A stretch of DNA of 64,000 bases, taken from the NCBI GenBank assembly GCA_046729615.1, contig JBKPHA010000029.1, forward strand, positions 12,742 to 76,741. The letters run 5' to 3'. The DNA is from Actinomycetota bacterium (GTDB taxonomy: Bacteria > Actinomycetota > Thermoleophilia > Solirubrobacterales > 70-9). The notes under the pieces were generated by a model, which made no database searches, was not told where the DNA came from, and saw only the letters and a list, made by a program, of their open reading frames with translations. Of this stretch, positions 1 to 64,000 are shown piece by piece. A program made the translations under genes and the position numbers. Numbering within the stretch: the stretch's first letter is position 1; each line of letters begins with the position of its first letter.

Positions 1-1
1 C

Positions 2-217
2 CCGTCGCACGCCGCGGGCCGCCGCGCCTGGGTCGGGCCGATGTCGCTGGCCGCCGCCGCGGCGGGAGCCGACGGCATCATCGTCGAGGTCCACAATGAG
101 CCGGACGAGGCGATCTGCGACGGTCCGCAGGCGCTTGCGACCGAGGCCTTCGCCGATTACGCCGAGCAGCTTCGCCGCGTTGCCGAGGTGGCGGGCAAGC
201 TGCTCGCGACGGTCTAA
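2..217 (+). CDS. DAHP (3-deoxy-7-phosphoheptulonate) synthase, C-terminal fragment; 5' end lies outside the window
   Basis: Hand translation of frame 2 gives ...MSLAAAAAGADGIIVEVHNEPDEAICDGPQALATEAF... The EVH..P..A.(S/C)DG.Q pattern is typical of class I-beta DAHP/KDO8P synthases. TAA at 215-217. Followed by tyrA and aroA. Confidence 0.6.
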   Translation, partial: PSHAAGRRAWVGPMSLAAAAAGADGIIVEVHNEPDEAICDGPQALATEAFADYAEQLRRVAEVAGKLLATV

Positions 218-239
218 GCCCTAGCCTCGGGGGCCGGCG

Positions 240-1325
240 GTGCGCATCGCGGTCCTGGGCGTCGGGCTGATCGGAGGCTCGATCGGCCTGGCCGCGAAGC
301 GGGGGCTCGGCGCCGAGGTTGCGGGATTCGATGCCTGCGCCGCGAACGCGCGGCGCGGCGTGCAGCTCGGCGCGCTCGACCGCGCCGCCGACTCGATTCC
401 GCAAGCGGTCGAGGGAGCGGAGGTCGTCTTCTGCGCGGGACCGGTGAGGGCGCTGGTTGGCATGGTCGTCGACGCGCTCAATGCCACCCGCCCCGAGACG
501 GTCGTCACCGATGTCGGCTCGACCAAGGGCGGGTTGGTGGCCGGCCTGCCGCGTGACGAGCGGCTCGAGCGCTTCGTCGGCGGCCACCCGCTGGCGGGCG
601 CGGAGAGCGCCGGCGTCGAGAACGCTCGCGACGACCTCTTCGAGGGCGCGCGCTGGTACCTCACCCCGACCGAGCGCTCGAGCGGCATGCTGTATGACCG
701 CCTGCAGCGGGTTATCGCCGACCTCGGAGCCCGGCCGCAGGCTATTGACTCCGAGACCCACGACCGGCTGATGGCGACGGTGAGCCACCTGCCGCACGTG
801 ATCGCCAATGTGCTCGTCCAGCAGGCCGCGGCCGCGGCGACGGAGGAGTCCGAGCGCCTGCCCGGGGTGGGCCCGAGCTTCCGCGATACGACGCGGGTCG
901 CCGGCGCGAACCCGGCGATCTGGGCTGACATCTTCGCCACGAACAGCGAGGCGGTGGCCCGGGAGATCGACGCCGCCGCCGGCCGGCTGCGCGAGGCAGC
1001 GGAGATCATCCGCTCCGGCGACTCCCATCGCGTCGCCGCGTGGCACCAAGGCGCCCGTGAGGACCGCCGCCGGCTGCTCGAGGCCGACCTCGTCGGCGGC
1101 GAGCTCTACGAGCTGCGCCTGAGCGTGGAGAACAGGCCCGGGACCGTCGCCGAGATCGCCCTCGCGCTGGGCCGCGCCGGCGTCAACATCGAGGACATGG
1201 CGCTCTACCCGGCGCCGGACATGCGAACGGGAGCCGTCTCGCTGTGGGTCGCGGGCGAGCAGGAGGCCCAGCGAGGTGCCGAAATCGTGCGCGACCTCGG
1301 CCACGCGGTCTCGGTTTCGACATGA
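240..1325 (+). CDS. tyrA: prephenate dehydrogenase with C-terminal ACT-like domain
   Basis: N-terminal Rossmann motif MRIAVLGVGLIGGSIG, GGHPLAG motif, and a C-terminal ACT-like segment. Stop overlaps the aroA start (ATGA). Confidence 0.85.
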   Translation: MRIAVLGVGLIGGSIGLAAKRGLGAEVAGFDACAANARRGVQLGALDRAADSIPQAVEGAEVVFCAGPVRALVGMVVDALNATRPETVVTDVGSTKGGLVAGLPRDERLERFVGGHPLAGAESAGVENARDDLFEGARWYLTPTERSSGMLYDRLQRVIADLGARPQAIDSETHDRLMATVSHLPHVIANVLVQQAAAAATEESERLPGVGPSFRDTTRVAGANPAIWADIFATNSEAVAREIDAAAGRLREAAEIIRSGDSHRVAAWHQGAREDRRRLLEADLVGGELYELRLSVENRPGTVAEIALALGRAGVNIEDMALYPAPDMRTGAVSLWVAGEQEAQRGAEIVRDLGHAVSVST

Positions 1326-2677
1326 CGCGCTTCGCCCCGTCCGGCCCGCTGCGGGGTGAGCATTGCCCCCCGCCGGACAAGTCGATCAGCCACCGCGCCG
1401 CGCTCATCGGCGCGATGACCGACGGGCCGGTGGAGATCTCCGGGTACCTCGACGCGGCCGACACCCGCTCGACGCTCCGCGCCCTACGGACGGTCGGGGC
1501 GGAGGTAGAGGAGCCGGGCGCGTCGGCGGGGCCCGGCGGGATCGACGTGCGCGTGCATGGGATCGGCCTGCGCGGCCCGGGCAGGCGATTCGCGGCGGCG
1601 GGCGCGCCCGTGGCGATCGACGTCGGCAATGCCGGCACCCTGATGCGGCTCCTCCCGGGCTGGCTCGCTGGACAGGGGAGGGGGAGGTGGGTCCTCGACG
1701 GCGACCAGTCGATCCGCCGCCGCCCCGTCGACCGGGTCGCCGAGCCGCTGCGCCAGATGGGCGCGGCGGTGGACTGCCGCGACGAAAGACTGCCGCCGGT
1801 GGAGGTCCAGGGGGCCGAGCTCACCGGCATCCCGTACCGGATGCCGGTCGCGAGCGCCCAGGTGAAGTCGTGTGTCCTGCTGGCGGGGTTGCTCGCCGAT
1901 GGCGAGACGAATGTCACCGAGCCTGCGTCGACCCGCGACCACACCGAGCGACTGCTCGCCGCGTGGGGGGCGCAAGTCGCGAGCGAGGATCTTCGGACGA
2001 TTCCCACGGTGGGGAGTGGCCCGGCCCGCCGCGTCACAGTCCGGCCGGCCGAGCGCCTGACCGGCGCGCCCGTGGAAGTCCCCGGCGACTTCTCCTCGGC
2101 GGCGTTCATGCTCGTCGCGGCGGCGATTGTCCCCGGAAGCCGGGTGCGGACCACCGGGGTCGGTCTGAACCCGACGCGGATCGGCCTGCTGGGGATCCTG
2201 AACCGGATGGGGGCGCCGATCGAGGTCGACGAGCGACCGGAGAGCATCGAGCCGACCGGCGCGATCCTGGCCCGCCACGGACCGCTCGAAGCGGCGCGCG
2301 TCCACGCCGAGGAGGTGCCGCTGGCGATCGACGAACTCCCGCTGGTGGCGCTGCTCGGCTGCTTCGCGGAGGGCACGACGGTGGTCTCAGGCGCCGAGGA
2401 GCTGCGCCACAAGGAATCCGACCGGATCGCGGCCGTCGTGGACGGCCTGAGAGTCCTAGGCGCCGAGATCGAGGCAACGGAGGACGGCTTCGCGGTCACC
2501 GGCACCGGCGAGTTGCGGGGGGGACAGCTGCGAGCTCACGGCGACCACCGGCTCGCGATGCTTGGCGCCATCGCGGGACTCGCGTCGAAGCAGGGCGTGG
2601 AGGTCGAGGGGATGGAGGCGGCGGCCGTCAGCTACCCGGGCTTCGAGCGGGACCTGCGGGCGCTCGGTGCGGCCTAA
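1322..2677 (+). CDS. aroA: 3-phosphoshikimate 1-carboxyvinyltransferase (EPSP synthase)
   Basis: PPDKSISHRAALIGAM, GNAGTLMRLL and RHKESDRI motifs. I place the start at ATG 1322 (MTRFAPSG), overlapping the tyrA stop, rather than at the ORF-track start 1244. Confidence 0.9.
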   Translation: MTRFAPSGPLRGEHCPPPDKSISHRAALIGAMTDGPVEISGYLDAADTRSTLRALRTVGAEVEEPGASAGPGGIDVRVHGIGLRGPGRRFAAAGAPVAIDVGNAGTLMRLLPGWLAGQGRGRWVLDGDQSIRRRPVDRVAEPLRQMGAAVDCRDERLPPVEVQGAELTGIPYRMPVASAQVKSCVLLAGLLADGETNVTEPASTRDHTERLLAAWGAQVASEDLRTIPTVGSGPARRVTVRPAERLTGAPVEVPGDFSSAAFMLVAAAIVPGSRVRTTGVGLNPTRIGLLGILNRMGAPIEVDERPESIEPTGAILARHGPLEAARVHAEEVPLAIDELPLVALLGCFAEGTTVVSGAEELRHKESDRIAAVVDGLRVLGAEIEATEDGFAVTGTGELRGGQLRAHGDHRLAMLGAIAGLASKQGVEVEGMEAAAVSYPGFERDLRALGAA

Positions 2678-3000
2678 CGCTGGCTCGGATGCCCCTCGCC
2701 CGGCCACGGGGAGAGGAGGAGCAGTAGCCGGGCGTCGTCGGACGCGCGGACCTCGCGGCGCTCGTTCGGGTTGAACTCGGCGAGCAGGCCGGTCCCGCCG
2801 GTGACCGAATCGCCGCCCGAGTCCTCGATCTCGATCGAGCCGCTCACCACGAGCAGCCACGCGCGCTCGTGGACCTGGTGCTCTTGGAGGCGCTCGCCGG
2901 CGGGCAGGTTGATCACGATGGCCCTTCCCTCCCGCTCCGAGTCGAGCACTGAGGGATTATGCGGCTGCACGTCGAGCGTCGCCAGATCCCAGCTCCGCAT
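2674..3000 (-). CDS. cupin domain protein
   Basis: 108 aa with beta-barrel-like segments (AIVINLPAGERLQEHQVHERAWLLVVSGSIEIE). Its stop overlaps the aroA stop on the opposite strand (CTAA). Confidence 0.6.
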   Translation of the reverse strand: MRSWDLATLDVQPHNPSVLDSEREGRAIVINLPAGERLQEHQVHERAWLLVVSGSIEIEDSGGDSVTGGTGLLAEFNPNERREVRASDDARLLLLLSPWPGEGHPSQR

Positions 3001-3032
3001 GGTGGGCGCAACTCTATCCTCAGCGGCCGATC

Positions 3033-3677
3033 ATGGTCATCGCGATCGACGGCCCAGCGGGCGCCGGAAAGTCGACCGTCGCGAGAGGGGTGGCGGACGC
3101 TCTGGGCTTCACCTACCTCGACTCCGGCGCCATGTACAGATGCGTCGCTTTGGCCGCGCTGCGTGCGGGCGTGGACGTCGACCACGGACGGGCGGTGGGC
3201 GAGCTCGCGAGCGCAATCCGGATCGAGCCGGCGGACGGGCGCGTGCTGCTGGACGGCGAGGACGTCACGCAGGCGATCCGCGCGCCCGAGGTCACAGCGG
3301 CCGCGTCGCGAGTGTCCGTTCATCCGGCGGTGCGTCAGGCGATGGTCGCGCGGCAGCGTGCCCTGATCGAGTCCGGCGACTACGTCGCGGAGGGTCGCGA
3401 CATCGGCACCGTGGTCAGCCCGGACGCTCCGCTCAAGGTCTTCCTGACCGCCTCGCCCGAGGAGCGGGCATGGCGCCGCGCCGCCGAGACGGGGGAGGAG
3501 TTCGACGACGTGCTTGCGGCGCACTCGGGGCGAGACGCCCGGGACCGCGAGCGCGAGCATGGCGCACTGCGGCCGGCGAGCGACTCGGTCGAGATCGACA
3601 CGACCGGTCTCGAAGTCGGCGAGGCCACGTCGCGCGTCGTCGCACTCGCGCGCGAGCGCGGGCTGGTAGAGCGGTGA
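3033..3677 (+). CDS. cmk: cytidylate kinase
   Basis: MVIAIDGPAGAGKSTVAR P-loop, followed by LDSGAMYR. Confidence 0.9.
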   Translation: MVIAIDGPAGAGKSTVARGVADALGFTYLDSGAMYRCVALAALRAGVDVDHGRAVGELASAIRIEPADGRVLLDGEDVTQAIRAPEVTAAASRVSVHPAVRQAMVARQRALIESGDYVAEGRDIGTVVSPDAPLKVFLTASPEERAWRRAAETGEEFDDVLAAHSGRDARDREREHGALRPASDSVEIDTTGLEVGEATSRVVALARERGLVER

Positions 3678-3903
3678 CTCCTCCCACGACAGCACACCTC
3701 ACCCGCCTGCAAACCTTCACCAGCCGGCGCGGCGCCTCCGGCGCCGACGGCATCCATGCCTACTCGCTCGCGCACCTTTCAGGTGCGCCACGCTCACTGC
3801 GTCCTTGCCTGACTCGGGACGCGGGCTATCGCCTGCGCCACCGTTCGCCATCCATGGCTCACTGGCCGGCTGAGGCGCACTGCCGCGGAAGGAGGCACCG
3901 CTG
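3671..3903 (+). repeat. structured intercistronic repeat, copy A (diverged, with an insertion)
   Basis: Shares the core GCGCGGCGCCTNCGGCGCCGACGGCATCCNTGCCT..TCGCTCGCG-hairpin-CCACGCTCNCTGCGTCNTTGCCTG with 14667-14861 and the reverse complement of 32969-33163. Terminal inverted repeats are 3671-3684 and 3888-3901. Confidence 0.8.
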
Positions 3904-5268
3904 GTGAACGCCCGCGTACCGCAGATCGCGGTGGTCGGGTTTGCCAACGTGGGCAAGTCCACGCTCGTGAACCGGCTCGCGGGCGGCCGAGAGGCGGTGG
4001 TTCATCCCGACGCCGGCGTCACGCGCGACCGCAAGGCCGTGGAGACCGAGTGGAACGGGGTCACGTTCCAGCTCATCGACACAGGCGGAGTCGACCCCGC
4101 CGCCGAGGATTCTCTTTCGCGCGCGGTCCAGCGCCAGACGCGCGAGGCGATCTCGAACGCCGATGCCGCCGTGGTGGTGGTCGATGCCCGCGCCGGGCTG
4201 CGGCAGGGCGACGCCGAGGTCGCCAACATCCTGCGCCGCGCCGACATCCCCGTCTTCGTCGCGGCGAACAAGCTCGACGAGCCGGGCGACGATTACCTGG
4301 CGGCGGAGTTTCACCGGCTCGGGCTCGGCGATCCGTTTCCGGTCTCTGCCGCCCAGGGCCACGGCACCGGCGATCTCCTGGACCGCCTCGCGGACGTCGT
4401 TCGTGGCGCGTTTGGAGACGGCGCGGCGGAGTCCGACGCCGATGTCGTGGGGGTGGCCGTCATCGGACGGCCGAACGTGGGCAAGTCGTCGCTTGTCAAC
4501 CGGTTCCTCGGCTTGGAAAGGGTGATCGTCTCCGAGGTCGCGGGCACGACACGCGACGCGATCGACACCGAACTCGTGTTTAGCGACCGCCGGCTCATCC
4601 TCGTCGATACGGCTGGGCTTCGCCGCCGGACGAAGGTCGCAGGGACCGTCGCCTACTACGCGCAGCTGCGAGCCGAGCGGGCGGCCGAGCGCGCCGACGT
4701 GGCCCTGCTCGTGTGCGACGCCTCGGAGGGCGTCACCTCCGAGGACCTGCGGATCGCGGAGCTCGCGATGCGAACGGGCTGCGCGACGCTCGTCGCCCTC
4801 AACAAATGGGACATCGGCCGCACCGATCTGGCGGACGTGACGGCCCGGCTCGCCAAGCGCCTGCGCCAGCGGCCGCCGGTCATGACGTGTTCCGCCCGAA
4901 CCGGGCGGAATGTCACGAGGCTCCTGGAGCGCGCGATCGAGCTCGCCGAGAAGCGCGCGTCGCGGATCCCGACATCCGAGCTCAATCGCTTCGTCGGCGA
5001 GCTGAGCGCGAGCCGCCCGCCGCCGGCGAAGCGGGGCCGGCGGCTGCGGATCTACTATGCGGCCCAGGTGGAGCGCCGGCCGCCGCGCTTCGCCATCCAG
5101 GTCAACGACCGCCGGCTGATCTCGCGCGAGTGGGCGTACCACCTCGAGAACCGCCTGCGCGAGGAGTTCGGCTTCGAGGGTATCCCGCTGATCATCGACT
5201 TCGTGCCGCACTCGCGCCGGCAGCGCCCCCGCGCCGGGGCCGAAGGCAGCCGGTATAGGGGAGGCTAG
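3904..5268 (+). CDS. der: ribosome-associated GTPase Der/EngA (two GTPase domains plus KH-like domain)
   Basis: Two G1 motifs ([18 protein letters not shown]), two DTGG/DTAG motifs and NKLD/NKWD motifs. GTG start 8 nt after AAGGAGG. Confidence 0.9.
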
Positions 5269-5438
5269 TGGGCAGCAGGCTGCAGCGCCTTTGGCTCGGC
5301 CTCTAGCGATGATGAGGCACAGCGTGCGCGACGAGTACGACGCCAAGGACAGGCGGCACTATCCAGGCCTCAAGCACGATGGCTACTTCCAGGGCTACAA
5401 GACACCGCTGTCGGTCAGCGATCGAGTGAGGGCGCTAC

Positions 5439-7373
5439 GTGTCGAGCGAGCGAAGGGATAGCTACTCGCTCCTGTCGAGGCTCCCGGTATGGGGGCTATA
5501 CGTCATCAAGGGCGTGGGCGAGGAGCTGGTCGGGACAGTTCGCGCCGTCGATCTCTGGGATGCGAGCCGCCTACTCGACGATCTGATCCCGAGCTGGGAC
5601 GAGGACCAGCGCGCTTACGTCATTCGGCGGATCGAGTCGAGTCTCCGCGCCGAGACCTCGGGGGGAGGGGAGGGTCGCGATCGCGCGACCTCGCTGCGAG
5701 CCCGCCGGCTCATCGTGGTCGCGATCGCGGCGGTCGCCGTGATCCTGATCGCCGCCTTCGTCGCGGTGCCCGCGCTGCCGTGCGGAGCGCCAGGCGGGGA
5801 CGTCTGTCCGCCCTCGGACGACGCAATCGCGCTCGCGCCAGACGACTCGCTCGCCTACCTGCACGTGAACGTCGATCCCGGCACCGATCAGTATCAGGCC
5901 GCAAGCGACGTCGCGGAGCGCATCCCGTCGCTCACCGAGCAGCTCACGTCCCGCCTGCTCGATCGCGTTCCGGGCCCCCGTGGGCGGCCGCCCGACTTCG
6001 GGCGCGGCATCGAGCCGTGGTTCGGCGGCCAGGCGGCGCTCGCAGTGATCCCCGCGGGCGAGCGAGCCGCCAACGAGGTCGAGCTCCTCCAGGTCTCGGA
6101 CGCGAAGGGCGCGCGGCGCTTCGCCGACTCGATCGCGACCGGCAAGCCGCGGACGAGCGAATACCGCAAGGTGCATGTCAGCGTCGACCGGCGCGGCCTC
6201 GCAACGGCGCAGGTCGGAGGCTTTCTCACGATCGGGCGCGAGAGCGGCGTCCGCGACGTGATCGACGCCCAGAGCGGCGCCGCGGGCTCCGGATCCCTCG
6301 GGGGAGACCCCGCGGCCGACGCAGCGCTCGCGGCGCTTCCGGATCAGCGGCTGGCAGACGCGTACCTCTCCTCGGACGGCGTCGACCGGCTCGTGGGCAA
6401 CCCGCGGGCGCCGCTGGCGACGCTGGACGCCGCCGTGGATCCCGGTGCGAGCGACGGTGCCGCGATGGCGCTCGTAGCGAGCGACACCGGCATCGAGCTT
6501 GACATCCGCTCCGAGCTCGACCCGGCTCGCGCCCAGGCGGAGCCAGGATTCTTCGCCGCCTTCCCATCCTTTGACCCTTCTCTCACCGACTCGCTCTCGC
6601 CGGACTCGCTCGCCTATCTGGGAATGGCGGACCCAGGGAAGGCGCTCACCTCCTTGGCCGAGCAGGCGAGCGCCGACCAGCCCGGTCTCGCCGCCGCGCT
6701 CAAGTCGCTGGTGAAGCGGGTCGAGCAGCTCGGCAAGGTCGACCTGGCGCGCGATCTCCTGCCGTCGCTTGGAACTGAGGCGGGATTCGCGCTGCAGCCC
6801 GCGTCGGGCGGCTCGGGGGCGCCGTACCTCGAGTTCCTGAGCTCCGGGATCGACGCCGAGCGCGCCGGCCGAGCGCTCGCCAGCCTGCAGGCGCCGATCG
6901 TGGCAGCGCTGGGGCCCGCCAGGGGACACGCGCCGACCTTCAGCGAGCGCAAGATCGGCGACGTCACCGCCCACAGCGTCCAGTTCTCGCCGACGGTCGA
7001 CCTGACGTACGCGATCGCAAGACGGGTCCTGCTGATCGCCACCGATCCCGCTGCTGTCAAGGAGCTCACCGACCAGGACGGCGACCTTGCCGACGATGAT
7101 GCCTTCAAGGAGGCCACGGACGGCCTCACCAGCTCGGTGTCGCTCCTCGCCTACCTCAACCTGTCGGGTCTTTTGACGCTGGGCGAGCAGGCGGGACTCG
7201 CCCAGGATCCGGCGTATGCCACCTTCGCCGGCGACCTGCACAAGCTCTCCGCGCTGGGGATCGCCGTGCGGCAGAACCCGAGCGAGATCGCGATCGCCCT
7301 CAGGCTCGTCGTGAGCCCGCAGGCGCCCGCAAGCCAGCCGAGCTCTCGTCCCCGGATGGTTCCCAAGGACTAG
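5439..7373 (+). CDS. hypothetical membrane-anchored protein (small N-terminal domain, one TM helix, large Ala/Asp/Leu-rich extracytoplasmic part)
   Basis: 644-aa ORF with a single hydrophobic helix ([23 protein letters not shown]). Composition is coding-like. No motif I can name, and the start codon is uncertain. Confidence 0.5.
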
Positions 7374-7399
7374 GCGGGTCCGCTACCGTTGCGCCGATC

Positions 7400-8677
7400 A
7401 TGGTGAGGCTCTCGGACCACGAGTACTTGTTCACCTCGGAGTCGGTCACCGAGGGACACCCCGACAAGATCTGCGATCAGATCTCGGATGGCGTCCTCGA
7501 CGCCGTGCTGGCGGACGACCCCGGTGGGCGCGTCGCCTGCGAGTGCCTGGTCAATACGGGGCTAGTGGTCGTCGCGGGCGAGATCTCGACCGAGACCTAC
7601 GTCGACATCCCGGCGATCGTCCGCGGCACGCTCCATCGGATCGGCTACAACCGCGCCAAGTACGGATTCGACGGCGAGACGTGCGCCGTGATCACCGCCA
7701 TCGACGAGCAGTCGCCGGACATCGCGCAGGGCGTGGACACCGCGTACGAGGCCCGCACCGACCCCAACGACGACGACGAGCTCGACCGGGTCGGGGCGGG
7801 CGACCAGGGAATGATGTTCGGCTACGCGACGCGGGAGACCCGGACGCTCATGCCGATGCCGATCCAGATCGCCCACACCCTCGCCAAGCGCCTCGCCGAG
7901 GTGCGCAAGGCGCGGGTCGTTCCCTATCTGCGCCCCGACGGCAAGACCCAGGTGACGATCCGCTACGAAAACGATCGGCCGGTGGAGATCGTCAAGGTCC
8001 TCATCTCCGCCCAGCACGCCCCCGACCTCGACGCGGATGCGCTCATCAAGCCGGACCTCTGGGAGCACGTGGTCGAGCCGGTCCTGCACGAGGGCTACAA
8101 GGAGCTCTTCACCGAGCGCGACCTTTTGCCGAACTTCCTCGTCAATCCGACCGGCAGGTTCGAGATCGGTGGCCCGATGGGCGACGCCGGGCTGACCGGC
8201 CGCAAGATCATCGTCGACACCTACGGGGGCGCGGCCCGGCACGGCGGCGGCGCGTTCTCGGGCAAGGATCCATCGAAGGTCGACCGCTCAGCCGCCTACG
8301 CGGCGCGCTACGTGGCGAAGAACGTCGTCGCTGCCGGCCTCGCCGACCGCTGCGAGATCCAAGTCGCCTATGCCATCGGCGTGGCGCACCCGGTCTCGCT
8401 GATGGTGGAGACGTACGCAACCGGAAAGGTCTCGAACGGCGACATCGCCCGGGCCATCAACGAGGTCTTCGACCTGCGGCCGGCGGCGGTCCGGCGCTAC
8501 CTCGACCTGCACCGCCCGATCTTTCAGAAGACGGCAGCCTACGGCCACTTCGGCCGCGAGGACCATGACTTCACGTGGGAGCGCACGGACCGCGTGGACG
8601 CGCTGCGCGCCGCGGTGGGGCTGGCCGCCACGGAGGACCAGCCCGGGGTCGAGGCCGGGATTACGAGCTCGGGCTGA
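7400..8677 (+). CDS. metK: S-adenosylmethionine synthetase
   Basis: [32 protein letters not shown] and GGGAFSGKD motifs. Confidence 0.95.
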
Positions 8678-8691
8678 CTGCTCATCGCATC

Positions 8692-8730
8692 GAGTGATCG
8701 ATTCACCTCGTATATGGAGGTAAATCACTC
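8692..8730. terminator. hairpin of the GAGTGAT...ATCACTC family between convergent metK and the PH-domain gene
   Basis: GAGTGAT (8692-8698) pairs with ATCACTC (8724-8730). Inner stem ACCTC/GAGGT, AT-rich loop GTATATG. A related hairpin lies at 31771-31808. Confidence 0.45.
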
Positions 8731-8793
8731 ACTCGATTAGGGAGGGGCGCGACTTCGACGGCCACGTCGCCGCCCGTGCTAAACCTGCGCTTC

Positions 8794-9315
8794 CTACGGC
8801 CGCTGTGCCGCCGACTGGTCGCCCAACCCGCTCGCCGAGCCGGCGTGGGTCGCGCGATCTACGCGCTCCACGACCTCCGCCGGGTCCGCAACGCCGGCGA
8901 AGACGAAGTTGTAGTCGTCGCCCGCGGCCGTGTCGAAGTCGACGTCGCCGACCTGGAGTATCCGCTCGAACAGCGACTGGTTGTAGTTGACGTTCTGCAC
9001 GCGCTCGAGCCGCGTCTCCTGGATGTCGCGAGCGATGATCCCGCGCTGGATGTGCAGGCGGCGCGTCGTGATCGTGTAGTGCGTGGTGACGCGCTTGATG
9101 AATCCGGCGAGCACCACGGTCGCGACGCCCACGACCGCGACCAGGGCCACCAGCCCGACATCCGTGTCGCCGTTCGCGATGTTGGTGCCGACGCCGACGA
9201 GGAAGGCGACCACCAGGACCGCCAAGAGCCCCTTGATGTGGAAGCCGAGGATCGAGCGCCACGACGGGTGGCCCTGGAACATCACCTGCTCGCCGGGAGC
9301 AAGGCGGGGTGCCAT
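8794..9315 (-). CDS. bacterial PH-domain (bPH_2 / YdbS-YdbT-like) membrane protein
   Basis: Two TM helices followed by ITTRRLHIQRGIIARDIQETRLERVQNV, typical of DUF304/bPH_2 proteins. Confidence 0.65.
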   Translation of the reverse strand: MAPRLAPGEQVMFQGHPSWRSILGFHIKGLLAVLVVAFLVGVGTNIANGDTDVGLVALVAVVGVATVVLAGFIKRVTTHYTITTRRLHIQRGIIARDIQETRLERVQNVNYNQSLFERILQVGDVDFDTAAGDDYNFVFAGVADPAEVVERVDRATHAGSASGLGDQSAAQRP

Positions 9316-9379
9316 GGCCGAAGCATAAGCGGCGTGCCACCGATGACGCCGCCGCGCCGACCACTAGCTTCAAGCTGCC

Positions 9380-11560
9380 ATGGCGATCGCGAAGATCGAA
9401 CCGCTTCTGACCGCCCGCGCCGTGAGCGGCCCCTTCGACTACCGGCTCCCCGATCGACTCCGCGACGTGGGCGTCGGGTCCGTGCTGCGGATTCCGTTCG
9501 GCCGCCGGCGGGTCGTCGGCGTCGTCGTCGAGGTGGCCGAATCCAGCGATCTGCCCCCCGAGCGGCTGGCGGAGCCGCTCGAGGCGCTCGCAGCGGCCGT
9601 GCCGGAGCTCGTACGGCTGGGCCTGTGGGTGGCGCACCAGTACTGCTCGACTCCGGCCCGCGGCTTGGAGCTCGTGCTGCCGCCGGGCACCGGGCGCGCG
9701 GGCCGCAGACCGCGGCCTCGCGTCGAGCTCTCCGCGAGGTTGACTGCGGCGGGTCGCGACGCGCTCGCCAACGGCGCTCGCCTCGGGCCTGTCCAGCGCG
9801 CCACGCTCAAGGCACTGGCCGACGCGACCGAGCTCACCGCGGCTGAGTTTCGGACGGCCGGGACGGGCGCGCGGTCGCTTCGGCGGCTCGAGGGCCGAGG
9901 GCTCGTCGAGCTGCGCCGGACCGAGCGGGCTCGCCGGCCCGTGATCGTCGGCATCGGCGCGCCCTCCGGGCGGCCCGAGCTCACGGCGGCCCAGTCGGCG
10001 GCGCTCGCGCGGATCACGGAATCGATGAACGCCGACGGCGACGGCGAGCTTCTCCTTCACGGCGTCACCGGCTCGGGCAAGACCGAGGTCTATCTCGCCG
10101 CGGCGGAGGCGGCGCTCGAGCGCGGGCGCGGCGCGATCGTCCTCGTCCCCGAGATCGCTCTCGCCCCGCAGACCGTGTCGCGCTTCGCCGCGCGCTTCGG
10201 CGACCGCGTGGCGCTCCTTCACTCGCGCCTGTCCGGCGGTGAGCGCCGCGACGAGTGGGAACGGCTTCGGGCCGGGGAGGCGAGGGTGTGCGTGGGTCCG
10301 AGATCGGCGGTATTCGCGCCGGTGCGTGACCTGGGCCTCCTCGTCGTCGACGAGGAGCATGACCCCTCCTACAAGCAGGAGGGCGATCCCCGTTACGACG
10401 CCCGCGAGGTGGCGCGATACCGGACCCGGGGGTGCGGCACCATGCTGGTCTGCGGCAGCGCCACACCCAGGCCGGAGAGCTGGGAGCGCATGCCCCGCGT
10501 GGATCTCCCGGAGCGCGCGGACGGCGCGCCGCTGCCGCCCGTGGAGGTCCTCGACATGCGCGCGAGGTCAGGGCGCGAGGGGCCGCTTCACCCACGGACC
10601 ATCGAGTGCCTGCGCGAGGTCCGTTCAGGCGGCGGCAAGGCGATCGTCTTGCTCAACCGCCGCGGGTGGTCACCGCATCTCGAGTGCCGGTCGTGCGGGC
10701 GGGCGTGGGGATGCCCGGAGTGCGACGTCTCGTTGGTCCTCCACAAGCGCGAGGGTCGACTGCGCTGCCACCACTGCGGCCACGCCGAGCGCCTGCCCAC
10801 GTCCTGCCCGGGTTGCGGCTCGGTGACCCTCGCGCGCCACGGCGCCGGAACCGAGCGGGTGGCGGAGATCCTCGCCGAGGCGGTAGACCCGGTGCCGGTC
10901 TTTCGCCTCGACTCCGACAGCGCCGCACCCGCCGGCCGGCACCTGGACATCCTCCGTCGCTTCGATGCCGCCAAGGGCGGCGTTCTCGTCGGGACCCAGA
11001 TGGTCGGCAAGGGCCACGACTTCCCGGACGTCGTCCTGAGCGTCGTGCTGGACGCCGACGCGACACTGCGGTTCCCGGACTTTCGCTCGGAGGAGCGCAC
11101 GTTCGCCCTCGTCGCTCAGCTCGCCGGCCGCAGCGGGCGCGGCCCGCGCGGCGGCCGCGTGCTCGTCCAGACACTCGCGCCGGCCGCGCCCGCGATTCGG
11201 GACGCCGCGGCGCATGACACGCCGGGGTTCCTTGCGGCGGAGCTCGAACGGCGGCGTGCGCTCGGATACCCCCCCTTCTCGCACCTCGTGCGCTTGGAGC
11301 TCACCGCGCGCGACGCGGGGCGCGTCGAGGCCGCCGCGCGCACCGCGCACCGCCGATTGAGTGACGGCCTGCCCCCCGGCGTTGCGCTGCTGGGGCCCGC
11401 TCCACGCTTCCGCTTGCGGGGGCGGCACCGGCGCCAGCTCCTGCTGAAGGCGCCGGAGCGCGAGCCCGCCGTGGCCGCGGTGGGCGTGGCGGTGGACCAG
11501 CTCGCCACGTCAAGGGAGCTTCGCGAGGTCTCGATCAGCGTCGACGTCGATCCCGGGTAG
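9380..11560 (+). CDS. priA: primosomal protein N' (replication restart helicase)
   Basis: Walker A LLHGVTGSGKTEVY, DEEHD box, and Cys-rich zinc region (CRSCGRAWGCPECDVSLVLHKREGRLRCHHCG). Confidence 0.9.
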   Translation: MAIAKIEPLLTARAVSGPFDYRLPDRLRDVGVGSVLRIPFGRRRVVGVVVEVAESSDLPPERLAEPLEALAAAVPELVRLGLWVAHQYCSTPARGLELVLPPGTGRAGRRPRPRVELSARLTAAGRDALANGARLGPVQRATLKALADATELTAAEFRTAGTGARSLRRLEGRGLVELRRTERARRPVIVGIGAPSGRPELTAAQSAALARITESMNADGDGELLLHGVTGSGKTEVYLAAAEAALERGRGAIVLVPEIALAPQTVSRFAARFGDRVALLHSRLSGGERRDEWERLRAGEARVCVGPRSAVFAPVRDLGLLVVDEEHDPSYKQEGDPRYDAREVARYRTRGCGTMLVCGSATPRPESWERMPRVDLPERADGAPLPPVEVLDMRARSGREGPLHPRTIECLREVRSGGGKAIVLLNRRGWSPHLECRSCGRAWGCPECDVSLVLHKREGRLRCHHCGHAERLPTSCPGCGSVTLARHGAGTERVAEILAEAVDPVPVFRLDSDSAAPAGRHLDILRRFDAAKGGVLVGTQMVGKGHDFPDVVLSVVLDADATLRFPDFRSEERTFALVAQLAGRSGRGPRGGRVLVQTLAPAAPAIRDAAAHDTPGFLAAELERRRALGYPPFSHLVRLELTARDAGRVEAAARTAHRRLSDGLPPGVALLGPAPRFRLRGRHRRQLLLKAPEREPAVAAVGVAVDQLATSRELREVSISVDVDPG

Positions 11561-11578
11561 CGGCGTAGACTCGAATCG

Positions 11579-12238
11579 ATGAGCGAATCGACCGACACGA
11601 CCGTCCGCGAGCCCGAGCGGGTCGAACCGGAAGGCCCCGGCGACGAGCGGGCGGAGCGGCTCGCCGAGGAGGCCCTTCGCCGGCGCGCCGCGGCGCTCGA
11701 GCAGATCCGCAAGTTCGGCGACCCGGTTCTGAAATCCCGCGCGTCCGAGATCAGATCCTTCGGCCCCGAGCTCGAGCGCGAGGTCCGGCGGATGATCGCG
11801 ACGATGCGCGACGCTATCGGTGTCGGCCTCGCAGCGACGCAGCTGGGCGTGATGCACCGCCTGCTGGTCTTTGCGGCCGGTCCCGACGCGACGCCAACGG
11901 CGGTCGCGAACCCCACGATCGAGTGGCTGTCCGACGAGGCGGTCGTCGCCGAGGAGGGTTGCCTCAGCCTGCCGCGGGTCGCGGTCGACGTCGAGCGCCC
12001 GCTGTTTGCCCGGGTGAGCGGCGTGGATGTCCGCGGGGAGCCGCTCGAGATCGAGGCCTCCGGCCTCGAGGCGCGCGTGCTCCAGCATGAGATCGACCAC
12101 CTCGACGGCGTGCTGATGCTCGACCGCGCGCCGCGGGACCAGCGCAAGGCGGCGCTGCGGGCGCTGCGTGAGGGCGGGCAGTACAGCCCGAGCGCGGAGG
12201 AGCCCGCCGAGGAGGACGCTCCCGCGCCCGCCAGTTGA
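11579..12238 (+). CDS. def: peptide deformylase (with N- and C-terminal extensions)
   Basis: GVGLAATQLG, EGCLSLP and HEIDHLDG motifs. Confidence 0.9.
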   Translation: MSESTDTTVREPERVEPEGPGDERAERLAEEALRRRAAALEQIRKFGDPVLKSRASEIRSFGPELEREVRRMIATMRDAIGVGLAATQLGVMHRLLVFAAGPDATPTAVANPTIEWLSDEAVVAEEGCLSLPRVAVDVERPLFARVSGVDVRGEPLEIEASGLEARVLQHEIDHLDGVLMLDRAPRDQRKAALRALREGGQYSPSAEEPAEEDAPAPAS

Positions 12239-13149
12239 GGGTCGCGTATCTCGGCACCTCGCCGTTCGCCGTCGCGGTGCTACGCCGCCTGGCAGACTCA
12301 CCGCACCGCCCGGCGCTCGTCGTGACGCCCCCGGATCGGCCGCGCGGCAGGGGCCGCCGCCTCGCTCCTCCCCCGGCCGCGCAGGCGGCAACGGAGCTCG
12401 GTCTGGAGCTCCACCAGACCGACAGCGTCAATCTCGACTCGAGCGTCGAGGCGATCCGCGCCGCAGGTGTGGACCTGGGCGTGGTGTGCGCTTTCGGCCA
12501 GCTCATCAAGGACCCGTTGCTCTCCGAGCTCGAGCTGCTGAACGTCCACCCGTCGCTCCTTCCGCGGTGGCGCGGTGCCGCGCCGATTGAGCGCGCGATC
12601 TTGGCTGGCGATGCCAAGACCGGTGTGTCGATCCTCAGGGTCACGGCGGGCCTCGATTCGGGCCCGGTTGCGCTTCGGCAAGCGGTGGAGATCGCGGCGC
12701 GCGATGACTACGGCGCGCTGTCGGCGCGGCTCGCGGAGCTTGCGGGAGACCTCATCCTGCGCGCGCTCGACCTGCGCGAGGCCGCGAGGCTGGAGTTCAC
12801 CGAGCAGGACGAGTCGGAGGTGACCTACGCGGAGAAGATCTCGCCGCATGAGCGCAGGCTCGAGCCCGCCCGCCCAGCCATCGAGCTCGAGCGCACGGTC
12901 CGCGCGCTCATCCCCCATATCGGCGCCTACCTGGAGCTCGACGTCGGTGAGCGCCTCGGCGTCCGCGCGGCGACCGCCGAAGCGGCCGGGGATCCCGAGC
13001 CGGGAATCCTAGCGGCGGTGGACGGCAGGCTGGTGCTGGGTTGTGCGCGCGGCCGACTGCGGCTGGACGTCGTGCAGCCAGCGGGCAGGAGGCCGATGTC
13101 CGCCGATGCGTACCTGCGCGGCCACCCCGTCCCGTCGCTTGCTCGATGA
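12235..13149 (+). CDS. fmt: methionyl-tRNA formyltransferase
   Basis: Follows def. LNVHPSLLPRWRGAAPI motif. TTG start overlaps the def stop. Confidence 0.9.
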   Translation: MRVAYLGTSPFAVAVLRRLADSPHRPALVVTPPDRPRGRGRRLAPPPAAQAATELGLELHQTDSVNLDSSVEAIRAAGVDLGVVCAFGQLIKDPLLSELELLNVHPSLLPRWRGAAPIERAILAGDAKTGVSILRVTAGLDSGPVALRQAVEIAARDDYGALSARLAELAGDLILRALDLREAARLEFTEQDESEVTYAEKISPHERRLEPARPAIELERTVRALIPHIGAYLELDVGERLGVRAATAEAAGDPEPGILAAVDGRLVLGCARGRLRLDVVQPAGRRPMSADAYLRGHPVPSLAR

Positions 13150-14438
13150 GCCGCGACCACGTCGCGCCCGCCCGGCGCGCCGCCTACGAGGTCCTGCGGC
13201 GGGTCTTCGAGCACGGCGCCTGGGCCGACCGCGCGTTTGCGGCCGCCGCCGAGCGCCATCGCCTCGACGAGCGCGAGCGCAGCCAGGCGCAGCGCCTGGC
13301 TTATGGCGCCGTCCAGCGACGCGGAACCACCGACCGCCTTACCTCGGAGCTCGCGGGCCGGCCCGTGGCCCGGCTGGATCCGCCGGTGCTTGCCGCCCTG
13401 CGACTGGGGCTGTATGAGCTCCTGTTCTCCGATGCGACACCCGCGCATGCGGCGGTGGACCAGGCCGTCGAGTTGGCGAAGGGCGGGGGCGGCAAGCGGC
13501 GCCGCGCCGGCGCGTCGCTGGTGAACGCGGTGCTGCGTCGCGCCGCAGCGGGCGGCGACCTGCTCGCCGAGCTCGACGACTCAACGCCCGAGGGGGCGGC
13601 AACGCGTCATTCGTTTCCGGAGTGGCTCGCGCGGATGTGGTGGTCGGAGCTGGGCCCGGAGGATGCACGTTCCCTGATGGCGGCGCTGAACGAACCCGCC
13701 GAGACGGCGCTCCGGGTCAACACGCTGAAGGCCGACCGCGAGGCGCTCATGACGGAGCTCCGGGGTGGCGGCGACCGGATCGACAGGCACGGCTCCGGGC
13801 TGCTGGGGCCGCCGGAGGCCCTGGTCGTGACCGGGTCGCTGACTGAGCGATTGCGGGCCCGCATCGACGCTGGCGAGCTCGTGCCCCAGGCGCGCGGCTC
13901 GCAGGCGGTTGTCGCGGAGCTCGACCCCCACCCGGGCGAGCGGATCCTCGACCTCTGCTCGGCGCCCGGCATCAAGACGACCGCGATCGCCGCGCGAATG
14001 AGCGACTCGGGAGAGGTGGTCGCGGTCGATCGGGATCCCGGTCGAGCTGCGCAGCTCGGCGCGCTGTGCGCGCGCCTCGGCGTCACATGTGCGCGAGTCA
14101 TCGTCGCGGATGCCACGGAGGACGACCTGGGCGGCGGCTACGATCGCGTCCTCGTGGATCCACCGTGCTCCGATCTCGGGACGCTGGCCTCGCGGCCGGA
14201 CGCTCGCTGGCGCAAGTCGCCCGAGCTGATCGAGCGCCTGTCGGGGTTGCAGGCCAAGATCCTGCACCGGGCGCTGCAGGCCGTGAGGCCGGGCGGAACG
14301 CTCGTCTACTCCGTCTGCACTATCTCGCGGCGCGAGGGCCCAGATCAGGTCGAGTCGCTCCGAGCCCGATCCGTGCAGCTTCGCCCCGATCGCGACCGAA
14401 CCGACGGGTTCTTCATCGCCCGGCTGGAGCGCACCTAG
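13146..14438 (+). CDS. rsmB: 16S rRNA (cytosine967-C5)-methyltransferase (NusB-like N-domain plus SAM methyltransferase)
   Basis: Follows fmt. DLCSAPGIKT, VDPPCSDLGT and YSVCT motifs. Start taken at ATG 13146, overlapping the fmt stop. Confidence 0.85.
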   Translation: MSRDHVAPARRAAYEVLRRVFEHGAWADRAFAAAAERHRLDERERSQAQRLAYGAVQRRGTTDRLTSELAGRPVARLDPPVLAALRLGLYELLFSDATPAHAAVDQAVELAKGGGGKRRRAGASLVNAVLRRAAAGGDLLAELDDSTPEGAATRHSFPEWLARMWWSELGPEDARSLMAALNEPAETALRVNTLKADREALMTELRGGGDRIDRHGSGLLGPPEALVVTGSLTERLRARIDAGELVPQARGSQAVVAELDPHPGERILDLCSAPGIKTTAIAARMSDSGEVVAVDRDPGRAAQLGALCARLGVTCARVIVADATEDDLGGGYDRVLVDPPCSDLGTLASRPDARWRKSPELIERLSGLQAKILHRALQAVRPGGTLVYSVCTISRREGPDQVESLRARSVQLRPDRDRTDGFFIARLERT

Positions 14439-14669
14439 ATGGCGACCGGGGACGCCACGCTCAAGCGGCCCGCATGCCCCGGCTGTGGTGAGCCGTGGCT
14501 TCGGCCCACTCAGCTTCCTGGCCGCTACCGCTGCGTCTACTGCCTGCGGCGCTACGAGCTCGTCTCGCAGTGCCCGAACTGCGGCGAGCATCAGACGATC
14601 GTCCGCATGAGCACCTCCGAGGACCTGCTCTGCCAGCATTGCGGCCACTCGATGCTGCGCCCCGTTTAG
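14439..14669 (+). CDS. small double zinc-ribbon protein (four CxxC pairs), function unknown
   Basis: 76 aa with CPGC, CVYC, CPNC and CQHC. ATG directly abuts the rsmB TAG (TAGATG). Confidence 0.5.
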   Translation: MATGDATLKRPACPGCGEPWLRPTQLPGRYRCVYCLRRYELVSQCPNCGEHQTIVRMSTSEDLLCQHCGHSMLRPV

Positions 14670-14861
14670 GTGGTACCTCCGCCGACGCTGCACCGCAAAC
14701 GGCGGTCCCAGGCGCCGTCATGCTGCGCGGCGCCTACGGCGCCGACGGCATCCCTGCCTGGTCGCTCGCGTGGGATCATGCACGCCACGCTCCCTGCGTC
14801 GTTGCCTGACGGCGCCTGTGCCTCGCCGTTTACGGCACACCGTCACCGGAGGCACCACTAG
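14667..14861 (+). repeat. structured intercistronic repeat, copy B (best-preserved archetype)
   Basis: Fills the whole junction between the zinc-ribbon gene stop and the rpe ATG. TIRs at 14667-14687 / 14841-14861. Helices at 14697-14704/14824-14831 and 14709-14720/14807-14818. Hairpins at 14729-14743 and 14768-14785. Collinear with the reverse complement of 32969-33163. Confidence 0.85.
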
Positions 14862-15542
14862 ATGGCCGCACGGGACCTGTTCGCCCGGCATCAGGTCGTG
14901 CCGTCGATCCTGTCCGGGGACTTCGCCCGGCTCGGTGCTCAGGTCGCCGAGGTCATGACCGCCGGGGCCCGCGTCATCCACGTCGACGTGATGGACGGCC
15001 ATTTCGTCCCGCCGATAACGATGGGCCCTCTGATCGCGGCGTCGATCGCGGACCAGGTGCACGGCGCCGGCGGCGGCATCGACGTTCACCTGATGATCGA
15101 GCGTCCCGCCGAGCACGTGGCGGAGTTCGTCAAAGCCGGGGCGGACTGCATCACCGCGCATTTCGAGGCCGACCCGAACATCCACCGCACGCTCGGCGCC
15201 ATCCGCGACGCAGGCTGCCTGGCCGGCGTCGCGATCAATCCCGGGACGCCGGCCGCCGCCGTCCGCGAGCTGGATGGGCACGCGGACATCGTGCTCTGCA
15301 TGACGGTCAACCCCGGGTGGGGCGGCCAGTCATTCATCCCGTCGTCCCCGGGCAAGGTCCGGCGAATCCGCGACGCCGCGCCTTCGGCCGTGATCGAGGT
15401 GGACGGGGGGATTGACGCCGACACGGTGGGCAGCATTGCCGAGGCCGGCGCGACGCTGTTTGTCGCGGGCTCAGCCGTGTTCGGGACTCCCGACCCGGGC
15501 GAGGCATTCCGTCGCATCGCGGCGGCCGCTGCCCCGGGGTAG
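14862..15542 (+). CDS. rpe: ribulose-phosphate 3-epimerase
   Basis: PSILSGDF, HVDVMDGHFVP, MTVNPGWGGQ and VDGGI motifs. Confidence 0.9.
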   Translation: MAARDLFARHQVVPSILSGDFARLGAQVAEVMTAGARVIHVDVMDGHFVPPITMGPLIAASIADQVHGAGGGIDVHLMIERPAEHVAEFVKAGADCITAHFEADPNIHRTLGAIRDAGCLAGVAINPGTPAAAVRELDGHADIVLCMTVNPGWGGQSFIPSSPGKVRRIRDAAPSAVIEVDGGIDADTVGSIAEAGATLFVAGSAVFGTPDPGEAFRRIAAAAAPG

Positions 15543-15570
15543 GCCGGACCGTGCCGGACCGGGAAGATCG

Positions 15571-16481
15571 CTCGGCTACTCGTTCCTCTGGACGCTGGAC
15601 ACGATCGCGACGATCGGGTCGGTCGGGATGCCCCGGGACACCGTCGCGCGCATCCTGGTCGTGTTCCTGATCATCTTCGGCGTCGGTACGCTCTTCTACG
15701 CGCTCGTCACGGTCACGGAGTTCCTCGTCGCGGGCCGGCTCAGCGGGCTCCTGGCTGACCGGCGCATGCAGCGGATGATCGACTCGCTCTCCGACCATGA
15801 CTCATCTGCGGCTTCGGCCCGCGTAGGTCGCCAGGTGGCCCGCGACCTGCGGGTGACGGGCCAGCCATTCGTCGTCGTCGACGACAACCCCGACAACCGC
15901 GAGATCGCGGAGGAGATGGACGCCCCCTTCCGGGAGGGACCCCCACGGAGGACGCCGTGCTGCGGCAGGCCGGGATCGGGCGGGCAAGGTCGGTGCTCGC
16001 CTGCAAGGACTCCGACGCCGAGAACATCTTCGCGACGCTCACCGCGCGCGAGCTCCGCCCCGACATCACGATCGTCGCTCGCGCCAGCGTCGAGGACTCG
16101 GAGAAAAAGCTCAAGCGTGCCAGCGCGGATCGGGTGATCTCGCCGTACAAGGCGAGCGGCGCCGAGATGGCACGTTTGGCGCTCCATCCGCAGGTCGCGG
16201 GGGTCGTCGATGTCGTGCCGGAGTACCGGATGGAGGAGATCGAGGTGATGAGCGGCTGCGCCGGCGCCGGTAAGCGCATCCGCGACCTCCGCGGCACGAC
16301 GGCGATCGTCGCGCTGCGACGCAGCGACGGCACCATCGAGCCGCAGCCCGCGGGCGAGCGCGAGCTCGAGCCGGGCGACGTCCTCGTCGCGATGGGCACG
16401 CGTGAGGCGATGGACCGCCTGGAGGAGACCTTCCAGAGCCGGGCGGCCCGCTCCACCGACGTGCGCCGGCTGAGGCCCTAA
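15571..16481 (+). pseudogene. decayed RCK/TrkA-domain potassium channel gene (N-terminally truncated, frameshifted)
   Basis: Frame 1 reads a pore-like segment (TLDTIATIGSVGMP), one TM helix and an RCK N-lobe. LICGFG of the GxGxxG motif is only readable in another frame at 15801-15818. The frame changes again near 15936-15941 into ORF 15957..16481 (RCK C-lobe). There is no M1 helix and no start codon upstream of the pore segment. Confidence 0.6.
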
Positions 16482-17857
16482 CTCGCCTCGTCGGCGGCGG
16501 CCAGTCGCGCCTCGATCTCCTCCGGCGACCCGGGGGTGACCAGGTCCTCCGGCCGCGCGACCCGCGGCGGGTGGCGGTAGAGCACGTAGAGCAGCGCGCA
16601 GAGAAGGGCGGCGGCGCCGGTGAACCCGACCTCGACCCGACGGAACTCACCGAGGACGGGGACGAGGTTCCACGCCACGAAGCCGGCGGCGCACATCACC
16701 CAGCGGGCAGCCGCCGCGCGCACCTGGCCCTGCGCGAGGGCGGCCTGGTTCAGCGTGCCGGACGCCAGGTAGAAGCCCATGCCCGCGGTCACGATCAGAA
16801 GGCCGGCCCGGTCGTAGGTGAACTTCTTGCCGAAGGCGAGCTGCATCAGGTCCGGTCCTGCGACCGCGACGACCAGCGCGACCAGCGCGGCGAACGCGGC
16901 GATCGCGGCGAGCGTCATGCGCACAGACGCCCGGAAGGCTCCGGCGTCGCCAGCCGCACCGCTGGCCCGAAGGCGCGTCAGGTGCGGCAGGAGGCTGGTC
17001 GCCACCGCTTGGAACAGAACCAGCGGAGCGCGAGCGATCATCAGCACGTTGAAGATGAATCCGGCAGCAGCCGCCCCTTCCAGCCCGCGAACGATGAGCG
17101 GCCCCGCGTTCAGAAGGCTCTGCTCGCTGGTCATGATCAGGAGCACGGCGGCCGCGAAGCCGCCCCCGTGCGCCAGCGTGAACTGCGTGCCCTCCGTCTG
17201 CGGCTGGAGCGCCCCCGCGCCCCGCCGGCTCACCGCGCGCCCGGCGAACGCCAGCGGGACGACCGTCAGGCTGAGCACCGGCGCCGCGACGATGCCGAGC
17301 GCCACTGCCGTCTGGCCGCTCGCGATCCCCACCGCGACTGCGAGCGAGAACGACATCCGCGCCGTCGATTCGGCCAGAAGCAGCGCCCCGTAGAGGACGA
17401 ACCGCCTGCTGCCCGCGAGAAAGCCGCGCGCGAAGAAGCTCGCGCCGAAGGCCAGCACCGCGGCGACACAGATCCAGTAGAGGGTGGAATTTCCGGAGAG
17501 GAGGTCGTCCTGGAGCGGCCCCCGGAGAGCCAGCGCCGCAGCGGCGAATGTGGCCGCGAGTCCGAGCTGGATCATCGCGGCGACGCGCAGCGCATCCGCG
17601 ATCGGCTCCCCCCGGGCCTGGCGGGCGGCGATCGTCCGCGACAGCAGCTGCTCGACGGGCCGGAAGAGGATCGAGATCGTGACGAACACGGCCGACCACA
17701 ACACGACGACCTCGCCGTAGGCGGTCCGGTCGAGGTTGTGCGAGGCGAGCGAGAAGTAGACGTAGGTGAGAAGGCCGGCGGAGCCGACCCCGACAGACAG
17801 CATCGCGGCCGAGCGCCCGAACCGCCTCGTCTCCGCCGCTTCTGCCTGCCGCGCCAT
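16478..17857 (-). CDS. polysaccharide/oligosaccharide flippase-type membrane protein (MOP/Wzx-like)
   Basis: About 12 or more hydrophobic helices across 460 aa. Start placed at MARQAEAAE (ATG 17857), because the upstream part of the ORF-track model is Arg/Pro junk. Confidence 0.6.
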   Translation of the reverse strand: MARQAEAAETRRFGRSAAMLSVGVGSAGLLTYVYFSLASHNLDRTAYGEVVVLWSAVFVTISILFRPVEQLLSRTIAARQARGEPIADALRVAAMIQLGLAATFAAAALALRGPLQDDLLSGNSTLYWICVAAVLAFGASFFARGFLAGSRRFVLYGALLLAESTARMSFSLAVAVGIASGQTAVALGIVAAPVLSLTVVPLAFAGRAVSRRGAGALQPQTEGTQFTLAHGGGFAAAVLLIMTSEQSLLNAGPLIVRGLEGAAAAGFIFNVLMIARAPLVLFQAVATSLLPHLTRLRASGAAGDAGAFRASVRMTLAAIAAFAALVALVVAVAGPDLMQLAFGKKFTYDRAGLLIVTAGMGFYLASGTLNQAALAQGQVRAAAARWVMCAAGFVAWNLVPVLGEFRRVEVGFTGAAALLCALLYVLYRHPPRVARPEDLVTPGSPEEIEARLAAADEAS

Positions 17858-17915
17858 GCGCGGGGACCGTAACCCTCGCGCGGCGGGACGGTACGTCCAC
17901 GCGGCGTATGATTGG

Positions 17916-17931
17916 TTGACTGACCAGTCAA
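17916..17931. promoter_or_regulatory. perfect 7-2-7 palindrome TTGACTG-AC-CAGTCAA in the flippase/ribD divergent spacer (candidate operator)
   Basis: Seen directly. Lies 15 nt upstream of the ribD GTG in an 88-nt divergent intergenic region. Confidence 0.35.
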
Positions 17932-17945
17932 TCGGGAACGTCAAC

Positions 17946-19064
17946 GTGTTCACAGACCGGGATCGCCTGTACCTCCGCCGCGCTCTGGATCTGGCGGTGC
18001 GTGGCCGCGGCAGGGTGAGCCCAAACCCGCTGGTCGGCGCGGTCCTGGTCGGCGACGGGCAGGTCATCGGCGAGGGCTTTCACGCCGAGCTCGGCAGCCC
18101 GCACGCGGAGACGGCGGCACTCGCCGAGGCTCGTGCCCGAGGCGTCGACCCGGCCGGCGCGACGATGTATGTGACGCTCGAGCCGTGCGCCCACCATGGC
18201 CGCCAGCCGCCATGCGTGGATGCGATCCTGGACGCGGGCGTCGTCCGCGTGGTCGTGGCCTCCGATGATCCGAGTGAGAAGGCGCGCGGGCGCGGCCCCG
18301 GGCTCCTGCGGACGGCGGGCGTGGAGGTAGAGTTCGCGGAAGGGAAGGAGGCGGACGCTGCGAGGCTCCTGAACCAGGCGTTTCGAAAGCACGCGCGGAC
18401 GGGCCGGCCCCTCGTCGTGCTGAAGTCCGCAGTCACGCTCGACGGCCGCGTAGCCACCGCCGGCGGCGACGCGAAGTGGATCTCGGGCGCGCAGAGCCGG
18501 CGCTTGGCGCACCGCTGGCGAGCGGAGGTCGACGCCGTGTGCATCGGAATCGGCACGGCGCTGGCCGACGATCCGCTGCTTACGGCGCGCGAGGTCGCGG
18601 CTTTCAGTCAGCCAACGAGAGTCGTCTTCGACTCGGAGGCCCGCCTGTCCCCGAATTCGCGCCTCGTCCGCTCGATCGGCGAGGCGCCGGTGGTCGTGGT
18701 CGCTTCCGGCGCCGCCCCGGGCGAGCGCGTCCGCGATCTAGGGGCCGCCGGTGCCACCGTCCTGGTCGTCACCGGCGAGCCGACCGATCGCGTCCGGGAG
18801 GCGCTCGCGGAGCTCGGGCGCCGCAAGATGACCAACCTGCTGCTGGAGGGCGGGCCGACGCTCGCTGGCTCGTTCTTCGACGCCGGTGAGATCGATGAGC
18901 TCCGCCTGTTCATCGCGCCGATCGTGGCCGGCGGGATGCTGGCCCGGCCGCTGATCGCCGGTGACGGGGCGATGACGCTTCCAGACGCGGTCACCGCTAG
19001 GGCGATGACCTGCGAGCGCTCCGGGGAAGACCTCTTGGTGCGGGCCCGGCTGAGGGAGTGGTAA
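17946..19064 (+). CDS. ribD: bifunctional diaminohydroxyphosphoribosylaminopyrimidine deaminase / 5-amino-6-(5-phosphoribosylamino)uracil reductase
   Basis: NPLVGAVLV, HAETAAL and TLEPCAHHGRQPPC deaminase motifs plus a reductase C-domain. Start chosen at GTG 17946. Confidence 0.9.
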   Translation: MFTDRDRLYLRRALDLAVRGRGRVSPNPLVGAVLVGDGQVIGEGFHAELGSPHAETAALAEARARGVDPAGATMYVTLEPCAHHGRQPPCVDAILDAGVVRVVVASDDPSEKARGRGPGLLRTAGVEVEFAEGKEADAARLLNQAFRKHARTGRPLVVLKSAVTLDGRVATAGGDAKWISGAQSRRLAHRWRAEVDAVCIGIGTALADDPLLTAREVAAFSQPTRVVFDSEARLSPNSRLVRSIGEAPVVVVASGAAPGERVRDLGAAGATVLVVTGEPTDRVREALAELGRRKMTNLLLEGGPTLAGSFFDAGEIDELRLFIAPIVAGGMLARPLIAGDGAMTLPDAVTARAMTCERSGEDLLVRARLREW

Positions 19065-19067
19065 GCG

Positions 19068-19676
19068 ATGTTCACGGGCATCATCCGGGAGATGGGGACC
19101 GTCGAGGCCATCGAGAGCACCGAGGCGGGCGCCCGCCTGCGGGTCCGCGGGGGCGTGGCGGACGAGCTGGCGCCCGGAGACTCGGTCTCGGTGAACGGCG
19201 TCTGCCTCACCGCGGCGGACGCCACGGATGGTGCCTTCGAAGCGGACGTGATGAATCAGACCCTGTCCCTCACCACCCTCGGGAGGCTCGAGGCGGGCGA
19301 CCCGGTCAACCTCGAGCCGCCACTGCGCGCCGGTGAGCCCCTGTGCGGGCATCTGGTCCAGGGCCACGTTGACGGAACCGGGCGGGTCGCGTCGATGTCC
19401 GACGACGGCTTCGCCCGCCGACTCCGGATCTTGCTTCCTGCAGAGCTTCGCCGCTACGTCGCCGAACGCGGGGCCGTGGCGATCGACGGCGTCAGCCTCA
19501 CCGTCGCCGCCGTTTCGCGCGACGCCATCGAGGTCGCGCTGATCCCGGAGACTCTCGAGCGCACGACGCTGGGATCGCTCGAGGACCGGAGCGAGGTGAA
19601 CGTCGAGGTCGACGTGGTCGCCCGGTACGCGGAGCGGCTCATGCATGGCTTAAATGAAGGGAAGGAAGCGCAATGA
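19068..19676 (+). CDS. ribE: riboflavin synthase
   Basis: [12 protein letters not shown], and duplicated lumazine-binding repeats (SVNGVCLT / AIDGVSLT). Confidence 0.9.
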
Positions 19677-20989
19677 GCAGCCAGGCAACAAGCGTCTTCG
19701 CCTCCATCGAGGAGGCGATCGAGGAGATCCGCCACGGCCGCATGGTCGTCGTCTGCGACGACAAGAACCGGGAGAACGAGGGCGATCTGACGATGGCCTC
19801 GCAGTTCGCGACGCCGGAAGCGATCAACTTCATGGCCAAGCACGGTCGCGGGCTGATCTGCCTGTCGCTGACCGGCGATCGCTGCGACGAGCTCGGGCTC
19901 GATCTGATGGCGGCGAAGAACGAATCCCCCTTCAACACCGCCTTCACCACCTCCATCGAGGCCCGCGAGGGCGTGACCACTGGGATCTCCGCGGCCGACC
20001 GGGCGCGGACGATCCAGGTCGCGATCGATCCCCACTCGGGACCTGGTGACCTGGTGCAGCCCGGCCACGTTTTCCCGCTCAAGGCGAAGGACGGCGGCGT
20101 GCTCGAGCGCGCGGGGCAAACCGAGGCCGCGGTGGACCTGGCGCGGCTCGCTGGGCTCATCCCCGCTGGTGTGATCTGCGAGATCATGAACGAGGACGGC
20201 ACGATGGCGCGCGTGCCCGACCTCGCGCCCTACTGCGAGCGGCACGGCCTTGTGATGATCACCGTCGCCGACCTGATCGCCTACCGGCGGCGGACGGAGC
20301 GGCTGGTCGAGCGGGTGGTCGCGACGCGCCTGCCCACCGCGTTCGGCGAGTTCACCGCCATCGGCTACCGCTCGCTCGTCGACGACAAGCACCACCTCGC
20401 CATGGTCAAGGGCGACGTCAGGGAGATGGAGGACGTCCTAGTGCGGGTTCATTCGGAATGCCTCACCGGTGACGTCTTCCACTCGCTCCGATGCGACTGC
20501 GGGGAACAGCTCGAGGCGGCGCTCGCGATGATCGAGCGCGAGGGCGCGGGCGTTCTGCTCTACCTCTCGCAGGAGGGCCGGGGCATCGGACTGCTGAACA
20601 AGCTGCGGGCCTACAAGCTCCAGGAGGACGGCCTGGACACGGTGGAGGCGAACCTGAAGCTTGGGCTGCCCGCCGACCTGCGCGACTACGGGATCGGGGC
20701 GCAGATCCTGGTCGACCTGGGGCTCACCAGCATCCGGATCCTCACCAACAACCCGAAGAAGATCCACGGTCTCGAGGGCTACGGCCTCTCGGTGACCGAT
20801 CAGATCCCGATCCAGGCGATCCCGAACCCCCACAACGAGGAGTACCTGCGGACCAAGCGCGAGCGCCTCGGCCACACACTCCACCACCAGGGACTGCCGC
20901 TCGACGAGGAGCTGATCCACTCCGAGCAGCAGCGCCAGGCCGAGCGCGGCGCGCTGGGCGCTCGCGAGGCGGACGAAGAGGATGCCTGA
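19673..20989 (+). CDS. ribBA: bifunctional 3,4-dihydroxy-2-butanone-4-phosphate synthase / GTP cyclohydrolase II
   Basis: [11 protein letters not shown] (DHBP synthase) and [21 protein letters not shown] (GCH II). Confidence 0.9.
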
Positions 20990-21479
20990 GGATCGGGGGG
21001 CGGGGGCGTTCTCCGCCGCCGACCGCGAGATCCTCGCGGATCTCGAGTTCGCCGCCTGCGTGGCGACGTTCTATCCGGACCTCGCGGAGCGACTGATGAA
21101 CGGCGCGATCCTAGGGTTCGACCGCGGCGGCGTCAGCCCGGCGTCGGTGCACCCGTTCGAGGTCCCCGGCGCGTTCGAGCTTCCGATCGCCGCCAAGTGG
21201 TGCGCGGAGTCCGGGCGCTTCGCCGGCGTCGCCTGCCTGGGCGCGGTGATCCGCGGTGAGACCGATCACTACGACTACGTCTCGAGCGAGGCGGCGCGCG
21301 GCGTCGAGCAAGCGCAGCTCGACACCGGTGTGCCGTGCGCGTTCGGCGTCCTCACCTGCGACAGCATGCAGCAGGCGCTCGCGCGGTCGGCCGGAGACGA
21401 GCGCGACCAGGGCAGGCGCGCGGCCTACGCCGTGATGCGCATGGCGCTGTTGAAAGAGCAGGTAGCAGGGAGCAGGTAG
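20982..21479 (+). CDS. ribH: 6,7-dimethyl-8-ribityllumazine synthase
   Basis: [22 protein letters not shown] and FGVLT motifs. Last gene of the rib operon. Confidence 0.9.
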
Positions 21480-21518
21480 AGGCTTCCCTTTCCGCATTGT
21501 CCCTGCTCCCTGCTGCTT
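21460..21518 (+). terminator. hairpin built on AGCAGG(G/T) heptads, overlapping the ribH stop
   Basis: GCAGGGAGCAGG (21465-21476) pairs perfectly with CCTGCTCCCTGC (21502-21513). A related hairpin lies at 27865-27927. Confidence 0.5.
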
Positions 21519-21540
21519 CATCGCTACCATCCCACCCGCC

Positions 21541-21732
21541 ATGGCGAAGGTCTGCTACAGCTGCGGCAAGCGTCCGGCATTCGGGAACTCCCGCAGCCAC
21601 TCGATGGTTGCCACGCGGCGCCGCTTCAACCCCAACCTCCAGAAGGTCCGGATCGACGACGGCGGCCGACCGCGCCGGGTCTACGTGTGCACGCGTTGCC
21701 TGAAGGCCGGCAAGGTGGTCAAGGCCGCATAG
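21541..21732 (+). CDS. rpmB: 50S ribosomal protein L28
   Basis: [36 protein letters not shown]. Confidence 0.9.
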
Positions 21733-21762
21733 CCTCCCCGGCGGGATAATCCCTCCCGAGCG

Positions 21763-23385
21763 ATGGTCGATACCTCCATCGAGCGGTTCCGCCGGGTCGT
21801 CCAATCCGCCTACGCACAGCTCGCCGCCCGGCGGCAGGAGGTGAACGACCTGAACGTCTTCCCGGTCGCCGACGGCGATACCGGGGACAACATGGCGCTG
21901 ACGATGCAGGCGGTGATGAACGAGCTCGACCGCCTGGACGGCCAGCCGATCCCGGCCGACCGCGATGAGCTGGTCCATGCCGTCGCCCGGGCCGCGCTCA
22001 TGGGAGCCCGCGGCAACTCCGGCGTGATCCTGAGCCAGATCGTCCGGGGCGCCGCCGAGGAGCTCGCGAGCCGGCCCGGCGAGCTGGTCGACCCGGTCCT
22101 GGTGGCCGCGGCCTTCGCGCGCGCCGCCGACGCGGCGTACGAGTCCGTGCGGGATCCGGCGGAGGGGACGATGCTCACCGTGATCAGGGAGATGGCGCAC
22201 GCCGTCTCGACCCACCTGGCGCACATGGACCGCCGGCGCCTGACCGGGCCGGTTTCGGACGATGAGCAGGACCAGCTGCTGGCGGACGTGCTGGAGGTGG
22301 CGACGCGCGCCGGCGAGCGCGCCGTGCAGCGAACGACCGAGCAGCTCGACGTGCTCGCGCAGGCCGGCGTCGTCGATGCCGGCGCCCACGGGCTGGTCGT
22401 GATCCTGGCCGGGATCGTCGGGGGCCTGCGCGACGACACCGAAGCGCTTCCGGAGCTGCCCCACCACGAGCCTGCGCGCGCCACCCGGCCGCACCATTTC
22501 GACAGCCGGTTCCGCTACTGCACCAACTTCATCGTCACCGGCTCCGGGCTCGACCCGCGCTCGTTCGTCCCGCGGCTCGAGGAGATCGGCGATTCGGTGC
22601 TGGTCGTCGGCGACGAGGCGACGCTCAAGGTCCACGTCCATACCGACGAGCCGGAGGTCGCCGTCGCCGTGTTCGGCCAGTCGGGCGACGTGCAGCGCCT
22701 GGACGTCGCCGACATGCGCGAGCAGATCGCGGCGCGCGAGGCCCGCCTGCGGCCGGCGCTGACCGGCGCGGTGGCCGTCGCCGCCGGCGATGGAATGAAG
22801 AAGCTCTTCGAGGGGCTCGGGGCGCACGTCGTCGACGGCGGTACCACGCTGAACCCATCCACCTACGAGATCCTGGCCGGCGTCCACGAGGTGCCCGCTG
22901 AGGAGGTGCTGGTCCTGCCGAACTCGCCCAACGTGATCATGGCCGCGCTCGAGGCGGCGAAGCTCTCCGAGAAGCCCGCCCGAGTGATCCCCAGCCACTC
23001 CCAGCAGGCCGCCCTCGGGGCGCTCGTCGAGCTGGTGCCCGGCGAGGATGCCGAGACCAACGCCGAGCGCATCTCATCGGCGCTTGGCGAGATCCGCTCG
23101 GGCGCCGTCGCCCCCGCGGCGTGCGACGACCCGCACGGCCGATTCGTGCGCGGCGACGCGGTGGGCTTCGCCGGTGAGGAGGTCGTGGCGTGGGGCGGCG
23201 CGGGATCGACGCTCTCAGCGACGATCGAGCGCATTGCCATGGGCGCTGAGATCGTGACAGTGATGGAGGGCGAATCGGCGCCGATGCCGCTGCATCAGCT
23301 TCCGCTCGAGCTTCCCGAGGGGATCGAGCTTGAGCTCCACCACGGTGGGCAGCCGCAGTACTGGTGGTTGATCGCGGCGCAGTGA
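21763..23385 (+). CDS. DAK2-domain fusion protein (YloV family)
   Basis: NVFPVADGDTGDNM and GARGNSGVILSQ motifs. Position next to rpmB and recG matches the Firmicutes-type ylo cluster. Confidence 0.8.
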   Translation: MVDTSIERFRRVVQSAYAQLAARRQEVNDLNVFPVADGDTGDNMALTMQAVMNELDRLDGQPIPADRDELVHAVARAALMGARGNSGVILSQIVRGAAEELASRPGELVDPVLVAAAFARAADAAYESVRDPAEGTMLTVIREMAHAVSTHLAHMDRRRLTGPVSDDEQDQLLADVLEVATRAGERAVQRTTEQLDVLAQAGVVDAGAHGLVVILAGIVGGLRDDTEALPELPHHEPARATRPHHFDSRFRYCTNFIVTGSGLDPRSFVPRLEEIGDSVLVVGDEATLKVHVHTDEPEVAVAVFGQSGDVQRLDVADMREQIAAREARLRPALTGAVAVAAGDGMKKLFEGLGAHVVDGGTTLNPSTYEILAGVHEVPAEEVLVLPNSPNVIMAALEAAKLSEKPARVIPSHSQQAALGALVELVPGEDAETNAERISSALGEIRSGAVAPAACDDPHGRFVRGDAVGFAGEEVVAWGGAGSTLSATIERIAMGAEIVTVMEGESAPMPLHQLPLELPEGIELELHHGGQPQYWWLIAAQ

Positions 23386-23584
23386 GCAAACGGATGAGGG
23401 GGTCCGAGGCGACTATGTGGTCGGGGATCGCACACCGTGGCCGACCTGTCCGCCGCGTCACTTCTCTACCGCTGGTGCGGCCCAAGCTGCCGCCCCCCGA
23501 GGCCCTTGAGCGCTTTCGCGTGCCGCTCAAGGAGCGTGCCGGATACCGATGGGTGGCGGAGATCTACCGCCGCCACCGCCGGCC

Positions 23585-24070
23585 CTAGCCGACTTGCACG
23601 ATCGCCTCGACCTCCACCGGCACGTCGAAGGGCAGCTCGGACGCTCCGATCGCCGAGCGCGCATGCCGTCCGGCGTCGCCCCAGACCGCGAGGATCATGT
23701 CCGAGAAGCCGTTCACGACCGCGGGGGTCTTGTTGAAGCCGGGCGAGCAGTTCACCAGGCCGAGCGCCTTGACCCAGTCCCGGACCCGGTCCAGTTCGCC
23801 CAGCTCCTGCTTCAGCGATGCGAGGATCGAGAGACCGGTCAGTCGCGCCGCCTCATACGCCCGCTCCACCGAGACGTCCGCGTCGACCTTTCCCTGCACG
23901 AGCACGCGGTCGCCGTCCATCGGCACGTGACCGGACACATAGGCGAGGTCGCGGTGCACGCGCACGAGGTCGAACTTGAACTCGACGCCCGCCGGCGGGG
24001 CGAAGGGCGCAGGGAGGGAGAGCCCCAGCTCCGCGAGCTTGTCCTCGACCTGACCCACGGCCTGCAACAT
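23585..24070 (-). CDS. RidA/YjgF/TdcF-family protein
   Basis: 162 aa from MLQAVGQVEDKL..., with a C-terminal ...RSAIGASELPFDVPVEVEAIVQV typical of the family. Start chosen at ATG 24070. Confidence 0.75.
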   Translation of the reverse strand: MLQAVGQVEDKLAELGLSLPAPFAPPAGVEFKFDLVRVHRDLAYVSGHVPMDGDRVLVQGKVDADVSVERAYEAARLTGLSILASLKQELGELDRVRDWVKALGLVNCSPGFNKTPAVVNGFSDMILAVWGDAGRHARSAIGASELPFDVPVEVEAIVQVG

Positions 24071-24109
24071 AGCTTCTTCCAGCTGACGGACTCCGGGGCG
24101 CCCGAGGGC

Positions 24110-24581
24110 ATGCGCAACTACTGGACCGCCGACTTCCTCGCGGAGCTGCCGGACGAGGCGATCGACATCCTGTGCGAGTACCACGTGTCGAGGGCCTCGC
24201 CGACGAGCCAGATCCTCGTGATCCCCGGCGGGGGCGCAATCGCGGAGGTCCCGGAGGACGCAACGGCGTTCGGTCAGCGCACGTCGCCGTTCAACATCCA
24301 CATCATCTCCGGCTGGCCCGATCCCGCCGATGACGAGGTGAACATCGCGTGGGCGAAGGAGCTCGGTGCGGCGATGAGGAGTACGCCACCGGCGGGGCGT
24401 ACCTCAACTACCTCGGCGAGGAGGGCGAGGACCGCGTCCGCGCGGCGTTCGGTCCGGAGACCTACGCCCGCCTCCAGGCGCTGAGGACCGCTACGACCCG
24501 ACGAACCTGTTCCGGCAGAACCAGAGCATCAAGCCGACCAACTGGCGGGACGAGAGGGAGGCGGTCGCCACCACCGTCTGA
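24110..24581 (+). pseudogene. 3' remnant of an FAD-linked oxidase (berberine-bridge-enzyme-like C-terminal region), twice frameshifted
   Basis: NYWTADFL...IPGGGAIAEVPEDATAFGQR...W reads in frame 2. GGAYLNYLGEEGEDRVRAAFGPETYARLQALR reads in frame 1. YDPTNLFRQNQSIKP reads in frame 0, ending at TGA 24579-24581. The roughly 300 N-terminal residues of such enzymes are absent. Confidence 0.6.
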
Positions 24582-24638
24582 GCCGTACCAGGCGCGCGGC
24601 GCGGGGCTTCCCGCCCCGCGCCGACGTAGCCTTGGTGT

Positions 24639-26837
24639 ATGAGCCGCACGATTGCGCCGCCGCGCGAGCCACGCACCGAGAGCGAGTCCGTTCCGCCCGG
24701 CGCCTTCGCGACCGGAGCGGCGCAGGGCCGCGATGTGCTTCGCGCCGCCGAGCTGCGATCAGCTCCCCGGCCGAGCCTCCTCGCGGCGGGGATCCAGGCG
24801 CTGAGGGGCGCGGGCCCCAAGCTCGCGGCGGCCGCCGCAGAGATGGGCCTCGTGACACTCGGCGATGTGCTCGCGCACGTCCCGCACTCCTACCGCGAGC
24901 GCGCGGCCCCGCGGGAGCTCGCGGATCTGCGAATCGGTGAGGAGGCGACGGTCGAGGTGACGGTGCGTTCGGCGCGGGTGCGCCCGACGCGGCGCCGGGG
25001 ACTCGTGATCGTGGAGGCGCAGGTGGCCGACGAGTCGGGGCCGGCGAAGGCGGTGTGGTTCAACCAGGCGTGGCTCGCCGAGCGGCTGTCGGAGGGGACG
25101 AGGCTGCTTCTGTTCGGCAAGCTGGACCGGTCCGGCTTTCGGGTCGAGTCCCACGAGGTGGTTGGCGCCGGACAGGGCCAGGCCGCCGGCATCCACACGA
25201 CCGGGATCGTGCCCGTGCACCCGGCGTCGGAGCGCCTGCGGGCCCAGCGGCTTCGCGAGTGGGCGTGGTTGACGCTGCCGCTCACGCGTCATGCCAGCGA
25301 GCCGCTCCCGGCGGAGCTTCGCGCGCGGCGGCGCCTGGCGCCGGCCGCTGATGCCCTCGCCGCGGCGCATTTCCCAGCGAGCCTCGACGAGGCCGAGGAG
25401 GCTCGCCGGCGCCTCGCATTCGAGGAGCTCTTCCTGCACCAGGTCGCGCTCGCCACCCGGCGCTCGGCGCGCCGCGCACGCCGCCCCGGCATCCCGCTCG
25501 CGGCGCCGGGCGACCTCGTCGGTTGCTGGCTGGAGTCGCTGCCGTTCGAGCTGACTCAAGACCAGCGGCGAGCCATAGAGGAGATCGACGCGGATCTCAT
25601 GGCCGAGCAGCCCATGCAGCGCCTGCTGATGGGCGAGGTGGGCTCCGGCAAGACCGTCCTCGCGCTTTACGCGATGCTCCGCGCGGTCGCGTCGGGTTAC
25701 CAGGCGGCGCTGATGGCGCCGACCGAGACGCTGGCGGAGCAACACGCCGCGACGCTCGACCGGCTGCTGTCGCACCAGGCGGTCTCGTTCACGCTGCTGA
25801 CGAGCGCCACGCCGGCGGCGCGCCGACGCGAGGCGGCAGCGAAGCTCGCGCGCGGAGAGCTCGCAATGGTGGTGGGCACCCACGCCCTGATCGAGCCGGA
25901 CGTCGGGTTCGGCCGCCTCGCCGTCTGCGTCGTCGACGAGCAGCACCGGTTCGGGGTGCGCCAGCGCGCAGCGCTGGACGCGAAGGGGCCGGACGGAGCC
26001 GCCCCCCACGCCCTCCACATGACGGCGACGCCCATCCCTCGGACGCTGTCGCTGACCGCGTACGGGGACCTCGACGCCACCGTGCTGCGTGAGCTGCCTG
26101 CGGGGCGCCAGCCCGTCGACACGTGGGTAGTCGGCGAGGAGAAGCGCGCCGGCGCCTATGGCTTCATCCGCGATCGGCTGTGGGAGGGCCGACAGGCTTA
26201 TGTGGTTTGCCCGCTGGTGGAGGGCTCGGAGATCATGGAGGCGAAGGCCGCGACCGAGGAATTCGAGCGGCTCCGGGCGACGGAATTCGCCGACTTCGAG
26301 GTGGGGCTGCTTTACGGGCAGATGCCGCCCCGAAAGAAGCAGGCCGCGATGGAGCGGTTCGTCGCGGGAGAGTCGGACGTGCTGGTGGCGACGAGCGTGA
26401 TCGAGGTGGGGATCGACGTCGCGAACGCCACCGTGATGCTGATCGAAGGGGCGGAGCGCTACGGCCTCTCGCAGCTTCACCAGCTCCGCGGCCGCGTGGG
26501 CAGGGGAGAGCATCGCTCGCACTGCATCCTGTTTGCGGACGCGGCCTCCGAGCTCGCGCGGCGGCGCCTGGAGGCGATCGCGACCGCATGTGACGGCTTC
26601 AAGCTCGCCGAGGTGGACCTTGCGCTGCGCGGCGAGGGGGAGATCCTCGGGACCCGCCAGCACGGGTTGCCTCGGTTCCGGGTGGCGGAGCTACCGGCTG
26701 ACGTGGCGCTGCTCACCGAGGCGCGCCGCGAGGTCGTCGCGCTGCTCGAGCGGACGGGCTGCCTCGACGCCCGGGAGCTGGGGCCGCTCGTGGACGCCGC
26801 CCGGGAGCGATTCGGCGACGAGGCCATCGCCCCTTGA
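24639..26837 (+). CDS. recG: ATP-dependent DNA helicase RecG
   Basis: Wedge-domain region, then LMGEVGSGKT, VVDEQHRFG, TATPIPRT and QLHQLRGRVGRG motifs. The exact start is uncertain. Confidence 0.9.
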   Translation: MSRTIAPPREPRTESESVPPGAFATGAAQGRDVLRAAELRSAPRPSLLAAGIQALRGAGPKLAAAAAEMGLVTLGDVLAHVPHSYRERAAPRELADLRIGEEATVEVTVRSARVRPTRRRGLVIVEAQVADESGPAKAVWFNQAWLAERLSEGTRLLLFGKLDRSGFRVESHEVVGAGQGQAAGIHTTGIVPVHPASERLRAQRLREWAWLTLPLTRHASEPLPAELRARRRLAPAADALAAAHFPASLDEAEEARRRLAFEELFLHQVALATRRSARRARRPGIPLAAPGDLVGCWLESLPFELTQDQRRAIEEIDADLMAEQPMQRLLMGEVGSGKTVLALYAMLRAVASGYQAALMAPTETLAEQHAATLDRLLSHQAVSFTLLTSATPAARRREAAAKLARGELAMVVGTHALIEPDVGFGRLAVCVVDEQHRFGVRQRAALDAKGPDGAAPHALHMTATPIPRTLSLTAYGDLDATVLRELPAGRQPVDTWVVGEEKRAGAYGFIRDRLWEGRQAYVVCPLVEGSEIMEAKAATEEFERLRATEFADFEVGLLYGQMPPRKKQAAMERFVAGESDVLVATSVIEVGIDVANATVMLIEGAERYGLSQLHQLRGRVGRGEHRSHCILFADAASELARRRLEAIATACDGFKLAEVDLALRGEGEILGTRQHGLPRFRVAELPADVALLTEARREVVALLERTGCLDARELGPLVDAARERFGDEAIAP

Positions 26838-27367
26838 GGGTGGTCGCGGGGGAGTTCCGGGGGCGCCGGCTGGTGGCCCCGCCGCGGCGCTCGGCCGCGG
26901 TGAGGCCGACCTCGGACCGCGTTCGTGAGGCGCTGTTCTCGATCCTCGGTGACATCGCGGGAACGCGCGTCCTCGACCTCTTCTGCGGGACGGGGGCGCT
27001 TGGAATCGAGGCGATCTCGCGCGGCGCCGCCTTCGCCACGTTCGTCGACACGCATACAGGACTCGTGCGCCGCAACGTCGCCGAGCTCGGGATTGGCGAC
27101 CGCTGCGAGGTCGTTCGCTCGGACGCACGCGCGTTTTTGCGCCGAGTGCGGCCGAAGTTCGATCTCGTCCTCTGCGATCCGCCCTATAGACTCGCCGACC
27201 GTCTTGAGGGGGACCTGGATTCGCTTATACCGAAGGTCGTTTCGCCGGGAGGGCGCTTGATCGTCGAGGGGGCGGCGCGCCGCACGCCGAGGATCTCGCT
27301 GCCGGTGGTCGCCGAACGCCGCTACGGGGACACCGTCGTGACGATCCACGAGGCCCGATCGCGATGA
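26834..27367 (+). CDS. rsmD: 16S rRNA (guanine966-N2)-methyltransferase
   Basis: RPTSDRVREALFSIL, DLFCGTGALGIEA and CDPPY motifs. TTG start overlaps the recG stop. Confidence 0.85.
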   Translation: MRVVAGEFRGRRLVAPPRRSAAVRPTSDRVREALFSILGDIAGTRVLDLFCGTGALGIEAISRGAAFATFVDTHTGLVRRNVAELGIGDRCEVVRSDARAFLRRVRPKFDLVLCDPPYRLADRLEGDLDSLIPKVVSPGGRLIVEGAARRTPRISLPVVAERRYGDTVVTIHEARSR

Positions 27368-27864
27368 GCGACGGACGGGTGGCGATCTGCCCGGGCACGT
27401 ACGACCCGGTCACGAACGGGCACCTCGACATCATCGGGCGGGCGGCGAGGGTGTTCGACCGCGTGGTCGTGGGGGTCGTCAACCAGCCCGTCCGCAAGCA
27501 GCAGACGCTGTTCACGGCCGATGAGCGCAAGGCGTTCATCGAGGAGGCGATGAGGCAGAACGGCGTCGACAACGTAGACGTCGCGGTCTTCTCGACCCTG
27601 CTCGTCGAGTTCGCGCGGGAGCACGATGCGGGCGCGATCGTAAAGGGCCTGCGCGCGATCTCCGACTTCGAGTACGAGTTTGAGATGAACCAGCTGAACC
27701 GAAAGCTGGCGCCGGACATCGAGTCGGTCTACATCATCGCCTCGCCCGATTACAGCTTCCTGTCGTCGACCGGCGTGAAGGAGATGGCGACCTTCGGCGG
27801 CGACGTCTCGGACCTCGTGCCGCCAGCGGTGGCGAGGGCGCTGGTCGAACGCCTGAAGCGCTGA
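27364..27864 (+). CDS. coaD: phosphopantetheine adenylyltransferase
   Basis: AICPGTYDPVTNGHLDII and SDFEYEFEM motifs. Confidence 0.9.
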   Translation: MSDGRVAICPGTYDPVTNGHLDIIGRAARVFDRVVVGVVNQPVRKQQTLFTADERKAFIEEAMRQNGVDNVDVAVFSTLLVEFAREHDAGAIVKGLRAISDFEYEFEMNQLNRKLAPDIESVYIIASPDYSFLSSTGVKEMATFGGDVSDLVPPAVARALVERLKR

Positions 27865-27927
27865 CCAGGGAGCAGGGAGCAGGGAGACGTCGAGGCGCTC
27901 TGCCTGCTCAATGCTCCCTGCTCCTGG
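27865..27927 (+). terminator. hairpin built on tandem AGGGAGC/AGCAGGG heptads immediately after the coaD stop
   Basis: CCAGGGAGCAGGGAGCA (27865-27881) pairs with TGCTCCCTGCTCCTGG (27912-27927), giving 16 bp with one bulge. Confidence 0.5.
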
Positions 27928-28007
27928 GCAGGAGCTTGCAACGCCGCGGCGAAATCTTGGCCGTCGGTCCCGGTTTCCGCTGCGCCGCGTAAGCTGTCGG
28001 CACTCTC

Positions 28008-28475
28008 ATGGACGTTCTGGTCCTAATCGACAAGCTCGACGACCTGATCCACAACGCACGGCCGGTGCCGTTGACGGATCAGGTGCGTGTCGATCGCGAG
28101 GAGATCTACGACCTGCTCGACCAGATGCGAGCGACGATTCCGGAGGAGATCAAGCAGGCGCGGTGGATCGTCAAGGAGCGGCAGGAGATGCTCGCGGAGG
28201 CCAAGCGCGAAGCGGAGCGCATCGTCAAGGAGGCTCGCGACCAGCAGGCGCGCCTGATCTCAGACGAGGAGGTGTACAAGCAGGCCGAGCGCGCCGCCGA
28301 GGAGATCATCGAGGACGCGCGCGAGACGGAGCGACAGATCCGGCTCGGGGCGGAGGACTACGCGGACGAGATCCTCTCCACGCTCGAGGTCAACCTCGAG
28401 AAGTTCCTCGCCGCCGTGCGCCGCGGGCGCGACCGCCTCGCGGGCCGTGAGGAAGAGCCCGCCGAGGTCGGCTAG
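28008..28475 (+). CDS. coiled-coil protein (ATP-synthase-subunit-b-like composition), function unknown
   Basis: 155 aa, highly charged and heptad-like (EEIKQARWIVKERQEMLAEAKREAERIVKEARDQQARL). Confidence 0.5.
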   Translation: MDVLVLIDKLDDLIHNARPVPLTDQVRVDREEIYDLLDQMRATIPEEIKQARWIVKERQEMLAEAKREAERIVKEARDQQARLISDEEVYKQAERAAEEIIEDARETERQIRLGAEDYADEILSTLEVNLEKFLAAVRRGRDRLAGREEEPAEVG

Positions 28476-28574
28476 CTCCCTCGCCTCGCCCGGCGCATAT
28501 TGCGAGCCTACCCGCAGCCGGTCCGCCGATCTGGCTCATGTGACGGGAGCGGCGGGCCGGATAGCGTCCGCCCG

Positions 28575-29444
28575 GTGGAGGAGCGGCGCGCCATCGTGAC
28601 GGCGCCCGCGGGCCGCCGCCTGGATGTGCGGACCGCCGGAAGGCCCGGTGGTCGTCGCCAACTCCGGAACGCCCGACGACGGCAGCCTGCATCGCGAGAC
28701 GTTGGAGGCCGGAGCGAAGCGGGGCGTGCGCCACGTCAGCTACGCGCGCCCCGGTTACGGGCGGTCGGACCGCCACGAGGGGAGAGCGGTGGCGGACTGC
28801 GCGGCTGATGTCCGTGCCATCGCGGACGCGCTCGAGGTCGAGCGATTCTTTGTCGTGGGCTGGTCCGGCCGCGGCCCGCACGCGCTGGCCTGTGCCGCGG
28901 TCCTTCCCGATCGGGTGATGTCCGCGGCGACGGTCGCCGACGCAGCGCCTCAGGAGGGTGAGGGCCTCGACTGGGGTGCCGGGATGGGGGAGGAGAACGT
29001 CGAGGAGATGGGTCTCGCTGAGCGCGGCGCGGATGAGCTCTTGCCCTACCTGGAAAGCCAGGCGGGGGAGATCCGCTCCAGCACCGCGGAGGACCTCCGA
29101 ATCCTCGGCGATCTCGTGTCTGAGCCGGACCGCGCGGCGCTGACCGGGGAATACGCGGAGGAGTCGTACACGCGCCTGGTGAACTCCGTTAGCGGGGGCG
29201 TCGGATGGCTCGATGACGACCTGGCGTTCTTGCATCCGTGGGGGTTCGATCTTGACTCGATCCGCGTCCCTGTCTCGGTCTGGCACGGGCGCCAGGATCG
29301 CTTCGTCCCGGTCTCCCACGGCGAATGGCTTGCCCAGCACGTCCCCGGCGCCGTCCGCATCTACTCGAGAACGAGGGACACATCTCGCTCTCACGGCACG
29401 GCTACGGTGACGTGCTGGACGAGCTGCTCGCCGCTCCGGGCTGA
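28575..29444 (+). pseudogene. alpha/beta hydrolase with two frameshifts
   Basis: The N-terminal strands (AIVTAPAGRRLDVRTAG) read in frame 0. The core (PVVVANSGTP...VVGWSGRGPHA...) reads in frame 1 from about 28630. The catalytic-His end (HLLENEGHISL...LDELLAAPG*) returns to frame 0 from about 29358, with TGA at 29442-29444. Confidence 0.6.
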
Positions 29445-29455
29445 AGCGGCCCTTG

Positions 29456-30265
29456 CTAATCGAGCGTTGTCTCGTGCTCGCCGGCCCTGCCGGCATCGGT
29501 CTTCTCGTAGAAGCGCTCCAGGAGCTCCCTGGTCTCCTCCGGATCGGCGCAGGTGTAGGCGTTCCAGGCCTCGTGCCGGAGCTGGAAGTCGAGCGGATGG
29601 CCGATAACGTCCAGGATCGTCGTCTTGGCCGACCGGACGGCTGTCTGGGAATTCCGGAGGATCTGCTTCGCCACCAGCTCGGCCTCCGCCATCAGGTCGT
29701 CGTGGGGCACGACCTTGCTCACCATGTTGCACTGCAGGGCGCGCTGGGCGTCGATCGGCTCGGCCGTCAGGAGCATCTGCATGGCGACACCGACCCCGCA
29801 GATGTTGACCAGTCGCACGATGCCGCCGTCGCCGTGGTGAAACCCGCGCCGTGCCTCGAAGGACCCGAACATCGCGCGCTCCGAGGCAATCCTGATGTCG
29901 CAGGCGAGGGCGGTTTCGAGGCCCCCCGCGAGGGCCCACCCGTTGACGGCGGCGATGATCGGCTTCGGTATGCGGTGCATGCCACGGGTGAATCCGTTCA
30001 GGCCCAGATCCGCGGTAGCGCGCAGAACGCGCGGCGTCGGATTGACGAAATAGGGCGGGATGTACGTCTTGAGGTCGGCGCCCGCGGAGAACGCCTCGCC
30101 CGCACCCGTGAGGATGGCCACGTCGACCGAGTCGTCGTCGCGAAAGTCGGCCCACGTCTCGATCATCAGGCTGTGGACGTCGGGGTCGATCGCGTTCCGC
30201 GCCTCCGGACGATTGATCGTCACGTAGGCGATCCGGTCCCGCTTCTCATAGAGCACCTTTGGCAT
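29456..30265 (-). CDS. enoyl-CoA hydratase/isomerase (crotonase) family protein
   Basis: IAYVTINRPEARNAI, TGAGEAFSAGADL and AAVNGWALAGG motifs. Confidence 0.85.
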   Translation of the reverse strand: MPKVLYEKRDRIAYVTINRPEARNAIDPDVHSLMIETWADFRDDDSVDVAILTGAGEAFSAGADLKTYIPPYFVNPTPRVLRATADLGLNGFTRGMHRIPKPIIAAVNGWALAGGLETALACDIRIASERAMFGSFEARRGFHHGDGGIVRLVNICGVGVAMQMLLTAEPIDAQRALQCNMVSKVVPHDDLMAEAELVAKQILRNSQTAVRSAKTTILDVIGHPLDFQLRHEAWNAYTCADPEETRELLERFYEKTDAGRAGEHETTLD

Positions 30266-30423
30266 GGCTCTCCTCCTCGTCTTGGGGCGAGGATCGTATG
30301 GCCGAGGAGTACGCTCTGGCTCAACAGGCGAGTGCTGCCGACGCGCAACCTCGAAGGGCCCGCCCCCGCGCGGGCTCTTTCTCGCTGGCGGCCCGACGAT
30401 CCATCCACGAGAGGAGCTGGCAG

Positions 30424-30951
30424 ATGCAGATCCGAACCCGCATGTGCATGAGTGCGGACGGCTACGTGACGACGCCGGACGGATGGCCGGTCCAGCTGGC
30501 GGATCCCGCTTTCGTGCCGGGCCAGAGCTACGGGTTTCCGGAATTCCAGAAGAGCTGCGACGCCGTGTTGATGGGCCGCGTCACCTTCGAGCCGGCCGTC
30601 GACGCAGACCGGTGGCCGTGGCCGGATCTCGACGTATTCGTGCTCTGCTCGCACCGTCCAGCGCGCACTCCCGACCACGTGGTCACCGACGGCGATCCGG
30701 TCCGGCTGCTGGAGCAGGTTCGGGCAGCCAACCGCGGCGGCGACATCCACCTCGTGGGCGGCCCCGGTACGATCGAGACGTTTCGCGCGCTTGGAGCGCT
30801 CGACAAGCTCGGCCTGATCGTCCTCCCGCTGATGATGGGTGAGGGGATGCGGCTGACCCCGTCGGTCAGCCGCGAGATCGGGCTGACGCTTGAGAGTGAG
30901 CGTGCCCTTACGGGTGGCTCGGTCGAGATCGTCTACGCGTGCACCGGCTGA
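30424..30951 (+). CDS. dihydrofolate-reductase-like (RibD C-terminal domain) family protein
   Basis: MSADGYVTTPDG, VLMGRVTFE, IHLVGGPGTIETF and LIVLPLMMGEG motifs. Start chosen at ATG 30424. Confidence 0.7.
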   Translation: MQIRTRMCMSADGYVTTPDGWPVQLADPAFVPGQSYGFPEFQKSCDAVLMGRVTFEPAVDADRWPWPDLDVFVLCSHRPARTPDHVVTDGDPVRLLEQVRAANRGGDIHLVGGPGTIETFRALGALDKLGLIVLPLMMGEGMRLTPSVSREIGLTLESERALTGGSVEIVYACTG

Positions 30952-30953
30952 CC

Positions 30954-31736
30954 TCAGCCGGATTCGCTCAGCGCCTGGAACTCGTTCTCGGACAGCTCGA
31001 TCTCGAGCGCGGCGACATTCTCTCGGAGATGCTCTAGAGAGACCGTCCCGGGGATCGGCGCGACGACCGGGGATCTGTGAAGCAGCCACGCGAGCTGGAT
31101 CTGGCTGGGCGTGGCATCGTGCCGTGCAGCGATCTCCCCGACCGCGGAGGATGAGCCGCCGCGGAGCGGATAGAACGGCACGAAGCCGATGTCCTCCGCC
31201 TCGCAGTAGTCGATGACGTCGTCGTAGCCGCGGTCCGAGAGGTTGTACGAGTTCTGTACAGCCGCGATCGGCACTACCGCCTGCGCTCGTTGGATCTGCT
31301 CGACGCCGACCTGGGAGAGGCCGACGTGAGTGATCCGTCCACCGTCCCGGTACTCCTTGAGAAGCGCCACCTTCTCCTCGAGTGGGACGTCGGGATGATC
31401 GCGGTGGAGGTAGTAGAGCGTGATCGTCTCGGTCCGGAGCCGCTCGAAGCTCGTCTCGATCTCGCTCCGCAGATCCTCGATGTTGGTGCCCGCGTTGTAG
31501 CCGGCCTTGCTCGCGACCACGAGGTCCTCGGCGAACGGGGCAAGCGCCTCGCCGATCGCGTTTTCGCTCTCACCGCGCGTGTAGAGGTGTGCCGTGTCGA
31601 TGAAGTTCACCTCGGCATCGACGGCGGCCTCGAGAAAGGAGCGGTTCTCGCTCGTATTGGCCAGGCGGTTGGTGCCGAGCCCGATTCGCGTGAGCTGGTG
31701 ATCGCCGAGTGCGACGGTTCTCGACGCTCCGGTCAC
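30954..31736 (-). CDS. aldo/keto reductase
   Basis: IGLGTNRL, FIDTAHLY, LYYLHRDHPDVP and GLSQV motifs. Confidence 0.85.
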   Translation of the reverse strand: MTGASRTVALGDHQLTRIGLGTNRLANTSENRSFLEAAVDAEVNFIDTAHLYTRGESENAIGEALAPFAEDLVVASKAGYNAGTNIEDLRSEIETSFERLRTETITLYYLHRDHPDVPLEEKVALLKEYRDGGRITHVGLSQVGVEQIQRAQAVVPIAAVQNSYNLSDRGYDDVIDYCEAEDIGFVPFYPLRGGSSSAVGEIAARHDATPSQIQLAWLLHRSPVVAPIPGTVSLEHLRENVAALEIELSENEFQALSESG

Positions 31737-31770
31737 CGTTCATTCTTAACACGCCGCCGATGGCGGTCGA

Positions 31771-31808
31771 CTGAGTGATTCGCCACGTATTTCGTGCAAA
31801 TCACTCAG
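31771..31808. terminator. hairpin of the GAGTGAT...ATCACTC family downstream of the methyltransferase gene
   Basis: CTGAGTGATT (31771-31780) pairs with AATCACTCAG (31799-31808). Inner stem CACG/CGTG, loop TATTT. Confidence 0.45.
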
Positions 31809-31840
31809 CCGATGCGCTGTCCACCGCGGCGCAAGCCGGG

Positions 31841-32383
31841 CTACTCGTAGACGGCCCGGATCACCGCGAAGTCCCCCTTCTCCCACACAATCTCCCCGCC
31901 GCACCATTCGGCTTGATCGGAGGCGCGCGATGGCATGTCCACGCCTGGCTCGAGCTCGACCGTCTGCGGCTCGACCAAAACGACGTCACCGAGCACAAGG
32001 GATCGGGATTGCTCGCGAACTCGCCGAAACAGATGCTTCTTCGCCGGACCATCCAGATGGTGAACGGCCAAGACGGAGATGACCAGATCCCACGGTCCGT
32101 CTGGTAGCGGGTCCTGCATCCGCGCGAGCCGGACCTCGATGGCGTGCTCGCGTGCCTTGAAGACCATGTCAGGCTGGGAGTCGAGGCCGGTGACGTCGGC
32201 GCCCGGGTAGCGCTCGAGCAGGCGCCGGGTCGTCTCGCCGGTTCCGACGCCGAGCTCCAGGACCCGGGTGGGCGCGAACGGGATCGCGTCGATCGTCGCC
32301 TCCTGAAGCTCGTCGTAAAGCGGAACCTCGGCCCGGATCTCGTCCAGGTAGGTCTCCGGATCCATGTGGAATTGCGCGCTCAC
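31841..32383 (-). CDS. class I SAM-dependent methyltransferase
   Basis: VLELGVGTGETTRRLLERYPGADVTGLDSQPDMV (motif I and post-I). Confidence 0.7.
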   Translation of the reverse strand: MSAQFHMDPETYLDEIRAEVPLYDELQEATIDAIPFAPTRVLELGVGTGETTRRLLERYPGADVTGLDSQPDMVFKAREHAIEVRLARMQDPLPDGPWDLVISVLAVHHLDGPAKKHLFRRVREQSRSLVLGDVVLVEPQTVELEPGVDMPSRASDQAEWCGGEIVWEKGDFAVIRAVYE

Positions 32384-32426
32384 AGCCGTCCTCGCAGGCG
32401 AGATCTACCGCTACCCTCGAGTCGGG

Positions 32427-32951
32427 ATGGCAGCGGGATATCACAGCGTCGATCTTTCGCGGCTCGCGCTCCGGCCCGGCTCGGGCCGGCGCCTCGACCT
32501 GGGCGTGGATCCGGGCGAGCTCGACCTCGGCGGGCAGCGCTATTCCGTGCGCGGCCCGACTGTCGATGCGCGGCTCGACCTGTCGCGCACCGCGGCCGGG
32601 TACGCGATCCGAATGCGGTTCGTCGCGCACGTCGACGGGCCCTGCATGCGCTGTCTTGCGGACGCCGACGTGCCGGTCGAGATCGACGTCCGGGAGGTCG
32701 ACCAGCCTCGCACGGCCGACGAGGAGCTCATGAGTCCCTACATCAACGAGGACGAGCTCGAGCTGGCGCGCTGGGCCCACGACGCGCTCGCCCTCGCGTT
32801 GCCGTTCCAGCTGCTTTGCCGCCCGGATTGCAGGGGGCTATGCCCGGTCTGCGGCATCTCGCTGAACGACGTCGATCCCGCCGAGCACCGCCACGAGGCC
32901 GAGCCCGATCCGCGCTGGGCGGAGCTGCGCGAGCTGAAGCTCGATCAGTGA
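32427..32951 (+). CDS. yceD: YceD/DUF177 family protein (23S rRNA accumulation protein)
   Basis: CMRCLADADVPVEIDV and LCRPDCRGLCPVCGISLN motifs. Canonical position upstream of rpmF. Start chosen at ATG 32427. Confidence 0.8.
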   Translation: MAAGYHSVDLSRLALRPGSGRRLDLGVDPGELDLGGQRYSVRGPTVDARLDLSRTAAGYAIRMRFVAHVDGPCMRCLADADVPVEIDVREVDQPRTADEELMSPYINEDELELARWAHDALALALPFQLLCRPDCRGLCPVCGISLNDVDPAEHRHEAEPDPRWAELRELKLDQ

Positions 32952-32968
32952 TCCCCCGACCCTCCGGC

Positions 32969-33163
32969 CTAGCGGTGCGTCGCACGACGGTGTGCCGGAA
33001 ACGTCGAGGTCCAGGCGTCACCAGGCAAGGACGCAGGGAGATTGGCGTGCATGACTGCACGCGAGCGACCAGGCATGGATGCCGTCGGCGCCGTAGGCGC
33101 CGCGCAGCATTGCGACGTCTGGGGCCGCCGTTTCGGGTGCAACGTCGTGTGACGTACCGCTAG
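32969..33163 (-). repeat. structured intercistronic repeat, copy C (opposite orientation to flanking genes)
   Basis: The reverse complement is collinear with copy B over its full length. 21-nt TIRs at 33143-33163 / 32969-32989 with 2 mismatches. Hairpins at 33087-33101 and 33045-33062. Both ends lie in CTAG. Confidence 0.85.
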
Positions 33164-33175
33164 CCTTACGCCCTT

Positions 33176-33397
33176 ATGGCCGTCCCCAAGAAGAGAACCT
33201 CGCGCGCGCGCCGCGACAAGCGGCGGGCCACGCACAAGGTCAGCGCGCCCCGCGTCAACGAGTGCCCGCGCTGCCACAGCCCGCGACTGCCGCACCGCGT
33301 GTGCCCGACCTGCGGCACCTACTCGGGCCGCGAAGTGATCGAGCACGAGATCCGCGAGGCGGCACCCCGGGAGACGGCTGCCGGCCCGGAGGAGTAG
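33176..33397 (+). CDS. rpmF: 50S ribosomal protein L32 (with C-terminal extension)
   Basis: MAVPKKRTSRARRDKRRA...CPRCHSPRLPHRVCPTCG. Confidence 0.9.
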   Translation: MAVPKKRTSRARRDKRRATHKVSAPRVNECPRCHSPRLPHRVCPTCGTYSGREVIEHEIREAAPRETAAGPEE

Positions 33398-33400
33398 CAC

Positions 33401-34459
33401 TTGCCGGTCACCGTGGCCCTCGACGGGCGTGGCGCTGACCGGGGGGCGGAGGCAATAGTCGCGGGGGCTCGCACGGCTGCCGCGGATGGAATCCGGCTGC
33501 GCGTGTTCGGCGATCCCGATCTCCTGGCCGAGATCCGAGCGCTCGACCGCGCCGAGCTGATCCCGGCGGCCGAAGAGATCACGAACGACGACGAGCCCGT
33601 CGCCGCCGTACGTTCGCGGCCGGAGGCGTCAGTGGTCCGGGCGGCGGCGGATGTGGCTGCCGGCCGCTCCGCCGCCCTGGTCAGCGCAGGCTCTACCGGC
33701 GCCACCATGACCGCCGCGCTGTTCGCCCTTCGCCGGATGCAGGGGGTTCGGCGGCCTGCACTCGCGCTTCAGCTGCCCGTGCCGGGACGCGGCAGCCGCC
33801 CGCTCCTGCTCCTGGACGTAGGCGCGAACACCGAGGCGCGGGCGGTGGATCTCGTGCAGTTCGCGTATCTCGGGTTCTCCTTCAGCGCCGCGGTCCTTGG
33901 CACAGAGAGCCCGCGGGTGGCGCTGCTTTCGGTCGGTGAGGAGCAGAAGAAGGGCTCCGCTGAGGTCGTGGAGGCAAACGAGCGACTCAGCCAAGCCGAG
34001 GGGATCGAGTTCCTCGGCAACATCGAGGGGCGCGACCTGATGGGGTGCGACGCGGACGTGGTCGTCACCGACGGATTCACCGGCAACATCGTCCTGAAGA
34101 CGACCGAGGGAACGGCCAAGGCGGTGGCCGACGCCGTTCGCACGGCGGCGCGGTCCGGACGGCGGGCGTCGCTCGGCGGATTTCTGCTGCGCCCGGCGCT
34201 CGGCTCGCTGCGCCGCCAGCTCGAGCCGGACACGACCGGCGGCGCGATCCTGCTGGGCCTACGAGGCGTCGCCGTGGTCGCGCACGGAAGCTCGGGACCC
34301 GATGGCATCGCGAACGCCGTGCGACTGGCGGCGCGCTCGGTGGAGGAGCGGGCGGTCGAGCGTACGGCCGAGCTCCTGGAGCGCTCGGGCATGACCCGCG
34401 GCGGCATGCGGGAGTCGGCACTAAGTCCCGGGAGCCGGCGTGATAGGAAGCCCGTATGA
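33401..34459 (+). CDS. plsX: phosphate acyltransferase PlsX
   Basis: VSAGSTGA, FTGNIVLKT and GHG-type C-terminal motifs. TTG start. Position rpmF-plsX-acpP. Confidence 0.9.
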   Translation: MPVTVALDGRGADRGAEAIVAGARTAAADGIRLRVFGDPDLLAEIRALDRAELIPAAEEITNDDEPVAAVRSRPEASVVRAAADVAAGRSAALVSAGSTGATMTAALFALRRMQGVRRPALALQLPVPGRGSRPLLLLDVGANTEARAVDLVQFAYLGFSFSAAVLGTESPRVALLSVGEEQKKGSAEVVEANERLSQAEGIEFLGNIEGRDLMGCDADVVVTDGFTGNIVLKTTEGTAKAVADAVRTAARSGRRASLGGFLLRPALGSLRRQLEPDTTGGAILLGLRGVAVVAHGSSGPDGIANAVRLAARSVEERAVERTAELLERSGMTRGGMRESALSPGSRRDRKPV

Positions 34460-34722
34460 CGACCGACGAGTTGAGGCGCGCCGACCTCCTCGAGAAGGTC
34501 CGCGAGCACCTCGCGGCGGAGCTCGAGGTGCCGCTGGACCGGATCGGCGAGGACACCCGGCTGCGTGAGGATCTCGACGCCGATTCGCTCGACCTCTACG
34601 AGCTCGTGATGGAGCTCGAGGACACGTATGGCATCGGCGTGTCCGAGGAGGAGGCGGCGGATATCGAGACCGTGCGCGACGCCGTGGACTTCGTCGCCGG
34701 CCGGCTCGGCGTCGCGGCGTAG
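34456..34722 (+). CDS. acpP: acyl carrier protein
   Basis: LREDLDADSLDLYELVMELED (phosphopantetheine-Ser motif DSLD). Confidence 0.85.
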   Translation: MTTDELRRADLLEKVREHLAAELEVPLDRIGEDTRLREDLDADSLDLYELVMELEDTYGIGVSEEEAADIETVRDAVDFVAGRLGVAA

Positions 34723-34729
34723 CGGCGGC

Positions 34730-35461
34730 GTGGCACGCGGCATTCGCAGGCTCGGCCGCCCGCGCCGGCGGGCGGAGCGCGGCGCGCCCGCCGCCGAGCT
34801 CGGGCGGCTGATCTCCGAGTTGCCGGATGAGCTGCGGCGCCAGGCCGTGACGCATTCGTCCTGGGCCGGCCATCGCGCCGACTCCTACGGGCGACTTGCC
34901 TTCCTGGGTGACGGCGTGCTCGGCCTTGCCGTGGCCGAGCACGTCTTCCGACGGTTTCCGCGCGCCGACATCGGGCGGCTGACGAAGATTCACGGTCAGG
35001 CGGTGAGCGGGCGCGCCTGTGCAGAGGTCGCACGGGAGCTCGGTCTGCCGGCGATGCTGAGGGATGCGGCTCCGGGGTCGGCGAACGGCGGCATCGAGGT
35101 CGAGTCACTGCTCGCCAGCGAGCGGGCGATGGCGTCGGTCTGCGAGGCGGTGATCGGCGCCTGCTACTTGCACCACGGCTTCCGTCCCACCTGCGAAGCC
35201 ACGGTCGCGGCTTTCGCCGGGCAGATCGAGCTGGCCCTGGAGACTATGCTCGACTTCAAGTCGGCGCTGCAGGAGCAGCTTGCGCGCGAGGGCGCCCGCG
35301 TAACCTACGAGGTCACCCGCGAGGGCGGCCCGCCGCACGCCAGGCGCTTCGAGGTCGCTGCCCGGCTGGATGCCGAGGTGATCGGCCGCGGAGAGGGCCG
35401 CAGCAAGAAGACCGCCGAGCAGGCCGCGGCCGCCGAGGCGCTCGCGCGCCTGAAGCGGTAG
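34730..35461 (+). CDS. rnc: ribonuclease III
   Basis: AFLGDGVLGLAVAEHVF signature plus a C-terminal dsRBD (GPPHARRFEV...GEGRSKKTAEQAAA). Start chosen at GTG 34730, after the acpP stop. Confidence 0.85.
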   Translation: MARGIRRLGRPRRRAERGAPAAELGRLISELPDELRRQAVTHSSWAGHRADSYGRLAFLGDGVLGLAVAEHVFRRFPRADIGRLTKIHGQAVSGRACAEVARELGLPAMLRDAAPGSANGGIEVESLLASERAMASVCEAVIGACYLHHGFRPTCEATVAAFAGQIELALETMLDFKSALQEQLAREGARVTYEVTREGGPPHARRFEVAARLDAEVIGRGEGRSKKTAEQAAAAEALARLKR

Positions 35462-35538
35462 GAAGCCACGGCATCGCGGCGAAACTCAACCTGGGCAGCG
35501 GAAATCACGTCCGACAAGACCGAGAGCCTTCCGAACGC

Positions 35539-37851
35539 GTGCATCTGAGCTCGATCACGATCAAGGGGTTCAAGTCGTTCCCCGAGCGCACTCGCCTGGA
35601 GTTCTCCCCGGGCGTGAGCGTCATCGTCGGCCCCAACGGCTGCGGCAAGTCCAACATCACCGACGCGGTGCTGTGGGCGCTTGGCGAGCAGAGCCCGCTG
35701 GCGGTCCGCGGCCAGACGATGCAGGACATGATCTTCGCGGGCGGGGACGGCGAGGCGCCGCGCCGATACGCGGAGGTGGAGGTCGTGCTCGACAACGACG
35801 ATGGATCCAACGGGGACTTCTCCGAGATCTCAATCCGCAGGCGCCTCGACCGAAACGGCGAGGGCGAGTATCGCCTGAACGGCGCGCGCTGCCGCCTGGT
35901 GGACGTGATCGAGGCGCTCGCCGACGCCAACCTCGGCCGCGAGATGCATTCGGTCATCAGCCAGGGCCGGGTCGAGGAGATCGTCCACTCGCGCACACGC
36001 GAGCGGCGCCTGCTCGTTGAGGAGGCGGCGGGTCTCGGCAAGCACCGCAAGCGGCGCCGGCGGGCGCAGCTCAAGCTCGAGCGCACGCAGGAGAACCTCG
36101 ACCGCGCTCTGGATGTAGAGCGTGAAGCCCGGAGCCGGCTACGCCCGCTGAAGCGTCAGGTGCAGGCGGCCGACATCCATGCGCGCCTCGAGCGAGAGTC
36201 GGCTGAGCTGCGCGGGCGGCTACTTGCCAGCGAGCTTCACGTACATGCGAAGGAGCTCGCGGCGGCGGAGCGAGCGGCGGCGACGGCGCGGGAGGCACGA
36301 CAGCAGGTCGAGGCCGAGCTGGCGAAGGTCGCGGCGCGCCGCACCGAGGTGGAGGAGCGACTCGCGGAGCGCGACCGCGAGCGTACCGCCGAGTGGGGAA
36401 GGCTGACTGCGCTGCGGGCTGCCCACGAGCGCCTGAGCGTACGCGCGGAGGCCCTCGCCGTTCGCCGCGGCGAGCTCATCGCCGAGCTGGAGCGCCGGCG
36501 CGCGGCGCTGGGGACCCTGGCCGCCGAGGCCGGCGACTCGGACGATCCGGTGGCGTCGGGCCTCGAGGGCGTCGGTGCGGCACTCGCCGAGGCAACCGGG
36601 GCGCACCACCGGGCGACGCAGGTTGATGCGGAGGGCGACCGTCTAAACGAAGTGGCGCGGGTGCGCGAGGCCGCGGAGCGGGCGGCGACCGGCGCCCGCC
36701 GGGTGGAGGGCCTGCTCGGTCGGCGCCGCCAGGGGTCCCTCGAGGGCGGCATCGAGGCCCTCGCCACCCGGCTGGAGCGCATTGACGCGCTGCTCGGGGA
36801 CGCGGCTGCCGTGCGCGACGCCGTCGGTGAGCGCTCCGCGGCGCTCGAGGGGCGGATGCTCGACCGCGGCGACGCCGAGGACTTCACCGCGCAGCTCCGG
36901 GACTGCTCGCGGATCGAGTCCAGCTTGCAGGGGCGGCTCCACGAGACGGGGGAGTCGCTCACGGCCGCCGAGGTCAAGGCGGCCCATCTGCGCGACCGCC
37001 GCGACGACGCGGCCGCCGAGCTCGAGCGCGTGGCGAGCATCCTGGGACGTGAGCCGGATACGGCCTCCGAGGCGCTCGACGCGGCGGAGCGCGAGGAGAT
37101 CGAGCGAAAGCTCGAACGGCTCGCTCGCCGCCGCGAGGCGCTCGGGCCGGTGAACCCCCTCGCCGAGCGAGAGTACGCCGAGGCTCTCGAGCACGTGGAC
37201 CAGCTCGCCGAGCAGCGCGCCGATCTGGAGGCCGCATTGGCCGACCTCGAGGGGTTGATCAGCGACACCGACCGCGAGATGACCCGCGCGTTCGAGGAGA
37301 CGTTCGCGGCGGCCCAGCGCAACTTCGGGGAGCTCGTCGAGCACCTCTTCCCGGACGGTCGCGGGCGCCTGCGCCTCGTCGACGAGCGCACGCCCCGGCT
37401 AGTGCTCGGCGGCGAGGCGGATGGCGAGCCGCCGGAGGCGTCCCACGAGGACGCCGATCTGCGCGAGGTCGCGCGCGGGATCGAGATCGAGGTGACTCCG
37501 GCCGGCAAGGCGACGCGCCGGCTCTCGTTGCTGTCCGGCGGCGAGAAGGCGCTCGTCGCGCTCGCCTTCGTGTTCGCGGTATTCCTCGCGCGCCCGTCGC
37601 CCTTCTACATCCTCGACGAGGTGGAGGCGGCGCTCGACGACGCCAACATCGATCGCTTCCTCCAGCTCGTGCGCCGCTTCTCCGACCGCGCGCAGTTCGT
37701 GATCGTCACCCATCAGAAGCGCACGATGGACGCCGCCGACGTCCTCTACGGGGTGAGCATGGGGAAGGGCGGTGTCACGAAGATCATCTCGAAGCGTCTC
37801 GCGCAGGCGGATCCCGCGGAGGAACCCGCGGAAGCCGCCGAGGCGGCCTGA
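35539..37851 (+). CDS. smc: SMC chromosome-condensation ATPase, unusually short (770 aa) with no recognisable hinge
   Basis: N-head KGFKSF...GPNGCGKSNITDAVLWALGEQS, ISQGRVEEI and EEAAGL motifs. C-head LSLLSGGEKALVALAFVFA and PFYILDEVEAALDDAN motifs. Canonical rnc-smc-ftsY context. Confidence 0.8.
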   Translation: MHLSSITIKGFKSFPERTRLEFSPGVSVIVGPNGCGKSNITDAVLWALGEQSPLAVRGQTMQDMIFAGGDGEAPRRYAEVEVVLDNDDGSNGDFSEISIRRRLDRNGEGEYRLNGARCRLVDVIEALADANLGREMHSVISQGRVEEIVHSRTRERRLLVEEAAGLGKHRKRRRRAQLKLERTQENLDRALDVEREARSRLRPLKRQVQAADIHARLERESAELRGRLLASELHVHAKELAAAERAAATAREARQQVEAELAKVAARRTEVEERLAERDRERTAEWGRLTALRAAHERLSVRAEALAVRRGELIAELERRRAALGTLAAEAGDSDDPVASGLEGVGAALAEATGAHHRATQVDAEGDRLNEVARVREAAERAATGARRVEGLLGRRRQGSLEGGIEALATRLERIDALLGDAAAVRDAVGERSAALEGRMLDRGDAEDFTAQLRDCSRIESSLQGRLHETGESLTAAEVKAAHLRDRRDDAAAELERVASILGREPDTASEALDAAEREEIERKLERLARRREALGPVNPLAEREYAEALEHVDQLAEQRADLEAALADLEGLISDTDREMTRAFEETFAAAQRNFGELVEHLFPDGRGRLRLVDERTPRLVLGGEADGEPPEASHEDADLREVARGIEIEVTPAGKATRRLSLLSGGEKALVALAFVFAVFLARPSPFYILDEVEAALDDANIDRFLQLVRRFSDRAQFVIVTHQKRTMDAADVLYGVSMGKGGVTKIISKRLAQADPAEEPAEAAEAA

Positions 37852-37860
37852 CGAGCCGCC

Positions 37861-37982
37861 AGGGCGCATCGCGGTAGCGGGAGTGCCCGTGGGGAGTGCG
37901 TGGATCGAGCGGGACCGGCGCCCGTAGCGCGAAGGGTCCACGCGCTCAGCCACGGGTGCTATCCCCTGCCGCGATGCGCCCT
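37861..37982 (+). other. 122-nt rod-like imperfect palindrome in the smc-ftsY spacer (candidate structured RNA or processing site)
   Basis: A 14-bp perfect closing helix (37861-37874 / 37969-37982) plus further helices (37883-37892/37950-37959 and 37894-37904/37937-37947) that include G-U pairs on the + strand. Confidence 0.5.
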
Positions 37983-37995
37983 AACCTGCGGGCCC

Positions 37996-38988
37996 ATGGC
38001 TCGCACCTGGCACGAGGTCGTGGATCTGGACGACGGCGCCGTCCCGTCAACCCCCCACGAGGCAGAGGGGCCGCAGCACACGGGGATCTTCCGGCGCCTT
38101 CGCGACTCGTTGTCCAAGAGCCGCCAGGCTCTCCAGGCCGAGCTCAGCGCCTCCCTGTTCGAGCGGCTCGACGACGAGACGTGGGAGCGGCTGGAAGAGG
38201 CGCTGGTCCTCGCCGACGTTGGCGCGAAGACGACCGCCGACGTAGTCGGACGGCTCGAGCATGAGGTGGAGGCCGGCGCCGTGGGCGGCGGCGAGGACCT
38301 CCGGGAGCGCCTCGTGGAGATGCTCGCCGAGGCCGCGGCGACCGAGGATGGCCGGATCCGCCTGAGCAAGCGCCCCGCAGTCGTGATGATCGTGGGTGTA
38401 AACGGCACCGGGAAGACGACGACGATCGGCAAGCTCGCCTGGCATCTCCAGAGGGAGCTCGGCCTGTCGGTGATCGTGGCGGCCGCCGACACCTACCGCG
38501 CCGCGGCGATCGAGCAGCTTGAGACGTGGGCCGAGCGCGCGGGCGCAGAAATCGTCCGCGGCGCGTCGGGCGGCGATCCTGGCGCGGTGGTCTTCGACGC
38601 GATCACGGCCGCCGAGTCGCGCGGGGCGGACGTCGTGATCGCCGACACTGCCGGCCGACTGCATACGCACGCGAACCTGATGGAGGAGCTCGCCAAGGTG
38701 CGGCGCGTGGCCGCCAAGCGTCTGGAGGGTGCGCCGCACGAGTCGCTGATCGTCATCGACGCCACCACCGGGCAGAACGGGCTCCGCCAGGCGCAGGCCT
38801 TCACGCAGGCGGTCGACCTGACCGGCGTCATCCTCACGAAACTCGACGGGACGGCGAAGGGCGGCATCGCGCTCGCGATCGCCTCTGAGCTCGGGCTGCC
38901 GGTGAAGCTGATCGGGACCGGCGAGGAGCTCGAGGATTTAAGGCCGTTCGACCCGAGAGAGTTCGCAGCCGCGCTGCTGGGGGACTAG
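37996..38988 (+). CDS. ftsY: signal recognition particle receptor FtsY
   Basis: VGVNGTGKTTTIGKLA, DTAGRLH and TKLDGTAKGG motifs. Start chosen at ATG 37996. Confidence 0.9.
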   Translation: MARTWHEVVDLDDGAVPSTPHEAEGPQHTGIFRRLRDSLSKSRQALQAELSASLFERLDDETWERLEEALVLADVGAKTTADVVGRLEHEVEAGAVGGGEDLRERLVEMLAEAAATEDGRIRLSKRPAVVMIVGVNGTGKTTTIGKLAWHLQRELGLSVIVAAADTYRAAAIEQLETWAERAGAEIVRGASGGDPGAVVFDAITAAESRGADVVIADTAGRLHTHANLMEELAKVRRVAAKRLEGAPHESLIVIDATTGQNGLRQAQAFTQAVDLTGVILTKLDGTAKGGIALAIASELGLPVKLIGTGEELEDLRPFDPREFAAALLGD

Positions 38989-39474
38989 CGAAGCCTCGTA
39001 GCGCTGGTAGGTCAGCTGGGCGCGGCCCCAACGTGGACCCGTCTCGGAGCTGACCACCCGAAAGCCGTACTCGCGGTAGAGGTGCGCCGCTGCCTCAAGA
39101 TCGCTGAAGGTCTCCAGCACCGCGCGCTCGAACCCGTTGGCGCGTGCGGTTTCGAGAAGCTCCTCGAGGAGCTGCCGCCCGAGCCCCTGGCCGCGAAGGT
39201 TCGAATCGAGGACGAAGAAGCGCACGCACGCGACGCCGTCTCCCTCATCGGTCATCGTGAGGCTCCCGGCGTGTTCGCCGCCGCGCTCCACGATCCAGAT
39301 CGCTTCGTTCGCCCGCGGGAACCCGCGTAGGGCGACGCGCGCGAGGGCGGCGGCCACGTGCGCCTCCATGCCGGTATCCAGGCCGTACTCCCGAGCGTAG
39401 ATGCGCCCGTGGTGCTCGATGATCGCCCCGAGGTCGCCGGGTAGGAGCTTCCGCCTGATCGACACATGGGCCAT
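38938..39474 (-). CDS. GNAT family N-acetyltransferase
   Basis: FFVLDSNLRGQGLGRQLLEELLETARANGFERAVLET (acetyl-CoA binding motif A). The 3' end overlaps the ftsY 3' end convergently. Confidence 0.75.
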   Translation of the reverse strand: MAHVSIRRKLLPGDLGAIIEHHGRIYAREYGLDTGMEAHVAAALARVALRGFPRANEAIWIVERGGEHAGSLTMTDEGDGVACVRFFVLDSNLRGQGLGRQLLEELLETARANGFERAVLETFSDLEAAAHLYREYGFRVVSSETGPRWGRAQLTYQRYEASLVPQQRGCELSRVERP

Positions 39475-39523
39475 GGCTTGATTCTGGCGACAGCAAGGAT
39501 CGCCGCAACACATTGTCGTTAAC

Positions 39524-39550
39524 AGATCGATCGCAAATTAAGATCGATCG
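39524..39550. promoter_or_regulatory. two AGATCGATCG repeats flanking an AT-rich core (candidate LysR-type operator) abutting the lysR ATG
   Basis: AGATCGATCG at 39524-39533 and 39541-39550, with spacer CAAATTA. Each repeat contains the palindrome GATCGATC. An unusually AT-rich patch in the GNAT/LysR divergent spacer. Confidence 0.35.
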
Positions 39551-40447
39551 ATGGAGCTGCGCCAGCTGAGGTACGTGGATGCCGTCGCCCGGCACCGGCA
39601 CTTCACGCGCGCCGCCGAGCAGCTCCACGTGGCACAGTCGGCGCTCTCGCACCAGATCCGGCGGCTCGAGGCCGAGTTGGGCACCGAGCTCTTTACGCGC
39701 ACCAGCCGGACGGTCGTGCCGACGGAGGTGGGCGAAGCGGTGGCCGCGCGGGCGCGACGGATCCTCGCGGAGGCGGACGGCGTGCGGGAGGAGGTCGATG
39801 AGCTGCGAGGCCTGGTCAGGGGGCGCGTGACGATCGGCGCGCTCCTTCCCGCGGGCGCGATCGACGTCCCATCGCTTCTGGCGCGGTTCAGCCACGCTCA
39901 TCCGGGCGTTGACGTCACCCTGCGCGAGGGCACCGCTGGCGACATGCTGCGGTACCTGGCGCGCGACGAGATCGACGCCGCCTTCTCGCTGCTCGATGAC
40001 GAGCCGCCTGAGGCTCTGGTCGCCGAGACCGTAAGCGAGGAGGAGTTGGTGGCGGTGTTCCCGTCCGGGACCGCGCCACGCCGCGGCCCCATAAGCGCAG
40101 CCGCTCTCGCGCGCGGGCTGGTCGTGACGCCGCGTTCCGGCTCGGCCACGAGGGCGGCCCTCGAGCGGTTCTTCACCGCCGCCGGATTCGAACTTCACGT
40201 CTCCTGCGAGAGCGGCGACCCGTTCCTCCTCCGCTGCCTGGCGTCCGCGGGATTCGGGACCGCAGTGCTCCCGCGCTCGCTGACCATGCGGGAGGGACCA
40301 CCGGTCGACATCCGGCCTCTGCGTCCTGCCGTCCGGCTGCCGGTTGCGCTCCTGTGGCGTCGGGACCGGCGCCTCTCGCCGGCTGCGCGGACGTTCGTCC
40401 AGTACGCGCGTGAGGCCGCGCAAGAGCCCGTAAGCTCAGATCCGTGA
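39551..40447 (+). CDS. LysR family transcriptional regulator
   Basis: MELRQLRYVDAVARHRHFTRAAEQLHVAQSALSHQIRRLE (wHTH) plus a substrate-binding domain. Confidence 0.85.
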   Translation: MELRQLRYVDAVARHRHFTRAAEQLHVAQSALSHQIRRLEAELGTELFTRTSRTVVPTEVGEAVAARARRILAEADGVREEVDELRGLVRGRVTIGALLPAGAIDVPSLLARFSHAHPGVDVTLREGTAGDMLRYLARDEIDAAFSLLDDEPPEALVAETVSEEELVAVFPSGTAPRRGPISAAALARGLVVTPRSGSATRAALERFFTAAGFELHVSCESGDPFLLRCLASAGFGTAVLPRSLTMREGPPVDIRPLRPAVRLPVALLWRRDRRLSPAARTFVQYAREAAQEPVSSDP

Positions 40448-40462
40448 ACGGAACATGCCATT

Positions 40463-40484
40463 GCCGGCACCGGGCGGTGCCGGC
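40463..40484 (+). terminator. GC-rich hairpin GCCGGCACC-GGGC-GGTGCCGGC between lysR and ffh
   Basis: 9-bp perfect stem seen directly. No U-tract. Confidence 0.3.
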
Positions 40485-40493
40485 CTAACACAC

Positions 40494-41831
<1,338 letters not shown>

Positions 41832-41930
41832 GCGGGCGTGATGGGCGGCGACTTTGTTGCCGCAGCAGCATGTGCCGTTAGGCGGCGAAGCCGCCGTCAT
41901 AGGTGGACGCTGTAACCTGGTCCGCCGCAG

Positions 41931-42185
41931 ATGGCCGTACGAATCAGACTCACGCGGGTCGGGTCGCGCAAGAACCCGATCTGGCGCATCGTCGTCGCCG
42001 ACCGCGGGTCCCCGCGCGACGGGCGGACGATCGAGACGATCGGCCACTACAACCCGCAGACCGATCCCTCGACGATCGTGATCGACGACGCGCGCGCCCA
42101 GCACTGGCTGGCCCACGGAGCGCAGCCCACGCGGACCGTCGCCCGGCTCCTGCGAACTCAAGGAATCGAGGCCGCCGGGCGCTGA
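41931..42185 (+). CDS. rpsP: 30S ribosomal protein S16
   Basis: MAVRIRLTRVGSRKNPIWRIVVAD. Confidence 0.9.
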   Translation: MAVRIRLTRVGSRKNPIWRIVVADRGSPRDGRTIETIGHYNPQTDPSTIVIDDARAQHWLAHGAQPTRTVARLLRTQGIEAAGR

Positions 42186-42418
42186 TGCGCGACCTGGTCG
42201 AGTTCCTCGCCCGGGCGCTCGTTGAGAATCCGGACGCCGTCGAGGTGACGGAGGTGACCGAGGACGGTGATCTGGTCGTGGAGGTGACGGTGAGCGGCGA
42301 CGACCTCGGCCGGCTGATCGGCAAGGGCGGACGCGTGGCGAACGCGATCCGCACGGTCGCCAAGGCGGCCTCCACGGGCTCGGACCGGCGGGTCCTGGTC
42401 GAGTTCATTGAAGATTGA
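42185..42418 (+). CDS. KH-domain RNA-binding protein (YlqC/UPF0109 family)
   Basis: GRLIGKGGRVANAIRTV (GxxG KH motif). ATG overlaps the rpsP TGA. Confidence 0.8.
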   Translation: MRDLVEFLARALVENPDAVEVTEVTEDGDLVVEVTVSGDDLGRLIGKGGRVANAIRTVAKAASTGSDRRVLVEFIED

Positions 42419-43091
42419 CGTCTTCACCCTCTTTCCAGACTGGTTCGACTGGTTCTGTTCGCAGCGCCATGTGCGCAATGCTGTCGAGGCCGGCAACGAG
42501 CTGCGGCTGTTCAACTACCGCGATACGACGCCGCTGAGCGGCGGCCAGGTGGACGACGCCCCGTACGGCGGCGGGGCTGGCATGGTGTTGCGAGTGGACG
42601 TGGTCGACGCCGCGCTTCGTGCCGCGTACGCGGATGGGCGTAAGCCGAGCCGGGTGCTGGTGCTGGCGCCGTCGGGGCGCCAGCTCGACGAGGCGCTCGC
42701 TACGGAGCTGGCGTCGGAGCCGCACGTCGCGCTGTTGTCGGGCCGCTACGAGGGGATCGACGAGCGGGTGCGGGACCACCTCGCGACCGACGCGGTGTCG
42801 ATCGGCCCCTACGTCCTCTCCGGCGGGGAGCTGGCGGCGATGGTGGTGGCAGATGCGATCATCCGCAAGCTCCCCCGCGCTCTCGGCGACGCCGAGAGCG
42901 CGGTGGAGGAGTCGTTCTCGGAGGCGCTCGGCGGGGCGCCCGAGTACCCGCACTACACGCGCCCGGCGTCCTACCGCGGATGGGACGTTCCCGACGTGCT
43001 TCTCTCCGGCGACCACGCGCGCGTGCGGGAGTGGCGGCTGGAGCAGAGCCGTAGGCGGGCACAAGCGGTCGGGAACGCAACCGACGCCTAG
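42408..43091 (+). CDS. trmD: tRNA (guanine37-N1)-methyltransferase
   Basis: [36 protein letters not shown] and [16 protein letters not shown] motifs. Confidence 0.9.
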
Positions 43092-43143
43092 TAAGATTCT
43101 CCGCCGCGCGGCCGCGGGCCACGCTTTTTCTTTGCCCGAGGTT

Positions 43144-43698
43144 ATGAGCACGATCATCGACAGCATCGAGCAGCGCCAGCTCAAGCGCGTGCCCCGCTTT
43201 GCCGCCGGCGATCGGGTCCGCGTCCACTTCCAGGTGGTAGAGGGAAGCCGCCGGCGCACCCAGGTGTTCGAGGGGGTCGTCATCGCCCGCAGCGGATCCG
43301 GCGCGCGGGAGACGTTCACGGTCCGCAAGCAGTCCTTCGGGGTGGGCGTGGAGCGCACGTTCCCGGTGCACTCGCCGAAGATCGAGCGACTCGAGGTGGT
43401 CGCGCGCGGCGACGTTCGCCGGGCCAAGCTCTACTACCTGCGCGGCCGCGTGGGCAAGCGGGCGCGGGTCGCCGAGCGCCGCTGGGGGATCGAGGACGAG
43501 CTCGTGCTCGGCGAGGAGGCCGAGGCGGTCGACTCAGAGGGGGTCGCCCAGAGCGAGGCGGAGCCGGAGGTCCAGGAAGCGCAAGCAGAAGGCGCCGGCG
43601 AGGAGGGAGAGGCCGGGTCGCAAGCATCCGAGGAGTCCGAGGGGGCCGGTGACGATTCCGAGGGTGAGGAGGCCGAGGACGCGCGGACCCGCGGTTGA
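43144..43698 (+). CDS. rplS: 50S ribosomal protein L19 with a ~70-aa acidic C-terminal tail
   Basis: [32 protein letters not shown]...[19 protein letters not shown], followed by a Glu/Ala/Gly/Ser-rich tail. Confidence 0.9.
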
Positions 43699-44330
43699 GG
43701 CCGCTCATCCCGAAACCCAGCACCAGGCTCGGCGCCGTCATCGAGCTCGTCGTAATCGTCGCGCTCGCGATCGGGCTGGCGCTCCTGATCCAGGCGCTCA
43801 TCGTCAAGCCGTACCAGATCCCGTCGCAGTCAATGGAGCCCACGCTCGACGTCGGCCAGAGGGTGTTGGTCGACCGCGTCGGCTACCGCTTCGGCAGCCC
43901 CGACGTCGGCGACATCGTCGTGTTCCACCCGCCGGAGGGGGCAGTCAACTCGCGCGAGTGCGGGGTCGAGGTTCATGGACGGCAACCCGTCGAAGCCGGT
44001 GAGGCGTGTCCCAAGCCGACGGAGCAGGAGTCGGACACGAACTTCATCAAGCGGATCGTCGCCGGGCCGGGCGACACGCTCAGCATCAAGAACGGCCATC
44101 CGGTGGTGAACGGTGTTGAGGCGAAGGAGGACTTCATCAGGCCGTGCGGTGGGGGAGAGGGCTGCGACCTGCCGAAGACGATCACGATCCCGCCGAACGA
44201 GTACTTCATGATGGGCGACAACCGCGGCTCCAGCGACGACAGCCGGTTCTGGGGGCCGGTCCCGCGCGACTGGTTCATCGGCAAGGCTGTCTTCACCTAC
44301 TGGCCGCCGGACCGCATCGGCTTCCTCTAG
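43695..44330 (+). CDS. lepB: signal peptidase I
   Basis: [21 protein letters not shown] and [15 protein letters not shown] motifs. Confidence 0.85.
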
Positions 44331-44393
44331 GAGGCCCTCGAATCGCGCTCGTTGCGGGGTGATCCTCGGAATCCACCCGGATATTCGTGCATC

Positions 44394-45119
44394 ATGACCG
44401 CGATGGCACGGGCGCAGACAGCGGCGGCCAAGGCGCAGGGCGCGCAGTTGCCGGGGGCCGCAAAGCGCCGAGCCCGCGCCCGCCGCCGCGCGGCGAAGTT
44501 GTTTCGCTTCGACCGCTCGCTGGGAGCCCGCTTCGTCGCGGGAGCCGATGAGGCGGGACGGGGATCGCTCGCCGGCCCGCTGGTGGCGGCCGCAGTGCTC
44601 ATCGACCACGAGAACCTGAGCCTCCGCGACCGCCGGGCGCTGTCCGGGCTCGACGACTCCAAGGTCCGAAGCCCGGAGGAGCGCGAGGAGCTCTACCCGT
44701 GCGTGCTCCGGGTGGCCACGCGGGTGGCGGTCACGGTGCGCTGCGTCCGCGGGATCGACGCCCGCGGACTACACGTCACCAACCTCGCCGCGCTCGCGAG
44801 GTGCCTCGAGCGGGTGGCCGTGCCGGGTGCCGTCTGCCTAACTGACGGGTTTCGCGCGCCATCCTGCTTGGTGCGGCACCGGGCGGTGATCGACGGGGAC
44901 GCCAAGAGCGCCGCGGTCGCGGCCGCCTCCGTCGTCGCCAAGGTGACCCGGGATCGCTACATGACGAGTATCGACCACGCCTACCCGGAGTTCGGGTTCG
45001 CCGGCAACGTCGGCTACTCCACCCCGGAGCACCGCGCCGCGATCATCGAGCACGGCCTCTCCGAGGTTCATCGCCGCTCATTCCAGTCGATCGCGTACTC
45101 GCAGCTCGAGCTCGACTGA
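44394..45119 (+). CDS. rnhB: ribonuclease HII
   Basis: AGADEAGRGSLAGPLVAAAV, LDDSK and KSAAVAAASVVAKVTRD motifs. Start uncertain (TTG 44352, ATG 44394 or ATG 44403). Confidence 0.85.
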   Translation: MTAMARAQTAAAKAQGAQLPGAAKRRARARRRAAKLFRFDRSLGARFVAGADEAGRGSLAGPLVAAAVLIDHENLSLRDRRALSGLDDSKVRSPEEREELYPCVLRVATRVAVTVRCVRGIDARGLHVTNLAALARCLERVAVPGAVCLTDGFRAPSCLVRHRAVIDGDAKSAAVAAASVVAKVTRDRYMTSIDHAYPEFGFAGNVGYSTPEHRAAIIEHGLSEVHRRSFQSIAYSQLELD

Positions 45120-45301
45120 CGCTGGCGATCGACACGCACCGGCTGGCGCCGCTTCGCGCCGCCGCGCAGCTCCTTCACCGGCCCGGAGACGTTCGGCATC
45201 CCGTCGACGTCGCCCTGGGGACCGCCGGCATCCAGGCGCAGGACCTCCGCGCGGGCAGGCTGGGCTTCAGGGCTCGAGGCGCCCGGCTGCGAGCCGGCGA
45301 C

Positions 45302-46189
45302 GTGGACCGAGCTCGCACCGAGGAGCGCTCCATCGTCCGCACCTGGGCCATGCGCAGCACGATGCACATGCTGGCCGCCGAGGACGCGGGGTGGGTCCTG
45401 CCGCTTTTCGACGCCGGGCTGGTGTCGGACTCCCGGCACCGGCTGCGCCAGCTCGGCCTCGATGCTCCCGCCCAGGAGCGCGCGCTCGAGGCGATCCGCG
45501 CGGCGCTGGAGAGCGACGGCTACCTCGGGCGCAGCGACCTGGTGGAGCGCCTGGGGCGCCTAGGGATCGAGATCGACGCCGCGCGCCGGGTCCACCTGTT
45601 CCGGGTTGCGACCGGCCAGGGCATTGGGATCCTGGGCCCCGACCGGGGCGCGCAGACGCTGCTCGCGCTGCGGCGGGAGTGGCTCGGTGCGTCCCCGACG
45701 CACGATCGCGCCGCCGCAGTGGCCGAGCTGGCGCGACGCTACCTCCGCGCGTTCGGCCCCGCGACCGAGGCTGATTTCGCGGGCTGGTCGGGCCTGCCGC
45801 TTCGCGACGTGCGTAACGGCATCGGCGCGATCGCAAGGGAGCTCGTCGAGGTGAGGATCGGCGACGCTCGTGCCTGGCTGCCGCGCCGCGGCGCGCGGAG
45901 GGCCCCGCGCGGGCTCGTCCGGCTCATCCCGGCGTGGGACAACTACCTGATGGGTCACCGGGACCGCGACTTCATCGCGCGACCTGAGAGGTGGCGTCGG
46001 ATCATGCCCGGCGGGGGGCTCATTCGGGCCACGATCCTGGTCGACGGGGTGGCGGTGGGGACGTGGGGGATGAAGCGGAAGAGAGATTCGATCGAGGTCG
46101 ACCCGAGCCCCTTCGCCGACCTCGACGCCGGCGTTAGAGAGGCAATAAGGGCGGAGGTCCAAGACGTCCGCCGATTCGAGGGCGCCTAG
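45302..46189 (+). CDS. winged-helix DNA-binding protein of the YcaQ/DUF1006 (AlkZ-like) family; homology appears to extend upstream to about 45122
   Basis: RTWAMRSTMHML... is typical of the family. The same frame stays open and family-like (GIQAQD) back to 45122, with no ATG/GTG/TTG in between. Confidence 0.6.
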   Translation: MDRARTEERSIVRTWAMRSTMHMLAAEDAGWVLPLFDAGLVSDSRHRLRQLGLDAPAQERALEAIRAALESDGYLGRSDLVERLGRLGIEIDAARRVHLFRVATGQGIGILGPDRGAQTLLALRREWLGASPTHDRAAAVAELARRYLRAFGPATEADFAGWSGLPLRDVRNGIGAIARELVEVRIGDARAWLPRRGARRAPRGLVRLIPAWDNYLMGHRDRDFIARPERWRRIMPGGGLIRATILVDGVAVGTWGMKRKRDSIEVDPSPFADLDAGVREAIRAEVQDVRRFEGA

Positions 46190-46572
46190 AACGCGTCGCG
46201 AACGTGCTCCCACTCGACCGCCTGCCCGTCGCGCCCGATCCTCACGCCCACGACGTCGAAGCGAATCGCGGAGTGGCGCGGGACAAACCCGTCGTGTTCA
46301 TGCAGCCAACCGATCGCGAGCGACCGGAGCTTGCGCTGCTTTCGCCAACCCACGGCGAGCACGGGTCTTGGCGGGCCGGCGACGGTGCCCGCTCGCAGCC
46401 CCTTGACCTCGACGAACACGAGCTCAGTGCCGTCCATCGCGATGACGTCGATTTCTCCCGGCACCTGGCTCGTGCGCTGGTTGCGGGCGACGATCCGCAT
46501 GCCGGAGCGCTCAAGGCGCGCTGCGGCCATCGTCTCGGCGTGATCCCCGAGGTCCTTGCGGTCGCTGGCCAT
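46186..46572 (-). CDS. yraN: YraN family (UPF0102) endonuclease-like protein
   Basis: GEIDVIAMDGTELVFVEVK motif. Start chosen at ATG 46572. Confidence 0.75.
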   Translation of the reverse strand: MASDRKDLGDHAETMAAARLERSGMRIVARNQRTSQVPGEIDVIAMDGTELVFVEVKGLRAGTVAGPPRPVLAVGWRKQRKLRSLAIGWLHEHDGFVPRHSAIRFDVVGVRIGRDGQAVEWEHVRDAF

Positions 46573-46678
46573 CGCGGGGACCGTAGGGACCGCCGCTGCG
46601 CGTGTGGCGCCCGGATCGTGACGAATTCGGCACAACTAGCGCACCACGTGCGAAATCTTCGGCCGTAGCTTCGCGGCC

Positions 46679-48184
46679 GTGCTCGCGACGGCGCGAACGT
46701 TCAGCTTGCTTGGCATCGAGGTGCGCGAGGTGCACGTCGAGGTCGACGTGTGCAGCTACGGGCTGAAGACGTTCTCGCTGGTCGGGCTGCCCGACACAGC
46801 GGTGCGCGAGTCGCGCGAGCGGGTACGGGCGGCGCTCGAGAACTCGGGCTTCGATTACCCCCAGCACCGCATTACCGCGAACCTCGCGCCCGCGAACCTG
46901 CCCAAGGCCGGGCCCAGCTTCGACCTCGCCATTGCAGCCGCGCTGCTTGCCGCGTCGAAGCAGCTCCGCCCGGAGCAGCTCGCCGGGGTGATGCTCGCCG
47001 GCGAGCTGGCGTTGGACGGGACGATCAGGCCCGTCCCCGGCGCGCTCGCGATGGCCGAGGCGGCTCGAGCGCTCCGCGCCCACGAGATCGCTGTCCCGGC
47101 GGCCAACGGGCCGGAGGCCGCGCTCACACGTGGCCTGCGCGTGGTCCCCCTGGAGCGCCTCGATCAGCTCAAGCGCCTCGGTACGCCCGATGAGCCAGCA
47201 CCGCCCGAGCCGTTCGAGCTCCGCCTGAACGGCTCCGGTCCGGCGGGCCCCGACCTCTCCGACCTGCGCGGCCAGGCGTACCTGCGCGACGCGCTGGAGA
47301 TCGCCGCGGCCGGGGGCCACAGCCTGCTCATCATCGGCCCGCCCGGGGCCGGCAAGTCCCTCGCCGCCAAGCGGCTTCCCTCGATCCTGCCGCCGCTAAC
47401 GCGCCCGGACGCGATGGAGGTTCTGCGGGTGGCGAGCGCATGCGGGCTGCTCAGCCGCGGTCACCTGGCGCTGCGGCGGCCGTTCCGGGCTCCTCACCAC
47501 ACGGTCTCCACGGCCGGGCTCGTCGGCGGCGGCTCTCCGCCGCGACCAGGGGAGGTAACCCTCGCGCACCGGGGCGTGCTGTTCCTGGACGAGCTCGCGG
47601 AGTTTTCCCGGGAGGCGCTCGAGGCGCTTCGCCAGCCGCTCGAGGAGGGTCGCGTGGCGATCACCCGAGCCCGCGGGGCGGTCGAGCTGCCATGCCGGTT
47701 CATGCTCGTCGCCGCGTCCAACCCCTGTCCCTGCGGGCGGGGCGAGGAGTCCGGGGAGTGCGAGTGCCGCCCCGGGTCGGTGCGCCGCTACCGGGCGAAG
47801 CTCAGCGGCGCGCTCGCTGACCGGATCGACATCTCGGTGGCCATCGATCGCCCGAGCGCCGAGGAAATGGGACAGCGGCGCGGCGTCGACTCCGCGGCGA
47901 TCCGGGCACGCGTTATTGCCGCGCGCGAGCGGCAAGAGCGGCGCCTGGGGTCCGGGCGCTGCAACGCCGACATGGCGCCAGCAGAGCTGCGGAGCACGGC
48001 CGAGCTCGCGTCGGAGGCGCGACGCACGCTGGCGCGCGGCCACGCCCAGCTGGGCCTGAGCGGCCGCGGCTATGACCGCGTGCTTCGCGTTTCGCGGACG
48101 ATCGCGGATCTCGCCGGGGCCGACCGCATCGAGGCCGAGCACGTCGCGCGGGCGATCAGCCTGCGGCGCCGGGGCGCCGAGTGA
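46679..48184 (+). CDS. comM: YifB/ComM family Mg-chelatase-like AAA+ ATPase
   Basis: N-terminal Lon-protease-like domain, IGPPGAGKS, GVLFLDELAEF and a zinc-like CPCGRGEESGECEC segment. Confidence 0.85.
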   Translation: MLATARTFSLLGIEVREVHVEVDVCSYGLKTFSLVGLPDTAVRESRERVRAALENSGFDYPQHRITANLAPANLPKAGPSFDLAIAAALLAASKQLRPEQLAGVMLAGELALDGTIRPVPGALAMAEAARALRAHEIAVPAANGPEAALTRGLRVVPLERLDQLKRLGTPDEPAPPEPFELRLNGSGPAGPDLSDLRGQAYLRDALEIAAAGGHSLLIIGPPGAGKSLAAKRLPSILPPLTRPDAMEVLRVASACGLLSRGHLALRRPFRAPHHTVSTAGLVGGGSPPRPGEVTLAHRGVLFLDELAEFSREALEALRQPLEEGRVAITRARGAVELPCRFMLVAASNPCPCGRGEESGECECRPGSVRRYRAKLSGALADRIDISVAIDRPSAEEMGQRRGVDSAAIRARVIAARERQERRLGSGRCNADMAPAELRSTAELASEARRTLARGHAQLGLSGRGYDRVLRVSRTIADLAGADRIEAEHVARAISLRRRGAE

Positions 48185-49064
48185 GCTCGGCGGTCTGGAG
48201 GATCGGCCGCGGCGACTCGGGCTATCCCGCCGGGCTGCTGGACCTGGGCGCCGAGGCACCCAAGGCTCTATTTGGATGCGGCAGCAAGCGGCTGGTGAGC
48301 GAGCTGGATGCGGAGCAGGCGGTCACCATCGTCGGCTCCCGGCATCCGAGCGCCTACGGGCTCGAGGTCGCCGAGGAGCTCGGACATCTGCTGGGGGCGG
48401 CCGGCCTCGTGATCGTGAGCGGCATGGCGATCGGGATCGATGCCGCGGTTCACCGCGGCATGCTCGCCGGCAACGGCGCCACCATCGCCGTGCTGGGCGG
48501 CGGCCCGGATGTCGTCTATCCGCGCAGCGAGCGCCGCCTGTATGGGCGCATCGTGGCGACGGGAGCGGTGATCTCCGAAATGCCGCCGGGCACGTCCCCC
48601 GGGCCGGGTTGTTTCCCCCGGCGGAACCGGATCATGGCCGCGCTGGCGACGATGACGATCGTCGTCGAGGCCGCGCAGCCGTCCGGGTCGCTGATCACCG
48701 CCGAGCGCGCCTACAAGCTCGGCCGGGAGGTCGGCGCCGTGCCGGGACGCGTGACGAGCCGTGTCGCCAAGGGCACCAACGGCCTCATCGCCGACGGGGC
48801 GGCGGTGATCCGAGACGCGCAGGACGTCCTCGACCGCCTCCTCGGCATCGGCGTGACGGCCGCGAGGCGAACGGGCCCGCCGCTCGAGGCCGCGTTGGCC
48901 AACGTCGCGGATGCCGTCGCCGCGGGAGCCGCCACCCCCGACGCGGTCGCGGTCGCGGCGACAATCTCGGCGCCGGAAGCCGCCGTTGCCCTGGCCCGCC
49001 TGGAGCTTCTGGGGTACGTCCGCGCCGACGGCACCGGCCGCTACGCGCGGACTACGCTGGAGCG

Positions 49065-49068
<4 letters not shown>
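48181..49068 (+). CDS. dprA: DNA-processing protein DprA
   Basis: [27 protein letters not shown] and [11 protein letters not shown] motifs. Confidence 0.85.
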
Positions 49069-49861
<793 letters not shown>

Positions 49862-49865
<4 letters not shown>

Positions 49866-50104
49866 AGCTGGTGCGGATGAAGCCGGGGCACGGAGACGTG
49901 TTGCTCGCCGAGGGTGATCCGGCGGTCTCCGAGGACGAGGAGAGGCTGGTCGCCGAGTTTCGCCGCCAGCTCGAGCTCGGGATGTCGGCTGCGGTGCCGA
50001 CCTCCGATGGACCCAGGCGCGAGGCCACGATGGTCCGCGACTTCGCGGAGGTCCCGCGTGACGCGGAGCGCGTCGTGTTCTTCCCGCCGGCCGCAGGCGG
50101 TTGA
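49862..50104 (+). CDS. small MoaD/ThiS-like (beta-grasp, C-terminal Gly-Gly) protein
   Basis: 80 aa ending ...[14 protein letters not shown]. This resembles the MoaD C-terminus (..GDEVAFFPPVTGG). ATGA overlap with thiD. Confidence 0.45.
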
Positions 50105-50658
50105 GCCTCCTCATCGCGACGTCGGTCATCGTGCTGGCGGTCCTTGCGATCGTCGCCTTTGGCCCGTCGGTCGCCAAGCGCGTACGCCGGATGATCCCCC
50201 GCCGCGAGACGCGTGAGCGCATCCCGCCGTATGACCCGGGCCGCGAGCGCCGGGCCGAGGCGCGCGCCCGGCGGCTGATGCGCTCGGTGGTGTCGGCGGA
50301 GGAGTACGCGATGTATACCGAGCTGGGCTTCATGGCGGTCGACGGCGCCGAGGGCGAAGGCGGCTACGGCTACCTGCTCTACCCGCACCGCCCGATCGTC
50401 GCGTTCGATCTCCGCACCGGCAAGCTCCTGAACGAGTACTGCGTCGGATTTCCCGATCGATCCGAGCCGATGCAGCAGCGGCTGCCGGGCGCCGACGACG
50501 TGCTCGCGAAGTGGATGTCGCTGCGCGCTGGCGAGCGCGAGTTGATCTCGGTCGCGAACATGCACGTTCCGGGCCGCCAACTCGACCCGGGCCAGGTGGC
50601 GCGGGATCTGATCCGGCTGCGGGAGTGGCGGGCCCGACGGGTCCGGACGGCCGCGTGA
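50101..50658 (+). CDS. hypothetical protein with N-terminal TM helix
   Basis: 185 aa. [18 protein letters not shown] helix, then a soluble domain with no motif I recognise. TTGA overlap upstream and GTGA overlap with ilvD downstream. Confidence 0.45.
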
Positions 50659-52328
50659 GCGAGCTCCCCCGACCGCGCTCCGCCGCGGTCTTCGACGGCC
50701 CGGATCGAGCCGCAGCCCGCGCCTACATGAAGGGCATCGGCTTCGACGACGAGGCGCTCCGGCGCCCCACGGTCGGGATCGCCAACACCTGGATCGAGGC
50801 GATGCCGTGCAACTTCCACCTCCGCGATCTGGCGGAGTCGGTGAAGGAGGGCGTGCGGGAGGCTGGGGGGACGCCCATGGAGTTCAACTCGATCGCGATC
50901 TCGGACGGGATCACGATGGGCACCGAGGGCATGAAGACCTCGCTGATCAGCCGCGAGGTGATCGCCGACTCGATCGAGCTGACCGTGCGCGGCTATCAGT
51001 TCGACGCCGTCGTCGCGCTGTCGGGCTGCGACAAGACGATCCCGGGCGCGGTGATGGCGCTCGCCCGGCTGGACGTGCCCGCTGTGATGCTCTACGGCGG
51101 CTCGATCGCACCGGGCCGCTGGCGGGGCGAGGACGTGACAATTCAGGACGTCTTCGAGGCGATCGGCGCGCACGCTGCCGGGGACATGTCCGACGAGGAG
51201 CTTCACGAGCTCGAGGCCTGCGCGAGCCCGGGCGCCGGCGCCTGCGGCGGCCAGTTCACCGCCAACACAATGGCCTGCGCATTCGAGGTCATGGGGATCT
51301 CGCCGATGGGCTCCGCGATGGTGCCGGCGATGAACGGGGAAAAGGCGGACGTTGCGCGCGAGGCGGGGCGGCTCGCCGTCCAGGCTCTGATCGACGACGT
51401 CCGGACGAGCGCGGTGATCACCAGGGAGTCAATCGAGAACGCGATCGCCTGCGTTTGCGCATCCGGGGGATCGACCAACGGCGTCCTGCACCTGCTGGCG
51501 GTCGCCCACGAGGCGGGGATCGAGATGGGCATCGACGACTTCGAGCACATCTCGCGGCGCACGCCGCTGCTCGCCGATCTGAAGCCCGGCGGCCGGTTCG
51601 TGGCGACGGATCTCTACAAGGCCGGAGGAGTGGGCGTGATCGCCAAGCGGCTCGCCGAGGTGGGGGTTCTCCATCCCGATGCGGTAACGGTGACCGGGCG
51701 GACCATCGGCGCCGAGACGGAGGACGCCGAGGAGACGTGCGGTCAGGTCGTGGTGCGGCCCGCCGACGATCCCATCAAGCCCGAGGGCGGGTTCGCGATC
51801 CTGCGTGGCAACCTCGCCCCCGACGGCTGTGTCGTCAAGCTGGCGGGCACCGAGCGCCTCCGCCAGGAGGGGCCGGCGCGCGTGTTCGAGTCCGAGGAAG
51901 AGGCGTTCGATGCGGTCTCGCGGCAGAGGATCAAGCCCGGCGACGTGATCGTGATCCGCAACGAGGGACCGGCCGGCGGACCGGGGATGCGCGAGATGCT
52001 CCACGTCACCGCCGCGCTCGTGGGCGAGGGCCTGGGCTCCGACGTGGCGCTCTTGACCGACGGGCGCTTCTCCGGTGCCACCCACGGCCTCATGGCGGGA
52101 CACGTCGCGCCGGAGGCGGTCCGGGCCGGGCCGATCGCCGCCGTGAGCGAGGGCGACCGGATCATCTTCGACGTCGAGGCGCGCCGGCTGGACGTGGACC
52201 TGACCGATGAGGAGATCGCGCGCCGGGCGGCCGCTTATGAGCCGCCCGAGCCCCGTTACAGAAGCGGCGTGATGGCCAGGTACGCCCGCAGCGTCTCCTC
52301 GGCGGCCGAGGGCGCGGTCACGCTGTGA
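50655..52328 (+). CDS. ilvD: dihydroxy-acid dehydratase
   Basis: [29 protein letters not shown] and [11 protein letters not shown] motifs. Start chosen at GTG 50655. Confidence 0.95.
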
Positions 52329-52329
52329 C

Positions 52330-52821
52330 GTGACCGAGCGCCCGCTCCTCTACCTCGATCAGAACTATCTGAGCGGGATCGTCAAGCGAAAGCCCGGCTT
52401 TCGAGAGCTCGAGCCGGTGCTTCGCGACGCGATCAGTCGCGGCGCAGTGGCGGTACCCGAGTCCAGCGCGCACCGCAGCGAATCGGCCGCCCGCCCGGAC
52501 CTCCCGCTACTCGAGGCGTTGCGGGAGCTCTCTGGCGGTCTGCGCCTTCCCGGCGAGCCGGGGGCCAGGGAGCGCAACGTCGAGCGCCGCCTCGCCAGGT
52601 TCGCACGCGAGCACTTCCCGGAGCGCCAGCAGCGCGCCAGCGACGCCATCGATCTGCACGCGCTCGCCATCGCTCTGCCGCGGTGCCGCTTCATCACCTG
52701 CGACGCGTTCATGGCCGACGTCATCCGCCGCTCCGCCCTGAATCGGAGGTTCGGATGCGAGCTTTACAGCGGGCGCCGCAAGGACGTCGCCGGGCTGCGC
52801 CGCCGCCTGGAGACTCTCTAG
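52330..52821 (+). CDS. hypothetical protein
   Basis: 163-aa ORF starting 1 nt after the ilvD stop. Codon style is coding-like. No motif I can name (LYLDQNYLSGI ... RFITCDAFMADV). Confidence 0.45.
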   Translation: MTERPLLYLDQNYLSGIVKRKPGFRELEPVLRDAISRGAVAVPESSAHRSESAARPDLPLLEALRELSGGLRLPGEPGARERNVERRLARFAREHFPERQQRASDAIDLHALAIALPRCRFITCDAFMADVIRRSALNRRFGCELYSGRRKDVAGLRRRLETL

Positions 52822-52827
52822 CTCGCG

Positions 52828-53292
52828 CTAGGCGGGCTGCCTCACCTCGACCCCGTACTTCGCGCCGATCGCCGCGAGCGACTCGACGTCCGGCGGTGAC
52901 TCCGGCGCCGGTGGGACCTCGCGCCGCTCGGCCGGCTCACCTGCCTCAGCGAAGAACCCATCGACACCGCCCGGCGTGTAGATGACGAGCACCCGGATCT
53001 GAGTGGCCGGCTCGAAGTTCTCCCACATCCCCGCCGGGACGTAGAAGAACGACCCCGGGCCGCCCTCCACCACGTCGTCGCCGATGTGGTATCGGACGGT
53101 TCCCTCGAGGACGTAGACCGCCTCTCCGCCGTCGTGGGTGTGCGGCGGCGGCCCCATGCCCTCCGGGATCGTCATCTCCATCACCGTGACCTGGCCGTCG
53201 GTCTCACCTCCCGCGGCCTTCACCTCGTAGAGGCCACCGAGCATCCAAAGCGCCGTGCCCTCGCCGGGCTGGCGCACAACGGTCTCCGCCAT
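52828..53292 (-). CDS. cupin domain protein
   Basis: PPHTHDGGEAVYVLEGTVRYHIGDDVVEGGPGSFFYVPAGMWENF (cupin motifs 1 and 2). Confidence 0.7.
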   Translation of the reverse strand: MAETVVRQPGEGTALWMLGGLYEVKAAGGETDGQVTVMEMTIPEGMGPPPHTHDGGEAVYVLEGTVRYHIGDDVVEGGPGSFFYVPAGMWENFEPATQIRVLVIYTPGGVDGFFAEAGEPAERREVPPAPESPPDVESLAAIGAKYGVEVRQPA

Positions 53293-53365
53293 CTCTCACT
53301 CCTTCCGCCGCCTGTTGGGACTACGTGAACCTATCCCGCCCCGCCAGGCGGAGCAAGTGGTCCGG

Positions 53366-54355
53366 CTACTCGGCTAGGAACGTCTCGAGAACCCGGTTGA
53401 AGCGGACCGGCCGCTCCGCCATGGGCACGTGCCCCGTCTTGTCGAAGATCACCGTGCGCGACTTGCGCAGGCGCTTGCCGTAGCCGATCGCATCGTGCGG
53501 CGGAACGACGTGGTCGTTGCGGCCCCAGACGATGAGGGTCGGCACCTCGACGTCCTCGAGGCGGTCGAGGATGTCGTAGCCGACGAGACCCGTGACGGCC
53601 GGAAGCACGCCCGGCTTGCCGGTCGCGTGGTGGAAGAACTCCCACAGCAACTCCGGTCGCAGACGCTCGGGCGCGTAGAAGAGTCCGCCGAAGATGCGCC
53701 GGACCCGCGGACGCCGGATGGCGTTCTCCGCGAGCTTGAGCGTGAGCGGCGCCGCCGCGATGCCCATCCGCGCGGCGACCTCGGCCGGCTGGCGCCGCAT
53801 CCGGGCGTGGGAGATTCCCGCCGCGGAGGCCAGCACGAGCTTCTCGAACCGCGTCGGATTCTCGGTGGCGGCCTCGGCGGCGATGAAGCCACCCATCGAG
53901 TTGCCGACGATGGTGCACGTGTGGATTCCGAGCGCATCACAGAGCTCGTGCACGAAGCGCCCGTAGGCCTCAACCGAGAGCTCCCAATCGGGCATCGGGC
54001 TGTCGCCGAAGCCCGGAAGGTCCATCGCCACGACGCGGTGCGCGCGGGCGAAGCAGGGGATGTTCTCGAGCCAGTTCTGCCATGCGCCGGATAGCCCGTG
54101 GACGAGGAGGAGCGCCTTGCCGCCGCCGTTGCCCATCTGGACGCAGTTGACGTCCCGGGCGCCGCCGACGTCGATCCTGTGCAGGTACTGGCGCCAGTCG
54201 ATGCGAAGCCACTCGGGGTCGGGGTCGCCGTAGGGGTCCGGGCCCTCGGCGGGGGTCGCGTCCGGCAGCTCGTCGAGCGGGGAGGCGAACGGGAAGAACT
54301 CGTCGAGGAGTTGGGCGATGAGGCTTGTTCGCTCCTCGGCTGGCTCGATAGACAT
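53366..54355 (-). CDS. alpha/beta hydrolase
   Basis: LLLVHGLSGAW, GNSMGG nucleophile elbow and a GHVPMAERP C-terminal His motif. Start at ATG 54355; the upstream part of ORF 53366..55177 is a shadow frame. Confidence 0.8.
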   Translation of the reverse strand: MSIEPAEERTSLIAQLLDEFFPFASPLDELPDATPAEGPDPYGDPDPEWLRIDWRQYLHRIDVGGARDVNCVQMGNGGGKALLLVHGLSGAWQNWLENIPCFARAHRVVAMDLPGFGDSPMPDWELSVEAYGRFVHELCDALGIHTCTIVGNSMGGFIAAEAATENPTRFEKLVLASAAGISHARMRRQPAEVAARMGIAAAPLTLKLAENAIRRPRVRRIFGGLFYAPERLRPELLWEFFHHATGKPGVLPAVTGLVGYDILDRLEDVEVPTLIVWGRNDHVVPPHDAIGYGKRLRKSRTVIFDKTGHVPMAERPVRFNRVLETFLAE

Positions 54356-55068
54356 CACGCGTACCCCATCCGCTCGAGCACCGGGATCTCGTGTATCTGC
54401 GGGGGCTGGAGGTGGTCCCAGAGGATGCCCGGTGGGCGGTCGTGAACGCGCTCGACGTCGATCGCCGCGCGCGGGGTGACGATCAGGTCGATCGGGAGGT
54501 CGTGGTCGGTCATCATCAAGTGCTCGCGCAGGATCTGGATCGGGTGGACCGTCGTGGCGACGCAGGTGTGCTCGTCGATCTTCGACTCCTCGATCAGCAG
54601 GCCGTACTCGAGGTCCGAGAAGCCGCCGCCCTTGCCGATCCTCGCGCCGCTCAGATTGACCGCGACCGAGCCGCAGAGGACGAAGTCGATCTCGGGGATC
54701 TCCTCCAAAGCGACCACCCGCCCGTGCCGCAGGGCGCCCTTGATCGTCGCCGCCTCGCGTACCTGGGCCTTGCTCAGGCGCTTGGCATCGAGCAGGCGGA
54801 AGGGATGGTTGTCGCGAAGCCGCGGCACCGCCATCACGAGCTTCTTGCCCTGCTCGATAGCGAGCCGCCGCGCGTGCGTCTGGGGGGAGTCCGGATTGGC
54901 CTTCACGACCTGGGCGCGCCTCCAGAGGCGGTGCTGGGCGAGTTTCTCGGCCGCCAGCTTTGCGCCGGCGAAGTTCGGGATCCGTCCCTCGGCGCCGGGG
55001 AACCTGGAGACCCCCTCCCGTTCCATCGCCCGCCACACGGCGCGCCGCACCTGATCCTTGGAGCGCAT
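54355..55068 (-). CDS. 5-formyltetrahydrofolate cyclo-ligase family protein
   Basis: GARIGKGGGFSDLEY motif and family-like length. Its TGA shares one base with the downstream ATG. Confidence 0.6.
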   Translation of the reverse strand: MRSKDQVRRAVWRAMEREGVSRFPGAEGRIPNFAGAKLAAEKLAQHRLWRRAQVVKANPDSPQTHARRLAIEQGKKLVMAVPRLRDNHPFRLLDAKRLSKAQVREAATIKGALRHGRVVALEEIPEIDFVLCGSVAVNLSGARIGKGGGFSDLEYGLLIEESKIDEHTCVATTVHPIQILREHLMMTDHDLPIDLIVTPRAAIDVERVHDRPPGILWDHLQPPQIHEIPVLERMGYA

Positions 55069-55127
55069 ACGGGGGAAACATATTCGCCACGGAAAGGCCG
55101 CCGCCGGACTGCCACAATGCCACGCCC

Positions 55128-56057
55128 ATGGCCGATGAGCAGCGAACATCGCTCGCCGGTCCGGTCGTTCCGGCCACGGAGGCCGGCGAGGCTGGAGCCC
55201 GGGATCAGCTCCCCGCGCACCGCCCCGCGGAGGTCATGCGCGAGCTCCTGCCGGCGATCGAGCCCGAGCGGCGCCTCAACGATTGGGGGCGATCAGAGCG
55301 GGTCGAGGGCTTCATGGACCGCACACTCGTCGAGTTTTTCTACCGCTACTGGTTCCGGGTAGAGGTCGAGGGGATCGAGAACGTGCCCGCGGAGGATGGC
55401 GCCCTCATCGTCTCCAACCATGCGGGCGCTCTGCCCCCGGACGCGGCGATGATCGTCAAGGCGATTCGCGAGGAGCATCCGAACCCGCGGCCCCTCTACA
55501 TCACCGTCGAGCACTTCTTCAAGGGGTATCCCGGGTTCTCGATGCTGATCCCGAAGGTCGGCTGCGTCGCCGCGCATCCGGCGAACGTCCACCGCCTGCT
55601 CTACGACGAGCGCCAGCTCGTCCTGGTCTTCCCCGAGGGGCGCAAGGGGACCGAGAAGCTCTACCGCGAGCGCTACCGCCTGCGGCGCTTCGGCCGCGGC
55701 GGGTTCGTCGAGGCGGCGATGCGGGCGGAGGCGCAGCTCGTGCCCACGTGCGTCATCGGGGCCGAGGAGTCCGCGCCGATCTTCGCGCACGTGGACATCA
55801 TGCGAAAGCTCACCGGGCTCCTCTACTTTCCGATCACGCCAACCTTCCCGTGGGTCGGTCCGCTTGGGATGTTGGGTTACCTGCCGGCGAAGTTCAGGAT
55901 CCGGTTCCTGGAGCCGATCGACACGGTCGAGCTGGGCGGGGCTGAGGCCGCCGAGGACAAGGCGCTCGTCCAGACTCTCGCCCAGGAGATCAGGGCGCAG
56001 ATCCAGGAGAACCTGCACGAGATGCTGGCGAAGAGGAAGTCCATGTGGCTGGGCTGA
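55128..56057 (+). CDS. lysophospholipid / 1-acyl-glycerol-3-phosphate acyltransferase family protein
   Basis: SNHAGALPPD (HxxxxD box) and VFPEGRKG motifs. Confidence 0.75.
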   Translation: MADEQRTSLAGPVVPATEAGEAGARDQLPAHRPAEVMRELLPAIEPERRLNDWGRSERVEGFMDRTLVEFFYRYWFRVEVEGIENVPAEDGALIVSNHAGALPPDAAMIVKAIREEHPNPRPLYITVEHFFKGYPGFSMLIPKVGCVAAHPANVHRLLYDERQLVLVFPEGRKGTEKLYRERYRLRRFGRGGFVEAAMRAEAQLVPTCVIGAEESAPIFAHVDIMRKLTGLLYFPITPTFPWVGPLGMLGYLPAKFRIRFLEPIDTVELGGAEAAEDKALVQTLAQEIRAQIQENLHEMLAKRKSMWLG

Positions 56058-57172
56058 GCGAGCTAGCTGCGCCCGAGGATGCGGCGACTCGGCGCGTTCT
56101 GGTCACGGGGCTATCGACGTACTGGGGCGGCCGACTGGCGCAGGCGCTCGAGAGCTTCGAGCGGATCGAGGCGATCATCGGCGTCGACAGCGAGGCGCCC
56201 ACACGCGAGCTCGAGCGCACCGAGTACGTGAAGGTGTCGAACCAGCACTCGCTGCTGGAGCGCATCGTGCGAGCCGCGGAGATCGACACCGTGATCGATA
56301 CCCGGCTCGTGGTCAACTCGCTGATGGCCTCGCCCCGGATCGCACACGAGAACAACGTGATCGGGACGATGAACATCCTGGCCGCCTGCACCGGCGGGGA
56401 CTCGCCGGTGCGGAAGTTCGTCTTCAAGAGCTCCACCCACTACTACGGGGCCGAGCAGGACGACCCCGCGTTCTTCACCGAGGAGATGCCGCGGCCGCAT
56501 CCTCCGCGCACTGCCCTCGAGCGCGACATCGTCGAGGCCGAACAGGCGGTGGGCGAGTTCGCCCAGCGAAGTCCCGAGGTCACCGTCACCGTCCTGCGCT
56601 GCGCCAACGTCCTCGGCCCCGACGTCGACACCCCGTTCACCCGCATGTTCCGGCTGCCCCTGGTGCCGATGGTCCTGGGGTTCGACCCGCGGCTTCAATT
56701 CGTGCACGAGGATGACGTGGTCCACGCCCTGGAGCACGCTGCCTTCCACGTCTGCCCCGGGATCTACAACGTTGCCCCCGACGGCGTGCTGGCCCTGTCG
56801 GAGATCGTCGACCTCGTGGGGAAGCTCCCCGCCCCGGTCCTGCCGCCCTGGGGGACTGGCCCCGCGACCGGATTCGTGCGGCGCCTCGGCTTCCGGATCC
56901 CGGACGAGGTGGTCAACCTGCTTCGCTTCGGCAGGGGAGTCGACAACCGCCTCCTCAAGTCGACCGGGTTCAGCTACGGGTACACGACCCGCGAGACGGT
57001 CATCAAGCTCGCGGAGCACATGCGCCTGGCGCCGGTGATGCGCGGCGTCGACCAGGAGTACACCTACGAGCGCGAGGTCGAGGAATTTTTGCGCTGGAGC
57101 CCGAACGTGCGGCGCGAGCGGCCCGGCCAGCGGGGCGGGGTGTCGACCGAGACCGAGCCGCTCGGCATCTGA
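56045..57172 (+). CDS. NAD-dependent epimerase/dehydratase (extended SDR) family protein
   Basis: RVLVTGLSTYWGGRLA Rossmann motif and an SSTHYYG region. Confidence 0.75.
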   Translation: MAGLSELAAPEDAATRRVLVTGLSTYWGGRLAQALESFERIEAIIGVDSEAPTRELERTEYVKVSNQHSLLERIVRAAEIDTVIDTRLVVNSLMASPRIAHENNVIGTMNILAACTGGDSPVRKFVFKSSTHYYGAEQDDPAFFTEEMPRPHPPRTALERDIVEAEQAVGEFAQRSPEVTVTVLRCANVLGPDVDTPFTRMFRLPLVPMVLGFDPRLQFVHEDDVVHALEHAAFHVCPGIYNVAPDGVLALSEIVDLVGKLPAPVLPPWGTGPATGFVRRLGFRIPDEVVNLLRFGRGVDNRLLKSTGFSYGYTTRETVIKLAEHMRLAPVMRGVDQEYTYEREVEEFLRWSPNVRRERPGQRGGVSTETEPLGI

Positions 57173-57221
57173 CCGCTGTCAGGGACCTGACGTCTGACGG
57201 TGCGCAAGCTGCCTTGCGCAG

Positions 57222-58313
57222 ATGCCCGCCGGCAAGGTCGAGCCGCCGGGGTTCGTACACTCACGCGGGGGTCAAGTGAGTCGCAGGGTGCAGATACTCC
57301 TCGTCTCGATCGTCGGGGTCATTTGCGCGCTGGCGGTCGCGGCGTACGCGATCGACCGCGCGAATTCCGACCAGATCGCGAATGGCATTCGCATCGGCGG
57401 GGTCGATGTGGGCGGCATGTCCGCCGATCAGGCGAAGAAGCGGCTGCATGCGAGGCTGGTCGAGCCACTCGATCGGCCGGTGACGGTCGAGTACGACGGC
57501 ACGAAGTACACGCTGAGCCCCGACAAGCTCCAGGTCCGCGCGGATATCGACGGGATGGTTGACGCTGCGCTTCGCGCCAGCCGGTCCGGCGGATTTCCCG
57601 CCCGCGTCTGGCGGTACACCACCGGCGGCGAGGTCGACCGGGAGATTGCCCCCCACATCACCTATTCGGCCGAAGCGGTCGACGAATTCGTCAACGCCGT
57701 GGCCCAGGAGGTGAACGAGCCCGCGCAGGACGCCACCATCAGCCCGACGCCCACTTCGCTCAACCCGGTGCCCGGGCACGACGGCGTCCAGCTCCTCACC
57801 GACAAGCTGCGGACGGAGCTTCGGGGTGCGATCGAGAGCCCACGCGACCGCACGATCGAGGCGCCGGTCCAGAAGCTCAAGCCCGACGTGACAACCGATG
57901 AGCTGGCGCAGAGGTACCCGGTCTACCTCACGATCGACCGCGGCAACTTCCAGCTTCGCCTTTGGAGGAACCTGAAGCTGGTCAAGACGTACACGATCGC
58001 CGTCGGCATGCAGGGCCTCGAGACGCCGGCCGGGACGTACACGATCGACGACAAGCAGGTGAATCCGTCGTGGCACGTCCCCGATTCGCCGTGGGCGGGC
58101 AGTCTCGCGGGACAGGTGATCCCGCCAGGGCCGGAGGATCCGCTGAAGGCGCGGTGGATGGGCTTCTACAACGGAGCGGGAATCCACGGGACCGATGAGC
58201 TCTCCTCGCTTGGCACCGCGGCGTCGCACGGCTGCATCCGCATGTCGATCCCCGACGTGATCGAGCTTTACGACCAGGTCCCGCTCGGCACGCCGATCTA
58301 CGTCGGGAACTAG
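57222..58313 (+). CDS. L,D-transpeptidase (YkuD domain) with N-terminal membrane anchor
   Basis: C-terminal ...GIHGTDELSSLGTAASHGCIRM catalytic motif. N-terminal TM helix. Start uncertain (ATG 57222 or GTG 57277). Confidence 0.8.
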   Translation: MPAGKVEPPGFVHSRGGQVSRRVQILLVSIVGVICALAVAAYAIDRANSDQIANGIRIGGVDVGGMSADQAKKRLHARLVEPLDRPVTVEYDGTKYTLSPDKLQVRADIDGMVDAALRASRSGGFPARVWRYTTGGEVDREIAPHITYSAEAVDEFVNAVAQEVNEPAQDATISPTPTSLNPVPGHDGVQLLTDKLRTELRGAIESPRDRTIEAPVQKLKPDVTTDELAQRYPVYLTIDRGNFQLRLWRNLKLVKTYTIAVGMQGLETPAGTYTIDDKQVNPSWHVPDSPWAGSLAGQVIPPGPEDPLKARWMGFYNGAGIHGTDELSSLGTAASHGCIRMSIPDVIELYDQVPLGTPIYVGN

Positions 58314-58368
58314 CGCCAGCGTGGCTCCCCTGGCAGGCGAGCGGCGCCCGGCGCCGAATCACGTTGCC

Positions 58369-59289
58369 ATGAGCGTCGATCCGGATAAAGCGTCCATGAG
58401 CCCGGCGTGGGAGGCGACGCTGGCGGACTTTCGTCGCGAGCTCGAGCGACGGGGATCCTCGAGGCACACGATCAGGGCCTACGGCGGCGATCTCGCGGAG
58501 CTGGCCGCGTGGGCCACGGATCACGGCAGTGAGCCGGGAACGCTGGCGTACCGCGACCTGCGCTACTACGCCGCCGCACTCTCGGAGCGCGGTCTCGCCC
58601 GCTCCAGCGTCGCACGCAAGCTCGCCGCCGTCCGAACGCTCCACGATCATCTGACGCGATCGGGCGAGGCCGCTCAGAACCCGGCCCAGCTCCTTCCGAT
58701 ACCGAAGCGGGCGGGTCGACTGCCGCACGTGCTGGGGCCCGGAGACGTCGCGAGGCTCCTCGACCGGATTCCGGCTTCGGGGCCGCTCGAGATCAGGGAT
58801 CGCGCGATGCTCGAGCTGGCCTACGCCTGCGGGCTGCGCGCCGAGGAGATCATCAACCTGGATTGCGACGCCGTCGATTTCGACTCGGAGACCCTGCGGG
58901 TGACCGGCAAGGGACAGAAGACGCGGATCGTGCCGATGGGGGAGCCCGCCCAGCGCGCGCTGGACCGCTACCTCAGGCATGCCCGCCCCGCCCTCGCCAC
59001 GGACCTTCGTTGCCGGGCACTGTTTCTGTCGCGCCGGGGCCGCCGACTCTCGACCTCGGACGTTCGCCGGCGCCTGGACCGCTGGGTGCGGGAGGCGGCC
59101 GTAGCGGGCCACGTCTCGCCGCACACGCTGCGCCACTCGTTCGCAACCCACATGCTCGAGGGCGGCGCCGACTTGCGCTCGATCCAGGAGCTGCTCGGGC
59201 ACTCGAGCGTCTCGACGACCCAGGTGTACACCCGCGTGGAGCCCGGCAGGCTCCGGCGCGAGTACTCGCGGTCCCATCCACGAGCCTGA
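58369..59289 (+). CDS. xerC: site-specific tyrosine recombinase XerC/XerD
   Basis: RDRAMLELAYACGLRAEE, HTLRHSFATHMLEGGADLRSIQELLGHSSVSTTQVYT. I cannot separate XerC from XerD. Start uncertain (58321 or 58369). Confidence 0.85.
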   Translation: MSVDPDKASMSPAWEATLADFRRELERRGSSRHTIRAYGGDLAELAAWATDHGSEPGTLAYRDLRYYAAALSERGLARSSVARKLAAVRTLHDHLTRSGEAAQNPAQLLPIPKRAGRLPHVLGPGDVARLLDRIPASGPLEIRDRAMLELAYACGLRAEEIINLDCDAVDFDSETLRVTGKGQKTRIVPMGEPAQRALDRYLRHARPALATDLRCRALFLSRRGRRLSTSDVRRRLDRWVREAAVAGHVSPHTLRHSFATHMLEGGADLRSIQELLGHSSVSTTQVYTRVEPGRLRREYSRSHPRA

Positions 59290-59335
59290 CCGCGGCGGTC
59301 GCGGCCCGGTGGGTAGGTTTTGAGCGGGGACGACG

Positions 59336-60115
59336 ATGGAGACAAACGTCAAAGCTGTCGAGCTTCGAGAGCTCTGGCGACGCTACAAGGAGGAGGGGGA
59401 CGACCGCGCGCGGGAGCGGCTGGTGGTCGCCTACTCGCCGCTTGTGAAGTTCATCGCGGGCCGGATGGCGTCTGGCCTCCCTTCCCATGTCGAGGAGGCC
59501 GACCTCATCTCCTACGGCCTCCTCGGCCTGGTCGGCGCGATCGAGCGCTTCGACCTCGAACGTGAGATCAAGTTCGAAACATTCGCGGTGGCGCGCGTTA
59601 AGGGCGCGATCATCGACGAGCTCCGCTTGCTGGACTGGGTGCCGCGATCGGTGCGGGCGCGTGCCCGCGACGTCGAGAAGGCGCACGCCGAGCTCGAGGC
59701 CGAGCTTCAGCGCGCGCCCACCGACGAGGAGATGGCCGCAAAGCTCGGTATGGACTTCGATGAGTTCAACGACTCCCTGCTGGAGATCGCGAACTCCTCG
59801 GTGCTGGCGCTCGACGACCTGTGGACGTTCGCCGATCCGGATGGCGGCGGCGGGACCTCGGTTCTCGACACGATTCATGACCCCAACGCGGTGGACCCCG
59901 AGACCGAGGCGCAGGCGGCCGAGCTCAAGGACCGGCTCGCGGACGCGCTCGAGGCGCTGCCGGAGCGCGAGCGGCTGGCGGTCGCCCTCTATTACTACGA
60001 AAACCTCACGCTGCGGGAGATCGGTGAGGTCCTGGGGGTGACCGAGTCGCGCGTCTCGCAGCTCCACACGAAGGCCGTCCTCGGGCTCCGCTCGCGGTTT
60101 CAGGCCCGGCCGTAG
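59336..60115 (+). CDS. RNA polymerase sigma factor, FliA/WhiG (sigma-28) family
   Basis: Region 2 (DLISYGLLGLVGAIERFD...FETFAVARVKGAIIDELR) and region 4 (LTLREIGEVLGVTESRVSQLHTKA), with family-typical length. Confidence 0.8.
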   Translation: METNVKAVELRELWRRYKEEGDDRARERLVVAYSPLVKFIAGRMASGLPSHVEEADLISYGLLGLVGAIERFDLEREIKFETFAVARVKGAIIDELRLLDWVPRSVRARARDVEKAHAELEAELQRAPTDEEMAAKLGMDFDEFNDSLLEIANSSVLALDDLWTFADPDGGGGTSVLDTIHDPNAVDPETEAQAAELKDRLADALEALPERERLAVALYYYENLTLREIGEVLGVTESRVSQLHTKAVLGLRSRFQARP

Positions 60116-60160
60116 AGCCCCGAGCCGCTAACGTGGCCGTGGAGCCCTGAGCCGCTAACG
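60115..60160 (+). promoter_or_regulatory. tandem 19-nt direct repeat GAGCCC(C/T)GAGCCGCTAACG x2, each containing a GCCGCTAA box
   Basis: Repeat units at 60115-60133 and 60142-60160 with one mismatch. Followed by TATATT (60163-60168), 6 nt before the GTG of the EF-G-like gene. Confidence 0.3.
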
Positions 60161-60174
60161 CATATATTGCGCCC

Positions 60175-62268
60175 GTGGGGCACAAGGCAGCCGACCGCAT
60201 CCGGAACGTTGCGCTGATCGGCCACCGGGGGAGCGGCAAGACGAGCCTCTGCGAGGCTCTTCTATTCGAGGCGGGGGTCATCAACCGCCTCGGCCGCGTC
60301 CAGGATGGGTCGACGGCCTCGGACTTCGAGTCCGACGAGCAGGAGCGCTCGATGTCGATCGGGGCGAGCGTGGCCTCGTTCGAGTACGCGGATCGAAAGG
60401 TCAACCTGATCGACACTCCGGGCGAGCCGTCGTTCATCGCCGACACGATCGCCGCGCTGCGGGTCGTCGACGCCGCAGTCGTGGTGGTCAATGCGGTGAT
60501 GGGAGTCGAGGTCCACACCGAGCGGCTCTGGGAGCGCGCTGACCGCGAGGGGCTCGCCCGTCTCGTCTTCGTCAACATGCTCGACCGCGAACGGGCGGAC
60601 TTCTTCCGCTCGCTCGACTCGCTCAAGGAGGCATTCGGGCCGCACGTAGTCGCGACCGAGGTCCCGATCGGCGCGGAGCACGAGGTCCGTGGTGTCATCG
60701 ACCTGATCGACATGAAGGCGTTCACCTACGAGGGCGAGGGGCGCGGGAACGCCACTGAGGGGGAGATCCCAGACGAGCTGCGCGAGCAGGCGCAGGAGTA
60801 CCGCGAGAAGCTGATGGACGAGGTCGCCGAGAACTCCGACGAGCTGATGGAGCGCTACCTCGACGGCGAGGAGATCTCGCACACCGACATCGTCACCGCG
60901 CTCAAGCAGGGCGTGACGGAGGGCCACCTGTTTCCGGTGACATGTGGTGTCGCCACCCACAACCTGGGCACGAACCGGCTGCTCGATGCGTTCGTCGAGG
61001 ACGTGCCGTCGCCGGCGATGCGGGGCGCGGTCCGCGCGCTTGACCCTGACGGCAACGAGATCGAGATCGAGCCCGCCGAGGACGCGGATCTGGTCGCCTA
61101 CGTCTTCAAGACGACCGCGGACCCGTACACCGGGCGCATCAACCTTCTCCGCGTGTACTCCGGCGTCCTGGGATCGGACTCGCAGGCGTTCAACGCCACG
61201 CGCCAGTCGAAGGAGCGGATCGGGCAGATCGCGGCGCCCCGCGGGAAGGAGACGTCGCCCGTGGACGAGCTCGGGCCGGGCGACATCGGGGCGGTGGCGA
61301 AGCTCCGGGAGACCCAGGCCGGGGACGTCCTTGCCGACAAGGACAGCGCCGTCTCGTTCCCGCCGCTCGACCTGCCCGCGCCGGTGAGGGCGTTCGCGTT
61401 CGAGCCAAAGTCGAAGGGCGATGAGGAGAAGGCGGCGAGCGCGCTGCGTCGCCTTACCGAGGAGGACCCGACCCTCGACGTCCACCGCGATCCCGACACC
61501 GGCGAGCAGATCATCGCCGGCCTCACGCAGGTCCACGTCGAGGTCGTCACGGAGAGGATGAAGCGCCGCTACGGCGCCGAGATCGAGCTCCACCCGCCAC
61601 GCGTGCCGTACTTGGAGACGATCCGAAAGCCGGCGAAGGGGCACGGCCGCTACAAGAAGCAGACCGGTGGGCGAGGGCAGTTCGGCGACTGCCACATCGA
61701 GATCGAGCCGGTGGAGGTCGGCTCGGGCTTCGAGTTCGTAGACGCCATTAAGGGCGGCGTCATCCCGAGCGGGTTCATCCCGGCAGTGGAGAAGGGAATC
61801 GCCGAGGCGCTGCAGCAGGGGGTCCTCGCCGGCTATCCGATGAAGGACCTAAAGGTGACTCTTCGCGACGGCCAGCACCATTCCGTCGACTCCTCGGAGA
61901 TGGCGTTCAAGATCGCCGGCTCGCTGGCGTTCAAGCAGGCCGCGGCGGAGGCCGATCCGTACCTGCTCGAGCCGATCGTGCGGATGACGATCACTGTGCC
62001 GGAGGAGAACGTGGGGGACGTCGTCGGAGACCTCAACGCGCGGCGAGGCCGGCCGATGGGCGTGGAGCCGAAGGGGTCGATGACCGAGATCAAGGCCGAG
62101 CTGCCGATGGCCGAGGTGCTCGACTACGCGCCGGACCTGCGGGCGATCACGGGCGGGCGCGGCGATTACACGATGGACTTCGAGCGCTACGAGGAGGTCC
62201 CGAGCCACATCGCGCAGAAGGTCATCGCCGAGGCGCAGGCGGCCGAGGAGGAGAAGGTCAGGGCCTGA
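60175..62268 (+). CDS. elongation factor G paralog (EF-G-like GTPase)
   Basis: NVALIGHRGSGKTSL P-loop (non-canonical compared with AHIDAGKTT), DTPGEPSF, NMLD, and EF-G domains II-V. Confidence 0.85.
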   Translation: MGHKAADRIRNVALIGHRGSGKTSLCEALLFEAGVINRLGRVQDGSTASDFESDEQERSMSIGASVASFEYADRKVNLIDTPGEPSFIADTIAALRVVDAAVVVVNAVMGVEVHTERLWERADREGLARLVFVNMLDRERADFFRSLDSLKEAFGPHVVATEVPIGAEHEVRGVIDLIDMKAFTYEGEGRGNATEGEIPDELREQAQEYREKLMDEVAENSDELMERYLDGEEISHTDIVTALKQGVTEGHLFPVTCGVATHNLGTNRLLDAFVEDVPSPAMRGAVRALDPDGNEIEIEPAEDADLVAYVFKTTADPYTGRINLLRVYSGVLGSDSQAFNATRQSKERIGQIAAPRGKETSPVDELGPGDIGAVAKLRETQAGDVLADKDSAVSFPPLDLPAPVRAFAFEPKSKGDEEKAASALRRLTEEDPTLDVHRDPDTGEQIIAGLTQVHVEVVTERMKRRYGAEIELHPPRVPYLETIRKPAKGHGRYKKQTGGRGQFGDCHIEIEPVEVGSGFEFVDAIKGGVIPSGFIPAVEKGIAEALQQGVLAGYPMKDLKVTLRDGQHHSVDSSEMAFKIAGSLAFKQAAAEADPYLLEPIVRMTITVPEENVGDVVGDLNARRGRPMGVEPKGSMTEIKAELPMAEVLDYAPDLRAITGGRGDYTMDFERYEEVPSHIAQKVIAEAQAAEEEKVRA

Positions 62269-62293
62269 AGGAGTCGCTTCGGGCGCGGCGGAT

Positions 62294-63178
62294 TTGCGGC
62301 CGTCCGTTCCAGGGCATTGCTACGTTGACTCGGTGGCAGACCCGCGCGATCCGTTTCCCGCCTGCCACGTCTGCGGGCGGACCATCCTCAAGGGCGAGCA
62401 GATCCACGAATACCTCACGCCGCAGCGCGAGCGGATTCGCGTGTGTGTGCTGTGTCGCTCGCGGGCGGAGTCCTCGGGCTGGATCCCGGTGTCGATGGCG
62501 CATACCCTGGAGGAGGAGCAGCCTCGTCGCTCCCGCCGGCTGGCGCTGCGGCAGCGCTTCGGCCGCGCCGCCTCACGAGCGCTCGAGGTGGCGAGCCCAC
62601 GGCGTGAGCCGGAGTCCGGGCCCGAGCAGGCGCCGCCACGAGAGGTGAGGCAACCAGCGCAGCAGGCGCCTCGGCCGGAGGGGACGCCCGAGCCGAAGTG
62701 GGTCGCCGATTCCGAGCAGGAGCCGCGTCCCGCGAAGCGCCGGGCGCGCCCGCGGACGCCGAAGCGCCGGAGCACGCGCACGGAGGAGCGGGCGACGGCC
62801 ACGCTGCGCAGGCGCCGGGCCAAGCGCGGGCCCGAGGCGCTCATGCGGCGGGCGGTGGAGCGCTTCAACTCGAGCGAGGAGCGCCGCAAGGTCGCTGGGC
62901 TCATGCGTTCCCTCGGCGAGCCCCAAGCGGGCGTGCGACCCGACCCTCGCCGCCAGCTCGCATTGGTCACGGTCGCGTGGGAGCTCTCCTGGTATCAGTG
63001 GGAGGTGGGCGCGGACGGGGACGGCGAGGAGCCGGTCCGCGAGGTGGCCAAGGGCGCGGAAGTCTCGGAGCTCGACGCGGCCGCGAAAGCCTGGAACGCG
63101 GTCGTGGATGAGGACGGGACCCTTCGCCTTCGCTCCGCTGCCGAACGGCAGCGGCAAGAGGCAGCCAGGGAAGCTTGA
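62294..63178 (+). CDS. hypothetical protein: N-terminal zinc-ribbon-like CxxC...CxxC, basic disordered linker, conserved-looking C-terminal domain
   Basis: CHVCG...CVLC, then an Arg/Pro/Glu-rich low-complexity stretch, then VTVAWELSWYQWEV.... Start uncertain. Confidence 0.45.
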   Translation: MRPSVPGHCYVDSVADPRDPFPACHVCGRTILKGEQIHEYLTPQRERIRVCVLCRSRAESSGWIPVSMAHTLEEEQPRRSRRLALRQRFGRAASRALEVASPRREPESGPEQAPPREVRQPAQQAPRPEGTPEPKWVADSEQEPRPAKRRARPRTPKRRSTRTEERATATLRRRRAKRGPEALMRRAVERFNSSEERRKVAGLMRSLGEPQAGVRPDPRRQLALVTVAWELSWYQWEVGADGDGEEPVREVAKGAEVSELDAAAKAWNAVVDEDGTLRLRSAAERQRQEAAREA

Positions 63179-64000
63179 GCGAGCAGCTGGTCGCCCACGT
63201 CGACGGCGGCGCGCGCGGCAACCCTGGGCCGGCGGCGATCGCCGCGGTGCTGTCCGAGCCCGGCGGTGACGTGCTCGAAGAGCACGCCGAGACGATCGGC
63301 CACGCCACGAACAACGTCGCCGAGTACCGGGCGCTGCTGCTCGGGATTGAACGCGCGCGAGCGCTCGGGGCTCGTGAGCTGGAGCTGGTGGGCGACTCCG
63401 AGCTGATCGCCCGCCAGGTGCGCGGCGAGTACCGAGTGAAGGACGCGGGCCTGCGCCCGCTTCACGCTCGCGTGGCTGCGGCGCTTGAGGCGTTCGACCG
63501 CTGGACGATCCGTAACGTTCCACGGGCGGAGAATGCGCGTGCGGATCGCCTCGTCAACGAGGCGCTGGACGCGAGAGTCGAGGAAAAGGAGGCGTGGATG
63601 GCTGTTCGCACCGCGAACGCGGAATGGGTCGGAGCTCTCCGGGACGGGAGCGGGAAGATGGCCTTCGGCAGCGGCGCGTTCGAGGGCCAGTACTCGTACA
63701 GCTCCCGCGTCGAGGAGGGAACCGGCACGAACCCGGAGGAGCTGATTGGCGCGGCGCACGCGGGCTGCTTTTCGATGGCGTTGGCCAACGTCCTCGCGAC
63801 CGCGGGCCACGACCCACAGCGGATCCAGACGACCGCGCGCGTGCACCTCGAGCCTCAGGAGGAGGGACCCGCGATCACCCGGATTGAGCTTGAGACCGAG
63901 GCCGAGGTCCCCGGCATCCAGGACGAGGAGTTCCAGCAGCACGCCCAGGCGGCGACGGAGGGCTGCCCCGTCTCAAAGGCGCTCGCGGGCGTGGACATCT
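63175..64000 (+). CDS. RNase HI-family domain (63175-63597) continuous in frame with an OsmC-family peroxiredoxin-like domain (63598-64000, truncated by the window end)
   Basis: Hand translation of frame 1 (not in the ORF track because it is open-ended). VAHVDGGARGNPGPAAIA...NNVAEYRALLLGIE...GDSELIARQV, then MAVRTANAEWVG...GTNPEELIGAAHAGCFSMAL...EGCPVSKAL. No stop codon between the two parts. Confidence 0.7.
   Translation, partial: MSEQLVAHVDGGARGNPGPAAIAAVLSEPGGDVLEEHAETIGHATNNVAEYRALLLGIERARALGARELELVGDSELIARQVRGEYRVKDAGLRPLHARVAAALEAFDRWTIRNVPRAENARADRLVNEALDARVEEKEAWMAVRTANAEWVGALRDGSGKMAFGSGAFEGQYSYSSRVEEGTGTNPEELIGAAHAGCFSMALANVLATAGHDPQRIQTTARVHLEPQEEGPAITRIELETEAEVPGIQDEEFQQHAQAATEGCPVSKALAGVDI

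Follow-up and report, generated by a model that had tools for sequence, protein, structure and literature searches.

A new MITE-like intercistronic element of Solirubrobacterales is, in our view, the best name for a hairpin-forming repeat present in three copies in the window, that is, in the whole 64-kb stretch of DNA analysed here. The best explanation of our results is that the repeat is a mobile or recently mobile palindromic element of ~150-250 bp, with lineage-specific insertion at stop/start junctions, and that a Shine-Dalgarno (SD) sequence in one of its arms would be unmasked by upstream translation, which would keep the flanking genes coupled. Taken as a whole, coupling role included, we judge this explanation to be somewhat more probable than its opposite. 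No description of this repeat was found in the literature searched.

Results

The repeat family. Eight independent copies were available in total: A, B and C in the window (Table 1) and those of L001, L002, L004, L005 and L018, which are other Actinomycetota metagenome-assembled genomes and soil contigs. All copies, in the window and in other genomes, are 152-247 bp long and have a multi-hairpin core that does not vary and is closed by inverted-repeat arms. The arms are long (~50-60 nt), variable and 75-90% complementary, and form a stem of ~50 bp; they are shortened in L004 and L018. According to the alignment and the consensus structure, the core is identical at >40 positions in 8/8 copies and the arms diverge among subfamilies, with compensatory changes in core hairpin P3 and in an extra helix of the two short forms. 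A, B and C have in common an exact 27-nt core (0 matches in 100 shuffles), and L003 has only ~27 nt of the core in common. When the copies were folded against dinucleotide shuffles on the strand taken by an earlier sequence-only reading of this DNA, z was -3.4 (A), -5.2 (B) and -5.3 (C). Direct reading of the sequence bore out the positions that this earlier reading had given for the three copies and the 12/14 complementarity of the copy A arms. On its left, the boundary of copy A can be placed only within 3666-3677, since GCGGTGA occurs as the cmk tail in relatives and also matches the left terminus of the family; this copy has ~45 more internal bases than its closest relative, L001.

Three copies lie in ~71 kb of the source genome, and both orientations are present within the one 64-kb stretch. 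Every copy is single, with no array detected at A or B by Tandem Repeats Finder, and the repeat is G+C-rich, as is its host. A covariance model of the core (R1) matched A, B and C with 127.9, 104.8 and 113.4 bits, respectively; over ~370 kb (the window and the loci) it found no copies beyond the known ones, the remainder being weak matches in coding sequence. Of the metagenome pattern matches, 12 of 15 were chance matches inside genes. Rfam gave no match at gathering score over the whole window, and a permissive search with copy A and three element-bearing loci returned mir-1193 (E = 8.1) and Guanidine-II (E = 0.72), both far below gathering, the latter falling outside the element. BLAST of copy B against 72,556 plasmids and a scan of viral contigs with the core pattern had no matches, and a search for ORFs called across the element elsewhere, made with a chimeric six-frame "protein" query, gave none at E <= 0.01.

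Table 1. Features at the three filled junctions of the window (window coordinates).
Feature	Position	Strand	Remark
cmk ORF	3033..3677	+	Pfam Cytidylate_kin
Copy A	3669..3902	+	between cmk and der
5' arm of A	3671-3684	+	GCGGTGACTCCTCC; holds the cmk TGA at 3675-3677
GGTGA, left copy (duplicated junction)	3673..3677	+	cmk TGA 3675-3677 overlapped by GTG 3674
Anti-SD CTCCTCC of A	3678..3684	+	1-7 nt past the cmk stop
Core of A	3699..3817	-	covariance model match on the minus strand
3' arm of A	3888-3901	+	GAAGGAGGCACCGC; reverse complement GCGGTGCCTCCTTC equals the 5' arm at 12/14 positions
der SD AAGGAGG	3889..3895	+	GGAGG ends 8 nt before GTG; paired with the anti-SD arm in the model
GGTGA, right copy	3903..3907	+	der GTG 3904-3906 overlapped by TGA 3905-3907, which ends the through-ORF
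der ORF	3904..5268	+	Pfam MMR_HSR1 plus KH_dom-like
TAG before B	14667-14669	+	upstream stop (zinc-ribbon gene)
Copy B	14670..14858	+	between the zinc-ribbon gene and rpe
Anti-SD CCTCC of B	14676..14680	+	7-11 nt past the upstream stop
Core of B	14695..14814	-	covariance model match
rpe SD GGAGG	14848..14852	+	9 nt before the rpe ATG
TAG after B	14859-14861	+	directly before rpe ATG 14862
CTAG left, target-site duplication at C	32969..32972		single CTAG here in relatives
Copy C	32973..33159	-	reversed relative to flanking genes
Core of C	33016..33135	+	covariance model match
CTAG right, target-site duplication at C	33160..33163		its TAG ends the plus-strand through-ORF, 12 nt before the rpmF ATG

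Empty and filled sites. Relatives with 85-96% identical flanking proteins have no repeat at any of the three sites. In these relatives cmk and der overlap by GTGA (L022-L028 and L033), the empty junction reading TCGCGGTGAGCG in L033 and GGGCCGTGAACG in L022. The empty junction between the zinc-ribbon gene and rpe consists of TAG, 2-3 nt and ATG in L022, L025 and L027, and has a 12-nt spacer in L030; that between yceD and rpmF has one CTAG only (L034 and L036). The filled sites are flanked on both sides by GGTGA (A), TAG (B) and CTAG (C). The junction bases were thus duplicated on insertion, and gene stops and starts are therefore embedded in the element termini. No copy was found in ~21 kb of syntenic DNA of the empty-site relatives, and public assemblies with exact matches to three window proteins had only filled sites (L019-L021, L029, L038-L040), including an identical copy between cmk and der in GCA_046735695.1 (L029) and a filled zinc-ribbon/rpe junction in L038-L040. 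The duplications vary in length and sequence from site to site: CTAG (or TA) is clean at C, TAG fits at B, and the flanks of L001 and L005 are imperfect as direct repeats. A strict model of TA duplication only, as in IS630-like elements, was rejected, as it fits B and C and fails for A, L001 and L005. The splitting of an ancestral cmk-der fusion by copy A was ruled out, since the cmk tails of L033 and L022 align collinearly with that in the window.

All eight independent copies adjoin or overlap the stop of the upstream gene, and five of them end 0-3 nt from the downstream start. The seven copies for which both neighbouring genes were identified (all except L002) lie between co-directional genes. 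In the gene table of L019, gaps of <=35 nt make up ~7% of the intergenic bases and gaps of <=12 nt ~1%; all three window insertions are at such short-gap sites. The best explanation of this distribution is that the target is the stop/start junction of co-directional, translationally coupled genes. CTAG occurs 32 times in the 64 kb, with several occurrences at gene ends or shortly before starts. No partner insertion sequence was recognised within the window by the terminal motif, which was present only at the six element ends and in one chance-level match.

Copy C had been said to have no gene downstream in its orientation; it actually sits, reversed, between two plus-strand genes, yceD (ending at 32951) and rpmF (ATG at 33176). 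Its arms do carry CGTCAC/GCGACG, with no SD on either strand, in agreement with the loss of the SD described in the sequence-only reading. A promoter and terminator scan of copy C, the only copy scanned, revealed nothing promoter- or terminator-like in or beside the element.

ORFs through the element. Through-ORFs with ends that overlap or abut the flanking stop or start were found in A, B, C, L001 and L005, that of C running on the plus strand from 32144 to 33163. The claim that ORFs span the elements was therefore right; the left bound proposed for copy A was not, as GTG 3674 is present as the first codon of the through-ORF, though the frame is open from 2771 (ORF 2771..3907). Shuffled sequences keep the through-ORF frames open in 24-57% of cases, so that these frames are no better than chance, and the core is translated as GADGIH in A and L001 and as PTAPTAS in B. 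The same two results, frames that differ between A and B and openness at chance level, count against the part in coupling that had been suggested for these ORFs. This difference of frame between A and B also ruled out a conserved peptide from the core. As no frame through the element is conserved, the repeat codes for no protein.

SD and anti-SD in the arms. As had been claimed from the sequence, GGAGG stands 8-9 nt before the starts of der (A) and rpe (B); with L001 included, the distance to the downstream start is 5-9 nt. L005, in reverse orientation, has GAGG only, 10 nt before its ATG, and no SD/anti-SD pair is present in copy C or in the short forms L004 and L018. The arms being palindromic, most long copies have GGAGG or a partial GAGG at the 3' end whichever strand is read; in A and B the opposite strand likewise carries CCTCC (5' end) and GGAGG (3' end). 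Neither der nor rpe has an SD in the relatives shown, where they rely on the GTGA stop/start overlap or on a 2-12 nt spacer, and a 5-mer SD is found in only 9 of 47 genes of this lineage (~19%).

In modelled free mRNA the SD is >95% paired in A, B and L001, except for the last G of A (P(unpaired) 0.93); P(unpaired) was 0.006-0.045 for 4/5 bases in A, <=0.002 in B and <0.05 in L001. A ribosome on the upstream stop was modelled by holding nt -12..+14 open, which gave P(unpaired) values of 0.30-0.87 in B, 0.10-0.92 in L001 and 0.005-0.62 in A. The opposite strand folds better still: -147.5 vs -113.6 kcal/mol for the mRNA strand of A and -132.8 vs -111.9 kcal/mol for that of B. The two strands of C gave -121.8 vs -101.5 kcal/mol, again with the reverse strand more stable, so that the reverse strand is 20-34 kcal/mol more stable in all three window copies. 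The arm mismatches are A.C on the mRNA strand of A and B and G.U on the other (transition counts 36 vs 8, p = 2.5e-5), and the cells of the consensus structure, core hairpin P3 included, gave 31:5 for G.U vs A.C. In six of eight copies the better-folding strand, on which the arms were shaped by whatever process, is the antisense one. The arm helix is thus systematically better opposite the A and B mRNAs, and therefore the arm mismatches are not tuned for an mRNA hairpin. The masking of the ribosome-binding site suggested by the sequence-only reading is consistent with the folding, in which the SD is paired and is partly freed when the region of the upstream stop is held open; the better helix on the opposite strand and the missing SD in C and in the short forms weigh against it.

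Discussion

Termination-reinitiation coupling requires overlaps or very short spacers (PMC10666635). For a mobile element that leaves coupling at start codons intact, a precedent exists in MIRU (PMC12548453). Before the insertions, der and rpe would have been dependent on termination-reinitiation at such an overlap or spacer. The inserted palindromic arms would bring CCTCC...GGAGG, with the SD locked in the arm helix of the mRNA and the upstream stop codon 1-11 nt from the anti-SD segment. A ribosome that terminates upstream, or that follows the open frame across the element, would melt this helix and so make the SD accessible. Translation of the downstream gene would then continue to depend on that of the upstream gene, which would allow the insertion to be tolerated. 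The products concerned are a conserved ribosome-assembly GTPase (der) and an enzyme of central metabolism (rpe). A role of the element in coupling or masking is plausible; that unmasking, or a relay, operates in vivo is an inference, as is the way in which the element is mobilised.

The element resembles several known small repeats. Like MIRU, it is found at intercistronic junctions of operons, with empty sites in relatives and short flanking direct repeats (PMC3184786), and with a through-ORF that adjoins or overlaps the stop and start on its two sides, coupling having been proposed to survive MIRU insertion (PMC3184786, PMC12548453). MIRU are roughly 40-100 bp long, often in tandem arrays, and belong to Mycobacterium (PMC3184786), whereas the present repeat is longer, always single and present in both orientations in Solirubrobacterales, and forms a hairpin with ~50-bp arms and an SD/anti-SD pair. 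It thus behaves like a MIRU but is not one, being set apart by size, architecture, arrays and host. The likeness to MIRU noted in the sequence-only reading holds for insertion at a stop/start junction with duplicated bases, as reviews describe it for MIRU (PMC3184786, PMC12548453); it does not extend to size, the single copies, the long hairpin or the use of both orientations. As in MITEs, the repeat is small, has no transposase gene, has terminal inverted repeats and occurs as dispersed copies with presence/absence polymorphism; in contrast to them, its ends are not more conserved than its interior.

Correia/NEMIS of Neisseria, ERIC of enterobacteria and RUP of pneumococcus are also small, non-coding and bounded by terminal inverted repeats with a target-site duplication, and they form long RNA hairpins in transcribed intergenic regions, in both orientations and with orientation-dependent effects on mRNA (PMC3184786, PMC3049150). 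The present repeat has no sequence relationship to them in Rfam or plasmid records. It also differs in being G+C-rich, with a core more conserved than its ends, in carrying SD/anti-SD rather than promoter or IHF sites at these ends, and in entering stop/start junctions, GTGA overlap included. Neisseria REP2 likewise brings a ribosome-binding site and start codon for the downstream gene, and pneumococcal BOX often provides the upstream gene with its stop codon and forms ORFs (PMC3184786, PMC3049150). In contrast to the present repeat, REP2 has no terminal inverted repeats and has a promoter too, BOX is modular (boxA, boxB, boxC), and for neither do these sources describe an SD paired to an anti-SD at the opposite end. 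REPIN/RAYT and other IS200/IS605-derived elements are hairpin-forming and non-autonomous, with a strand-specific, single-stranded action that would fit the G.U asymmetry found here; unlike them, our repeat has no RAYT or TnpA gene in view, is without the conserved GTAG head, has mixed orientation within 64 kb and shows a duplicated CTAG at copy C. REPIN/RAYT and IS200/IS605-derived elements are not known to make a target duplication.

Several other explanations have to be weighed against coupling by SD unmasking. A purely selfish MITE, in which CCTCC/GGAGG would be inverted-repeat ends recognised by a transposase and the SD and through-ORFs by-products, is a possibility that we regard as real but doubtful. 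The junction location would then result from a rare CTAG/TAG/GTGA-like target, found mostly at gene ends in a 71% G+C genome, with the downstream genes coping unaided. Empty and filled sites with flanking duplications, the strong depletion of CTAG and its frequent proximity to gene ends, through-ORFs at chance level, the three copies without SD (C, L004 and L018) and an arm asymmetry independent of the direction of host transcription all speak for such an element. However, der and rpe lost their coupling on insertion and now stand behind a perfect GGAGG at canonical spacing, a site that only ~19% of the genes of this lineage have; moreover, conservation is reversed relative to a classical MITE (core invariant, ends variable), and no partner insertion sequence was found in the window. 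Membership of the mycobacterial MIRU family itself is barely credible: operon junctions, ends over stops and starts, a through-ORF and flanking tetranucleotide direct repeats speak for it, but the size (190-240 bp vs roughly 40-100 bp), the absence of tandem arrays, the long terminal-inverted-repeat hairpin and the two orientations do not, and the host, Solirubrobacterales and not Mycobacterium, makes it implausible.

It is also conceivable, although in our opinion unlikely, that the reverse strand is the functional one, as a structured non-coding RNA antisense to cmk-der and zinc-ribbon-rpe or as a single-stranded DNA hairpin that is the intermediate of transposition, the SD pairing in the mRNA being incidental. 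The better folding of this strand in all three window copies, the excess of G.U over A.C in the arms (36:8) and in the consensus-structure cells (31:5), the core that stays invariant across arm-diverged subfamilies and the compensatory substitutions that P3 and the additional helix of L004 and L018 show point in this direction. Nevertheless, nothing promoter- or terminator-like was seen at copy C, the only copy scanned, Rfam gave only weak permissive matches and none at gathering score, orientation is mixed within 64 kb in contrast to strictly strand-specific IS200/IS605-type elements, and the duplicated CTAG at C speaks for a staggered double-strand cut; mutation biased towards one strand in the master copy could also mimic the asymmetry. 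Finally, the repeat might act as an intercistronic element of RNA processing or stability, or as an attenuator, with an RNase III cut or a transcription pause or termination uncoupling the flanking genes. The ~50-bp stem formed by the arms would suit this, rnc lies in the window downstream of plsX (and at 11555-12286 in the syntenic locus L019), and there is a precedent in Correia cut by RNase III and in the orientation-dependent effect of ERIC on mRNA stability (PMC3049150). This role is improbable given that no U-tract or terminator-like site was found in the copy C scan and that A.C mismatches interrupt the stem in the A and B mRNAs; it is compatible with the coupling explanation and not exclusive of it.

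A further, more speculative reading, which we put forward only tentatively, joins two proposals: that the family is a portable, orientation-independent translational-coupling cassette, and that its invariant core is a structured single-stranded RNA or DNA on the opposite strand, needed for mobilisation. Such a cassette would target stop/start junctions, and its palindromic ends would encode an anti-SD and an SD and also, with the TAG of CTAG, a terminal stop. It could thus colonise the most compact operon junctions, the 4-nt GTGA overlap included, with translation of the downstream gene still dependent on the ribosome upstream. If true, this would be an undescribed mode of mobilisation for a bacterial repeat. 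Both the reversed conservation (core invariant, ends variable) and the excess of G.U on one strand are signs of a mobilisation mechanism yet to be worked out.

If the SD and anti-SD of the arms work as modelled, the element would be a natural transposable module that rewires translational coupling, in which overlap-based termination-reinitiation is replaced by a ribosome-dependent unmasking of the SD across ~200 nt. Together with MIRU, there would then be two independent cases of mobile elements adapted to life within operon junctions, and this would show how insertions between conserved housekeeping genes are tolerated in compact actinobacterial genomes that are largely poor in SDs. The elements matter for the annotation of Solirubrobacterales as well, because they widen the gaps between genes, give rise to spurious ORFs and change gene ends, as with the tail of cmk and with atpG of L001, which has no canonical start.

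Insertion of the element at tight gene junctions

The syntenic loci of relatives, which were retrieved through MetK and PlsX homologues, held no copy of the element anywhere in roughly 21 kb, so the gain took place in the lineage of the window. At the site of copy A, the relatives' cmk stop overlaps the der start. The stops and starts that the sequence-only reading had described as embedded in the element's termini are duplicated junction bases. The left end of copy A is ambiguous: GCGGTGA is the cmk tail of L033 and also matches the family terminus (cf. GATCGGTGCC in L001). The 12-nt spacer of L030, against 2-3 nt in more distant relatives, agrees in 9 of its 12 bases with the left end of copy B (GTGGTACCTCCG), and at site C the host CCGCTAG matches the end of the element. 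Either the element's targets may resemble its own ends, or the L030 spacer may be the remnant of a lost copy.

Copies of the element, their sites and the parts of the core
Feature	Position	Description
Copy A	between cmk (3033..3677) and der (3904..5268)	genes identified by Pfam
Copy A, 5' end	3671-3684	GCGGTGACTCCTCC, includes cmk TGA
Copy A, 3' end	3888-3901	GAAGGAGGCACCGC, contains AAGGAGG
Copy B	between zinc-ribbon gene (76 aa, 14439..14669) and rpe (14862..15542)	genes identified by Pfam
Copy B, CCTCC/GGAGG	14676-14680/14848-14852	paired
Copy C	32969-33163	reversed, between yceD and rpmF (both + strand)
Site A, empty, L033 (93% MetK)		..CTGGTGTCGCGGTGAGCGAAC..
Site A, empty, L022 (92%)		..CTGGTCGGGCCGTGAACGGG..
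Site A, filled, window		..CTGGTAGAGCGGTGA[CTCCTCC...GGCACCGCTG]GTGAACGCC..; GGTGA on either side of element
Site B, empty, relatives		TAG-CG-ATG or TAG-CCC-ATG
Site B, empty, L030 (closest relative, 96% MetK)	9519-9530	TAA-GTGGTTGCTCGG-ATG, 12-nt spacer
Site B, filled, window		TAG-[element]-TAG-ATG
Site C, empty, relatives		..GGCCG-CTAG-CATCACC..
Site C, filled, window		..CCGGC-CTAG-[element]-CTAG-CCTTACG..
L001	between atpA and atpG	element copy
L002		element copy
L005		element copy, reversed vs flanking genes
L004		short form
L018	between rplQ and truA	short form
Core hairpin 1		GCGGCGCC-NNN-GGCGCCGAC, invariant
Core hairpin 2		GGCA-UCCN-UGCC, invariant
Core hairpin 3		variable, compensatory changes
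Core segment		CTGCGTCC, conserved

Each of the eight independent copies touches or overlaps the stop codon of the gene upstream. The seven with an identified downstream gene (all but L002) sit between genes of the same direction, and in five the downstream start is only 0-3 nt from the element's end. All three window insertions hit tight junctions (overlapping genes, a spacer of <=12 nt and one of 35 nt), and in the gene table of L019, a locus of the same lineage, gaps of <=35 nt make up about 7% of intergenic bases and those of <=12 nt about 1%. Base composition predicts about 170 CTAG sites in the 64 kb; there are 32, several of them at the ends of genes or immediately ahead of start codons. 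Target preference therefore accounts for the element's location. Orientation relative to genes (6:2) was not significant (n=8). The rsmB/zinc-ribbon junction (14435-14441) reads CTAGATG, identical to the copy B-rpe junction (14858-14864); junctions in which TAG abuts ATG seem to be common in this genome.

An invariant core with variable arms

Scans of genome and metagenome collections added five independent copies, found in metagenome-assembled genomes of Actinomycetota and in soil contigs; the element's host lineage is Solirubrobacterales. A same-species genome (GCA_046735695.1) carries A, B and C, and neither Rfam nor plasmid and viral collections gave a match. A core of 27 nt is identical in copies A, B and C (0 of 100 shuffles gave one), and all three fold well below shuffled controls. 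The core is invariant in the alignment of copies, whereas the closing arms differ greatly in length and sequence, the opposite of the classical MITE pattern; the short forms retain both core and a ~25-bp stem but not the outer CCTCC/GGAGG arm. In structure the element resembles Correia, ERIC and RUP, operon-resident palindromic MITEs (PMC3049150), from which its conserved core and SD/anti-SD arm pair set it apart.

The likeness to MIRU proposed earlier stands for behaviour: reviews describe MIRU as inserting at start codons in operons, with tetranucleotide direct repeats and with empty sites in relatives, and as containing an ORF that is coupled to the gene downstream (PMC3184786, PMC12548453). 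Membership was rejected on size, hairpin architecture, orientation, host and the lack of tandem arrays.

Copy A has about 45 more internal bases (3822-3876) than L001, and the corresponding arm-proximal region of L005 (about 2110-2165) contains about 55 bases that are extra or rearranged; these are secondary insertions. In L003, a Solirubrobacteraceae genome, the 27-nt core hairpin GCGGCGCCTACGGCGCCGACGGCATCC (6943-6969) stands without the rest of the element; it may be a leftover fragment or have arisen independently.

Shine-Dalgarno supply and possible translational coupling

Direct reading of the sequence bore out all coordinates of the sequence-only reading, as well as the 12/14 complementarity of the ends of copy A, the pairing in copy B and the CGTCAC/GCGACG that replaces CCTCC/GGAGG in copy C. 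That reading gave copy C no downstream gene in its orientation; the copy does have gene context, lying reversed between yceD and rpmF. Neither der nor rpe has an SD in the relatives, where both depend on the overlap or a short spacer; in the window's lineage a 5-mer SD precedes 9 of 47 genes and a 4-mer 15 of 47. The inserted element places a perfect GGAGG 8 nt before the der GTG and 9 nt before the rpe ATG (5 nt in L001), while the reversed L005 offers only GAGG, 10 nt 5' of the downstream ATG. Because the arms are palindromic, the opposite strand of A and B also ends in GGAGG.

Partition-function folding of the mRNA gave SD P(unpaired) <0.05 in A, B and L001, except for the last G of A (0.93). 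A terminating ribosome was then mimicked by keeping nt -12..+14 about the upstream stop unpaired. P(unpaired) of the SD was now 0.30-0.87 for B, 0.10-0.92 for L001 and 0.005-0.62 for A; this modelled opening would fit coupling by unmasking. A new mechanism would be needed, because termination-reinitiation requires overlaps or very short spacers (PMC10666635).

Several observations weaken the functional reading. The hairpin is far stabler on the strand opposite to the one read earlier, which is mRNA sense for A and B (A -147.5 vs -113.6, B -132.8 vs -111.9, C -121.8 vs -101.5 kcal/mol). Comparing the left arm with the reverse-complemented right arm, a strand-neutral measure, 36 transitions give A.C on the strand read earlier and G.U on the other, against 8 the reverse way (p = 2.5e-5). 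This asymmetry tracks the element and not host transcription, which argues for a single-stranded phase, or constraint, on the strand antisense in A and B. Bridging ORFs are indeed present in A, B, C, L001 and L005, but in 49%, 57% and 24% of shuffles these frames are open as well, and the ORFs read the core in different frames. In copy A the frame spans the element as claimed, but it does not begin at 3674, being already open from 2771. The + strand at copy C likewise has an ORF through the element, and the TAG that closes it lies 12 nt ahead of the rpmF ATG. Finally, copy C and the short forms have no SD.

Other observations

In L001 (676-880), atpG past the element lacks a canonical start: its frame opens ATA GCC ACC CAG..., 5 nt after GGAGG. 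The sole ATG, which overlaps the atpA TGA beyond the element, is the start of the through-ORF; the TAG closing that ORF overlaps the ATA. This could reflect non-canonical reinitiation or a metagenome-assembled genome error.

Many start codons in L019, L029, L037 and L030 (all of the window's lineage) have a TANNNT-like hexamer ~6-12 nt upstream (TAGCCT, TAACCT, TAGCTT, TATAGT; e.g. window 9364-9382, 33160-33178, 221-242), which together with the scarcity of SDs suggests widespread leaderless transcripts. One such hexamer, upstream of rpmF, overlaps the CTAG into which copy C inserted.

Two intergenic sites of element-free relatives (L022-L026, 5783-5841 and 11447-11491) are occupied by another palindromic repeat, CGAGTGAGCGATTGGGGCCCT-nnn-AGGTCCCGAATCACTCACTCG; it is absent from the window, and small hairpin repeats seem to be particular to each lineage. 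In the window, a 415-nt gap (15543-15956) separates rpe from a 174-aa TrkA-type ORF, and in L028, a more distant relative, a 355-aa TrkA gene lies 8 nt past rpe; in the window the gene may have been truncated or have decayed.

Follow-up and report, generated by a model that had tools for sequence, protein, structure and literature searches.

A candidate family of small palindromic, MITE-like insertion elements at operon junctions of Solirubrobacterales

Results

Three repeat copies at gene junctions

The window, by which we mean the whole 64,000-nucleotide stretch of DNA that was analysed, contains, as the original prediction had it, three copies of a repeat, here called A, B and C. Copy B (type I; 14667-14861, plus strand; element body 14669-14858) is sense to its flanking genes and, as had been claimed, fills a stop/start junction exactly, from the TAG of a 76-amino-acid zinc-ribbon ORF (14439-14669) to the ATG of rpe at 14862. 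Copy C (type I; 32969-33163, minus strand) lies between two plus-strand genes, a yceD-like gene (32364-32951) and rpmF (33176-33397), and is inverted relative to both. Copy A (type II; 3671-3907, plus strand) is sense to cmk (3033-3677) and der (3904-5268), between which it is placed; its left terminal repeat contains the cmk stop TGA (3675-3677), and its right half holds an additional segment of ~45 nt. The proposed collinearity of B with the reverse complement of 32969-33163 was borne out without gaps at 83% identity over 190 nt (E = 9e-54), and the likeness between B and A is indeed looser, the core alone aligning, to 3727-3813, with 83% identity over 87 nt (E = 1e-19). An nhmmer search of the window at E < 1 returned no copy beyond A, B and C, a hidden Markov model built from nine copies yielded no additional ones over 436 kb, and the contigs of the same species (L006-8 and L033-35; 99.3-99.8% identical) carry an identical set of copies.

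A rod-like fold with compensatory changes

Copy B folds as a rod, as originally described, with a free energy of -111.9 kcal/mol (z = -6.3), and copies C (-103.3 kcal/mol, z = -6.7) and A (-112 kcal/mol, z = -3.7) are similarly stable; among 200 shuffles per copy, none folded as well as the native sequence in any of the three. In B, the left arm (14669-14724, plus strand), which includes the terminal inverted repeat GGTGGTACCTCC, pairs with the right arm (14809-14858, plus strand) according to both the minimum free energy (MFE) structure and the counts of compensatory pairs, and in every copy arms of ~55 nt pair with each other on either side of a conserved core of ~85 nt. The details of this rod were recovered: an 8-bp helix joins 14697-14704 (AAACGGCG) to 14824-14831 (CGCCGTTT), a 12-bp helix joins 14709-14720 (CAGGCGCCGTCA) to 14807-14818 (TGACGGCGCCTG), and the two predicted hairpins are present. 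The terminal inverted repeats of B exist too, but they are imperfect and offset by one base. The core of B (14725-14808, plus strand) comprises hairpin 1 (GGCGCC-TAC-GGCGCC, 14729-14743), GGCA-TCCC-TGCC, TCGCTCGCG, hairpin 2 (14768-14785) and CCACGCTCCCTGCGTCGTTGCCTG. The right arm carries GGAGG at 14848-14852, 9 nt upstream of the rpe ATG, and in the MFE folds GGAGG is base-paired with CCTCC, in B that of the left arm, and is hence sequestered.

Paired positions were expected to change together between copies, and across five type-I copies and 69 pairs (91.9% of cells paired) we found 15 pairs altered on both sides compared with 7.2 ± 1.8 in shuffles, a number reached in 0 of 500 shuffles; controls in which the partner column was slid gave 0-3 double-sided pairs. 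Furthermore, hairpin 2 flips between the subfamilies, from GCG-TG/CA-CGC to GCG-CA/TG-CGC. On the mRNA strand, G-U pairs showed no excess over A-C mismatches, from very few counts.

A conserved core between divergent arms

The family is composed of two subfamilies, type I and type II. In type I, the core is 91% identical between copies and the arms 74%, and ~45 consecutive core positions are invariant among the first six copies compared. The idea that B is the archetype of the family was not sustained, as there are two subfamilies in which the arm sequences vary widely and the core is constant. The outermost arm sequences differ strongly (B, GGTGGTACCTCC; L026, GGTGGGGCGTAAC; L002, AGTGCTCGCC; L032, GATGACCACCTCC), which makes sequence-specific recognition of the terminal repeats awkward; structure-based recognition, or old and decayed copies, would fit better. 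Other variation includes a 53-nt insert in the L009/L031 variant and the absence of hairpin 1 from L032 and from the copy in P0128. At the atpA/atpG junction, where L001 and P0123 hold orthologous copies, 9 of the 10 amino-acid changes fall in the arms, outside the core, and one pair of changes is compensatory as inferred from codons. A core better conserved than the ends is the reverse of the plain MITE pattern.

Dispersal across operons

Further copies were found in several loci outside the window. Together with cmk/der (A), zinc-ribbon/rpe (B) and yceD/rpmF (C), they occupy the atpA/atpG junction (L001), a site downstream of a hisC-like gene (L002), the rsmB/zinc-ribbon junction, antisense to the host genes (L009), and the junctions of a glycosyltransferase gene with metE (L026-30), of an unknown gene with an ECF sigma gene (L031) and of rplX with rplE (L032). 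This makes nine independent insertions, each in another operon and some of them sense, others antisense, to the host genes; all copies are located in transcribed operon contexts. Locus L009 comes from a relative that is collinear with window positions 13946-16439 and 90-93% identical. It lacks B, having just TAACTAGCG between the zinc-ribbon gene and rpe, and it carries an element at the rsmB/zinc-ribbon junction, which in the window is an empty target-type site reading ACC TAG ATG (14433-14441, plus strand). Since filled and empty sites are thus reciprocal between the window and this close relative, the copies are insertions. Moreover, 12 further related loci (L012-L023) have compact junctions and no copy, relatives that are closer at the protein level have empty junctions, and in relatives cmk and der simply overlap, as GTGA or ATGA. 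The element is thus dispersed by insertion in unrelated operons, and its presence or absence differs between close relatives.

TA flanks

TA dinucleotides stand exactly at both terminal-repeat ends in 4 of the 9 copies (B, C, L031 and L032); three more (L009, L001 and L002) have one at a single end, and A and L026 depart from the pattern. On the left, the TA coincides with a stop codon, which confounds it. In B, TA is found at 14667-14668 and 14859-14860, with TTAG and CTAG overlapping the respective ends, and C has CTAG at both ends (32969 and 33160). The frequency of TA in the window is 0.93%, and CTAG occurs 32 times, three of them at element ends. When the element is excised together with one TA, the sequence that is left reads GTT TAG ATG in B and GAG TAATGG in L032, each a natural junction. 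Among the loci there is no near-isogenic pair of filled and empty sites, and a TA borne by the element is not distinguishable from a duplicated one. A 5-bp duplication (TGGTA/TGGTG) at copy A was considered and rejected, as the reconstructed junction would leave cmk without a stop codon. Elements of the IS630 family insert at TA, which is duplicated, and IS630 itself favours CTAG (PMC2170065). The flanks seen here suggest, from their sequence, an insertion of the IS630/Tc1 type that targets the TA within stop codons. We found no transposase and no autonomous element whose terminal repeats match, and neither a solo terminal repeat nor an IS was present in the window or in the copy-bearing and related loci examined.

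A bridging mini-ORF

All seven copies that lie between closely spaced co-directional genes contain a stop-free mini-ORF. Its first codon lies on or beside the upstream stop and its last at or close to the downstream start codon, independently of the orientation or frame of the element. In B (14670-14861, plus strand; 63 codons) it begins with a GTG directly after the zinc-ribbon TAG and ends with a TAG directly before the rpe ATG. In C (32948-33163, on the plus strand, that of the host genes; 71 codons) its GTG overlaps the yceD TGA (GTGA), and the TAG at the end of the element closes it, 12 nt upstream of the rpmF ATG. In A (3674-3907, plus strand; 77 codons) both ends are GTGA overlaps, of the GTG with the cmk TGA and of the TGA with the der GTG. 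In five of these seven junction copies, the terminal repeat places a GGAGG 4-10 nt ahead of the downstream start; copy A has AGGAGG at 3890-3895, 8 nt upstream of the der GTG, and in copy C GGAGG is lost and rpmF has no visible Shine-Dalgarno sequence.

The open frame was said to differ between A and B/C, which is the case, and the mini-ORF of B has a flat composition that is not coding-like (GC1/2/3 of 0.68/0.71/0.76). Differing frames and flat GC3 led us to reject a conserved peptide, and the frame differences together with the flat codon composition suggest that the peptide itself is irrelevant. In B the used frame is open, whereas the unused antisense frames have stops, and the orthologous copy P0123 retains a 65-codon ORF despite its 10 amino-acid changes. 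Long open frames are common at 71% G+C, with P(open) of 0.26-0.64 per frame. Under length-preserving shuffles the null product is 1e-8, and a conservative estimate is ~1e-5, P(open) × 1/3 giving 7.7e-5 for five of the copies not ascertained through ORFs and the sixth lowering it further. The definition of bridging was set after the data had been seen, and L032 and P0123 were found via called ORFs, an ascertainment bias. We infer, with this statistical support, that copies persist at operon junctions because polycistronic translation stays unbroken.

Searches against known families

The repeat had not been recognised as any named RNA family, and Rfam at gathering score over the window gave no match; when E-values of up to 10 were admitted for B, A, L009, L031 and L032, the hits were at chance level alone. 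No match was obtained by blastn of B against plasmids or of A against phages, and a scan of B for promoters and terminators found none. Exact-pattern scans also returned chance matches, in coding sequence among the genome contigs (L003-L005) and in metagenome (L010, L011) and viral contigs (L024, L025). The exact look-up of the spurious ORFs among protein clusters gave singleton clusters alone, and a protein search with the +1 frame led to P0127/L036, an unrelated tandem repeat of 156-159 nt and ~50% G+C whose likeness is at the peptide level only. With the Rfam result, the extra copies, the covariation and the differing frames, the original view of an unnamed, structured, dispersed repeat was upheld.

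Discussion

We consider that these repeats probably represent a new, rare family of small (~190-250 bp), non-autonomous, palindromic and MITE-like insertion elements in Solirubrobacterales, a reading to which we assign a probability of roughly 0.6. The copies have the features of MITEs in that they measure 190-250 bp (below ~300 bp), have no coding capacity of their own, are bounded by terminal inverted repeats and occur as multiple, dispersed and polymorphic copies. We hypothesise that TA dinucleotides are the insertion target and that the responsible enzyme is TA-specific, either a DDE transposase of the IS630/Tc1-mariner type or some other. In a genome of 71% G+C, tolerable TA sites would be found chiefly in stop codons and short intercistronic spacers, and this would be the reason why copies seem to fill stop/start junctions. 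The element body starts with G in most copies, so that the left TA plus this G could provide a TAG stop for the upstream gene. Ribosomes ending the upstream gene could then re-initiate at the start of the mini-ORF, which, judging from its sequence, is presumably translated, and could melt the rod of ~-100 kcal/mol that otherwise sequesters GGAGG; they would in this way reach the downstream start, 4-10 nt ahead of which the terminal repeat places its outward-facing GGAGG. The neighbouring genes appear to be kept expressed, since a stop-free frame bridges them and the element ends contain GGAGG. A more elaborate version, which we put forward tentatively and would not bet on, is an insert made safe for operons by a complete translational relay in two orientations, with a G that completes TAG, open frames on both strands and one rod-masked GGAGG per terminal repeat, plus a separate functional core module (55-85 nt) under purifying selection. 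In that version the mobilising enzyme might recognise the core by its structure, or the host might use it as a site for RNA processing or protein binding.

Part of the evidence could also be read as pointing to a single-strand element recognised through hairpins, similar to REPIN/RAYT systems or to the PATE-like derivatives of IS200/IS605. What an HUH-type enzyme would read is not the terminal sequence but a conserved hairpin inside the element together with the folded rod, and the arms would need only to pair. Arms that fall to 74% identity and yet remain ~92% Watson-Crick paired, G-U pairs being few and double-sided changes many, agree with this, as do the outermost arms of L002 and L026, which are unrelated to those of B or A and still complementary, and the internal position of the best-conserved part, which includes the invariant hairpin GGCGCC-TAC-GGCGCC. 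We nevertheless find such an element unlikely. Exact TA flanks occur at both ends of four copies, and REPINs and IS200/IS605 derivatives are not known to make target duplications. Hairpin 1, absent from L032 and the P0128 copy, is dispensable in resident copies, the copy number is apparently low, and an unsystematic look noticed no RAYT or TnpA gene in the sequence examined.

The contrast between core (91%) and arms (74%) across copies from different genomes could also be expected of a structured RNA module of operon mRNAs that serves the host, in which the core is the functional part and spread is secondary; an RNase III processing or stability element and a translational insulator or coupler are candidate roles. 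The location of nine of the ten changes outside the core in L001/P0123, the covariation of hairpin 2 and the arms, the transcribed operon context of every copy and the very stable folding are compatible with such a module, to which we give a low probability. The element does not keep one orientation to transcription, C and L009 being antisense, and in a third of the junction copies the transcript would therefore carry the complement of any strand-specific RNA motif; moreover, the few counts available show no G-U excess over A-C mismatches on the mRNA strand, close relatives do without the element at the same junctions, and no Rfam family matches. It is also conceivable, if very improbable, that the copies are neutral relics, whose covariation reflects correction of the palindrome at the DNA level, with hairpin or cruciform intermediates in which mismatch repair or gene conversion acts between the two arms, and whose bridging ORFs reflect a survivorship filter and are not built in. 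Compensatory changes that go nearly always from one Watson-Crick pair to another with no strand bias, the cheapness of open frames at 71% G+C and, in B, the stops in the unused antisense frames beside an open used frame would all be expected of relics, but the conservation of the core is left unaccounted for, and so is GGAGG at ≤10 nt from the downstream start in 5 of 7 junction copies and in both orientations. At the same time, a survivorship filter fits alongside the MITE-like explanation and is not opposed to it.

A MITE-like family of this kind would add a mobile element to Thermoleophilia, a largely uncultured class for which our literature search found no paper describing MITEs. It would provide a clean natural example of insertions tolerated without polar effects in essential operons (ribosomal protein, ATP synthase, cmk-der and rpmF-plsX). 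If the relay mechanism is true, high-G+C bacteria would have in this element a compact natural 'bicistronic adaptor', and it would be a second, structurally different case, beside MIRUs, of repeats exploiting termination-reinitiation; and if the operon-safe version with its functional core holds, it would be a MITE design that ties its own persistence to obligatory translational coupling of host genes. The core, conserved above the termini, is a concrete clue that could lead to the mobilisation machinery. On the practical side, metagenome assemblies break at such repeats, which are also misannotated by gene callers, either as small 'hypothetical proteins' or as extensions at the N terminus.

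Among known systems, IS630/Tc1-mariner elements and their MITE derivatives insert at TA with its duplication, IS630 preferring CTAG, and copies described here have TA flanks overlapped by CTAG or TTAG; the terminal sequences of the present family are too variable between copies for a single cognate transposase, and no transposase gene or full-length parent was identified. With REPINs the family has in common hairpin-forming repeats, an extragenic location and pairing kept by compensatory change. REPINs are shorter, occur in very large numbers, come with an associated RAYT gene and are not known to make target duplications; none of these traits was noticed for the present element. Terminal inverted repeats, TA termini, long stem-loops and contiguous ORFs are the typical features of bacterial MITEs, and the Correia element exists in size forms of 107 and 155 bp (PMC2229807). 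The Correia/NEMIS, ERIC and YPAL MITEs (Delihas 2008, PMC2229807), to which our family is likened by features and not by sequence comparison, are likewise small, non-coding and dispersed, with terminal inverted repeats and TA termini, transcripts forming one long stem-loop, contiguous open reading frames and a location in transcribed intergenic regions. The Correia size dimorphism through an internal segment of ~50 bp has a counterpart here in the 53-nt insert of L009/L031. The present family differs in its host, of the actinobacterial class Thermoleophilia, in its apparently low copy number, in a core that is better conserved than the termini, in a bridging ORF in both orientations and in one GGAGG per terminal repeat.

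Mycobacterial interspersed repetitive units (MIRUs; Supply et al. 1997, as summarised in PMC12548453) are intercistronic operon repeats whose arrangement is considered to keep the cost of insertion low. The intercistronic operon site and an internal ORF whose start and stop overlap the flanking genes are shared (here by 7 of 7 junction copies), and by this analogy the arrangement of the bridging mini-ORF resembles MIRU translational coupling. MIRUs consist of direct or tandem units of 40-100 bp that run in the direction of the host genes and do not form long palindromes, whereas the element described here is a single inverted-repeat rod of 190-250 bp that stands in either orientation, has TA flanks, forms no tandem array and resides in Solirubrobacterales.

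A structured repeat at three gene junctions of the window

The original prediction of a structured repeat family with three copies in 64 kb was confirmed, and a search of the window (71% G+C) with a nine-copy HMM added no further copy. Copy B (14667-14861, plus strand) lies between the TAG of a 76-aa zinc-ribbon ORF (14439-14669) and the rpe ATG at 14862, copy A (3671-3907, plus strand) between cmk and der, and copy C (32969-33163, minus strand) between a yceD-like gene and rpmF. As claimed, B is collinear with the reverse complement of C with no change of length (gapless, 83% over 190 nt, E = 9e-54) and related more loosely to A, to which only its centre aligns (3727-3813; 83% over 87 nt, E = 1e-19). 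All the helices listed earlier were found in the sequence, and no Rfam family matches any copy, in keeping with the element not having been recognised as a named RNA. The zinc-ribbon gene sits between rsmB and rpe and is conserved across Solirubrobacterales; it has 596 homologues at E <= 1e-5, those with names being Solirubrobacterales, with the inconsistent annotations 'ribosomal protein S27E', 'primosomal protein N'' and 'DUF983'.

Copies B, C and A fold as rods of -112, -103 and -112 kcal/mol (z = -6.3, -6.7 and -3.7), none of 200 shuffles folding as well in any of the three, and in all six folded copies two arms of ~55 nt are predicted to close a central domain. In the type I alignment (five copies, 69 pairs, 91.9% paired) 15 double-sided pair changes were counted, nearly all in the arms, against 7.2 ± 1.8 in shuffles (0/500 reach this number) and 0-3 in controls with slid partner columns, which bears out the claim that paired positions change together. 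The reported stem change of hairpin 2, in the core, was also seen, as an alternation between GCG-TG...CA-CGC and GCG-CA...TG-CGC. Pair changes are almost exclusively from Watson-Crick to Watson-Crick and, when G-U was compared with A-C on the mRNA strand, G-U showed no preference, in small counts.

The core is better conserved than the termini (91% against 74% identity for the arms in type I), with an invariant run of ~45 consecutive positions in the first six copies, and in copies L002, L026 and L032 the outermost arms are essentially unlike the sequence of B or A with complementarity kept. Since neither L032 nor the copy read in the predicted protein P0128 has hairpin 1, the universally kept block is TCGCTCGCG-hairpin 2-CCACGCTCNCTGCGTCC. 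This core could be a module that a mobilising enzyme recognises, or a site for a host factor or for RNA processing. A double-stranded RNA rod of ~55 bp would be a natural substrate of RNase III, and the gene of this enzyme, rnc (4555-5286 of contig L033, orthologous to window sequence lying ~1.4 kb downstream from copy C), shares the string rpmF-plsX-acpP-rnc with copy C, probably through chance in the order of the operon.

Copies elsewhere and their subfamilies

Scanning for exact patterns of the invariant core recovered three extra copies on other contigs, at an atpA/atpG junction (L001), 3' of a hisC-like gene (L002) and at an rsmB/zinc-ribbon junction (L009); the remaining matches were chance occurrences in coding DNA. 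Predicted proteins searched with a profile of one translated element frame yielded spurious ORF calls from additional copies, at the junctions of a glycosyltransferase gene and metE (L026-L030), of an unknown gene and an ECF sigma factor gene (L031) and of rplX and rplE (L032), together with P0123, an orthologue of the atpA/atpG copy read as a predicted protein. This amounts to nine independent insertions, of type I (B, C, L026, L009 and L031) or type II (A, L001, L002 and L032). The family is rare within the scanned collections, and those of plasmids and phages yielded no match.

L009 (2097-2160) and L031 (627-690) have in common a 53-nt internal insertion forming an extra hairpin, GCCAGCC...GGCTGGC. 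The two copies, from one metagenome project (Ga0058697), share 89% identity over the arms and 96.5% over the core and lie in different gene contexts, which suggests that the variant itself propagated. Metagenome contigs L030 and L034 have their position 1 inside an element copy and, since repeats are typical points where assemblers break contigs, their genomes probably hold more copies than seen. A 6-phosphogluconate-dehydrogenase-like protein, P0128, is called with a 50-aa N-terminal extension that is a translated copy without hairpin 1, which shows another insertion site, directly upstream of the gnd-like gene, and an annotation error due to the repeat. A tandem repeat at L036 53-494 (period 156-159 nt, 2.6-2.8 copies, ~50% G+C) was rejected: its translation mimics the element's CCAAPTAPTA peptide, a likeness at the peptide level, with no nucleotide homology.

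Insertion and proposed target site

Comparison of related loci shows that the copies are insertions. L009 is collinear with window 13946-16439 at 90-93% identity and reads CTC TAA CTAGCG ATG, without element, at the site of copy B, while the window reads ACC TAG ATG, also without element, at the site of the L009 copy. No copies occur in twelve related loci (L012-L023, ~220 kb in total), whose zinc-ribbon proteins are 80-89% identical to the window's. The genes there are tightly joined, through TGAACGATG or TGATG between the zinc-ribbon gene and rpe and through GTGA or ATGA between cmk and der. A, B, L001, L002, L026, L031 and L032 are sense to the host genes, C and L009 antisense. L002 306-2965 is syntenic with window 8-2664 (76% identical), its element mapping ~1.1 kb upstream of window position 1, and the corresponding site of the source genome lies outside the window. 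At L026 5375-5390 the glycosyltransferase stop TAA falls within the left arm, the protein's last residues being encoded by the repeat; the upstream stop is likewise within the element in cmk (window 3671-3677) and in rsmB of L009.

TA stands directly outside both terminal-repeat ends in four copies, namely B (TT-TA-[GGTGG...CCAC]-TA-G), C (C-TA-[GCGG...CCGC]-TA-G), L031 (C-TA-[GTGA...CCAC]-TA-G) and L032 (G-TA-[GATGA...TCATC]-TA-A); L009, L001 and L002 have it on one side, and the pattern fails in A and L026. In the window 0.93% of dinucleotides are TA, and 3 of its 32 CTAG occurrences are at element ends. Deleting the element and one TA in silico leaves ordinary stop/start junctions in both B (GTT TAG ATG) and L032 (GAG TAATGG). 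IS630-family insertion at TA duplicates the TA, with CTAG preferred by IS630 (PMC2170065), and TA termini are common in bacterial MITEs (PMC2229807). From these ends we infer insertion targeted to TA, with a putative TA duplication. In a 71% G+C genome such targeting would channel the insertions that survive into stop codons and short spacers, and we propose this as the reason why B exactly fills its junction. Mobilisation by a structure-recognising (HUH/RAYT-like) enzyme stays a live alternative, because the arms vary in sequence yet keep their pairing; neither a transposase nor a parent element was found in the window or the examined loci.

A bridging mini-ORF and a possible translational relay

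All seven copies between closely spaced co-directional genes carry a stop-free frame along the host-gene direction. In B it starts adjacent to the upstream stop (TAG/GTG), runs 63 codons and ends adjacent to the downstream start (TAG/ATG); in L032, also 63 codons, it starts adjacent (TAG/ATG) and ends in a TAATG overlap. GTGA overlaps begin and end the 77 codons of A and begin the 71 of C, which end at a TAG 12 nt before the ATG. The L001 frame begins in an ATGA overlap (65 codons) and ends at a TAG overlapping ATA, that of L009 at a GTG or ATG overlapping the rsmB stop (79 codons, ending adjacent, TAG/ATG), and that of L031 in a TAGTG overlap (88 codons, ending in a GTGA overlap). As originally claimed, no peptide is conserved: the frame varies among copies, also within one subfamily, the two inverted copies use the opposite strand, and codon-position G+C is flat (~0.68/0.69/0.72), which argues that translatability is kept and not the peptide. 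In P0123 the 65-codon ORF is intact despite ten amino-acid changes, nine of them in the arms, and its codons point to N13S and V55A as a compensatory A-T to G-C change.

Length-preserving shuffles of each intercistronic region gave a joint probability of ~1e-8 for the bridging ORFs. A conservative estimate is ~1e-5: P(open) of 0.26-0.64 times a phase factor of 1/3 yields 7.7e-5 over five of the copies not found via ORF calls, and a sixth reduces this further. These figures are to be read with criteria set post hoc, with open frames frequent at 71% G+C, and with L032 and P0123 found through ORFs.

The terminal repeat contains CCTCC, which reads GGAGG outward from either end; in five of the junction copies this motif precedes the start of the downstream gene by 4-10 nt (B, 9 nt; A, 8 nt, AGGAGG; L001, 4 nt; L032, 10 nt; L009, 9 nt, GAGG). 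The predicted folds pair it with the opposite arm, and in copy C it is lost on both arms via paired changes. At the junction in L001 (860-880) the atpG frame (…ATQKEVKNRISSVKNI…) lacks ATG, GTG and TTG, and the first codon past the element is the ATA that overlaps the mini-ORF's TAG; atpG would start either at this ATA, behind AAGGAGG, or within the right arm, and in an orthologous contig the gene caller places the start 25 nt inside the element.

These features are consistent with a relay in which the element would insert at a TA that is part of a stop codon or adjoins one, the TA and the element's first G restoring TAG. Ribosomes ending the upstream gene would re-initiate at the overlapping or adjacent start of the mini-ORF and translate across the rod, melting it, and would terminate on or beside the start of the downstream gene, where GGAGG, now unmasked, may aid initiation. 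Insertions allowing this would be tolerated in essential operons and the rest lost.

Comparison with known systems

The element fits the general definition of a bacterial MITE (small, with inverted repeats, dispersed and polymorphic for presence) and is also MITE-like in its TA termini, long stem-loop and contiguous ORFs; we classify it as a new family of this kind. No description of MITEs in Thermoleophilia was found in the literature searched. The 53-nt insertion of L009 and L031 recalls the dimorphism of Correia elements, of 107/155 bp (PMC2229807). The coupling logic of the relay was already proposed for MIRUs (PMC12548453), and the element, although MIRU-like in this behaviour, is outside the MIRU family and would exert it in a MITE-type palindrome working in either orientation. 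If confirmed, this bidirectional relay design and a core better conserved than the termini would be its unusual traits, and would add to its interest.

Follow-up and report, generated by a model that had tools for sequence, protein, structure and literature searches.

The window (the whole stretch of DNA that was analysed, 64,000 nucleotides in length) contains a spacer of 224 nt between yceD and rpmF, which holds a hairpin-forming repeat here named copy C. The features of this locus are listed below.

32427-32951, + strand: yceD (DUF177; Pfam YceD), upstream neighbour of copy C
32969-32972: left CTAG of copy C, the duplicated target site (TA at 32970-32971 alone, or all of CTAG)
32969-33020: left arm of copy C, pairs with the right arm
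32972-33160, - strand: copy C, 189 nt (covariance-model match at 32964-33163 on the + strand, 193 bits)
33021-33111: conserved core of copy C, a variable hairpin with compensatory changes and two small invariant hairpins
33071-33104: 34-nt block AGGCATGGATGCCGTCGGCGCCGTAGGCGCCGCG, invariant at 32/34 positions in six copies from four genomes
33112-33163: right arm of copy C, pairs with the left arm
33160-33163: right CTAG, second copy of the duplicated target
33176-33397, + strand: rpmF (ribosomal protein L32), downstream neighbour of copy C

The ends of copy C are inverted repeats of 21 nt. Positions 32969-32989 read ctagcggtgcgtcgcacgacg and the reverse complement of 33143-33163 reads ctagcggtacgtcacacgacg, with two mismatches, both of them G·T on the + strand. 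The outer ~10 nt of the left arm, GCGGTGCGTC, represent the terminal inverted repeat. The inverted termini and their position within CTAG, noted in the initial annotation, can be read directly from the sequence. The C-rich ('sense') strand of copy C is the minus strand of the window; the G-rich, better-folding strand is the plus strand and is co-directional with yceD and rpmF. The insertion target lies 17 nt past the TGA stop of yceD and is not a stop codon. Two further copies and one empty target are found in the window.

3670-3902, + strand: copy A, 233 nt, between cmk and der; distinct sub-family with an internal insertion (extra ~40 nt)
14435-14441, + strand: CTAGATG, empty target at the rsmB|Zn-ribbon junction, filled by a 240-nt copy in the relative L026
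14670-14858, + strand: copy B, 189 nt, between the Zn-ribbon gene and rpe

Copies of the element and their flanks

Over 190 nt, copy C matches the reverse complement of copy B at 83% identity, in line with the inverted copy described in the initial annotation; the relation of copy C to copy A is more distant and runs via the common core. Two core probes gave exactly three matches each in the window, at 3731, 14729 and 33077 (minus strand), with about zero matches expected by chance according to shuffles. A covariance model run on the window with default filters scored the three copies at 174-194 bits and nothing elsewhere above 15 bits. Over all known copies the scores range from 174 to 202 bits, and anything outside the copies again stays at or below 15 bits.

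Copies elsewhere were located at atpA|atpG in L003, after a hisC-like gene in L007 and at rsmB|Zn-ribbon in L026. The six copies occupy six different junctions in four genomes, and are 189-240 nt long; identities of 83-91% over 130-190 nt were found between copies. Two sub-families can be distinguished, A/L003 and B/C/L026. With respect to the flanking genes, the G-rich strand is co-directional in copy C and in L026, and antisense in A, B and L003. Copies B and C are present and unchanged in near-identical strains, and about 75 kb of DNA from the window's species (window, L080, L082) contains three copies. The G+C content of the element is ~69%, that of the host genome ~70%.

Further copies occur in soil metagenome contigs. 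Comparison with these contigs showed that other A-type copies begin to match at position 3670, and the stop codon TGA of cmk (3675-3677) lies inside the 5' end of copy A. The metagenome contigs compared by means of 60-nt end pieces gave no flank information. Many soil-metagenome contigs, some of high depth, match only a 47-nt part of the core (33024-33070) and then diverge (…GAGGACGCAG…); judging from these partial matches, related sub-families, or a module common to other elements, seem to exist. A scan of the genome collection with a 22-base core pattern returned 25 loci, 23 of which were chance or coding matches (GAPGADGI-type codons). No copy was found in the viral contigs and plasmids searched. 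Within the literature searched for Solirubrobacter MITEs and for the element sequence, no paper describing the element was found.

A 67-nt direct repeat of a different kind, at 38624-38690 and 41038-41104 (75% identity), is the paralogous SRP-GTPase motif of ftsY and ffh.

The flanks of five copies, with the element taken as G-YGGTRCC...GGYACCR-C, are as follows.

Copy C: left cTA, right TAg
Copy B: left tTAg (one extra G), right TAg
L026 copy: left cTA, right gtg (TAG missing; a 3-nt loss explains this)
L003 copy: left aGA, right TAg
Copy A: left aGA, right TGg

TA abuts five of the ten ends, a sixth TA is displaced by one base, and three of the remaining four ends are one base away from TA. 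To judge from these five copies, TA at the ends appears to be far above chance in a genome of ~70% G+C. Six metagenome contigs end in ...GGTACCAC|TAG. Read as 4-bp flanks, the pairs are CTAG/CTAG in C, TTAG(+G)/CTAG in B, AGAG/CTGG in A and AGAT/ATAG in L003. A clean duplication is present in copy C only; in the L026 copy TA(G) is absent from one flank, B carries an additional G, and the flanks of A and L003 are degraded. Copy B is flanked by the stop codon TAG of the Zn-ribbon gene (14667-14669) and by a second TAG (14859-14861), which is followed directly by the ATG of rpe.

These flanks modify what had been proposed in the initial annotation. Its TA flanks are found at both B and C, with the qualification that B carries an additional 5' G (tTAg|GTGG versus cTA|GCGG), and the tabulation of flanking dinucleotides that it advised gives the five abutting and one displaced TA mentioned above, with A, L003 and L026 imperfect. 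Removal of copy B together with one TA does yield gttTAGATG, the intact TAGATG at 14436-14441 between rsmB and the Zn-ribbon gene can be read directly, and copy A lacks TA flanks and carries the internal insertion, as had been described.

CTAG occurs 32 times in the 64-kb window versus 76 times expected; because it is rare there, the two CTAGs exactly at the ends of copy C are not due to chance. Duplications of 2-bp TA and of 4-bp CTAG are indistinguishable at copy C because the element starts with G and ends with C. The duplication may therefore be TA (IS630-like) or CTAG (IS5-like), copy C fitting both equally well. Tc1/mariner/IS630 elements insert at TA only. IS630 prefers TA within CTAG, as far as the work of Tenzen and Ohtsubo (1991) is cited in PMC2170065. 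IS5-group elements are common in actinomycetes, with 4-bp CTAG repeats as a typical feature (PMC9241763). Many CTAGs of the window fall on the TAG stop codons of real genes (e.g., 5265, 7370, 14435, 38985, 43088, 44327, 46186 and 58310). The TAG-stop targeting that had been suggested is better taken as a preference for CTAG/TA, sites that in this genome are located mostly at gene ends, and the target of copy C lies past a TGA; the association with TAG stops is best read as a by-product of CTAG/TA targeting.

Filled and empty junctions

The orthologous spacers of relatives were compared with those of the window, and five junctions were seen both filled and empty. At yceD|rpmF, 16 contigs of relatives (YceD in the same 90% cluster) have a spacer of 33-35 nt without the element. 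Six of these (L054-L059) were read base by base, and for the other ten (L070-L079) a 35-nt spacer was derived from gene coordinates. The six contigs show CAGTGAcctgctcggcctgccgCTAGcatcacgcccttcATGGCC at the position where the window has ...ggcCTAG-(element)-CTAGcc.... Aligned from the end of yceD to the start of rpmF, they read CAGTGA-cctgctcggcctgccg-CTAG-catcacgcccttc-ATGGCC, with a single CTAG, and the window reads CAGTGA-tcccccgaccctccggc-CTAG-(187 nt)-CTAG-ccttacgccctt-ATGGCC, with two. A soil metagenome contig joins position 32951 to 33176 via 35 nt, CTTGGGTCACCGGCCGCTAGCATCACCCCGTTCAA, with one CTAG, and another contig joins them via 16 nt.

The junctions on the two sides of the Zn-ribbon gene are reciprocal, filled versus empty, between the window and L026. 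rsmB|Zn-ribbon is empty (ACN TAG ATG) in the window and in L060, L062 and L064, and is filled in L026 by a copy in the opposite orientation to the genes. At this copy (L026 2192-2215) the rsmB stop is lost, and rsmB reads five codons into the element (…METTWCLS*). Zn-ribbon|rpe is filled in the window by copy B and empty in L026 (TAACTAGCGATG). It is also empty in 29 further contigs of relatives, recovered via the Zn-ribbon gene, six of which were read at the junction; these empty contigs include L036, L043, L044 and L060-L069. cmk|der is filled in the window by copy A, and cmk and der overlap in L043. In L007 a copy occupies the spacer after the hisC-like gene; the orthologous spacer of the window's own species (L080) is without one.

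A combined covariance-model and BLAST search of 517,867 bases in 40 loci, nearly all of it syntenic DNA of relatives (~0.5 Mb), yielded no copy besides the known ones in L003, L007 and L026. Because the junctions are empty and the DNA of relatives is without copies, the element is a lineage-restricted insertion and not an ancestral leader. The mobility of MITE type postulated in the initial annotation passes the test of empty orthologous sites which that annotation itself had named, with one CTAG left at the empty yceD|rpmF junctions. Its statement that the family is not simply a 5'-UTR leader agrees with the empty junctions and with the occurrence of copies in both orientations.

Several other features of these junctions were recorded. 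The Zn-ribbon gene (14439-14669) encodes 76 aa with four cysteines, lies between rsmB and rpe, and is coupled to rsmB by TAGATG. It has 596 homologues, the named ones being from Solirubrobacterales or from Actinomycetota MAGs; the gene is always found at the rsmB-rpe position in the contigs examined, under contradictory names (S27E, primosomal protein N'). In L003 (860-880), atpG appears to begin with ATA (GGAGGCACCGATAGCCACCCAG) after the element; either this is an unusual start codon, or the original start was disturbed by the insertion. The spacer upstream of DAHP synthase in L080 (6046-6320; same species, 7 kb to the left of the window) and in L007 (3950-4040) contains a conserved motif, tacaaaaCCcGGTCaATGAACCGCG, and L080 has there, in addition, an inverted repeat of its own with CTAG at either side (CTAGGCGTCCGG...CCGGACGCCTA). 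It is possible that this is a leader or attenuator with no relation to the element.

Fold, conservation and coding content

Each copy is predicted to fold into one long imperfect hairpin, in which ~50 nt of each end are paired and close a branched core (minimum free energies -100 to -125 kcal/mol; z-scores -3 to -7). An alignment of the six copies (A, B, C, L003, L007, L026) gave a consensus structure of 59 pairs with 91.8% of the cells paired. Nineteen pairs are changed on both sides versus 10.1±2.0 in column shuffles (0/500 reach 19), and with the partners slid by 1-3 columns only 2-7 pairs are changed on both sides.

The 34-nt block of the core consists of GGCATGGATGCC followed by GGCGCC-GTA-GGCGCC, i.e., two adjacent perfect mini-palindromes. 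It is also found on the other strand at 3725-3758 and 14723-14756, and it looks like a binding site. In the rest of the core 29/51 positions are invariant, in the arms 6/51 and 11/57. The arms are about 35-60% identical between the sub-families, roughly 40-60% when A/L003 is set against B/C/L026, and yet still complementary; those of L007 are 32-56% identical to the arms of the other copies. The outermost ~10 nt follow the consensus YGGTRCCTCC in five of the six copies. This pattern of conservation is the reverse of that of a classic MITE, as the best-kept part is internal and not terminal.

The G-rich strand (plus in C, minus in A and B) folds better than its complement by 20-33 kcal/mol in all six copies. 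Each 52-nt arm was also aligned to the reverse complement of the other arm without credit for wobble pairs. The transition mismatches counted in this way are G·T on the G-rich strand in 29 cases and on the other strand in two. Many of these mismatches are shared by descent within a sub-family, and the number of independent events is estimated at ~15 versus 2. The polarity tracks the element and not the direction of host transcription, and it points to selection or mutation bias on one single strand, either RNA or single-stranded DNA.

Reading frames are not conserved between the copies, and indels shift the frames in six-frame translations. Copy B has a frame that is open from GTG to TAG; its conservation does not extend to A and L007. 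Used as the query of an exhaustive HMMER search, this 63-aa frame gave two weak matches only, the better of which (P0001) was rejected as a 156-nt tandem satellite on a 1-kb contig without DNA similarity. A six-frame pseudo-protein query against the protein collection gave no matches, probably because it was swamped by low-complexity words, and two short ORFs called by JGI inside the element had no matches in the same collection. ORFs of 29-33 aa called by JGI at 14720-14809 and 33036-33137 (L031 3282-3371; L029 672-773) are repeat artefacts without homologues.

The whole window has 0 matches to Rfam at gathering thresholds, with only chance-level matches (E above 3) around copy C. Readings of the element as a hammerhead, attC site or retron were dropped, the motifs CUGANGA/GAAA and GTTRRRY being absent and Rfam silent. 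No promoter-like or terminator-like sites were found at B or C, and there is no T-run terminator. The ends of the element carry GGAGG reading outward: AGGAGG-8 nt-GTG in A (der GTG 3904), GGAGG-9 nt-ATG in B, GAGG-9 nt-ATG in L026, and AGGAGG-5 nt followed by the first codon of atpG in L003. Copy C has no such motif before the downstream start. The complementary CCTCC is situated at the opposite hairpin end and closely follows the stop codon of the upstream gene.

Pfam scans and synteny tables revealed no transposase in the window, in agreement with the initial annotation, only housekeeping genes and a recombinase of XerC type. In the ~75 kb of the source species (window, L080, L082) neither an autonomous partner with matching ends nor a solitary element end was found. 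The gene of the XerC/XerD-type tyrosine recombinase (58321-59289) adjoins those of a WhiG/FliA-type sigma factor (59336-60115) and of an EF-G paralogue (60175-62268); judging by conserved synteny, all three are housekeeping genes, and the recombinase is not a mobile-element integrase.

Interpretation and comparison with known elements

Copy C is interpreted as the insertion of a non-coding, non-autonomous transposable element of ~190 nt, a bacterial MITE, with a probability of roughly 0.8. The element is small and non-coding, has terminal inverted repeats, TA at the ends, a target duplication and a long stem-loop, and occurs at filled and empty sites, in agreement with the operational definition of a bacterial MITE (PMC2229807). 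Its family is small and is present in a few Solirubrobacterales genomes; it is undescribed and of an otherwise ordinary kind. In the host, a soil actinobacterium, copy C entered a CTAG 17 nt downstream of yceD with duplication of TA or of the whole CTAG, and the other copies entered other operon junctions in either orientation. Movement would be in trans, by a DDE transposase that is encoded elsewhere in the genome and recognises the YGGTRCCTCC termini; such an enzyme should be IS630/Tc1-mariner-like if the duplication is TA, and IS5-group-like if it is CTAG.

The landing of copies at gene ends might be explained by the survival of CTAG and TA mainly at TAG stops and in short spacers at ~70% G+C. 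Insertions in operons might be tolerated because the termini read outward as GGAGG-N8-9 and could thus provide a ribosome-binding site for the downstream gene. The hairpin would bring the upstream stop and the downstream start together, and a ribosome terminating on the upstream gene might melt the base of the stem and free the GGAGG. In the case in which translational coupling survives an insertion of 190 nt by these means, copies could persist inside essential operons. The near-invariant internal block might act in cis as a site recognised by the transposase or by a protein or RNA partner of the host.

Two features, the invariant internal block and the strand-asymmetric hairpin, go beyond the plain MITE model, and the G·T strand bias is no prediction of a double-stranded cut-and-paste mechanism. 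Because of the strand polarity, a functional RNA cargo is kept as a possible reading and transposition by a Y1/HUH enzyme as a rival explanation. According to the former, which is tentative and rather doubtful, the element would be more than a selfish MITE, namely a mobile carrier of a functional single-stranded module. Selection would then act on the G-rich strand (RNA, or DNA of a transposition intermediate) for a wobble-tolerant stem of ~50 bp that presents the double mini-hairpin (GGCAUGGAUGCC / GGCGCCGUAGGCGCC), e.g., to a regulator or small RNA that binds at such dispersed sites, and the ends bearing Shine-Dalgarno sequences would rewire translational coupling at operon junctions.

The rival explanation involving a single strand, which is unlikely, assumes a REPIN-like hairpin element moved by an HUH/Y1 tyrosine transposase of the IS200/IS605 or RAYT/TIRYT type, with the G-rich strand active and the two CTAGs representing the target and an element end and not a true duplication. 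The better folding of the G-rich strand in 6/6 copies (20-33 kcal/mol), the 29:2 ratio of G·T mismatches in the arms and the extension of one hairpin with compensatory changes over the whole element would be expected from such a mechanism, and RAYT-like genes flanked by long TIR families (PMC3733652) as well as REPINs as hairpin doublets (PMC3116915) are known. However, no end carries a GTAG or CGTC tag, the element is far longer than REPs or REPINs, TA is found on both sides in several copies, and the window contains no Y1 transposase. Moreover, CTAG is single where the element is missing and double where it is present, in register with the inverted ends.

That the copies are an immobile structured RNA conserved in place, i.e., a cis-regulatory leader or a small RNA, is very improbable. 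Strong folds with covariation (z -3 to -7), the nearly invariant core and, in A, B and L003, the pairing of a 3'-terminal GGAGG with a 5'-terminal CCTCC, as when a ribosome-binding site is sequestered, are what such an RNA would show; the copies, however, lie in both orientations relative to flanking genes that are unrelated, the same junctions are empty in close relatives, no Rfam family matches, and no RNA-seq run was found to contain the region. For an immobile RNA this explanation is contradicted; what is left of it is a mobile element from which a functional RNA is made as well. Palindromes arising by chance, or ordinary terminator hairpins that look alike, might be suspected in a G+C-rich genome with its many weak inverted repeats, but they are refuted by the 83-91% identity over 130-190 nt, by core probes with a chance expectation of zero, by covariance-model scores of 174-202 bits versus <=15 bits elsewhere, and by the lack of a T-run terminator.

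Bacterial MITEs measure 100-200 bp, have TIRs, 5'-TA-3' ends and target duplications, and give rise to long stem-loop transcripts (PMC2229807). The insertion at yceD|rpmF resembles IS630/Tc1-mariner-derived MITEs such as RUP of Streptococcus pneumoniae, a 107-bp element for which mobilisation by IS630-Spn1 is assumed and which is also small, non-coding and multi-copy, with TIRs and TA duplication (PMC2229807). RUP is moved in trans (PMC2229807), whereas the present element is without an identified IS630-type partner. It differs from RUP in being G+C-rich, in having roughly double the length and in being conserved best in its interior and not in its TIRs, and its duplication may be 4 bp. Classic bacterial MITEs are A+T-rich, in contrast to the G+C-rich element described here.

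Correia elements (NEMIS) of Neisseria share with it TIRs, a TA duplication and the location in operon spacers in either orientation, at a size of 100-155 bp, and they are co-transcribed as long hairpins, the long form having an internal IHF site (PMC2229807). They are unrelated in sequence, are A+T-rich and carry promoters, whereas the element of the window carries an outward Shine-Dalgarno-like GGAGG and an internal block made up of two G+C-rich mini-palindromes. The ERIC/YPAL elements of enterobacteria are likewise imperfect palindromes (127-168 bp), transcribed, intergenic, near stops and oriented either way, and strains differ in which sites are filled and which are empty (PMC2229807, PMC2759123). 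They differ in phylum and sequence. To our knowledge, a strand-asymmetric wobble pattern has not been described for ERIC/YPAL.

With IS5-group elements of actinomycetes, such as ISMysh01, and their possible MITE derivatives, copy C may have in common the 4-bp CTAG direct repeats at the insertion site (PMC9241763), being flanked by CTAG on both sides where the empty site has one. At the remaining copies TA accounts for the flanks no less well than CTAG. REPINs/REP-RAYT and TIR-TIRYT are also hairpin-forming, strand-specific, non-autonomous and dispersed between genes (PMC3116915, PMC3733652). Their tag, GTAG/CGTC at one end of a palindrome of 20-40 nt or of a doublet of such, is absent here; unlike REPs or REPINs, the element has (C)TAG-YGGTRCC ends and CTAG on both sides, and it forms one ~190-nt hairpin with a branched core. 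MIRUs of Mycobacterium, reportedly described by Supply et al. in 1997, are said to be actinobacterial repeats located within operons, with ends that overlap the neighbouring genes' stop and start codons. MIRUs are 40-100 bp in length, tandem-prone and of one orientation, and have conserved small ORFs. Copy B is MIRU-like in being exactly an open frame, GTG-TAG, between TAG and ATG; unlike in MIRUs, the frame is not conserved between copies, and the copies are single and in both orientations. The element is not a member of REP/REPIN, of the MIRUs or of an Rfam family.

A G+C-rich MITE family from the poorly studied and mostly uncultured order Solirubrobacterales is added by this analysis, together with clean insertion polymorphisms at core housekeeping operons. 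The element accounts for the unusual length of the yceD-rpmF, Zn-ribbon-rpe and cmk-der spacers, it represents a source of strain-level markers, and annotators should be cautious about calling ORFs of 29-63 aa inside it. In the case in which the invariant block and the one-strand wobble hold on the full set of copies, the family would be a test case for selection beyond the terminal repeats of MITEs.
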